This document shows positions 1 through 33,182 of a DNA stretch of 33,182 bases, one piece after another; the first letter of the stretch is position 1; the number at the start of each line of letters is the position of its first letter. This DNA comes from a virus (Duplodnaviria; Caudoviricetes). The stretch spans positions 1-33,182 of the IMG/VR virus record IMGVR_UViG_3300025470_000055. The stretch is one strand, 5' to 3'. The notes below the pieces were generated by a model. The model had not been told where the DNA came from and did no database searches. It was given only the letters and a program-made list of their open reading frames with translations. The position numbers were made by a program, and so were the translations under genes.

Positions 1-1419
1 AATATACCTTCAGCATCAACACCTGGCGGATACGGCACGGGCGGCTATGGGCAGAACGGCTACGGAATTGGCGCGATTCTTACATTCCCAACTGCGGCAA
101 CCATTACAACAAATGATTGGTCTATTGTTAATTTTGGCGAGACGCTAATTATCAACCCATTGGATGGTGCGATTTACTATTGGTCTCCCTCATTAAACAC
201 GCAAACGGCTTATCTAACAAACACCGCACCGCAAGTAAATCACGGCGTATTTGTGGCAATGCCTGCCCGTCAGCTAGTGGCTTATGGATCAACAGCCACA
301 GGCATTCAAGACCCTCTATTGGTCGCATGGAGTGACGCTGGCGACTTTACTACGTGGATTGCAGCTTCAAACAATCAGGCTGGCTCTTACCGCATTCCAG
401 AGGGCAGCCGTATTGTGGCGGCTTTGCAGGGTCCACAGCAGGCATTGATCTGGACTGACCTAGCAATCTGGGCAATGCAATATGTTGGCCCACCGAACGT
501 CTACGGCTTCAACAAAATAGCTGATGGCGTTGGCGCAATCTCCAAAAAATGCGTTGGCGTTATGGAGGGCGTGGTCTACTGGATGTCGCCCAACAAATTT
601 ATGAGTTTGACAGGCAGTGGTCCAACGCCAGTTATGTGCCCGATTTGGGACATAATATTCCAAAATATTAACACGAATCTTTATGAAAACATTCGATGCG
701 CTTGCAATAGCACATTCGGCGAAGTTTCATGGTTTTATCCGTCATTGACGAATTATCCTGTCACTGGCCTAACAGTTGGCGTATCGTATACTATTTCAGC
801 AGTTGGCACGACAAACTTCACTTTAATTGGTGCGGCCAATAACAATGTCGGCACAACATTCACTGCAACCGCTGCAGGAACAGGAACCGGAACAGTAAAC
901 GTTACTGAAAACGATTCATACGTTAAATACAACATATTTACCCAGCAATGGGATTATGGCATTCTCGATCGCTTGGCTTGGATTGATCAGTCCGTTCTTG
1001 GGCCACCAATCGGTGTATCGGCTAATGGCACGATTTATCAGCATGAGATTGGTTATGATGCTGGCACTTCGCCAATGATTTCCTCGTTTCAAACGGGTTA
1101 TATGCAACTCAATGAAGCGGATAATTTGATTTTTATTGATCAGATATGGCCGGACTTCAAGTGGAACATTGCAGACGGAAATCTTACGCCCGCTACATTG
1201 TACATTACGTTTTACGGGACAAATTACCCGGGCGATACGCCGATCCCTTATGGACCATACACAATCACGCAATCCACTGAATATCTCAGTGTACGCATTC
1301 GTAACAGATTGTTATCTTTTTCAGTATCAACCTCACCAGACGGCACAAACGCCGCCTCAAACATTTTCTACCGAATTGGTGCAGTGCGCTATCGGTATCA
1401 ACTGGATGGCCGCTTCTAA
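1..1419 (+). CDS. Virion tail / DNA-stabilisation protein (P22 gp10 / tail-tubular-B-like), 5'-truncated by the window edge
   Basis: Frame 1 is open from base 1 (NIPSASTPGGYGTGGYG...WSIVNFGETLIINPLDGAIYYW), so the TTG at 160 is not the true start. Beta-rich repeats (LLVAWSD, NQAGSYRI, WFYPS...ENDSYVKYN, C-terminal RYQLDGRF) are typical of podovirus-type tail proteins upstream of ejection proteins. Confidence 0.7.
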   Translation, partial: NIPSASTPGGYGTGGYGQNGYGIGAILTFPTAATITTNDWSIVNFGETLIINPLDGAIYYWSPSLNTQTAYLTNTAPQVNHGVFVAMPARQLVAYGSTATGIQDPLLVAWSDAGDFTTWIAASNNQAGSYRIPEGSRIVAALQGPQQALIWTDLAIWAMQYVGPPNVYGFNKIADGVGAISKKCVGVMEGVVYWMSPNKFMSLTGSGPTPVMCPIWDIIFQNINTNLYENIRCACNSTFGEVSWFYPSLTNYPVTGLTVGVSYTISAVGTTNFTLIGAANNNVGTTFTATAAGTGTGTVNVTENDSYVKYNIFTQQWDYGILDRLAWIDQSVLGPPIGVSANGTIYQHEIGYDAGTSPMISSFQTGYMQLNEADNLIFIDQIWPDFKWNIADGNLTPATLYITFYGTNYPGDTPIPYGPYTITQSTEYLSVRIRNRLLSFSVSTSPDGTNAASNIFYRIGAVRYRYQLDGRF

Positions 1420-1763
1420 TGGCAAGTACTGACGACCTACTCACAGCGCAAAAGAACTCCGTTCAGGCGGTCAACGGCATTATCAATGCCAAGAATCGCT
1501 TAGCGGGTTCAATTCAAACACGGGAAATTTCAACCACTACACAAGTTAAAACTACGGGTGGGTGGCTTGCAACGATTTCTGTCATTGTGGCTGGGTCAGC
1601 AACTGGAACAGTTTATGATACAAATGCTGTTTCGTCTTTGACGGGAAATCGTATATACATCATTCCAAATACAGTTGGCATTTATGTTATTCAAATGCCG
1701 TTTGGCAATGGTCTTGTTGTTGCTCCTGGTTCGGGGCAGATCATAGCAGTCAGTTATTCTTGA
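1419..1763 (+). CDS. Hypothetical virion-associated protein (114 aa, beta-rich)
   Basis: TAATG stop/start coupling to the upstream gene; Thr/Gly/Val-rich; lies within the structural operon. Confidence 0.75.
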   Translation: MASTDDLLTAQKNSVQAVNGIINAKNRLAGSIQTREISTTTQVKTTGGWLATISVIVAGSATGTVYDTNAVSSLTGNRIYIIPNTVGIYVIQMPFGNGLVVAPGSGQIIAVSYS

Positions 1764-1770
1764 GGTCGCC

Positions 1771-3666
1771 ATGCCATTGAATCCTAAAGCCTCAGTCAGC
1801 CACAACATCTCTGAAATGGTTCGTGCTGGTCATCCGCAGAATCAGGCTGTTGCAGCCGCGTTGAATGTTGCGCGTAACGCAAAGGCTATGGGTGGGGCAG
1901 AGGATTCTTTTTCGTTAAAAAATAATTATTTTAGGAGAACTAACACTGGTGTCGATACGGGTGCGGGTTATTCAATGTATGCGGCTGGGGATCCAGAAAG
2001 AATATCGAATTATGGAAAAAATCTTTATATGCTAGACAAATCAAAAATTTCTCCTAAAGAAATTATTGACGTAACTCATCCTAAATTTAAAAATTTAATG
2101 TTTCGCTCTTTAATAAATAAAAGAGATGAAATTGATCATAAGGTTGGTTTATTAGACGCGAGCCCTCATGAATGGAAAGAATTTGCCAAAAATATAACTG
2201 AAGAAACCAACCCAAAAGATATTGTAGATAGTGCAGGAACGTGGGACATGCATGATTCTTTAGTTCCTCATATATGGGAACATGTAATGGAGCCTAATGG
2301 ATGGACTGTTGCAAAAACACATGATGGCGCAATTTCATTTGATCCTTCTCACTCTAAACAAATACATGATGAAAATGAGATAGAGCATATCCTCCGTGCC
2401 ACAGGCGGCGGATTATATGCAAACATTCATGCGAAGCAGGAGCGTATTGCTCACGGGTCGCACGAGCACATGCGTAAACCAGGCGCAAAAGGCGCACCCA
2501 CCGCAGAGGCGTTTAGGGCATCTGAACGGACGGCTAAAGCCGATGGTGGGTTCTTACCTGTTGGGAATCCTGAAAGAAACGATAATTTTAAAAATTGGTT
2601 TGGAAAAAGCAAAATAGTGACTAAAAATGGTAATCCGTTGATAGTTTATCATAGTTCTCCTGAAGATTTTGATAAATTTAAATATACAACGGATAAAACT
2701 ACTGGTGTAAAAACTAATGGTTTTTATTTTACACCTGACAAAAATTATTCATATATATCAGGACAAGGTGAAGGCAGAAAGGTTTATCCAGTTCATGTAA
2801 AAATGGAAAATCCTTATTTTACAGATCGCCCTCATGTAATTGAAGGTTTAAATTCTGCATCTGATGCACCTGCTTTTATTCAAAAGTTAAAAGATATGGG
2901 GCATGATGGTGTAATTTATTCAAATCCAAAAGATATAGAAAAATCAGCTACAGGTTTTGCTATTGATTCCCCTCAAATATTCGCTTTTCATCCACATCAA
3001 ATCAAATCAGCCATTGGCAACAACGGACAATTTGACCCAACAAATTCGGATATAACAAAGAAAGTTGGCGGTTACATAGCCAAAGCCGATGGAGGCGGAT
3101 TCAGCAATAACCAACAGCTAGGGCATGTGCCAGAACTGGCTCCCGTGCCAAAAGCGCCGACAATGGGCAATAAGGTAGTTGTGCATGAGGGGCCAATTCA
3201 CAGCCCTGTAGCTGGCCGCACAGACCATTTGCCGATGCACGTCAAATCAGGCTCATACGTCATTCCAGCCGATATTATCGGCGCAATGGGTGAAGGCAAT
3301 ACTATGGCTGGATTTAAAGTTGCCCGCCGTATGTTTTCATCTAATCCATATTTTCAGAAGAGCATGAGTCCCTATGGTTCATCTTCGCCGATTTATAACT
3401 CAGACGAAAAGCCCTACGGGGCGCGGGCAGCAGGTGGTGGAACGCCAGGCATCGGGCACAATGGCGCACCGCAGGATGACGAAGACGACGACCTTGTTCC
3501 GATTGTTGCAGCGGGCGGTGAATATGTTATTTCTCCGCAGGATGTGACACGACTAGGCGAAGATGATATAGATGATGGACATAAAACTTTGGATTCATTC
3601 GTTACAAAATACCGCAAGAAAACTATTAAAGTTTTGCAAAACCTTCCTGGGCCTCATCGTGATTAA
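1771..3666 (+). CDS. Modular (polyvalent) protein with ADP-ribosyltransferase-like domains separated by AxGG linkers
   Basis: GAGG RBS before the ATG. The 2551-3057 segment (NFKNWFGKSKIV..G.PLIVYH..GFYFT..VYPVHVKMENP..GHDGVI..QIKSAIGNNGQFDP) matches the ART-PolyVal type domain. The 1897-2394 segment looks like a second, more divergent ART-like fold. The C-terminus carries two GP...D.LP...G.YVI repeats. Confidence 0.75.
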   Translation: MPLNPKASVSHNISEMVRAGHPQNQAVAAALNVARNAKAMGGAEDSFSLKNNYFRRTNTGVDTGAGYSMYAAGDPERISNYGKNLYMLDKSKISPKEIIDVTHPKFKNLMFRSLINKRDEIDHKVGLLDASPHEWKEFAKNITEETNPKDIVDSAGTWDMHDSLVPHIWEHVMEPNGWTVAKTHDGAISFDPSHSKQIHDENEIEHILRATGGGLYANIHAKQERIAHGSHEHMRKPGAKGAPTAEAFRASERTAKADGGFLPVGNPERNDNFKNWFGKSKIVTKNGNPLIVYHSSPEDFDKFKYTTDKTTGVKTNGFYFTPDKNYSYISGQGEGRKVYPVHVKMENPYFTDRPHVIEGLNSASDAPAFIQKLKDMGHDGVIYSNPKDIEKSATGFAIDSPQIFAFHPHQIKSAIGNNGQFDPTNSDITKKVGGYIAKADGGGFSNNQQLGHVPELAPVPKAPTMGNKVVVHEGPIHSPVAGRTDHLPMHVKSGSYVIPADIIGAMGEGNTMAGFKVARRMFSSNPYFQKSMSPYGSSSPIYNSDEKPYGARAAGGGTPGIGHNGAPQDDEDDDLVPIVAAGGEYVISPQDVTRLGEDDIDDGHKTLDSFVTKYRKKTIKVLQNLPGPHRD

Positions 3667-4147
3667 CATTAAAAAATTCACCATGCAATTTTTTAGCCGC
3701 CCTGCAATATGCTTCATGGGCAAGTTCTTTTGTTGGATAGCATCCAAGATAAATGTCTTTTTTATTATGTTTAACTTTTGCCTCCCAACAATTAAATTTA
3801 ATCCATTTTTTAAAAGATACGCCTTTCAATCCATGTTTATTTGTAGTTTTGCTATTTGCTCTGTTTTGCCCATGCTGGGCTTGCCGCAAATTTTCAATTC
3901 TATTGTCAGATTTATTTCTGTTAATATGATCAATTTCATTGGAAGGCCATTCTTTGTTTATGTAAAACCAAGCAAGTCTATGGGCAGCATAAGTTTTACC
4001 GCCAACTTCAATGCGAATATATCCATTATGATCAAGGCATCCAGCCGGATTTCCTTCTTTTACTTTTGGACGAGATTTTGTCCAATGAAACAATCCTGTT
4101 TCAAGATTGTAGTGCAAAAGTTCAATAAGTTTGCTATGTTCAATCAT
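3626..4147 (-). CDS. HNH homing endonuclease with C-terminal AP2-like DNA-binding domain
   Basis: AHRLAWFY...EIDHINRNKSDNRIENLR (HNH_3-type) followed by GLKGVSF..WEAKV..YLGCY.T.ELAHEAY..AA.KLHGEF (AP2). Lies antisense within the structural operon. Confidence 0.92.
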   Translation of the reverse strand: MIEHSKLIELLHYNLETGLFHWTKSRPKVKEGNPAGCLDHNGYIRIEVGGKTYAAHRLAWFYINKEWPSNEIDHINRNKSDNRIENLRQAQHGQNRANSKTTNKHGLKGVSFKKWIKFNCWEAKVKHNKKDIYLGCYPTKELAHEAYCRAAKKLHGEFFNVNHDEAQEGFAKL

Positions 4148-4182
4148 AATTCGTTTATACCAGTTTTTTGGAGAGACTGCAA
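4148..4182 (-). promoter_or_regulatory. Sigma70-type promoter for the HNH gene, probably producing a leaderless mRNA
   Basis: The minus strand reads TTGCAG-N17-TATAAA with an extended -10 (TGgTATAAA), then only 6 nt (cgaatt) before the ATG at 4147. No Shine-Dalgarno sequence is present. Confidence 0.55.
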
Positions 4183-4197
4183 CGGAGAAAATGTTTT

Positions 4198-4713
4198 ATG
4201 ACAAATAGCCCACAGATTAGACTAGGAACGCCATCTGATGAAGCGCAAATGTTGGAGTTAGCGTTAAAGGCATGGGAAGAAAACGGCATTAAAAACGTAA
4301 ACCCAGAAAAGATGCTGGGTATGATTAAACCTGCCCTTTATTTGTGGCAGGGTCTTGTTGGCATCATTGGTGCACCTGGAGAACGCATCGAGGCGGCAAT
4401 ATTGTTAAGAACCAGTCAGATGTGGTACTCTGACGATTGGATTATTGAGGAGAAGGCTATTTTTGTTGATCCTGAATTTAGGTCAACAAAAGAATCGCAA
4501 AACAGAGAAAAAAGAAAAACAGGACATGCGAGGGCATTGTGCGATTTTTCAAAGCGAGTTGCTAATGAGTTGAATTTGCCTCTATTGATTGGTGTATTAT
4601 CAAATCAACGAACAGAGGCAAAAATTCGGCTTTATGAACGCAATTTTGGGGCGCAAGCCGGAGCCTTCTTTTTATACAATGCCAATACTGGGCATACAAT
4701 TATGGAGCACTGA
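4198..4713 (+). CDS. GNAT-fold (acetyltransferase-like) protein of the virion operon
   Basis: ATG at 4198 after GGAG. Contains IRLGTPSD...EKAIFVDPEFR...GHARAL...RLYERNFG, the GNAT motif-A pattern. Sits directly upstream of the ejection proteins. Confidence 0.7.
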   Translation: MTNSPQIRLGTPSDEAQMLELALKAWEENGIKNVNPEKMLGMIKPALYLWQGLVGIIGAPGERIEAAILLRTSQMWYSDDWIIEEKAIFVDPEFRSTKESQNREKRKTGHARALCDFSKRVANELNLPLLIGVLSNQRTEAKIRLYERNFGAQAGAFFLYNANTGHTIMEH

Positions 4714-4715
4714 AT

Positions 4716-7700
4716 ATGGGTGGCAAGACTGGCACTTCGACGAGTACCACTACAATACCCCCACAGGTATTGGCGCGGTACAATTCTGTCAACTCACAGG
4801 CTCAGGGTGTTGCGGCAACGCCGTTCCAGCAATACAGCACAAACCCCAATGCCTTTGTTGCGCCAGTCAATCAACAGCAATACGCGGGCATAGGTGGAAT
4901 CAATCAAGCTGCAAATATGGCACAGCCTGCTTTTGGTGCGGCAGAAGCTGGAACATTCAATGCGACGCAACAGGCTACTCCACAGGGATTTCAATCCGGC
5001 GTTTCCAATTATATGGACCCGTTTTTAAATACGGCTGTTCAGGGCACTGTTAATCAGCTTGAAAATGTTAATCAGCAACAGCAACAGGGTATGTTGGGAA
5101 ATGATATTTCTCAGGGCGCATTTGGCGGTGATCGTGCAAATATTGGCCTTGGCAATTTGATGAATCAGCAAAACCTTGCTCTTGGACAAACAGTTTCGGG
5201 CATGGAGAATCAAGGATTCCAAGACGCTGCACAGAACTATCAGACTGGCATTAACCAGCAGTTAGCCGGATCAAATCAGCTTGGCAATCTTGGCGCGGGC
5301 GCTCAACAATCGGCTATTGCAGGCGCTCAGGCACAGCTTGGCGCTGGCACAATGGAACAGCAAACACAACAGGCTGGCAATACGGCTCTATATAACCAGT
5401 TTCAGCAACAGCAGGCGTATCCATTCCAAGTGGCGCAATTCTTGGCAAACATTGCCGAGGGCACTGGTGCACTGTCTGGGTCGTCTACAACGTCTACGCA
5501 GCCAATGCCTTTCTTCTCTGATCGTCGATTGAAGGAGAACATCAAGAAGGTCGGTAAGGCAAATAATGGCCTGCCCATTTACACCTACAACTATAAGAAT
5601 GACCCTACAGAGCAGACGCATATCGGCTTTATGGCTGATGAGGTTGAGAAAAAGCATCCTGATGCAGTTGGCTTGGCTGGCGGATATAAAACTGTTGATT
5701 ATGAAAAGGCCGCACGTCCCGCAAAGTTTTCAGGCGGTGCTTTGTCCTCAGAAGGCGGATTAGTTGTCCCGCAACATGCCGGAATGGGTTTTGCAGAGGG
5801 CGGTACTCCTGCAGAGGCTCCAGCCATGCCCGCAGGATTGGCTCACCTTATTGCAATGCAAAATGAAATGCCTGTTAGAGGCGGCGGCATCAATCAAGAT
5901 GTTGCAGCCTCAGCTCAAGCTATTGCGCCACAGAATTTTGTTCCTCCAGAGGCAATGTCAGCGCCAATCAATTATTTTTCTCAGATTACTGATCCAGCGG
6001 CAAGTCCTGCGGCGGCACCTCAGAAACATACTACTGACACTACAGGGTTAATGCCTAACCATAACAATCAAATGTTTAATTTGAGCAATGATCCAACGGC
6101 ATCATACTCTGGTTATGGCAATCAAAATTCACCTTCTGAATATGGGCCAGGGCCAGGCATGGGGCTTGCTGCGGGTGGCCGTATTGGTAAAGAAGGTGGC
6201 GGTAGTGTTTATGATATGATTGCACAGCAACAGGCGATCTATGACCAGTTGTTAAAGGGTATTCCAACCTCACGCAATATTGCTACAGGTGCACCATCTC
6301 AACAGCATCAGTTGCTGGGCGCTAATCAACCTAAGTTACAGCAGCCACAAAGCGGGTTGCAGCAGCTTGGCGGTGTTTCTGGCCTTATAGGTTTGGGCAA
6401 AGAAGCATCGCAGGGATATGATTGGGCAAAGGCTCACATGCCTTCGTCGTCAACCCCAGCGGCAACAAGTGCCCCAGCTGCGGCGGTGGATTCATCTATA
6501 GCGGCTGCAGCACCTGCTGCACCTATAGCAGATATTGATCCTTCTCTTATTGATGAAAATGGGTTCCGGCCTAATAATGCCCGCGGCGGTGTTGCAGGTC
6601 GGTATGCGGATGGCGGGACGGCGCAGGATGATATGCCGTATAAATACCCGAATGATTTGGATATTCCCAACGAAAACAATAATTACAAATTGAACCAAGA
6701 GGCCAACCCGCAAGGTTCATCCAGTGGCACGTCGCAGTCCGGCCTTGGCATTGGTCAGGCTTTACAGCTTGCAAATATGGCTGGCTCTGCCATGTCCGGC
6801 ATTGGTAGCGCTCTTGGGCTATTGGCTCTTAAAAGCGGTGGTGTAGCTGGTCGAGGGCATTATGCAGATGGTGGTGATCCACGCCCTGATGCAGCCGACA
6901 TAAATGGGCCGATTGATCCAGATTTATCAACTGGAGTAACTGGAAGCTGGAACAGCGAACCTATTGCAAACGCAGGCAGATTAGCAGGAAAGGAAATATC
7001 AAATAATGCAGAAAAAATAGGTTCTTACACTGCGGGTCAATATGTTGATCAATATGGTAATACTGTTGTTCCAAAGGATGTTGCTCGTGAAAATGAATTA
7101 AGAGGGGCGTTTGGCGTTTCTCCTGCATCTGACAGGACTTATCAGGAACAACCAAATCTTGGTTTAAAAAGTGATATAGCCGCTGGATATTTAAATCAAA
7201 ATCTTGCACCCGCGCTTAACCCAGAAGAAACAGCTCTTATTTCTGGAAAGCAGACCAACCCCGTTGTCTCGACAGATGTTGTTCCAGCCGGCGGGAACCA
7301 ATATCAGGAAGCAGGTCTTAATGGCCCATCTGCTACTATTGATAAACCTAAAATAGCGCCAGTTAAAACAGGCGTTAAGCCGAATGGTGCAGGTTCTTCT
7401 GCCGCGCCACAAACACCCAATACACAAGCCGCAGCGGCTCCCGCCCCCGACACGTCGCAGGGGCTGGGAAGCGCTAAAAGCTGGTTTGATGATGCGGGCA
7501 ACCGCAATATGGCATTGTCTATCTTGTCCGGCCTTGGACATATGGCTGGATCAAACAGCCGCTATCTTGGCTCTGCCATATTGCAGGGTCTTGGCGGCGG
7601 CGCTGAAACTTATGGAACACTGCAAGGTCAGGCTGCTGATATTGCTCGTAAACAAGCAGAAACTGCTCAGATAAGTCAGAAAACTGCACAGCAAGATTTC

Positions 7701-8672
7701 TTCACGCCTCCTGGTCAAGAACCAAAAGTTCTTATGCCAAACAATCAAACTTGGACGTTGAAACAGTGGAGAGATGCAGGTCAGCCGCCAACACGCAGCC
7801 AATCTGCAACTGGATTAACTGGTGCAACAAATAATGCTGGCCAAGTACCTGTTCGTCCTGTTTCGCAGCCGCAAGTTACAACTTTTGATCCAGTTGTAAA
7901 TGGTGTGGGTGATTCTGGTGTATCTTCTGCAAAAGCAGACGCGCAAAATTGGTATAATACCGATCCAGATGTGAAAAATGGAATCATTAAACAAAATCAA
8001 AACATTGAAAACAACATAGCTAGCAATGCTCAAGCCGCAGCCGATCAAAATCGCCAGCTTATGCTGTTCGCAAAAGATTTAGCATCGCAGCCTGATAATA
8101 ACTTTTTAACTGGCGGACCTTTAAATAATACAGTTTTGACGGCAGCAAAATATTACAACAATATAGCCTATGGTTTAGGGCTTCCAAAAGTTGATGAAAA
8201 AGATGTAGATAATGCCGCAGTTATCAATAAAATGAGCAGCGGAATCAATCTTTCAACAGCAAATGCATCTGAAATGCATAATATGATGGCATTGCGAGAA
8301 GCGGTATTAAACACCCCTGGCACTGTAATGTCTAAATCTGCAGCATTGCAAGCAGTTTCAGGGATGATTGTTAAAAACCAGCCAGCTTTAGATCAAAATG
8401 GTTATTTGCAAGATTATAAAAAGTTGGCTTCCAGCGAATCTGGAATGAGTGGAACTTATAATGCAAATAATGCTTTAACTTCGTTTAGAGCTGATCACAC
8501 TAACGATCAATATGCAAAAGAACAAAAACTTTTAAATGCTTTCTTTACGGCTAAAGACCCAACAACTGGGCGGACACATTTTGAAATGTATCAAAATGGT
8601 GAAATTACTCCGCAACAGATTGACAAATGGTATGGCCGTAAAGGGTTGCACCGCATTATACAAACTCAGTAA
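4716..8672 (+). CDS. Large internal virion / ejection protein with internal peptidase S74 (intramolecular chaperone autoprocessing) domain
   Basis: MGGK..TSTSTTTIP start and a Gln/Gly/Ala-rich N-terminus typical of DNA-pilot proteins. SDRRLKENIKKVG...GLPIYTYNYK...IGFMADEVEKKHPDAV...GYKTVDY at 5517-5711 is an S74 signature. Confidence 0.75.
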   Translation: MGGKTGTSTSTTTIPPQVLARYNSVNSQAQGVAATPFQQYSTNPNAFVAPVNQQQYAGIGGINQAANMAQPAFGAAEAGTFNATQQATPQGFQSGVSNYMDPFLNTAVQGTVNQLENVNQQQQQGMLGNDISQGAFGGDRANIGLGNLMNQQNLALGQTVSGMENQGFQDAAQNYQTGINQQLAGSNQLGNLGAGAQQSAIAGAQAQLGAGTMEQQTQQAGNTALYNQFQQQQAYPFQVAQFLANIAEGTGALSGSSTTSTQPMPFFSDRRLKENIKKVGKANNGLPIYTYNYKNDPTEQTHIGFMADEVEKKHPDAVGLAGGYKTVDYEKAARPAKFSGGALSSEGGLVVPQHAGMGFAEGGTPAEAPAMPAGLAHLIAMQNEMPVRGGGINQDVAASAQAIAPQNFVPPEAMSAPINYFSQITDPAASPAAAPQKHTTDTTGLMPNHNNQMFNLSNDPTASYSGYGNQNSPSEYGPGPGMGLAAGGRIGKEGGGSVYDMIAQQQAIYDQLLKGIPTSRNIATGAPSQQHQLLGANQPKLQQPQSGLQQLGGVSGLIGLGKEASQGYDWAKAHMPSSSTPAATSAPAAAVDSSIAAAAPAAPIADIDPSLIDENGFRPNNARGGVAGRYADGGTAQDDMPYKYPNDLDIPNENNNYKLNQEANPQGSSSGTSQSGLGIGQALQLANMAGSAMSGIGSALGLLALKSGGVAGRGHYADGGDPRPDAADINGPIDPDLSTGVTGSWNSEPIANAGRLAGKEISNNAEKIGSYTAGQYVDQYGNTVVPKDVARENELRGAFGVSPASDRTYQEQPNLGLKSDIAAGYLNQNLAPALNPEETALISGKQTNPVVSTDVVPAGGNQYQEAGLNGPSATIDKPKIAPVKTGVKPNGAGSSAAPQTPNTQAAAAPAPDTSQGLGSAKSWFDDAGNRNMALSILSGLGHMAGSNSRYLGSAILQGLGGGAETYGTLQGQAADIARKQAETAQISQKTAQQDFFTPPGQEPKVLMPNNQTWTLKQWRDAGQPPTRSQSATGLTGATNNAGQVPVRPVSQPQVTTFDPVVNGVGDSGVSSAKADAQNWYNTDPDVKNGIIKQNQNIENNIASNAQAAADQNRQLMLFAKDLASQPDNNFLTGGPLNNTVLTAAKYYNNIAYGLGLPKVDEKDVDNAAVINKMSSGINLSTANASEMHNMMALREAVLNTPGTVMSKSAALQAVSGMIVKNQPALDQNGYLQDYKKLASSESGMSGTYNANNALTSFRADHTNDQYAKEQKLLNAFFTAKDPTTGRTHFEMYQNGEITPQQIDKWYGRKGLHRIIQTQ

Positions 8673-8683
8673 AGGGTTTAAAA

Positions 8684-11146
8684 ATGGCTAATGAACTTGA
8701 TGATTTTGAAGCCCGTAATGCGGAAGCCGCGAAAGCAGCTTTAGATCAATCAGACAATACTAATGTTAATTCTGATGATGATTTTGAAGCCCGCAATGCG
8801 GCTGCTGCTAAAGCAGCGATTTCTGGTGAGTCATCACCTGTTGCTACAGACAGCGGGACATCTGAAGAACCGATAAAAAATTGGGCAGAAACTCCAGATG
8901 CTTCTACATTAAGTGCCGGACAAATAGCTCTTAATACGGCTAAAAATATTATACCGTCGGCAGGTCGTGCGGGCGTTGGCCTTTATCATGCAGTGCGCCA
9001 TCCTGTTGAAACAGGAAAAACCTTGTGGCAGTTGGGCATTGGCCTTGATTCAAAATTAGAGGGACTGGCCGGAGTCAAACAAGACCCTGCACAAAAGGCT
9101 AAAGATGAGGCTGTGGCTGATGCTTTAGGAAATTCTTATGCCGAAAAATATGGCTCCGTAAATAAAGCATTAAACACGCTTCAATCAGACCCAATCAATA
9201 GCGTACTTCTTGATCTTTCGTCCGTAACACCATTTGCAGAAGCATCACTAGGGCGTGTCCCTGGTGTTGTTGGCACTGTAGGAAGGGCTATAGGAACAGC
9301 AGGTGAAGCTATCAATCCATTTAACCCTGGTGGCGTATTAACGGGTGGCTTATCAAAAACAGCAAAGCCCACAAGTGGGTTACTGGACAATACGGGTAAG
9401 TGGACTTCTGATGCTGACGCGCAAATTCATGCGGCTAGCCTAGGCTCACTAAGCGCATCTGATTTTATGCACTCCGCTGATCCATCTGTGCAGGCCGCTG
9501 CACATGATATTTTTAGCAAGAAGGGTATTACCCCTGCAACGGTAAATGAAGCTGTACTACGCTCTCAGGGGCTTGAGGCTCCAGCGTCTATGGTGACAAA
9601 TACCGCACCTCCTGCGGCTGTAGCTAATGAAGTACAAGCCGCAAAAATAAACAACTATAGTAAAATTGGCGATACGGCTTCAACCATAGCTGGTGCGTCT
9701 GCACCAATCGAAGGCGGGTTAGGTGAGGCATTAGAAAAAGGCCAATTAGCCGCTAAAAACAATTATAATGGTTTGTATCAAAAGGTCGCGGATAATGCAG
9801 GAACATTTCATCCTAGCGTTTTGAATGATGTTCTCCCCAATGTTCAACAGGAATTAGCTAGTTATAAATTGCCATCAACTTTAAGCATGATGGAAAATGC
9901 CCCAAGCATGGTTCAATCAAATGAAGCCATGCGGTATTTAGCGAATAACGTTTTAAAACAAAAATTGCCTCTTGGTTCTAATTTGACAATGCCTAATTTA
10001 GAGGCTGTTAGAAAAGAATTAAACGGATTTTTATCTGATGCGCGTGGATCAGACATTCAAGGCATGAGGGCTATTATTGACGGATATGATAAAACCATCA
10101 TGAATGGTGCAAAATCCGGCATGTTTTCACCTGCGGATTCATCTATTAGTAAATTAGATGCGGGAAATCAAATTGTATCTGATATGAATAATGCTCGTTC
10201 TGCATTTAAACAGTATCAGAACACATATAATAATGCCGCAAATCCAAATAGCACTGCCATTAAAAATGCTACTAAACAATTAACAAACCAGCAGTCTCTT
10301 GACGAGGCGGGAAATGCCTCATCTGCCGGAACGCAAGCCCACATGGTTGCGGAAAAAAACCTTAGCCCGAATTTACTTAATCCCGTTCTTGGACCAGATA
10401 TGTATGACAAGCTGGTTGAGGCAGCGGGCGGCAAAGGTTCTGCCGGAGAGCAGGCTGTTAAAAACCATTTTAAGCAAGCGTTTCTTGAAAATAATAATGG
10501 TCGTTTTGCTCTTAGCAGCAATAAAATGGAGGATTTGCTACATTCTCCTAGCGGAATTATAAAAAATCGCAATATATTTAACCCAGATGAATTATCTCAT
10601 GTTCGTCGAATGCACGAATCTCGCAAAATTTTAGAAGCTAAACCAAATACGTTGCAAAAAGCTAATTCAGCCCTTGGGTCGCACCTTGGTAAACTTGCGG
10701 CCAGAACCGCAATGACTGCAATCGGGTTGCACCTTCACGGTATTCCTGGTGCCCTTATTGGCGGTGGACTCGAACATCTTGGTGAGCATGTTTTATCTGG
10801 TAGCGCACTGAAAAAAGAAATGGCTGGTGCTCCTAAACCTCAAACCAGCCTATTGGGTAAATCCGCAAAAGTTGCAACATTTCCTGTTCGTGCACCCATA
10901 AAACTTGCAAAGGGAATCGCTACTCGCCCTAGGGTATCAAACGCGCTGATCAATGCTGAACAGCAACAACGCCAAGGCCGCGCCGCAGGTGGTAAGGTTG
11001 GATTTGATCATGAAGCTAAGGCGGACAAACTAATTTTGCTTGCAGATAAAATAAAAAAAGACGAAGCTAAAAAAACGTCATCAATTTTAAATGTTGATGA
11101 TAGTACGGTGGCGCGAGCGCTAGCCGTGGTCAATCGCAAAATATGA
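8684..11146 (+). CDS. Large putative internal virion / DNA-transfer protein (820 aa)
   Basis: Long Ala/Gly/Asn-rich helical ORF following the 1318-aa gene, with a duplicated acidic N-terminal motif and a C-terminal module after RAAGG. Confidence 0.65.
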   Translation: MANELDDFEARNAEAAKAALDQSDNTNVNSDDDFEARNAAAAKAAISGESSPVATDSGTSEEPIKNWAETPDASTLSAGQIALNTAKNIIPSAGRAGVGLYHAVRHPVETGKTLWQLGIGLDSKLEGLAGVKQDPAQKAKDEAVADALGNSYAEKYGSVNKALNTLQSDPINSVLLDLSSVTPFAEASLGRVPGVVGTVGRAIGTAGEAINPFNPGGVLTGGLSKTAKPTSGLLDNTGKWTSDADAQIHAASLGSLSASDFMHSADPSVQAAAHDIFSKKGITPATVNEAVLRSQGLEAPASMVTNTAPPAAVANEVQAAKINNYSKIGDTASTIAGASAPIEGGLGEALEKGQLAAKNNYNGLYQKVADNAGTFHPSVLNDVLPNVQQELASYKLPSTLSMMENAPSMVQSNEAMRYLANNVLKQKLPLGSNLTMPNLEAVRKELNGFLSDARGSDIQGMRAIIDGYDKTIMNGAKSGMFSPADSSISKLDAGNQIVSDMNNARSAFKQYQNTYNNAANPNSTAIKNATKQLTNQQSLDEAGNASSAGTQAHMVAEKNLSPNLLNPVLGPDMYDKLVEAAGGKGSAGEQAVKNHFKQAFLENNNGRFALSSNKMEDLLHSPSGIIKNRNIFNPDELSHVRRMHESRKILEAKPNTLQKANSALGSHLGKLAARTAMTAIGLHLHGIPGALIGGGLEHLGEHVLSGSALKKEMAGAPKPQTSLLGKSAKVATFPVRAPIKLAKGIATRPRVSNALINAEQQQRQGRAAGGKVGFDHEAKADKLILLADKIKKDEAKKTSSILNVDDSTVARALAVVNRKI
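8699..8818 (+). repeat. Two-copy 42-bp intragenic repeat encoding DDFEARNA(E/A)AAKAA
   Basis: gatgattttgaagcccg(t/c)aatgcgg... begins at both 8699 and 8777. Confidence 0.9.
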
Positions 11147-11153
11147 GGGTACT

Positions 11154-11357
11154 ATGTCTTTAGAAAAAATTGAAGTTGAAGTGAAACTTACCGTTGCACA
11201 CGTTAATACAATTTTGGCACACCTTGCCAAAGGCGCTTATAACGAAGTGGCAGAACTGATTGCTCATCTGCGTGGTCAGGTTGTTCCACAGGTTGATGCG
11301 GCTCAAAAGCCACCAGAGGCGCCTGCGGAGCCTGCACCTACACCAGCAGCAGAGTAA
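11154..11357 (+). CDS. Small conserved-type phage protein (67 aa), last gene of the structural operon
   Basis: GAGG RBS; amphipathic LTVAHVNTILAHLAKGAYNEVAELI with a Pro/Ala/Glu tail; followed by a terminator. Confidence 0.8.
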   Translation: MSLEKIEVEVKLTVAHVNTILAHLAKGAYNEVAELIAHLRGQVVPQVDAAQKPPEAPAEPAPTPAAE

Positions 11358-11396
11358 AAGAAAAGCTGGGGTTAATTCCCCAGCCCCTCTTCTTTT
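11356..11396. terminator. Probable bidirectional intrinsic terminator between convergent operons
   Basis: Stem GCTGGGG-ttaatt-CCCCAGC (11365-11384), flanked by AAAAGAAAA on the left (the minus-strand U-tract) and CTCTTCTTTT on the right. Confidence 0.8.
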
Positions 11397-11746
11397 GGCT
11401 GTAAATTATCGGAACAAATCTTTCTAATGACGTATGTCTGCTGAATTGTTGAAAATCGAGCAATATGAAACTCATAAAAAGTTTCAGTCAAATACATAAT
11501 CATCATAGCGAAAATAATGCTGTCCCCATAGTACGCAATAATGTCGTTCTCTGGGTCAAAATCACTCATTCTTTCAACTACTGAACCCTCAAAGATGGGC
11601 ATATATTTTTCATCAATTAGGTTATCAAACATCGGCTTGTCGCACACATAGACAATTTCACCCGCTACTTGTGAAAGCTGTTTTGCATCAAGGCGAAAAC
11701 TAGGGTTTTGGACAAATACTCGTTTGAATTTCATTTCAATTTCCAT
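11372..11746 (-). CDS. Hypothetical phage protein with alpha/beta pattern (start 11746 or 11734)
   Basis: ORF ends in the terminator. RVFVQ...DFDPENDIIAYYGD pattern. Last gene of the leftward operon. Confidence 0.7.
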   Translation of the reverse strand: MEIEMKFKRVFVQNPSFRLDAKQLSQVAGEIVYVCDKPMFDNLIDEKYMPIFEGSVVERMSDFDPENDIIAYYGDSIIFAMMIMYLTETFYEFHIARFSTIQQTYVIRKICSDNLQPKEEGLGN

Positions 11747-11978
11747 TTAAAACATTGTCAATCATATCTCGTGCTTTTTTATCTTCAATACAAGCATGTT
11801 CATACGCAGCGCGTGAAACAATACGGGTATCAAGATAATTCAAAACTTGTATCATCTCTTTCATTTTAATGACAGAGGTAAGATTTAAAACTTCTGTAAT
11901 AATTCCCCTTAATCCGTCAATTTCTTTGTCTTTTTTTTCTAATTTCTCTACTAAACGCCTCATTCTTGCATCACTCAT
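11736..11978 (-). CDS. Hypothetical protein
   Basis: ATGA coupling with the upstream gene; coiled-coil N-terminus. Confidence 0.65.
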   Translation of the reverse strand: MSDARMRRLVEKLEKKDKEIDGLRGIITEVLNLTSVIKMKEMIQVLNYLDTRIVSRAAYEHACIEDKKARDMIDNVLNGN

Positions 11979-12214
11979 TTTCTCATGTCCTTTAAAATTT
12001 TATAAAATTCCGTAATGATTTCTGTAATGGATGCTATTTGCTGTTCGAGTTTTTTGTATTTATTTTCATCCATTAAATTTTTTTTATTTTTATTGATTTT
12101 AATAGAAGAGACATATGATTGGCCTATGCCATATTCTTTTGCAATAATTTTTTGCTTTCTTTCATCATTTATAATCGCCTCAATTTGCTCTGGGGTTATT
12201 TTTTTTGTTCTCAT
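11975..12214 (-). CDS. Small HTH protein
   Basis: ITPEQIEAI...QKIIAKEYGIGQSYVSSIK helix-turn-helix; GAGGA RBS. Confidence 0.7.
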   Translation of the reverse strand: MRTKKITPEQIEAIINDERKQKIIAKEYGIGQSYVSSIKINKNKKNLMDENKYKKLEQQIASITEIITEFYKILKDMRK

Positions 12215-12229
12215 TTCGGCATCCTCACG

Positions 12230-12472
12230 TTAATTCTTATATTTTGAATTTACGTTTTTATAATATGTTGCATTAAAAATGTAACATATATAATCTGCAT
12301 GTTTGGCATCTTTTGAATTTTTTACCGCATCGTGATAATCACTTAACGTTTTATATTTCAAAGCATCCAGAGTACTTTTCAATGCACTGGAATGATCATA
12401 AGGATTATGGCATAGTCGTTCCCAATTTTCTTGTGTTATAAAAATGTTTTTTGGTTCATATTCTGTGTTCAT
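12230..12472 (-). CDS. Hypothetical protein
   Basis: ATG at 12472 overlaps the upstream stop (ATGA); begins MNTEYEPK. Confidence 0.55.
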   Translation of the reverse strand: MNTEYEPKNIFITQENWERLCHNPYDHSSALKSTLDALKYKTLSDYHDAVKNSKDAKHADYICYIFNATYYKNVNSKYKN

Positions 12473-12813
12473 TTTGGCCTTTCCGGCAGTTCCATGTAAT
12501 GTGTCGGACATACGGTAAAATGTTCATAAGTGCCATTTGGACGTTTTATTTTTTGATAAAAATTAAATTCACCATGAACTTTTTCACATAAAAAAACAAA
12601 CATTCCATTTTTGTTGTAACCAAGAAAATCAACAGCACCAGATAAAACCCAATTATGCGTAAGTTTTTCTATTGATCCCCAATTTCCATCTTTAATTGAT
12701 CCTTCTTCTATTTGTTTTAATCTGCAAATATCTTTAACAGCATTCTTTAAAGTTTTTGCATCTTTTTCGGCTTGTTCTACCATTTCATACAGTCTATATA
12801 AATTCGTTTCCAT
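12469..12813 (-). CDS. Hypothetical protein with DUF551-like C-terminal motif (alternative start 12882)
   Basis: AAGGAG RBS before ATG 12813; ends PTHYMELPERPK. Confidence 0.6.
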   Translation of the reverse strand: METNLYRLYEMVEQAEKDAKTLKNAVKDICRLKQIEEGSIKDGNWGSIEKLTHNWVLSGAVDFLGYNKNGMFVFLCEKVHGEFNFYQKIKRPNGTYEHFTVCPTHYMELPERPK

Positions 12814-12881
12814 ATTTTGCTCCTTTTCTCTTTTTTCTTCGTTTAAAGATTTAAATGAATACCCAAATTCCATACATCCCA

Positions 12882-13193
12882 TCACGGCATCTCCGGCAAT
12901 TCGCTCCAATGGGTAATTTTAAGAACATCACCTTGGTGATCCCATTTACCATCCCGATACGATGCAATTTTTATTTTTGGTTTAAACCATGTTTTACGCA
13001 GTATTTCATCTTGCGGCCTTGCCAGATCAACAACAGCAAGAACTGGGTTGTTATGTGTGGGTGGAGTGTTGACGCTATTCCACGGCCTATCAAGGCGGTA
13101 AATTTCCTCAATAGCTTCATTTTCTTGTTTAAAATATTTCCGTCGCTCATCTTCAGTCAGCGGAATTTCATGTTTTGATAATTCACTAACCAT
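12882..13193 (-). CDS. DUF551-like protein
   Basis: WNSVNTPP...VLAV...ITHWSELPEMP. Confidence 0.65.
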   Translation of the reverse strand: MVSELSKHEIPLTEDERRKYFKQENEAIEEIYRLDRPWNSVNTPPTHNNPVLAVVDLARPQDEILRKTWFKPKIKIASYRDGKWDHQGDVLKITHWSELPEMP

Positions 13194-13419
13194 TTTGTAC
13201 ATCCTTCCATTTTGCCCAATTTAAAATTTCTTTAGTTCCAGCGTTTGGCAAATAAATCACCATGCGCTCAACGAGGTCGTAAACATGCCAGTCGTATTCA
13301 TCCAGACCGTGTTCTTGAAGGCCATCAAATAGCCCTGTTAAGGTATCGTCATGGGCGATACGATCTTCCATACCGCCATTAGGTTCACCCTTTTTCCAAG
13401 AAAAAAGCATGTACCTCAT
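13186..13419 (-). CDS. Hypothetical protein
   Basis: GGAG RBS, ATGA coupling; MRYMLF...PNGGMED...DWHVYD. Confidence 0.7.
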   Translation of the reverse strand: MRYMLFSWKKGEPNGGMEDRIAHDDTLTGLFDGLQEHGLDEYDWHVYDLVERMVIYLPNAGTKEILNWAKWKDVQNG

Positions 13420-13877
13420 GATTTCTCCTCCAGTTTTTTTGTTAATTCAATCAATTTAATTTCAGCATTGACGCGAAGTGTATTCATTTCATCAAATTGG
13501 TGATTAAATCGGTTACAACGTGCAGTCATAACATTCAAGTCATGCTTGACCTTATCCAGTTCCTCTTTGCGTACCCAGACTTTATTGAATACGTCTGGCG
13601 TACAACTACGCTGTGCAATGTCTAGCTTGGCCTTCAGCTTCTCATTCTCATAGTACATGGACAATCCAGTCTTGCCCGCCTCCTCTGCCGCATATAGCGC
13701 CCCTGTAAGACGTGAACGCAGGTGAATATTTTCAACACGCAATTTTTCATTGACGTCAAAATACCCAAACAATTTTCGCCAAAGTGGTTTTTTTGGCTCT
13801 GGCTGTTTTGGATTAGTGTTATACCAATCGTATTGGCTAAGTTTTTCTAAACCGATAATTTTATTTTCTTTTGTCAT
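13416..13877 (-). CDS. Hypothetical coiled-coil protein
   Basis: AGGAGG RBS about 7 nt before ATG 13877; heptad-rich sequence. Confidence 0.65.
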   Translation of the reverse strand: MTKENKIIGLEKLSQYDWYNTNPKQPEPKKPLWRKLFGYFDVNEKLRVENIHLRSRLTGALYAAEEAGKTGLSMYYENEKLKAKLDIAQRSCTPDVFNKVWVRKEELDKVKHDLNVMTARCNRFNHQFDEMNTLRVNAEIKLIELTKKLEEKS

Positions 13878-13879
13878 CT

Positions 13880-14179
13880 TCATGCCTCCTTCGCTTTTGC
13901 AACAACTTTCAACACCGGAAATGGTGCGCCTTCTTTTTTGCAAGCATTGTAAAGTTTCATCTGAGCCTCAGTCACGCCGTACTTTTCTTGCAACTGATCG
14001 TAGTCAATCGTGGAGCGCTGCGAAAGCGTAACCTTGACATTGTAGTCAATGCCTTCAACCAAATCTTTGCCAGTCTCTACGATTTGTGTCTTGAGAAATT
14101 CCAACTCGCTGTCAATCATGTCGCGCTGAATTTTTAAAGATGCGTAACGATCTGCGGCTGGTGTGTTTGGGATATTCAT
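13880..14179 (-). CDS. Hypothetical phage protein
   Basis: AATGGAGA RBS and ATG at 14179 (MNIPNTPAADRYASLK); has its own promoter upstream. Confidence 0.75.
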   Translation of the reverse strand: MNIPNTPAADRYASLKIQRDMIDSELEFLKTQIVETGKDLVEGIDYNVKVTLSQRSTIDYDQLQEKYGVTEAQMKLYNACKKEGAPFPVLKVVAKAKEA

Positions 14180-14258
14180 TTGCACTCTCCATTTAAAATC
14201 TGATCGGCTCGTTCCGATAAATAGATGTTTAAATGAACTTGACGCTTATGTCAAGCGA
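14180..14258 (-). promoter_or_regulatory. Promoter, 5' hairpin and RBS cassette containing a CTTGAC-N6-GTCAAG palindrome
   Basis: Minus strand: TTGACA-N17-TAAACA, then hairpin ATCGG-aacgag-CCGAT (14203-14218), then AATGGAGA. Confidence 0.55.
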
Positions 14259-14440
14259 TACATGCTGATATTTTTCTGAGCGCGAATATCCCGATTATTC
14301 CATGTCCAGCACTCGCCGCTATCATCCTGGAAGCACACCCAAAGCAAATCGTGCTCGGCTCCATAGTCAATCATAAAATGGCATAGCGCCTTCCCCTTTG
14401 GGGTATCCATTGGCATTGGCGGGTCTAATTGAATGATCAT
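14246..14440 (-). CDS. Small conserved-type phage protein (64 aa)
   Basis: MIIQLDPPMPMDTPKG..LCHFMIDYG.EHDLLWVCF..SGECWTW.N.DIR; ATGA coupling. Confidence 0.75.
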   Translation of the reverse strand: MIIQLDPPMPMDTPKGKALCHFMIDYGAEHDLLWVCFQDDSGECWTWNNRDIRAQKNISMYRLT

Positions 14441-14775
14441 TTTAATATTTCCAATTTAACTTTTGCTGTTCCTGATTTAAGCAAGCCTATGCAAGCGGCT
14501 GCACCCCTTGATAAATCAATGCTTCGGCCTGTCCATTTGGCTGGCCCTCGATCTGTTATTTTAACTGTAACTGATTGTCCATTTTTAACATTTGTAACAT
14601 GTACCATAGTGCCGAACGGTAATGTGCGGTGTGCTGCGGTTAGTCCGTTTGGATTGAACCTTTCTCCATTTGCTGTCCGGCGCGATAGATATTCACCTCC
14701 ACCGTACCAGCTTGCGATTTCTTCGGATTGAGCTGTTGTTGTCAGCAACATGAATGCAATTAAAAATTTAATCAA
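14437..14775 (-). CDS. rlpA: RlpA-like (double-psi beta-barrel) lytic transglycosylase with signal peptide
   Basis: ASWYG...RTANGERF...LTAAHRTLPFGT.V.VTN..NG.SV.VKITDRGP...GR.IDLS..AA are the RlpA family motifs; hydrophobic N-terminus. Confidence 0.88.
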   Translation of the reverse strand: MIKFLIAFMLLTTTAQSEEIASWYGGGEYLSRRTANGERFNPNGLTAAHRTLPFGTMVHVTNVKNGQSVTVKITDRGPAKWTGRSIDLSRGAAACIGLLKSGTAKVKLEILK

Positions 14776-15058
14776 TATTTTGCGCCTTTCTCCCCTCCCA
14801 AAGTTTACGGATTTCAGCCTCGATGTGTGGCCTAATTAAAGCTGGAAGCCTAGCTAAAGCTGCCCTGCGAGCCTCAATGTCCGGCAAGTCTAGCACAGAA
14901 CAAGCCCCTTGGTAAATATACAGGCTACATGCCGACTGGATGGACAAATCTTCATCCTCCATCCTGCGTTTCCCAGACAATATATCAGAGATTCTGTCCG
15001 ATGGCCGTCTGCAATTTACCCAGATGTCTGTATTGATTTTTTTCTTGGGTTTTTTCAA
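14768..15058 (-). CDS. Hypothetical protein (probable TTG start at 15058)
   Basis: GAGGA-ttatc-TTG in frame with the 14768-15112 ORF; overlaps the 3' end of the VRR-NUC gene. Confidence 0.55.
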   Translation of the reverse strand: MKKPKKKINTDIWVNCRRPSDRISDILSGKRRMEDEDLSIQSACSLYIYQGACSVLDLPDIEARRAALARLPALIRPHIEAEIRKLWEGRKAQNID

Positions 15059-15449
15059 GATAATCCTCAAATGCTGCAATAGCTGAATCTGCACCAAGGG
15101 CAATACATACAAAAGAACCCATATCTTGTGCGGCTGTCAAATATTCTTGCTGTCCATCCTGCCACGCTGATTTCGTATGGTCACGGCGTTTAATCTCGCA
15201 TATAAATGTCGGAGCACCAGGGATAATAATGTCAGATGCACCCTTTGTCATGCCCTCAGCTTTTTGAAAAGACACTTGCCGAAACGACCGCTTGCCTTCA
15301 TTGCGCGGGTGCAGTGCTATCAAGCCCCACGTTTTAGGCCATTGGTGGCGTAGCCTGGCAAAGAATGTTATTTGCTCCATGCCCTCTGTGGCACACTCGC
15401 CTCGATAAGACGTGTCACCATAAATTTTAATGTGCATTGGGAATTTCAT
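14985..15449 (-). CDS. VRR-NUC (PD-(D/E)xK) nuclease / Holliday-junction resolvase-like
   Basis: HPRNEG...KAEGMTKGASDIII...FICEIKRRD...GQQEYL; GGAG RBS before ATG 15449; adjacent to the helicase. Confidence 0.82.
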   Translation of the reverse strand: MKFPMHIKIYGDTSYRGECATEGMEQITFFARLRHQWPKTWGLIALHPRNEGKRSFRQVSFQKAEGMTKGASDIIIPGAPTFICEIKRRDHTKSAWQDGQQEYLTAAQDMGSFVCIALGADSAIAAFEDYLEKTQEKNQYRHLGKLQTAIGQNL

Positions 15450-17214
15450 CTGCGCTCCTATTGTAAGCATAAATTTTATAAAAACCGCTATCTGGGTTTT
15501 TTTCATATGTAATTGTTTTTGGCTCAAAGCCATTTAACGATAAATATAAAGCCTTATCTTGCAAGCCCTTTGCCCATTTAGGGTCTTTATGCACCCAGAA
15601 CGTAAACGATCTGTATGGTGTCACAACGGCTATGCGCCACATATCTCGTCCCGACTTGCTGATCGACGAAGCCACGTCCCACTTTAAAACCTTGTCTGTC
15701 TGACGCCGTGTAGGATCACGCTTCATCTCGTGAAATTCAGCAATTAACTTTTCATTGGGATCAACAATTTCACCCTTGCACTCAAAACAATATCGCGCTG
15801 CAATATCATTCTCGGCTTCACAGTGCGGGCATTTTTTATACGTCCAGCGATAATTGCACTGCACAAGCTGTCCAGCTACTATTGTCTTGGCTTGGCATCT
15901 GCGGCCAAAATGCGCGGGTATTGGCCCGAACTCTCCGTCTATTGCACGCCCGTCTAAATCGCAGAAATAACCGTGTTCGTTGATTTGGAACCCTGAATCA
16001 TTTGGACGCGCCGAAAATATATTTTCTACACTACAAATCGGACACGTGCATCGTACAATCTCACCAACATTCTTTTTCGGCACAGATTTAATCGTTGGAT
16101 CAAACACGTCACCATCGGGACAATGTCGCTCGATGTTTTCGGCGTAGTCTAAAATAAGGCAATCGTCTTTCCCTTCGCTTATCCTTAATCCGCGACCCAT
16201 AATCTGCTGCATAAGTCCAACTGATTCCGTAGCCCGCAATATCGCAATTAGGTCAACATGAGGCGCGTCAAATCCCGTTGTCAGCACGGATACGTTCACC
16301 AGATACTTGAGTTCCCGCGCTTTAAACCGTGCAATAATATCCGCCCGTTCTGCCCGTGGTGTTTCGCCCGTTACAATCGCTGACAAGCCCGTAGGAAGGC
16401 TTGCAAGGCATTCATAGGCATGTTGCACCGTGGCGGCAAAGATCATCACTCCATGGCGCTCTCTGGCCTGTGAAACTATGTCTGCAATAATCATAGAGGT
16501 TTTGCGGCCTTGCCCGACGAATGCGCGGTCAACATCCTCTGCATCAAACTGCCCACGGCTATTAAGCTGCATGTCAAGCGTGTGATACGACTCCGCATGA
16601 ATATTGCCAACTGTGGGATTTGTTAGGAACCCCATGCCAATCAAGGTTCGGGCAGTAATGCGGTCAACACACGCCGCAAAGTATGGCTCTTTCTTTTCAT
16701 CCTCTGGCACTGGCCGCCCATTCGGCCATTGGTCAAAAATATATCCCTCGCCTAAACGAAACGGCGTGGCGGTCATACCGACAACGCGAAGGTTTGGGTT
16801 TTGTTCACGCAGTTCGTTAATGATTTTTTTAATTGTTGGGGTTACGCCGTGACATTCGTCTATAATGACCATAGCAAATTGCGACCCGAATTTACTGATT
16901 CTATTTGCTACAGTCATTGGAGTGCCGAATACAACAGGATGTCGCAGCGAGACCTGTCCAGTGCTTGCCGAAAACAGTGAGCATGGATTTCCTGTTGCCG
17001 CGTATTTCTCGCTGTTTTGCAAAACTAATTCTGCACTTGGTGCAAGGCAAAGCACATGCTTGCCATTAGATATGCGGTGAATAGTCTCAGCTACGGCTGC
17101 AATAATATGCGACTTTCCTGCACCCGTAGCCGCCTCGATCAGGCATGGCTCTGCTGTTCGTCGCACCCATTTGATAATAGCGTCATGCGCCGTTTGTTGG
17201 TAAGGGCGTAGCAT
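15427..17214 (-). CDS. Superfamily 2 DNA helicase (RadD/YejH-like) with C-terminal Zn-ribbons
   Basis: LRPYQ Q-motif, ATGAGKS Walker A, IIDECH, GMTATP, LTTGFDAP, QIMGRGLR, and CxxC pairs (CPIC, CPHC, CFEC). Confidence 0.93.
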   Translation of the reverse strand: MLRPYQQTAHDAIIKWVRRTAEPCLIEAATGAGKSHIIAAVAETIHRISNGKHVLCLAPSAELVLQNSEKYAATGNPCSLFSASTGQVSLRHPVVFGTPMTVANRISKFGSQFAMVIIDECHGVTPTIKKIINELREQNPNLRVVGMTATPFRLGEGYIFDQWPNGRPVPEDEKKEPYFAACVDRITARTLIGMGFLTNPTVGNIHAESYHTLDMQLNSRGQFDAEDVDRAFVGQGRKTSMIIADIVSQARERHGVMIFAATVQHAYECLASLPTGLSAIVTGETPRAERADIIARFKARELKYLVNVSVLTTGFDAPHVDLIAILRATESVGLMQQIMGRGLRISEGKDDCLILDYAENIERHCPDGDVFDPTIKSVPKKNVGEIVRCTCPICSVENIFSARPNDSGFQINEHGYFCDLDGRAIDGEFGPIPAHFGRRCQAKTIVAGQLVQCNYRWTYKKCPHCEAENDIAARYCFECKGEIVDPNEKLIAEFHEMKRDPTRRQTDKVLKWDVASSISKSGRDMWRIAVVTPYRSFTFWVHKDPKWAKGLQDKALYLSLNGFEPKTITYEKNPDSGFYKIYAYNRSADEIPNAH

Positions 17215-18145
17215 CTAAACCGATCCTATCTATTGATAAATTTACATATTCTTCATTTAATTCAATAAGAATTGTATTTCGATTATTGTTACTCGCAACC
17301 AATCCTGTTGTTCCAGCGCCTCCAAACGGATCAAGCACAACACCATCAACGGGGCATCCTGCCAGCACACACGGTTCGATTAAATCAGGTGGAAAAGTTG
17401 CGAAGTGAGCGCCTTTAAAAGGCTTTGTTGTAACAGTCCAAACAGAACGTTTGTTACGCATTTCAGTATTTCCAACAGCTTTCATCGTTCCGTTTGTCTT
17501 AAATGGAACTCGATTGCTACCAACTTGAGCAGAAATATTTGGCTGAGTTAATCGAATAATCGAACTTGCAGCAACTGGTTCTTTAATCGCCTCATGATCA
17601 AAATAATATTTTGGTGATTTGGACAACAAAAATATATATTCATGCGCCTTTGTGCAACGATCTATCACGCTTTCTGGCATCGGATTTGGCTTATGCCAAA
17701 TAATGTCCTGCCGTAAAAACCAACCATCCGCCTGCAATGCAAAAGCAACGCGCCAAGGAATGCCGATCAAATCTTTATGTTTGATTGATGTTCCTACAAA
17801 AGTTGATGACATTCTATTTTTTGCGCTTCCTTTAGGAACAAGAGTTCCTTCGCTTAAACCGAGCGTTGTGTCTGGAGTTGCTTTCCCATCTCGATATGAC
17901 GCATAACTATCCCCAATGTTTAACCAAAGTGTTCCGTCATCTCGTAAAACGCGGCGCACTTCTCGAAACACATTGACCAACTCGGACACAAATTCATCTG
18001 GTGTAGGCTCAAGCCCCATCTGGCCTGTATGGCCATAATCTCGCAATCCAAAATATGGCGGAGATGTAACGCACGTATGCACTGATTGATCTGGCAATGT
18101 TTTCAAAACATCGCGGCAGTCTCCATTAAGTATTTTTATTGTCAT
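17183..18145 (-). CDS. Orphan DNA methyltransferase, N6_N4 family (SPPY; probably N4-cytosine)
   Basis: GDCRDVL..LPDQSV..CVTSPPYFGLRDY...HFATFP...VLDPFGGAGTTG; beta-class motif order. Confidence 0.92.
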   Translation of the reverse strand: MTIKILNGDCRDVLKTLPDQSVHTCVTSPPYFGLRDYGHTGQMGLEPTPDEFVSELVNVFREVRRVLRDDGTLWLNIGDSYASYRDGKATPDTTLGLSEGTLVPKGSAKNRMSSTFVGTSIKHKDLIGIPWRVAFALQADGWFLRQDIIWHKPNPMPESVIDRCTKAHEYIFLLSKSPKYYFDHEAIKEPVAASSIIRLTQPNISAQVGSNRVPFKTNGTMKAVGNTEMRNKRSVWTVTTKPFKGAHFATFPPDLIEPCVLAGCPVDGVVLDPFGGAGTTGLVASNNNRNTILIELNEEYVNLSIDRIGLDATPLPTNGA

Positions 18146-18278
18146 CTTCTATCTCACATTCGCAGTGCCACATGAGCACTGAATAAATTGACCATTCGCA
18201 GATAAACATCCAGCCTTGTTTAAGACGCATTTCAATCTGCGAATAGGGAACATTGCGGTATAATCCCTCGCGGGTCAT
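18126..18278 (-). CDS. Small hypothetical protein (50 aa), not in the ORF track
   Basis: MTREGLYRNVPYSQIEMRLKQGWMFICEWSIYSVLMWHCECEIEDDNKNT; ATGA-coupled to the exonuclease stop and fills the gap exactly. Confidence 0.6.
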   Translation of the reverse strand: MTREGLYRNVPYSQIEMRLKQGWMFICEWSIYSVLMWHCECEIEDDNKNT

Positions 18279-18841
18279 TTCTCTCTCTCAATTAAATATT
18301 GATCATAAAACATCCGAAGCGGCTTTAGGATCGTATCCATAAACGGCTTGTCGTATTTAACAGTCTCAAGTGATTCGCCCCGTGGTGCCCATTGGTAAAA
18401 GTCGCACCAGGTTCGTCCCATGACATACATCTGCAACTGAATCTGAGCATAATAATGCGTCTGTTGTTGCGCTGTTTTAAATTTAGGTTCAATCGCAGCC
18501 CGTAACCCAAATGGGCACTTAACCTCAATCATTCCATTATTTTCAAGCAATCCATCTGGGCTGCATCCCAGCCAATCCTCAAAAGTAAAAAATCCGCACT
18601 TTTGCACACGATTGCCCGTTTTTAATTCATATTGTTGAATGGCACCATCTTCATTAAATACGCCCCATTCAGTCGCAACATTGCCAGTAAATTCATTTGG
18701 CAATCCTTTATATTCATTGACCATCCGGCGCATAACGTCGGACGGTTTTTGAAATGGTGACAATCCCAATATGCCACCAACCGCCGAAGCAGTAATTCTG
18801 TATTTTCTAGCAGAGTACCACTCCGGCGAACGCTGTTCCAT
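18275..18841 (-). CDS. YqaJ-like / lambda-exonuclease family recombination nuclease
   Basis: MEQRSPEWYSARKYRITAS...LGCSPDGL...IEVKCP...YYAQIQLQMYV..R.WCDF. Confidence 0.92.
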   Translation of the reverse strand: MEQRSPEWYSARKYRITASAVGGILGLSPFQKPSDVMRRMVNEYKGLPNEFTGNVATEWGVFNEDGAIQQYELKTGNRVQKCGFFTFEDWLGCSPDGLLENNGMIEVKCPFGLRAAIEPKFKTAQQQTHYYAQIQLQMYVMGRTWCDFYQWAPRGESLETVKYDKPFMDTILKPLRMFYDQYLIEREK

Positions 18842-18857
18842 GATTCATCCATTTAAA

Positions 18858-18905
18858 AGAGAAAACTCAGGGCGGCAATAAATTATAAAATTTACTACCG
18901 CCCTG
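18858..18905 (-). terminator. Long hairpin with U-rich tail (terminator/attenuator upstream of the exonuclease)
   Basis: Minus strand CAGGGCGGTAGTAAATT-ttat-AATTTATTGCCGCCCTG then AGTTTTCTCTTTT. The mismatches become G-U pairs only on the minus strand. Confidence 0.65.
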
Positions 18906-19050
18906 CAACCGTCTTTCCGGCCTGTCAGGTCTCCCCTTACCAATAGGGGAATAACTTGTTTTCACAAGACGGGATTCGAACCCATATTCTACTAAGTCTC
19001 GACCAACGAGCAGGAATTGCACCTGCACTACTCAAAAGCCTTGCGGCTAA
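18906..19050 (-). ncRNA. Candidate structured RNA with GNRA hairpins and two tRNA T-arm-like hairpins
   Basis: Minus strand: AGCC-GCAA-GGCT; GCAGG-TGCAATT-CCTGC; GGG-TTCGAAT-CCC; CTTGT-GAAA-ACAAG; TCCCCT..AGGGGA; CCG-GAAA-GACGG. All lie in a 244-nt intergenic gap. Confidence 0.55.
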
Positions 19051-19085
19051 ACTGAATAAATAAGTTTATAATAATTTATCAACCC

Positions 19086-19634
19086 TCAAAAAGGAATATC
19101 GTCGTCAACAGGCTTTGCCTTCTTTGGTGCGGCGGCAGGAACATCAACCTTGCCAACTTTGGGCGAGACTGAAGCAATCCAGTTGCCAGAGGATTTGTCG
19201 CCTTTGTCGTTTTTCATCTCCCAAATCTTCGTCAAAATAGTCATGGGCTTATTGGTAAATGCACCAAGTGATTCGTCCGTAGGCGCACGACCCGCAGCCT
19301 TCAACTTTCCGCCTGTATTCGTGTCAATGGTTGACAACATTTTTAACGCCGTATCACGCTTTTTAGCGGGGTCTTTAGCGCGTGGGTCAGGATGCGTTGA
19401 AAACACCCACAATTTCTGAAACACCTTGCGGTTTTTATATTCAACAGGCTGCAATGCAGACCAGCGAAGCGAAACAAACTTATTTCCTTCACGATCCGTG
19501 TCGATCTTAGCTTCATCAATCACAGCTACAAGGCTCGTATTGTTTGGAATAGGCTCAAGATTTCCGCCCTCCATTTCAAACGAAGTTGTAGATTGTACTT
19601 CTTCGCCTGTGCTCAATTCCCAGAAATCACTCAT
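19086..19634 (-). CDS. Phage single-stranded DNA-binding protein (DUF669-like)
   Basis: EPIP...AVIDEAK...VSLRW...YKNRKVFQKLW with an acidic DDDIPF C-terminus; lies between the AAA ATPase and the exonuclease. Confidence 0.8.
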   Translation of the reverse strand: MSDFWELSTGEEVQSTTSFEMEGGNLEPIPNNTSLVAVIDEAKIDTDREGNKFVSLRWSALQPVEYKNRKVFQKLWVFSTHPDPRAKDPAKKRDTALKMLSTIDTNTGGKLKAAGRAPTDESLGAFTNKPMTILTKIWEMKNDKGDKSSGNWIASVSPKVGKVDVPAAAPKKAKPVDDDIPF

Positions 19635-19644
19635 TTTCTTCCCC

Positions 19645-20400
19645 TCACTTCAAAACTGAAATATAATCAACAAGCGGATTTTTGCCCGCCTCAACAATCA
19701 ATGGCTCCGTAATGCCATAACGGTTTTTGCTCACATTAGCCGCAGTTGCATATGCAATCAGAACACGAGTTCCGTCCGAAATAGCCTTTTTGCGTTCTCC
19801 ATCACCTGTTGTAAATGTTTCCAGCTTCAAAAAGCCAACAAGATCAACATCATCCACATACGCGGGCATTGATTTATCGTGCATACGCAAGGTATATCGC
19901 ATATATGCGTCATCATCTGGCGGCTCAATGCGGCTGGTTTCAGCGTGGGCAATGAATACCGTGTGCATACCCTTACGATCCGACAGCAAACCAGCGGCTT
20001 TACGCAAACGCTGGTGTAATCCAGACACCGCATCTCGGCCAGCGCCGTAGCCGCCAAGAGCCTGCTGAATGCCACGGGGCTTCTTAGGATCAGTGTCCAC
20101 TACATACTGAGTGAACATACGTTCCAGCGCCGTCACGCTATCAACTACAAACGTTTGATAATCATGATCCTCATTTAATAGTGCTTTAACCTGCTCCCAA
20201 AGCTGGTCAACGGATGACAATACAGGAAACGCCTCTGGGCGATCTTCCTCTGGAATGGCCTGCAAACCATCCTCGGCGCGAATAAAAATAGGATTAGGAA
20301 ACGTGGCCGCTAGTGTTGTCTTGCCCATACCGCCGTCACCGCATAACGTAATAATAACTGGACGATTTTTTGGCTTACTAATATTTGCTAATTCACTCAT
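19645..20400 (-). CDS. AAA_24 / Sak4-like ATPase (single-strand annealing recombinase)
   Basis: AGGAG RBS and ATG 20400 (MSELANISKP); GDGGMGKTT Walker A, TFVVDSVTALE Walker B, VFIAH, KNRY. Confidence 0.85.
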   Translation of the reverse strand: MSELANISKPKNRPVIITLCGDGGMGKTTLAATFPNPIFIRAEDGLQAIPEEDRPEAFPVLSSVDQLWEQVKALLNEDHDYQTFVVDSVTALERMFTQYVVDTDPKKPRGIQQALGGYGAGRDAVSGLHQRLRKAAGLLSDRKGMHTVFIAHAETSRIEPPDDDAYMRYTLRMHDKSMPAYVDDVDLVGFLKLETFTTGDGERKKAISDGTRVLIAYATAANVSKNRYGITEPLIVEAGKNPLVDYISVLK

Positions 20401-20428
20401 TGAGTAACTCCTTCTTCTCTCAACGGAC

Positions 20429-20460
20429 TTGACACTAATGGCGTTTCGTTGCATTGTCAA
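20429..20460. promoter_or_regulatory. Overlapping divergent sigma70 promoters
   Basis: Plus strand: TTGACA(20429)-N17-CATTGT. Minus strand: TTGACA(20460)-N17-TAGTGT. Located at the divergence point of the two early arms. Confidence 0.75.
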
Positions 20461-20491
20461 CATACGAATTGTCATGAATGGAACATTTTAA

Positions 20492-20695
20492 ATGGAATCT
20501 CCCTCAGATATTATCCGTCAGACTTATGACGAGCAGCTTGAGCGAATTAAAATAGCGTTAGCTGACAGGAACTTAGCTAAAGTTGCCAAGCAAACAATGC
20601 TGCATGAAAACACTGTGCGATCCATAGCTAATGGGTCAAATAAAATGCCGTCAATTACGACCATTGATGCTTTGGCAGGATATTTATTCAAATGA
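20492..20695 (+). CDS. Cro/XRE-like HTH regulator
   Basis: NLAKVAKQTMLHENTVRSIANG..KMPSITTIDALAGY; first gene after the divergent promoter. Confidence 0.8.
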   Translation: MESPSDIIRQTYDEQLERIKIALADRNLAKVAKQTMLHENTVRSIANGSNKMPSITTIDALAGYLFK

Positions 20696-22962
20696 ATTAC
20701 AAAGATTTTTGGCAAGCTGGCTACCGCGTAATCGGCCTAAACAAAATAATAAAAAACAATTTATGTTCATGTGGGCAAGCCGGATGCAAAGCCATCGGCA
20801 AGCATCCCATCGCATCAAATTGGCAATATGCGCCCCTTTGGTCTGAAGAGCAGATCGAGACAATGGAGGCAACGGATCAATTCGCCACCGGATACGGCGT
20901 TCTGGTCAAGGGCTTGCTGGTCATTGACGTGGACGCCCGCAATGGCGGCGTTGAGTCTTATCAGCGCCTCATTGAGCAATTTCCCGACATTACAGGCGCG
21001 GGCATGATTGTCGAGACAGGATCAGGCGGCGGGTCAAAGCATCTCTATTACACCGCCCCAGAGGGTTTGGCTTTGCTCCAGCACTTGCCGGATTATAAGG
21101 GCATCGACTTTAAGTCATCCGGCTTCGTGGTCGGTCCAGGATCGCTGCACGTCTCAGGCAACCATTATAAATGCGTTTACGGATCGCCCAGCGACATCGA
21201 GGCTGCACCTACTGCATTGCTGGATGCACTACGCAAACCAGAGCGTCACCGCGCTGAATATAACGGCCAGACGTTTGACGTGTCCGCGACCGAACTTGAG
21301 GACATGCTGTCCTACATCGACCCAGATGTGGCGCATGAAATCTGGATCAAATGCGGCATGGCGATTCATCATGCCACGGGCGGGACAGGTTTTGCGGTCT
21401 GGGACGCATGGTCAGCCAAAGGCACGAAATACCCATCCAGCGAGGAACTTGCAAAGCGGTGGCACTCGTTCGGTAAGTCCGCTAATCCTGTGACGCTCGG
21501 CACGTTGGTTTATTATGCGGAGGCCGCTGGCTGGACACGGGCGGTAACGTTTGAGCCGAATGAGCCTATGGACTTTCCAGAGGATGATAATGCAGACATT
21601 GACATTCGCGGCATCGACTTGAAGCGCCCCCCTGGATTCGTTGGTGAAGTATCCCAGTGGATTCACGACCAATGTTTTTCGTACCGCGAGAATATTGCTG
21701 TAGGGGCTGCACTTGTAGCAATGGGAAACATTGTCGGATTAAAATATCGAGAGACAATGCGAAACACTACAGCTAACTTGATTGTTTTTTGCGTGGCAGC
21801 CTCTGGCACCGGCAAGGAATCAATTTTGCAAGCTGCAATGAATGTCGTGAAGGTTTCGGGATTAAATAGAGCAGCGCACGGCGCAATCAAGTCGGAGCAG
21901 GAAATCGTCCGTAACCTGATTGATCACCAAGCCTCGTTTTATATGATTGACGAAATTGGCTACCTGCTCACCAAGATTAAGAATGCCCAGACCAAAGGAA
22001 CAGCGTCTTATCTTGAAGGCATAATTGGCATCATAATGTCGATTTATTCCAAGGCAAATGGCGATTTGCTCATTTCAGGCGATGTTCGCAAAGAAATCCG
22101 CAAGGGCATTTTGCAGGAAATTGCTCAGATAGAGCGTCAGTTAGAAAATGGCTCTAATCCGATATTTGAACTCAAACTTCAGCAGCGTGAGGCTGCATTA
22201 ACATCCATCGAGAATGGCATTGTTAATCCATTTATATCGTTGCTTGGCTTTACGACCGATACAAACTTTGACAAAATAGTGGATTATGAAAACACGGCCA
22301 ATGGTTTTATCGGGCGTAGTTTGATTTTTGCTGAGACAAAGTCTGTCCCCAAAGAGAAAGAAAACTTTGAGCCTCGACCTATGCCAGAGAAAATGCAGAA
22401 TACGCTGGTTGATCTGTACCAAGCCGGATCATTCAGCGTCATCCAAAACGACCGCATAGAAAATTACGGGGATAAAATTGAAATACCAACCACAGATGAC
22501 GGTAAGGCTTTGTTGAAAAAGGTCATGCGGATCATGCACGAGCAAGCCGAATATCATTCCGAAAAGTCTGGCATGGAGGCAATCTGGCTGCGCTCTCGTG
22601 AACAAATTGCCAAGGTATCATTTATTCTTGCAGTGCCGGAAGGTATCCGTACAGTTGAGCATATACGCTGGGCTTACGCACTTATTCGTAAAGATATTGA
22701 ATATAAGATCAATTTGGTTATTGGCAATGACCGCCAGAAGGACGAGCCAAAGACCGCGCTACTGTCCAGTTTGGACAATGTTTTATCAGGCGATGACGGC
22801 GAGACGCTTGGCGTCATTCTTAATAAATTGCGTAAATATAAAAAGGAGGATGTAGAGGCTGCATTAACCATGTTGGTGGATAGAAAAATGGTTACACTAG
22901 AAACAAATATTCACCCCAAACGCAAAATTACAATTAAACGGTACAGGAAAGTTAAGAAATGA
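20692..22962 (+). CDS. Primase-helicase: bifunctional Prim-Pol N-terminus, PriCT-2 and P-loop domain
   Basis: C.C....C...GKHP, LLVIDVDARNGG, ETGSGGG..HLYY (Prim-Pol); WIKCGMAIH...WDAWS..KY...RW.SF (PriCT-2); AASGTGKE and MIDEIG (Walker A/B). Confidence 0.9.
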   Translation: MNYKDFWQAGYRVIGLNKIIKNNLCSCGQAGCKAIGKHPIASNWQYAPLWSEEQIETMEATDQFATGYGVLVKGLLVIDVDARNGGVESYQRLIEQFPDITGAGMIVETGSGGGSKHLYYTAPEGLALLQHLPDYKGIDFKSSGFVVGPGSLHVSGNHYKCVYGSPSDIEAAPTALLDALRKPERHRAEYNGQTFDVSATELEDMLSYIDPDVAHEIWIKCGMAIHHATGGTGFAVWDAWSAKGTKYPSSEELAKRWHSFGKSANPVTLGTLVYYAEAAGWTRAVTFEPNEPMDFPEDDNADIDIRGIDLKRPPGFVGEVSQWIHDQCFSYRENIAVGAALVAMGNIVGLKYRETMRNTTANLIVFCVAASGTGKESILQAAMNVVKVSGLNRAAHGAIKSEQEIVRNLIDHQASFYMIDEIGYLLTKIKNAQTKGTASYLEGIIGIIMSIYSKANGDLLISGDVRKEIRKGILQEIAQIERQLENGSNPIFELKLQQREAALTSIENGIVNPFISLLGFTTDTNFDKIVDYENTANGFIGRSLIFAETKSVPKEKENFEPRPMPEKMQNTLVDLYQAGSFSVIQNDRIENYGDKIEIPTTDDGKALLKKVMRIMHEQAEYHSEKSGMEAIWLRSREQIAKVSFILAVPEGIRTVEHIRWAYALIRKDIEYKINLVIGNDRQKDEPKTALLSSLDNVLSGDDGETLGVILNKLRKYKKEDVEAALTMLVDRKMVTLETNIHPKRKITIKRYRKVKK

Positions 22963-23240
22963 GATACGAAGATAGATTTATTCCAGATGTTGTGTGGAAG
23001 ATTATAACCGATACAAGCGCAAGACGGAGAGTGAAAATTGATCATGTCATGAGTGCATCCAGGCTTCCTGAATTAGTTGAGACACGGCGGCAAATATCAA
23101 GGAAGCTGCGTGAGATTTTAAATGAAGATGGAACAAATGTTTACAGCTATCCAACTATCGGTAAATTCTTTAATAGAGATCACTCAGGAATTTATTATAT
23201 GCTGCACCCGCAGTGCCGTGGAACAAGGTCAAAAAAATGA
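22959..23240 (+). CDS. DnaA C-terminal-like HTH protein
   Basis: SR...LVETR...YSYPTIGKFFNRDHSGIYY resembles the DnaA domain IV signature (S...IG..F.RDHSTV). Confidence 0.75.
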   Translation: MRYEDRFIPDVVWKIITDTSARRRVKIDHVMSASRLPELVETRRQISRKLREILNEDGTNVYSYPTIGKFFNRDHSGIYYMLHPQCRGTRSKK

Positions 23241-23425
23241 AAAACACGCCTATTAAATACAAAAAAAACCCGCCGATTTATTGGGAAATGGAAGTTGGTG
23301 ATGTTCGCGTAGTCACCCATAAAGAAGCGCTAGCCGCGCATCGGTGGGGGCTTCGACGGGAAATAAAATTCAGTCGAGACAAGCGCCCCCATGAGGGCAA
23401 ATATTTAATTACGAGGATGTCATAA
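23237..23425 (+). CDS. Hypothetical protein
   Basis: ATGA coupling; YWEMEVGD...YLITR pattern common in small phage DNA-binding proteins. Confidence 0.6.
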   Translation: MKNTPIKYKKNPPIYWEMEVGDVRVVTHKEALAAHRWGLRREIKFSRDKRPHEGKYLITRMS

Positions 23426-23652
23426 TGAAATTAACAGATGAACAAATTGCTGCAATTAAAATTGATCGACGCCCATTAAAGATTGTCGCCCATGATTACA
23501 GCATCTCGCAGTCTTATGCCCAGAAGATTCGTGGCGGTAAGGAAATTCCGCAATATGCTGAGACCATGAAACGCCTCAAGGAATTGGAATATCAAGTGTC
23601 GCGCATTAAGGAACTGGAATATCGGATTAAGATATTAGAGGGGAAGGTATGA
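23425..23652 (+). CDS. Small HTH protein (paralog of 11975-12214)
   Basis: KLTDEQIAAIK.D.R..KIVAHDYSISQSYAQKIR. Confidence 0.7.
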   Translation: MKLTDEQIAAIKIDRRPLKIVAHDYSISQSYAQKIRGGKEIPQYAETMKRLKELEYQVSRIKELEYRIKILEGKV

Positions 23653-23963
23653 CCGACGCCATAAAGCACGATGGTGATAAACCGCGCCTTGATTTGCTGG
23701 ATAGATGTTTCCTAGAAGAAACAGCGCTCGTGCTTGGCTTTGGGGCTGATAAGTATGCGCCACACAATTATAAAAAAGGCTTGGCTTATACCAGGCTAAT
23801 AGCCGCGGCTATGCGGCACATTGTGGCTTTTAATGATGGCGAGGATGTTGATACAGAAAGCGGATTGTCACATCTCGCCCATGCCGCATGTTGCCTGCAA
23901 TTTTTAATGTGGATGAAAAAAAATCGTACAGATATGGATGATAGACACTTGACGCTAATCTAA
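23649..23963 (+). CDS. dATP/dGTP diphosphohydrolase-like protein (DUF5664)
   Basis: KHDGDKPRLDLL...VLGFGADKYAPHNYKKG...AAAMRH...D.ESGLSHLAHAACCL.FL. Confidence 0.85.
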   Translation: MTDAIKHDGDKPRLDLLDRCFLEETALVLGFGADKYAPHNYKKGLAYTRLIAAAMRHIVAFNDGEDVDTESGLSHLAHAACCLQFLMWMKKNRTDMDDRHLTLI

Positions 23964-24020
23964 GGATGTGCAATAAAGATGACGTTGCAGCGGGGGCTGC
24001 ACTAAATGGAGAATAAAACA
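23948..24020 (+). promoter_or_regulatory. Promoter, 5' hairpin and RBS cassette
   Basis: CTTGACGCT-N11-GTG-CAATAA, hairpin TGCAGC-gggg-GCTGCA (23986-24001), AATGGAGAAT RBS. Confidence 0.55.
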
Positions 24021-24188
24021 ATGATCGCATATTTTCACAGAGCCGCTGGCAACAAGTTCATCCTAACAATCTGCACTGAGCCTTGCAACGGTCAGGAATT
24101 TAACCAGAGCGAAAAGATTGTGGTTGCTGATAAGAAAGAAGCCAAGGCAATCTGCAAGGATCGCGGTGTTCAACCTTGGAACTTTTAA
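24021..24188 (+). CDS. Small hypothetical protein
   Basis: GGAG RBS before ATG 24021 (MIAYFHRAAGNK...QPWNF). Confidence 0.7.
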   Translation: MIAYFHRAAGNKFILTICTEPCNGQEFNQSEKIVVADKKEAKAICKDRGVQPWNF

Positions 24189-24195
24189 TTTTAAC

Positions 24196-24211
24196 GGGGG
24201 CGAAAGCCCCC
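24196..24211 (+). other. GNRA-tetraloop hairpin without a downstream U-tract
   Basis: GGGGGC-GAAA-GCCCCC between genes, followed by an AATGGAGAAT RBS. Confidence 0.6.
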
Positions 24212-24234
24212 ACTCATTCAATGGAGAATGTAAA

Positions 24235-24471
24235 ATGGTTTACTCATATGAAACAGTTATTCTTCTGGATGGACAAGAAATTGATGTATCCGTTGAATAT
24301 CGTGCAGACAAGCCATACGACCAGACATGGGATGAGCCAGCATATGCTGGAGAGGTTTATCCTGTATCAATGCGGATTGGCAATGTTTCAGTTACCGGAC
24401 CACTAATGGACATACTTTTCGATAATCTCGACCATGAATATATGATCGACCAAGCATTTGGGGGGCGCTAA
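24235..24471 (+). CDS. Small acidic hypothetical protein
   Basis: GGAG RBS, ATG 24235 (MVYSYETVILLDG). Confidence 0.7.
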   Translation: MVYSYETVILLDGQEIDVSVEYRADKPYDQTWDEPAYAGEVYPVSMRIGNVSVTGPLMDILFDNLDHEYMIDQAFGGR

Positions 24472-24472
24472 T

Positions 24473-24679
24473 ATGTTGCAACATAAAATAGCATTTACAT
24501 CTACCGGAACAATCAGGGCAGAGTTTGGAAGAATTTCACAGGCGTCATTTTTGGAAATTACTAATCCTGCTTACAAAAAAGATGAGGACCCAGTGACAAT
24601 TTTTTTCCCATTAGAATATGCCGATAAACTTGAGCGGATCGCCGCTGCAATCAATGAAATCATGGGGGAAACCCCATGA
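24473..24679 (+). CDS. Hypothetical protein
   Basis: ATG 24473 directly after the upstream stop. Confidence 0.6.
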   Translation: MLQHKIAFTSTGTIRAEFGRISQASFLEITNPAYKKDEDPVTIFFPLEYADKLERIAAAINEIMGETP

Positions 24680-24810
24680 ATACCATCATTGAGGGGTTTT
24701 GCGTTCTAGGGTTTTTTTTCGGCGGGTTATTTATTTACTGCATTGTATGCCCGCCAGAGCCAACACATAAACATCACACGGAGACACATTATGCCCGTAT
24801 CAATAGATAA
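24676..24810 (+). CDS. Small membrane protein (44 aa), not in the ORF track
   Basis: MNTIIEGFCVLGFFFGGLFIYCIVCPPEPTHKHHTETHYARINR; ATGA coupling. Confidence 0.5.
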   Translation: MNTIIEGFCVLGFFFGGLFIYCIVCPPEPTHKHHTETHYARINR

Positions 24811-24988
24811 AATTTACAAAACTAAATTATGCAACAGCGGATTGTGTCCGTCCTCTACGACGTGCCGCAGACACCCAGACAGCGGTGCAATCGCCGATGC
24901 GAAATATCAGCTTTATTGTGCATTTGAACTGCCAGAAAATGCTGATAGTTGCGAAGATTATTGGCCGATGGAGGATATCAAGCCATGA
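24791..24988 (+). CDS. Small Cys-rich protein
   Basis: GGAG RBS, ATG 24791; C-x4-CP-x4-CRR...C..YWP. Confidence 0.6.
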   Translation: MPVSIDKIYKTKLCNSGLCPSSTTCRRHPDSGAIADAKYQLYCAFELPENADSCEDYWPMEDIKP

Positions 24989-25353
24989 AACTCGACTTTA
25001 AAAACAAAACCTACATTTTGCGAGATGGCTCGGAATACCGCAACTATTGCGATGATGCAGGCGGTAAATATCCCATTCATGGGGCGTTTAAAGATGATGA
25101 AGGAGTATGGATACAAATTGCAAACACCTTAGATGGCAGATTTTATTCGGATGGTGTCAAACATAATTACGACCTAATCGAAGTCAAAAAGACCCACACG
25201 GTTACGTTTTGGGTGAACTATTATCCTGCTGGCAACCTTACATTATGGCCGTCTAAAGAAACAGCCGATGATGCGGCAGCGAAACACCGAGCTGCCTGCT
25301 TTGAGGTCACCCGCACGTTCACAGAAGGAGAAGGATTGGAGGACAGGAAATGA
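24985..25353 (+). CDS. Hypothetical phage protein
   Basis: GGAGG RBS, ATG 24985; RDG...YPIHG...DG...YDLIE...WVNYY. Confidence 0.7.
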   Translation: MKLDFKNKTYILRDGSEYRNYCDDAGGKYPIHGAFKDDEGVWIQIANTLDGRFYSDGVKHNYDLIEVKKTHTVTFWVNYYPAGNLTLWPSKETADDAAAKHRAACFEVTRTFTEGEGLEDRK

Positions 25354-25535
25354 CCGCAAAGCTGATTAAAAAACTCAATGAACATTTAAAATGTCTGCTT
25401 AAATATCCAGAAGAAAGTTGGAATGACTCAGACCTCATCGAGGAAGTTATCCTTGCCTTTAAAGACCAGCAATATCAGATTGATGATCTGAAAGAGCAAA
25501 TTTTCGACCTTAAAAATTTGGAAAATAAGCCATGA
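25350..25535 (+). CDS. Hypothetical protein
   Basis: GGAGG RBS, ATGA coupling. Confidence 0.6.
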   Translation: MTAKLIKKLNEHLKCLLKYPEESWNDSDLIEEVILAFKDQQYQIDDLKEQIFDLKNLENKP

Positions 25536-25786
25536 CACACCCCACTTCGGAAGCTCTGCTTATTATTGCTCAACAAATGAACGAACATGGCGTTGATTTT
25601 CGCACGGACGTGCACGGCATTGAGGCACTTTGCTTGCAAGAAGCCGCATACGAGATTGAGCGTTTACGGGAATCATTACAGCATTGCATCAACGCCATTG
25701 CGGAATATGAAAAAGACAGCAGCGAAAACATTAGGCCATTTTTGTTAGGCGCATTGGATAATGCAAGGAAGGTTTTAAACAAATGA
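25532..25786 (+). CDS. Hypothetical protein, EAAxEIERLR family
   Basis: EAAYEIERLRESL...ARKVL; ATGA coupling. Confidence 0.65.
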   Translation: MTHPTSEALLIIAQQMNEHGVDFRTDVHGIEALCLQEAAYEIERLRESLQHCINAIAEYEKDSSENIRPFLLGALDNARKVLNK

Positions 25787-26124
25787 CAAACATCGTTGAC
25801 CGTCTTAGAAAAAGCTACCCATGCCGCCATCAAGATGAAGATGATCCGCACACAAAAACTACAGATACATGCGTTGATTCACAATCTATGTGTTTGTGCG
25901 AATATGAGGACAAAAAAGAAGCCGCCAACGAGATCGAGCGGTTGCAAACTGGCCTTCATCATTACGCTTGTGAGTGTGAAAGTCCTTGCTGTCTTTACGG
26001 CATGTCTCTTGAGAAGTGTGGTGCAACAGCATGGGAAGCCTTACATGACCGTAAGAAATTCAGTGATATGGAGACTGCGAACACGACCAGGAAATTGGGT
26101 GAGGAGACAGTTTCGTCGTTATAG
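25783..26124 (+). CDS. Hypothetical Cys-rich protein, EAAxEIERLR family
   Basis: MTNIVDRLR...EAANEIERLQ. Confidence 0.65.
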   Translation: MTNIVDRLRKSYPCRHQDEDDPHTKTTDTCVDSQSMCLCEYEDKKEAANEIERLQTGLHHYACECESPCCLYGMSLEKCGATAWEALHDRKKFSDMETANTTRKLGEETVSSL

Positions 26125-26156
26125 GAAATTTTAACCAAAGTAAAGGTAATTATGAA

Positions 26157-26495
26157 ATGAGATTTAATTCATGCTCAAAATGCGGCAGCGGGGCAATCAA
26201 TTTGCATCGTTACGACCGCGATAAGCAACCGCCTGATTTACAACGACCTGACTTATGCGATTCTCATTATTGGAAATGGCGTCATGATCAAGCTGCTGAA
26301 GAAATAGAGCGGTTGCGAAGCATGGTCGAAGCGCACCATACGCAATGGCTCAATGCACAGAAGATGATAGAGGCGCGGGATGAGGAGATTAAGAGGCTGC
26401 GGGAGGCGTTGGAAAAGATAATGACACATGAAGCAGATTATGATCCTTCCGACTGCATTGAAATTGCCCATGCCGCACTAAAGGGAAATAAATGA
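26157..26495 (+). CDS. Hypothetical protein with CxxC motif, EAAxEIERLR family
   Basis: CSKCGS.AIN...LCD.HYW...QAAEEIERLR...EEIKRLREAL. Confidence 0.65.
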   Translation: MRFNSCSKCGSGAINLHRYDRDKQPPDLQRPDLCDSHYWKWRHDQAAEEIERLRSMVEAHHTQWLNAQKMIEARDEEIKRLREALEKIMTHEADYDPSDCIEIAHAALKGNK

Positions 26496-26734
26496 TGATT
26501 GATGATAAAAATTGGTTTATGCGCGAGCCAAGAGAAAGTTACGCAATGGAAATGTTGGTTAATTATAAACCAAAGTCCACCGCAGAGTTGGCTGAGTGGA
26601 TACTCATGGCTGCTAGAAATTTAATAGATCAAGATGGATTAGTTATTTATACCCCGTTAAAGCCATTCATGGGTTATCAAATTGCTCGGATGATGCAAAT
26701 GGCAAATTTGAAAATTCCAAAGGAGAGTGAATGA
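26492..26734 (+). CDS. Hypothetical protein
   Basis: ATGA coupling on both sides. Confidence 0.6.
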   Translation: MMIDDKNWFMREPRESYAMEMLVNYKPKSTAELAEWILMAARNLIDQDGLVIYTPLKPFMGYQIARMMQMANLKIPKESE

Positions 26735-26961
26735 TGAACATTGTTGAACGGTTGCGTAATCCGTCTCCACCAAACATTCAATTTGTCATGTATGAGTGGA
26801 TGAAAGAAGCCGCCGACGAGATTGAGCAATTAAGGGAGGCACTAAATTGCGTTATTTTATATTGGGATGAATGGAAAGACGCTTCAGATAATCATCCAAC
26901 AGCTTTATCTTTAGAAGAAGTAGTTCTAATTGCCCGCGATTCATTAAAGGAAGAAAAATGA
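26731..26961 (+). CDS. Hypothetical protein, EAAxEIERLR family
   Basis: AAGGAG RBS; MNIVERLR...EAADEIEQLREAL. Confidence 0.65.
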   Translation: MMNIVERLRNPSPPNIQFVMYEWMKEAADEIEQLREALNCVILYWDEWKDASDNHPTALSLEEVVLIARDSLKEEK

Positions 26962-27413
26962 TAGCATCAGCACAAACAATCAGGAACCTCGCGCCGATCT
27001 TCCCACTGAAAGAAAGGACAATTTTTAATGGCATGTCCTACGGCCTGTCAGCCGCAGGGTATGATATTCGTATAGCGCAGACCGTTATTATTCCACCGCA
27101 TGGATTTGTCCTGGCATCTGCAATCGAGTTTTTTAATATGACTGACGAATTGCTTGGGATTGTGCACGACAAATCAACATGGGCACGGCGGGGACTATCG
27201 GTGTTCAATACGGTCATCGAACCAGGCTGGAAAGGATATCTGACACTTGAATTGAAAAACCAAGGCGATGCAAGATTAAAAATTATAGCAGGATCACCAA
27301 TCGCGCAGGTAGTGTTTCACATCCTAGATAAGCCAACAGAATTGCCATACAGCGGTAAGTACCAGAATCAGTCCGCTGGCCCGCAGCCAGCCATAATGGA
27401 GAATGAGAAATGA
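26958..27413 (+). CDS. dcd: dCTP deaminase (trimeric dUTPase superfamily)
   Basis: SYGLSAAGYDIR, DKSTWARRGL, TVIEPGWKGYLTLE, IAQVVF, YSGKYQNQ. Confidence 0.88.
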   Translation: MIASAQTIRNLAPIFPLKERTIFNGMSYGLSAAGYDIRIAQTVIIPPHGFVLASAIEFFNMTDELLGIVHDKSTWARRGLSVFNTVIEPGWKGYLTLELKNQGDARLKIIAGSPIAQVVFHILDKPTELPYSGKYQNQSAGPQPAIMENEK

Positions 27414-27532
27414 CTACAATGATCGAACGTGTAGCGCGTGAGGCGGGGATTACGCCTGAGCAGGCTCGTGCAGTCATACGTTCGATTATTCCAACTGCCG
27501 TAATGATTGACGCTGCACTGGAGGGAGAATAA
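27410..27532 (+). CDS. Small hypothetical protein (40 aa)
   Basis: MTTMIERVAREAGITPEQARAVIRSIIPTAVMIDAALEGE; ATGA coupling, GGAG RBS. Confidence 0.5.
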   Translation: MTTMIERVAREAGITPEQARAVIRSIIPTAVMIDAALEGE

Positions 27533-27534
27533 AA

Positions 27535-27681
27535 ATGATGTTATTTCTTAAAATTGTATCTACATTGTGTATTTTATTGCCGTTGATATTTATAATTTGG
27601 TCATCGATAAAAGATCATTTTATTGATGCGTTATTTCTTATAATTACCCCACTTATCTTATATTGGATGTGGGTTCTTTGA
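27535..27681 (+). CDS. Small two-helix membrane protein (48 aa)
   Basis: GGAG RBS; MMLFLKIVSTLCILLPLIFIIWSSIKDHFIDALFLIITPLILYWMWVL; ends at the terminator. Confidence 0.55.
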   Translation: MMLFLKIVSTLCILLPLIFIIWSSIKDHFIDALFLIITPLILYWMWVL

Positions 27682-27686
27682 TAAAT

Positions 27687-27713
27687 AAACCCCCTTTCAC
27701 GGGGGTTTTTTTT
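27687..27713 (+). terminator. Intrinsic terminator
   Basis: AAACCCCC-tttcac-GGGGGTTT followed by further Ts. Confidence 0.85.
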
Positions 27714-27767
27714 ATGTCATAACAATGTTGTAACGTTGAGGGGCGTCAACCAACCAATGGTGATACT

Positions 27768-28703
27768 ATGGCAACGCCCCAAATGTCCGTTGAGCTTATG
27801 ATTGAGACTCTAAAGATTTACGAATCTTCTGGCCGTAATTCATACGAATCCGCCAAGTCCATTAATATCCCATACACCACGTTTCAGAGTCGCCTGTATA
27901 AAGCCAAGGAGAGGTTCCCTGACGGCATTCCAGAGGTAAATGCTCCGATAGTAGGCAAATGGACATATATCCGCCTGGTGAGCATTGTAGAGCCTTCTAC
28001 GCGGTGGATAGTAGGAAGCGACCTGCATGTTTGGTCTGGCGAGCCAACAATCATTTATAAGGCATTCTGCAAAGTTGCCCGTGACCTAAAAGTCGACGGC
28101 ATTGTCATGAACGGTGACATCATCGACGGGGCGCGTGTTAGTCGCCACCCGCAAGTAAGGGGCAGCAGCGCCCCAAAAATTCATCAAGAGATCGAGACCG
28201 CTAAAGAATGGTTTAAACTCCTGCCGATTGCTAAACACCAATTATGGTCTGTGGGAAACCATGACATTCGCATTGATTCGTACATCGTCAATAATGCCAA
28301 TGAGCTTGAGGGCATGGTTCCAACTTTACAAGACCACTTTAAAGATTGGAAATTCTCATATGCCTTCGATGTAAATGGGACGGAGATTCGCCACAGGTTC
28401 AGGGGCGGCATACACGCTGGCTGGAACAACGCCCTGCACTCTGGCGTTAATATGGTCACTGGACACACGCACCAGCTTCAGGTGACCGCCATGAGAGACC
28501 GCAAAGGTACACGGTGGGGTATTGAGACTGGCACACTCGCTGATCCATTCGGTCCGCAATTCGAGTATTCAGAAGGCACCCCCAGCCGGTCACAGATGGG
28601 GTTTGTTGTGCTGACATTTGATGATCAGGGGACTATGCTGCCCCCTGAAATTTGTGAGATGATCGGTGGCCGCCCCGTGTTCAGAGGCGCATATGTTTTT
28701 TAA
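27768..28703 (+). CDS. Calcineurin-like metallophosphoesterase with N-terminal HTH
   Basis: SDLH, NGDIID, GNHD and GHTH motifs; N-terminal SAKSINIPYTTFQSRL HTH. Confidence 0.88.
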   Translation: MATPQMSVELMIETLKIYESSGRNSYESAKSINIPYTTFQSRLYKAKERFPDGIPEVNAPIVGKWTYIRLVSIVEPSTRWIVGSDLHVWSGEPTIIYKAFCKVARDLKVDGIVMNGDIIDGARVSRHPQVRGSSAPKIHQEIETAKEWFKLLPIAKHQLWSVGNHDIRIDSYIVNNANELEGMVPTLQDHFKDWKFSYAFDVNGTEIRHRFRGGIHAGWNNALHSGVNMVTGHTHQLQVTAMRDRKGTRWGIETGTLADPFGPQFEYSEGTPSRSQMGFVVLTFDDQGTMLPPEICEMIGGRPVFRGAYVF

Positions 28704-28987
28704 TCCTCGATCAGTTCATCGTCCCTAATACGAAGCACTGGCTTCTTCATTGCCTCCATCATTTCATTTAAATCTTCCGCCAGATCGTCAGGTGTAACGC
28801 CAATCGGATAAGACTCGTCTTTTCCATATGACTCGATGTTGCCATTTTCGTCGTAAGATACCTCCCTTATGCTGTAACAGCCATCTTCCTCAACTATCCT
28901 ATAATCGAACTCTGTTTTCATAGATGCCTCCGCTATTAAAGTTAGAATCTCAGCCATTTCAATCAAAATTTTGTTTAATAAATTCAT
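28700..28987 (-). CDS. Acidic hypothetical phage protein (in-frame starts at 28987 and 28921, both with GGAGG)
   Basis: FDYRIV...YSIREVSYDENG...DL..M.EAM.KPVL; upstream TTGCCA-N16-TATGAT. Confidence 0.65.
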   Translation of the reverse strand: MNLLNKILIEMAEILTLIAEASMKTEFDYRIVEEDGCYSIREVSYDENGNIESYGKDESYPIGVTPDDLAEDLNEMMEAMKKPVLRIRDDELIED

Positions 28988-29039
28988 GCGATTAATCCTC
29001 CGTTGGCAGATTATCATACCATATTTGCACGAACTGGCA

Positions 29040-29340
29040 ACGATTCCATGACAGGTTTTTACTTAGTATGGATATTTTTATGGATATTTTCTAAGTCATT
29101 GAAATCATTATTTGATATAAGATAGTTTACTTATTCCCTAAAAGAGAGAGATACACAAAAAAGAACCATACAAAATAGACATATAAGATAATAGAATAAC
29201 CTAAAGACTGTTTTAGAGAGAGAGAGAGAGAGAGTAGTATTTATAACTATATATATATTTAATATATATAATATTATAATATAATATTATCAACGACTTA
29301 CAGGGAGTTTTTACATATTTGGTTTAACATATTCAAAAAT
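29040..29340. other. AT-rich non-coding region, candidate replication origin or packaging-control region
   Basis: Tandem TATGGATATTTT x2 (29067-29090), (AG)10 at 29215-29234, an almost pure A/T tract at 29239-29290, and inverted IHF-like sites at 29092 and 29288. Confidence 0.5.
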
Positions 29341-29363
29341 AAGTAATCCGGATGCGATTCGGA

Positions 29364-29437
29364 CTTGACGCTTTTTGTGGATCGTGTATAACAGTCACAT
29401 CAACACGGCGCTGACGCCACATAAATGGAGAATGACA
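29364..29437 (+). promoter_or_regulatory. Promoter, 5' hairpin and RBS cassette
   Basis: CTTGACGCT-N11-GTG-TATAAC, hairpin GGCG-ctga-CGCC (29407-29418), AATGGAGAAT RBS. Confidence 0.6.
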
Positions 29438-29668
29438 ATGATAAATGCAGCAAACATCACAGACACAGAATTGCTGGCAGCTTATGCAGCAGGTATTGAT
29501 GCGGCTGAAAAAAATGCGAAACGCATTCCGATCCATAACAAGGTTATCATGCACATGATTCGCACATCCAATGCGCCCCTCGGCTCTGGTTATGCAGTGC
29601 GTATTTGTGACGCATTCCAATCTGGATACCAAACGGTGTGCGACAAACAAGCGAGGGCTGTGGCGTAA
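29438..29668 (+). CDS. Small hypothetical protein in its own transcription unit
   Basis: RBS-supported ATG 29438 (MINAANITD); bounded by a promoter and a downstream hairpin. Confidence 0.65.
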   Translation: MINAANITDTELLAAYAAGIDAAEKNAKRIPIHNKVIMHMIRTSNAPLGSGYAVRICDAFQSGYQTVCDKQARAVA

Positions 29669-29681
29669 TTGAAACTTATAG

Positions 29682-29711
29682 GGCGGTTGCTTTTAATTAA
29701 AAACAACCGCC
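29682..29711. terminator. Long inverted repeat after the 29438 gene (terminator-like)
   Basis: GGCGGTTG-cttttaattaaaaa-CAACCGCC; the U-tract is weak. Confidence 0.45.
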
Positions 29712-29776
29712 ATGCGATTTTTGTGGCGTGTTGTCGCTAATTGCGGTATGATCCACGCAACATGGAGAGGTTTGAA

Positions 29777-31039
29777 ATGAAAATTGGTTCTATAAAGTGG
29801 CCGGCAGATCACGTTGAGCGAAAGTCAGTGGCGTCACTTGTGCCTTATGCAAGAAACGCAAGAACTCATAGTGAAAAGCAGGTTGCCCAGATTGCCGCCA
29901 GCATTAAGGAATGGGGATGGACTAATCCTGTGCTTGTAGATGGAGAAGGTTCAATCATTGCGGGGCACGGGCGCGTTATGGCGGCTCAAAAGCTGGGACT
30001 GCAAGATATACCCGTCATGGTCGCTGAAGGCTGGTCAGAGGCGCAGCGGAAGGCCTACGTTCTAGCAGATAATCAGCTTGCAATGAATGCGGGCTGGGAT
30101 ATTGAAATGTTAAAGATTGAAATTGGCGAATTAAATTCGGATGGGTTCAATCTTGATCTGATTGGATTTGACGACAAGGTTCTTGCTGATTTGCTTAATG
30201 ATCCAACAGAAGGATTGACTGATCCTGATGACGCTCCTGAACCGCCTGCCGATCCTGTAACTGTTTTGGGCGATGTCTGGATTCTCGGCAATCATCGTCT
30301 GATCTGCGGCGATAGCACCGACGCCCTTACGGTCGAAAAACTGCTCGGCCCTGTCAGACCGCATCTGATGGTGACGGATCCGCCTTATGGGGTGGAATAC
30401 GACGCTAATTGGCGAAATGAAGCAGAACGTAGTAATGGTAAGAAAATATGCGGAAGGGCTATTGGCAAAGTGCTCAACGACGACAAGGCGGATTGGCGTG
30501 AAGCCTGGGCTTTGTTTCCGGGCGAGGTTGCCTATGTCTGGCATGCGGGCAATATGGCCCACAAGGTAGCTGAAAGCATTGAGGCAAGCGGATTCGGCAT
30601 CCGTGCGCAAATCATCTGGGCGAAAAGCCAGTTCGTGATCGGGCGCGGGCATTATCATCCGCACCACGAACCGTGTTGGTACGCGGTGCGCGAAAAGGCA
30701 GGCGCGACTGGTCATTGGCAAGGAGACCGCAAACAATCAACGCTCTGGCAGATTGACAAGCCGAAGAAATCCGAGACTGGACATAGCACTCAAAAGCCGG
30801 TCGAATGCATGAAGCGACCGATCGAAAACAACTCTTCGCCCGGGCAAGCGATCTACGAGCCGTTCTCGGGTTCGGGAACGACAATTATTGCGGGCGAAAT
30901 GACCGGACGGCATGTTTACGCAATCGAACTCAGCCCGGCCTATGTCGATGTGGCGGTCAAACGCTGGCAAAATTTTACAGGACAAAAGGCTATTAACGAA
31001 CAGACAGGAAATACATTCAATGCCTCGCAAGCCGCATGA
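29777..31039 (+). CDS. ParB-like N-domain fused to DNA adenine methyltransferase (DPPY)
   Basis: GGAGAGG RBS. LVPYARNARTHS..Q..QIAASIKEWGWTNPVL..IIAGHGR...ADNQLA (ParB); GDVWILGNHRLICGDS, TDPPYG, HSTQKP, YEPFSGSGTT (methyltransferase). Confidence 0.92.
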   Translation: MKIGSIKWPADHVERKSVASLVPYARNARTHSEKQVAQIAASIKEWGWTNPVLVDGEGSIIAGHGRVMAAQKLGLQDIPVMVAEGWSEAQRKAYVLADNQLAMNAGWDIEMLKIEIGELNSDGFNLDLIGFDDKVLADLLNDPTEGLTDPDDAPEPPADPVTVLGDVWILGNHRLICGDSTDALTVEKLLGPVRPHLMVTDPPYGVEYDANWRNEAERSNGKKICGRAIGKVLNDDKADWREAWALFPGEVAYVWHAGNMAHKVAESIEASGFGIRAQIIWAKSQFVIGRGHYHPHHEPCWYAVREKAGATGHWQGDRKQSTLWQIDKPKKSETGHSTQKPVECMKRPIENNSSPGQAIYEPFSGSGTTIIAGEMTGRHVYAIELSPAYVDVAVKRWQNFTGQKAINEQTGNTFNASQAA

Positions 31040-31433
31040 ACCAACTGAAAAAGATCGCAAGCAAGTTTCAGCAATGGCGGGCTTTGGGTTAAAGCACGAC
31101 CAAATTGCAAAAATAATTGGAATCTCAGATGAAACTTTAAGAAAATATTATAGTCACGAACTTGACGTGGCAGAATCAATGATGAATGCTCAGATTGCTC
31201 AAAATCTTTATTCTATTGCAAACAGCAAAGCCCCTGGCGCTATAACAGCCGCTATTTTTTGGCTTAAAACAAGAGCCAACTGGAGAGAAACGGCTAGAAC
31301 GGAAGTCACTGGCAAAGACGGTGGCGCAATCGAGATTGAAAGCAAGGTTATCAATGCAAGCGCCCTCAGCGCAGAGCAGCGCGAATCTGTGCGGCAGGCT
31401 TTGATGGCAGCTTTGGAGGTGAGTGATGAGTGA
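31020..31433 (+). CDS. terS: Terminase small subunit
   Basis: MPRKPHEPT..R..V..MAGFG...QIA..IGIS..TLRKYY..EL...AAIFWLKTRANWRE...EVTGKDGGAI; follows the ParB-methyltransferase and precedes TerL. Confidence 0.8.
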   Translation: MPRKPHEPTEKDRKQVSAMAGFGLKHDQIAKIIGISDETLRKYYSHELDVAESMMNAQIAQNLYSIANSKAPGAITAAIFWLKTRANWRETARTEVTGKDGGAIEIESKVINASALSAEQRESVRQALMAALEVSDE

Positions 31434-31704
31434 TCAACAAATGACAGATGAAGAATTTGAGCAAATTGAACGCGATTATCAAGAAATGATTAGAAAGGAA
31501 ATGACAAACATTGAAATAGCGGAAATGCAGCTCGATTTAGCAAAAAAGTTTAAATCAACGGTAGATGTTTACCAAGTTACTTACATTGCCGAAAACGGAA
31601 TAAGGACTTTTGATTTTACCGAAGAGTTGGAGCCAGCCTTAAAACGAATGGAAAAAGAAAAAGGCAGAGTCATTCTTTTTATGAAATGGAAGAAAGAATA
31701 TTGA
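31426..31704 (+). CDS. Hypothetical protein
   Basis: GGAGGTG RBS; overlaps the TerS stop. Confidence 0.6.
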   Translation: MSDQQMTDEEFEQIERDYQEMIRKEMTNIEIAEMQLDLAKKFKSTVDVYQVTYIAENGIRTFDFTEELEPALKRMEKEKGRVILFMKWKKEY

Positions 31705-31705
31705 A

Positions 31706-32101
31706 ATGACTGAATGGTATCCAACCGAAAATGACGAAAAAATAAATGATTTAATGACGCAACTGCGCGAAGCTAAGGCGGAACTTGATCGGTTGATGAA
31801 ATGGCAACCTATAATTATGCAGATTGAAGCAATTTCAAATGATAAAGAGCCAATTTGGCAACCAATAGAAACAGCACCTAAAAGTAAATCTATTTGGTTT
31901 GAAACTCCATCAATTTTGGGGAAGTTACCTAATGGAGACGTTACAAGAATAAAATATCATGAAATAAGCAAGGAACCTGGATGGTTTGGTGATTTTTCAA
32001 ACGGTAAAATTAAAAATGGTTGCTGGTTAAAATTAAATGAATCTCATCAGCCAACTCATTGGATGCCACTTCCTACGCCACCGAGAAGGAGAAAAAAATG
32101 A
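31706..32101 (+). CDS. DUF551-like protein
   Basis: WQPIETAPK...PTHWMPLPTPP. Confidence 0.75.
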   Translation: MTEWYPTENDEKINDLMTQLREAKAELDRLMKWQPIIMQIEAISNDKEPIWQPIETAPKSKSIWFETPSILGKLPNGDVTRIKYHEISKEPGWFGDFSNGKIKNGCWLKLNESHQPTHWMPLPTPPRRRKK

Positions 32102-32142
32102 TGATTTTGATAAATTAACAGAAAAATTAGGATGGGACTAAA

Positions 32143-32529
32143 ATGATTGATTGGTATCCAACAAAGGATGACGAGATAATGAAAAATATATATCAAGATT
32201 GCATTGATGCAGTTGATAAAATAATAAACTGCCCTTTAACAAAAGCAGGTGAAAATCAAAAAATTGAATATTCTAGTATGACTGCTTATGATTTTATGAT
32301 TGCCACAGCAAAAGATATTAAAAAAGAAATTGAAAAAATTGCAAAAATTGACAATCAAGATAAAGAAACAGAACTTGAGCGAATTATAAAATTGTATGAT
32401 AAAAAATGTGATGAAAATAAAGAATTGAAAATGCAAATCATTGAAATGAGTAAACACCTTAATCAAGTTCGTTTTGGCGCAACTCAAATGAATTACATTA
32501 TTCGAAAAGCGCTTGGAGAGATAGAATGA
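32143..32529 (+). CDS. Hypothetical coiled-coil protein
   Basis: N-terminus MIDWYPTKDDE is shared with the 31706 gene. Confidence 0.65.
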   Translation: MIDWYPTKDDEIMKNIYQDCIDAVDKIINCPLTKAGENQKIEYSSMTAYDFMIATAKDIKKEIEKIAKIDNQDKETELERIIKLYDKKCDENKELKMQIIEMSKHLNQVRFGATQMNYIIRKALGEIE

Positions 32530-32648
32530 TTGATTACGGATGGTTTGTTTTTGGAATGTTATTTATGAGCCTTTCTGGGTTATTTTTTGGATTAGTTGTA
32601 GGGTTCCTTCTTGGTGTTGAACGAAAATTAACAAAACAGGATAAATAA
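32526..32648 (+). CDS. Small membrane protein (40 aa), not in the ORF track
   Basis: GGAG RBS, ATGA coupling; MIDYGWFVFGMLFMSLSGLFFGLVVGFLLGVERKLTKQDK. Confidence 0.55.
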   Translation: MIDYGWFVFGMLFMSLSGLFFGLVVGFLLGVERKLTKQDK

Positions 32649-32649
32649 A

Positions 32650-32997
32650 ATGACTGACTGGAGAGAACAGGTCAAAGCCAATGTTGAAAAGGCTGAATCC
32701 GAAGAGTTAGAACGAAACATTGATACAATAGCAAACGGGGATTATCGCAGCCTTGCCATTAAACTTCATAAATTGTGGCAAAATGCAATGGGCACAAAGT
32801 GGCAAACTATTGAAACAGCGCCGAAAGATTCATGTCAATGGATATTGGCTACAGAAGAAGCATGTTCAAGAGTTGACCAAGTCAGATGGGTTCCTGAAGG
32901 TTTGGAAGAAGGATATAATTGGGTTACTTTGGATGGTTGGTTTCATCCGAACAAAGTTTTTAAATACTGGATGCCTTTACCGGAGCCGCCGAAATGA
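32650..32997 (+). CDS. DUF551-like protein
   Basis: WQTIETAPKD...YWMPLPEPPK. Confidence 0.75.
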   Translation: MTDWREQVKANVEKAESEELERNIDTIANGDYRSLAIKLHKLWQNAMGTKWQTIETAPKDSCQWILATEEACSRVDQVRWVPEGLEEGYNWVTLDGWFHPNKVFKYWMPLPEPPK

Positions 32998-33031
32998 TTT
33001 ACGTTATTCTAGCGGTAGATGATTCTCTCGC

Positions 33032-33182
33032 ATGAGTGAAACCCTGCTGCTGAACAAAGAACTGGTAGACATTCGCAAATCGTTGTTTGCGCTGGACAAG
33101 GCCGACTGCGAAGAAAGCCTGTCCGAATTTATCAAGCAATCATGGCACGCCATTGAGCCGCACGAATATATCCACAACTGGC
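33032..33182 (+). CDS. terL: Terminase large subunit, N-terminus (3'-truncated by the window edge)
   Basis: MSETLLLNKELVDIRKSLFALDKADCEESLSEFIKQSWHAIEPHEYIHNW matches the typical TerL N-terminal pattern (SL.EFI..W..IEP...NWH); downstream of TerS. Confidence 0.7.
   Translation, partial: MSETLLLNKELVDIRKSLFALDKADCEESLSEFIKQSWHAIEPHEYIHNW

Follow-up and report, generated by a model that had tools for sequence, protein, structure and literature searches.

A-x-G-G motifs as candidate processing sites in the probable cargo proteins of a tailed phage

Three large open reading frames of an uncultured tailed phage are punctuated by a short motif, in which a basic or aromatic residue precedes A-x-G-G. 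They lie in a stretch of 33,182 nucleotides (the window; IMG/VR record IMGVR_UViG_3300025470_000055). Does the motif mark sites of proteolysis, does it bind the proteins to a partner, or is it a mere joint between domains? An initial annotation took the three products for polyproteins cut after Gly-Gly. In our estimate the probability is roughly 0.6 that the motifs are processing sites in virion cargo polyproteins, which, by analogy to phage T5, would be cut before the alanine.

The motif and the proteins that carry it

All motif strings named in the initial annotation are present, each position denoting the first base of the basic or aromatic residue. Among them, KKVGG, KFSGG, KEGGG and LKSGG are variants without alanine. 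When each protein was shuffled 2000 times, [KRYFH]AxGG was expected 0.56 times in the three reading frames together; it occurs nine times, a number reached in none of the 2000 shuffles, so that the motif lies well above its expectation from composition, as had been supposed. The 631-residue protein contains five (0.10 expected), the 1318-residue protein three (0.29 expected, p 0.004) and the 820-residue protein one (0.13 expected, p 0.12), which by itself is not significant. The 50 other reading frames listed for the window contain one (0.55 expected). Plain Gly-Gly is slightly enriched (38 against 29 expected, p 0.04). A further copy, VAAGGE at residues 579-584 of the 631-residue protein, falls within a predicted folded domain and marks no boundary. 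Kelch-type matches to YAxGG, a likeness to designed propeller repeats, were not considered further.

The 631-residue protein (positions 1771..3666; all features described here are on the plus strand) is encoded between the tail nozzle and ejection genes. The putative cargo polyprotein consists of a fixed leader, swappable cargo modules and a fixed, doubled C-terminal domain. The basic leader of 38 residues (1771..1884) is kept in homologues and matches phrog_2423 over residues 6-41 (E 8e-8); its A-L-x-x-A helix directly precedes the first motif, K|AMGG (1882..1896), where the cut predicted from T5 would fall between 1884 and 1885. There follows a 171-residue cargo module (1885..2397), of no assigned family and with a likeness to ART that is faint at best (E 0.28); the module is missing from relatives of 90-100% identity or exchanged for unrelated modules. 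Behind R|ATGG (2395..2409) lies a small basic module of 47 residues (2398..2538), which matches phrog_16028 (profile length 50) at residues 214-257 (E 3e-19) and is gained or lost as a unit among homologues. The next motif, K|ADGG (2536..2550), introduces an ART-PolyVal module with an ADP-ribosyltransferase fold (2539..3060; PF18760, E 1.9e-17, over the cut-off); the ART-PolyVal/phrog_21376 match covers residues 270-434. The phrog_16028 and ART-PolyVal/phrog_21376 matches, like that of phrog_2423, are each placed between two motifs, in keeping with a boundary role. A pair of motifs spaced by 8 residues, K|KVGG and K|ADGG (3058..3096), leads to the conserved C-terminal domain (3085..3663), for which AF2 predicts two beta-beta-beta-alpha-alpha repeats, with G-S-Y-V and G-E-Y-V, respectively. 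Between the repeats is R|AAGG (3424..3438), where homologues also carry inserted cargo.

The 1318-residue protein (4716..8672) is of the ejection type (phrog_4287, E 5e-11; phrog_6121, E 3e-25) and comprises an N-terminal DNA-ejection part, an S74 domain, a motif-rich middle and a long C-terminal part. The Peptidase_S74 intramolecular chaperone (5517..5669; PF13884, E 1e-11, residues 268-318, 45.4 bits against a cut-off of 22) starts at residue 268 with S-D-R-R-L-K, which fits S-D-x-R-L-K. The middle (5724..6875) contains KFSGG, F|AEGG, L|AAGG/KEGGG, N|ARGG/Y|ADGG and L|KSGG/Y|ADGG. Among 49 orthologues the motif is absent upstream of S74 (4.6 expected) and occurs 106 times in the 550 residues after it (14.9 expected). 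Matches to the ejection protein beyond the complete relative MW202675 extend over S74 only.

The probable internal protein of 820 residues (8684..11146) has a variable body and a conserved tail. No family was found for it in Pfam, PHROG and NCBIfam, the NCBIfam search being without a match. Its motif, R|AAGG (10979..10993), stands 54 residues from the C-terminus and is kept in 35 of 37 orthologues, with Gly-Gly invariant in all 37. The alignment delimits a conserved tail of 54 residues (10982..11143) ending in D-x-x-V-A-x-A-L, a candidate packaging tag, which cleavage would remove; no cultured relative with this tail was found. From gene context we infer that the 631-residue protein is likely packaged inside the virion, as probably are the other two.

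Module exchange at the motif

Homologues of the 631-residue protein whose cores are 90-100% identical range in length from 467 to 834 residues; what distinguishes them is whole modules, with the motif at the joints. Internal BLAST block ends, which are not independent of one another, fall within -6..+10 of a motif in 669 of 1297 cases, as compared with 278 expected. Domain gain and loss exactly at the motif, which the initial annotation named as a check, is thereby borne out, as is the exchange of whole modules there. Homologues carry InPase, GNAT, NUDIX, methyltransferase and SLT domains, and 248 segments form at least 86 clusters. Within 31 Pfam cargo domains the motif occurs once, against 30.8 times if it were uniformly distributed; a motif lies at most 55 residues upstream in 27 of the 31 and at most 70 residues downstream in 26. 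Any linker would avoid folded domains in this way.

The motif is confined to internal virion-type proteins, as had been proposed. In five complete relatives it occurs 106 times in 33 reading frames of the internal class, which was assigned after the counts were seen (12.0 expected), and 12 times in 353 others (11.4 expected). The five major capsid proteins and five scaffold-position proteins have none, the five portals one, and the nozzle of the relatives none. Basic low-complexity proteins of the relatives carry 5-11 copies. Some motifs sit 3-7 residues from a C-terminus, and some form pairs 8-11 residues apart; either arrangement would suit binding no less than cleavage.

Such a distribution might arise if the motif were a functionally neutral, flexible joint that recombination at a short shared sequence had spread. 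The block ends on both sides overlap with the motif, as crossovers within it would produce, and Gly-Gly suits a linker. However, codon use at 271 sites is near background, and therefore the motif is kept as protein; a DNA recombination site is ruled out by the same codon use. Moreover, the motif persists where nothing swaps, as in the tails of the 820-residue family, and is common to unrelated genes of this phage and to proteins of T5, lambda, JBD30 and crAss001, all of which makes a neutral joint very improbable. As first suggested, the motif marks module borders, and a polyprotein is the best reading. The three proteins would then be cargo precursors, cut at [K/R/Y/F]-[A/K]-x-G-G joints just before the alanine, which would free the leader, small basic peptides, the ADP-ribosyltransferase and other enzymes, ejection subunits and the C-terminal tag, each as a piece of its own within the particle. 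A module would work only between two sites, so that by recombining at this short common motif the phage could gain, lose or exchange cargo and still keep a workable precursor.

Site and agent of the predicted cut

That the window proteins are cut, and at which bond, we infer from the tape measure protein pb2 of T5, whose fragments pb2* and pb2C arise by a cut that mass spectrometry placed after R1127 (Linares et al. 2023, PMC10038345). This cut, the only one mapped in such a string, reads R1127|AEGG, is one of only two such sites among 1219 residues and heads a module containing G-E; the window motifs have the same pattern of a basic or aromatic residue followed by A-x-G-G. Because this tail ruler is cut at the same string, the window proteins are likely cut precursors. 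The second pb2 site, R138-ALGG, is not reported as cut in the available text of that paper, which suggests that a free motif may not suffice. In lambda, gpH is converted to gpH* and gpHC by a cut whose site and catalyst are stated to be unknown (PMC12617516). gpH carries F733|ATGG where the cut is expected, and cleavage there would release about 12.5 kDa as compared with the reported 14 kDa or so. A cut between F733 and A734 is an exact prediction, cheap to test in a cultured model phage.

Cleavage after Gly-Gly, as initially proposed, by a protease of the SUMO, adenain or ASFV type or of family C39 would account for Gly-Gly being the invariant part of the motif. The core precursors of adenovirus and ASFV are likewise rich in lysine and arginine and are punctuated by xxGG. 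Yet the T5 cut precedes the alanine, and the portal-bound density of the crAss001 cargo protein gp45 starts at A425 of N|AFGG and is modelled onward through Gly-Gly. Nor did a Pfam scan covering 49 of the 81 MW202675 genes find a clan CE or C39 cysteine protease, the window itself having no head region. The position after Gly-Gly is probably wrong, and enzymes of this type are very improbable agents. The same 49 genes yielded no head protease family, and neither the 631-residue protein nor its 81 homologues match a zincin-like or assemblin-like peptidase family of Pfam, from which divergent forms could escape.

The lack of a protease family in the MW202675 genes scanned would also suit an uncleaved docking or packaging tag, which would mimic the first strand of the conserved module, bind the C-terminal domain or a head component and load intact proteins into the prohead. 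Motifs at extreme C-termini, tandem pairs, the many copies in basic low-complexity proteins and the ordered AFGG of the portal-bound crAss001 domain are in line with docking. A complex predicted between the C-terminal domain and the tail of the 820-residue protein likewise fits; it was a weak pass (0.40 against 0.00 for the best control), in which the runs agreed in at least 90% of the contacts and the partner pLDDT did not fall below 51. Of 157 solved pairs 116 reached the mark, as did 2 of 215 mismatched pairs; at scores up to 0.60 it was reached by only 18 solved pairs together with both mismatches. However, one tag per protein would suffice, whereas almost all cargo domains have a motif on either side, and T5 is known to cut at this very string. 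We therefore regard docking without cleavage as possible, at odds well below even.

If the precursors are processed, the doubled C-terminal domain of the 631-residue protein, encoded by one gene per genome, would be the leading, though tentative, candidate for the reader of the motif; a host protease and an unrecognised phage gene are the alternatives. The weak pass of its predicted complex with the tail of the 820-residue protein fits this role as well. In the AF2 model the repeat cores have pLDDT values of 93-98 and the motifs fall in low-confidence stretches. The domain has no nameable catalytic motif. PDB sequence searches gave nothing credible, a PDB fold search had no match at E <= 0.001, and the best Z among 48,161 chains was 3.1; in BFVD three uncharacterised proteins of uncultured phages matched the model. 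From these fold searches neither a new fold nor a lack of protease activity follows. A weak likeness to a module near the C-termini of tape measures is suggested by hhalign (lambda, E 0.0018, probability 15%; JBD30, E 0.0071, probability 5%) and by tape-measure PHROGs that match 3-11 of 82 family members (best E 0.0004); our own HMMs gave nothing significant (best E 0.07). Searches for diverse lambda and crAss modules yielded near-identical copies only.

Comparison with known systems

In a literature search confined mainly to open-access papers, no description of the motif or of such a processing system was found; the motif as such is not described in the available portions of the T5 and lambda papers, and the accessible text on polyvalent proteins (Iyer et al. 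2017, PMC5512222) does not contain it. Polyvalent proteins combine several unrelated conflict enzymes in one polypeptide, are thought to be delivered early and have been proposed to be processed by peptidases. The window protein and its homologues resemble them in uniting ART-PolyVal, InPase and GNAT; they have at least two unrelated conflict-type domains per polypeptide and a variable architecture. In polyvalent proteins, by contrast, zincin-like or assemblin-like peptidases within the chain are given as the processing enzymes; none of these was found in the window family by the Pfam search. The zincin-like MPTase occurs in about 36% of polyvalent proteins and is not obligatory. If processing at A-x-G-G occurs, large hypothetical virion genes could be parsed by it into the effectors that they deliver, and the exchange of early anti-host enzymes as cassettes would be explained.

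A second comparison is with the maturation of head cargo by prohead proteases, of which T4 gp21 is an example. Another, from the large myoviruses, is SPN3US gp245 (PMC10052503). As would occur in the window phage, one short motif directs cuts in several packaged proteins and removes leaders or tags. The differences are that no prohead protease family was found in the scanned genes, that most conserved residues follow the cut, and that capsid and scaffold, which share sites in the prohead systems, are without the motif in the five complete relatives.

The tape measures of T5 and lambda are alike to the window proteins in the string at the cut or expected cut (R|AEGG and F|ATGG, respectively), in the short G-E-containing module that follows and in ejection from the virion, which for the window proteins is probable. 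Each of the two, a ruler in the tail lumen of a long-tailed phage, is cut once, whereas the window phage has podovirus-like gene content and many candidate sites in several genes of probable head cargo, most of them with no adjacent module.

A further comparison is with gp45 of crAss001, the cargo protein C1 (PF25725), which its authors treat as one continuous, uncut chain (Bayfield et al. 2023, PMC10172136). As in the window, the gene follows that of the tail nozzle, AxGG punctuates the cargo (in gp45 8 against 1.5 expected), small basic modules lie between the motifs, and a compact domain starts at AxGG. Variants of gp45 swap modules at the motif, including a 110-residue insert carried by 13 of 121, and the tail-bound helix falls within one motif-bounded piece. 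The density might begin at A425 simply because a domain does. Of the crAss001 proteins, gp45 alone is enriched in the motif, unlike in the window, where several genes carry it. The window C-terminal domain has no significant sequence or fold match to CARG1 (hhalign E 0.34), and neither repeat nor any of the 82 family members matches PF25725 in a Pfam search. The portal-bound segment of gp45 was not among the matches listed in the fold searches, and Atlas feature scores of 0.84-0.86 are leads only. Cleavage of gp45 at N424|A425 and at its other motifs is predicted and would make a 420-angstrom tether through the portal unnecessary.

It is conceivable, albeit doubtful, that a single code operates across tailed phages, in which X|A-x-G-G would be cut by a small, hitherto undescribed module of about 45 residues, AxGG...GE[F/Y]V, acting in cis in the tape measures of T5 and lambda and in crAss cargo. 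In the phage family of the window this module would be doubled and act in trans, as a reader that cuts cargo polyproteins from across the genome into the enzymes and DNA-binding peptides that are injected. Such a code would name both the site and the catalyst of lambda gpH cleavage and would make crAss001 gp45 several peptides.

Occurrence of the AxGG motif

All motif strings listed in the initial annotation were found where it had placed them in the 631-aa (1771-3666, +), 1318-aa (4716-8672, +) and 820-aa (8684-11146, +) ORFs, and composition does not account for them: the core form [KRYFH]AxGG occurs nine times in the three ORFs versus 0.56 in shuffled sequences (0 of 2000 shuffles reached nine) and once, versus 0.55 expected from shuffling, in 50 other ORFs. 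Plain GG is scarcely enriched in the three ORFs by the same measure. For the 820-aa ORF alone the count is not significant (p 0.12). Among 37 non-redundant orthologues, 35 have the motif within the last 100 residues, usually some 54 residues short of the C-terminus; the GG is invariant in all 37 and is followed by a conserved tail.

The window, a phage record of 33 kb, lacks the head genes. A tail nozzle-type gene (phrog_3287) lies in the region of the three ORFs, and the 1318-aa ORF matches DNA-ejection PHROGs and contains an S74 chaperone at residues 268-318. The complete relative MW202675 has the same gene order and an SU10-type portal and adaptor; its annotation lists neither sheath nor tape measure. 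We infer that the phage is short-tailed and that the three ORFs encode internal virion proteins. An antisense HNH-AP2 endonuclease gene (3626-4147, -) overlaps the end of the 631-aa ORF and precedes a gene with a weak GNAT match (4168-4713); in most mapped relatives the GNAT gene follows directly without an intervening gene, and it adjoins the ejection gene in all five complete relatives.

Of the ORFs in these five relatives, 33 together hold 106 copies of the motif where 12.0 are expected, and the remaining 353 hold 12 against an expected 11.4; the class of 33 was defined after the counts were known. It comprises orthologues of the 631-, 1318- and 820-aa ORFs, large multidomain ORFs behind the portal and two types of basic protein. 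The motif is absent from the major capsid, scaffold-position and nozzle proteins and occurs as a single copy in one of the five portals. In 49 ejection-protein orthologues there are no motifs ahead of S74 (4.6 expected), 106 in the 550 residues that follow it (14.9 expected) and seven in the remainder (6.9 expected). Across whole genomes the motif acts as a code specific to a single gene class.

The basic low-complexity proteins (47829-48977 of the related sequence L086; also in G001-G005, e.g. G004:8469-10031) carry 5-11 copies spaced by 8-90 residues, and a basic protein of 90-129 residues near the capsid genes (e.g. G001:45477-45866) carries three; if cut, they would yield short basic peptides. 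Post-portal cargo ORFs (L086 40315-42534, with GNAT, peptidase M15 and ART-PolyVal; G005:20865-23807) have a terminal motif with only three residues after GG. An A-L-x-x-A helix, a candidate packaging helix, stands at the end of the leader in the 631-aa ORF (1852-1881), at the C-terminus of the 820-aa ORF (11108-11143) and at the end of post-portal cargo ORFs (L086 40315-47812). Of 159 such helices in homologues, 122 have a motif at most 12 residues away, most of them being the leader's own.

Exchange of modules at the motif

Across 80 viral loci, orthologues of the 631-aa protein range from 169 to 613 residues, the simplest consisting of leader, motif and C-terminal domain. Domain gain and loss fall at AxGG, as had been anticipated: among 120 longer homologues, proteins 90-100% identical to the window's core differ by whole modules with junctions on the motif. 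Internal BLAST block ends lie -6 to +10 residues from a motif in 669 of 1297 cases versus 278 expected, these ends being mutually dependent and including the core linker; starts peak just ahead of the motif and ends just past it. Independent borders came from a Pfam scan of 81 of 256 homologues, overlapping duplicate families having been removed, in which one motif fell inside 31 domains versus 30.8 under an even spread. The cargo includes ART-PolyVal, InPase, GNAT, NUDIX, methyltransferase and SLT families; 248 motif-bounded segments form at least 86 clusters, and the C-terminal domain, too, takes up cargo between its two repeats. Codon use at 271 sites is near background, apart from a slight skew in GGC/GGT at the first Gly, and the motif is therefore kept as protein. 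That it is a neutral joint between modules is quite improbable and fits worse than cleavage or a docking tag.

Position of the putative cut

The tape measure pb2 of T5 is cut after R1127, according to the proteomics and intact-mass spectrometry in PMC10038345. The sequence at this bond reads R|AEGG, and the 1219-residue protein has only one other such motif. The cut leaves 92 residues, in agreement with PMC12617516. The cut therefore precedes Ala, and the Gly-Gly|X position proposed in the initial annotation does not agree with it; cleavage after Gly-Gly is highly improbable and fits worse than either cleavage before Ala or a docking tag. Lambda gpH sheds about 14 kDa, and PMC12617516 calls both the site and the catalyst unknown; the protein contains F733|ATGG, where a cut would free about 12.5 kDa, as well as another motif at 778-782. 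The JBD30 tape measure has motifs at 1019-1023 and 1081-1085, whereas its authors' guess is an Arg-C site at 1066. The AxGG...GE module (L207 3644-3868, JBD30 gp46; PDB 8ZDO chain S) has 1270 matching phage records, of which the 60 listed are mainly tape measures, and occurs twice in mycobacteriophage Douge.

The crAss001 cargo protein gp45 has eight AxGG (1.5 expected). Its portal-bound segment was modelled as residues 425-552 (PMC10172136), which places the first modelled residue on the Ala of N|AFGG; the helix bound to the tail, 214-245, sits within the motif-bounded piece 207-260. A motif-bounded insert of 110 residues is present in 13 of 121 gp45 sequences and absent in 108. The authors take gp45 as an uncut chain spanning 420 angstrom, and their text contains no word beginning with "cleav". 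The model start could also be a domain boundary.

Cleavage before Ala is the best reading for this family (probability about 0.6), since one cut is mapped in the same string in T5, the gp45 structure starts on the predicted residue, cargo is fenced by the motif on both sides, and capsid and scaffold lack it. Against cleavage stand that none is seen in this family, that the other T5 motif has no reported cut, and that terminal and paired motifs suit a docking tag; such a tag is rather unlikely.

Candidate factors and known systems

The C-terminal doubled domain of the 631-aa protein (3085-3663) is a candidate reader of the motif. It has 2611 representatives at E <= 0.001 and exactly one strong match in each of the five complete genomes. 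AF2 predicts two beta-beta-beta-alpha-alpha repeats (core block pLDDT 93-98), with the motifs in low-confidence stretches. Its likeness to the tape-measure module after the motif is weak (hhalign E 0.0018 for lambda, 0.0071 for JBD30); tape-measure PHROG matches are scattered among 82 family members, and custom-built HMMs gave nothing significant. With crAss CARG1 the links are limited to Atlas leads (0.84-0.86); Pfam and hhalign are negative. Complex prediction with the 820-aa tail gave a weak pass (0.40 versus 0.00 for the best control), which at this level is likelier wrong than right unless the pairing is probable beforehand; runs agree in at least 90% of contacts, with partner pLDDT of at least 51.

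No head protease family was found in the 49 of 81 MW202675 genes scanned; the peptidase families met there were S74, a SprT-like gene and, as part of a cargo ORF, M15. An S74 domain makes a single cut in cis, at its own start, and so does not explain many sites spread over several genes. All five complete relatives keep a gene of 169-210 residues after the scaffold-position gene (G005:31068-31598; L268 11068-11595), for which Pfam and NCBIfam gave no match; it is a candidate protease or assembly factor.

A literature search found no description of the AxGG motif. The window proteins would work like head cargo trimmed by prohead proteases (PMC10052503), but differ from that system in that capsid and scaffold are without sites. 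By architecture they fit the polyvalent proteins, for which processing by embedded zincin or assemblin peptidases is proposed (PMC5512222). The cargo proteins would likewise resemble the tape measures of T5 and lambda in their maturation.
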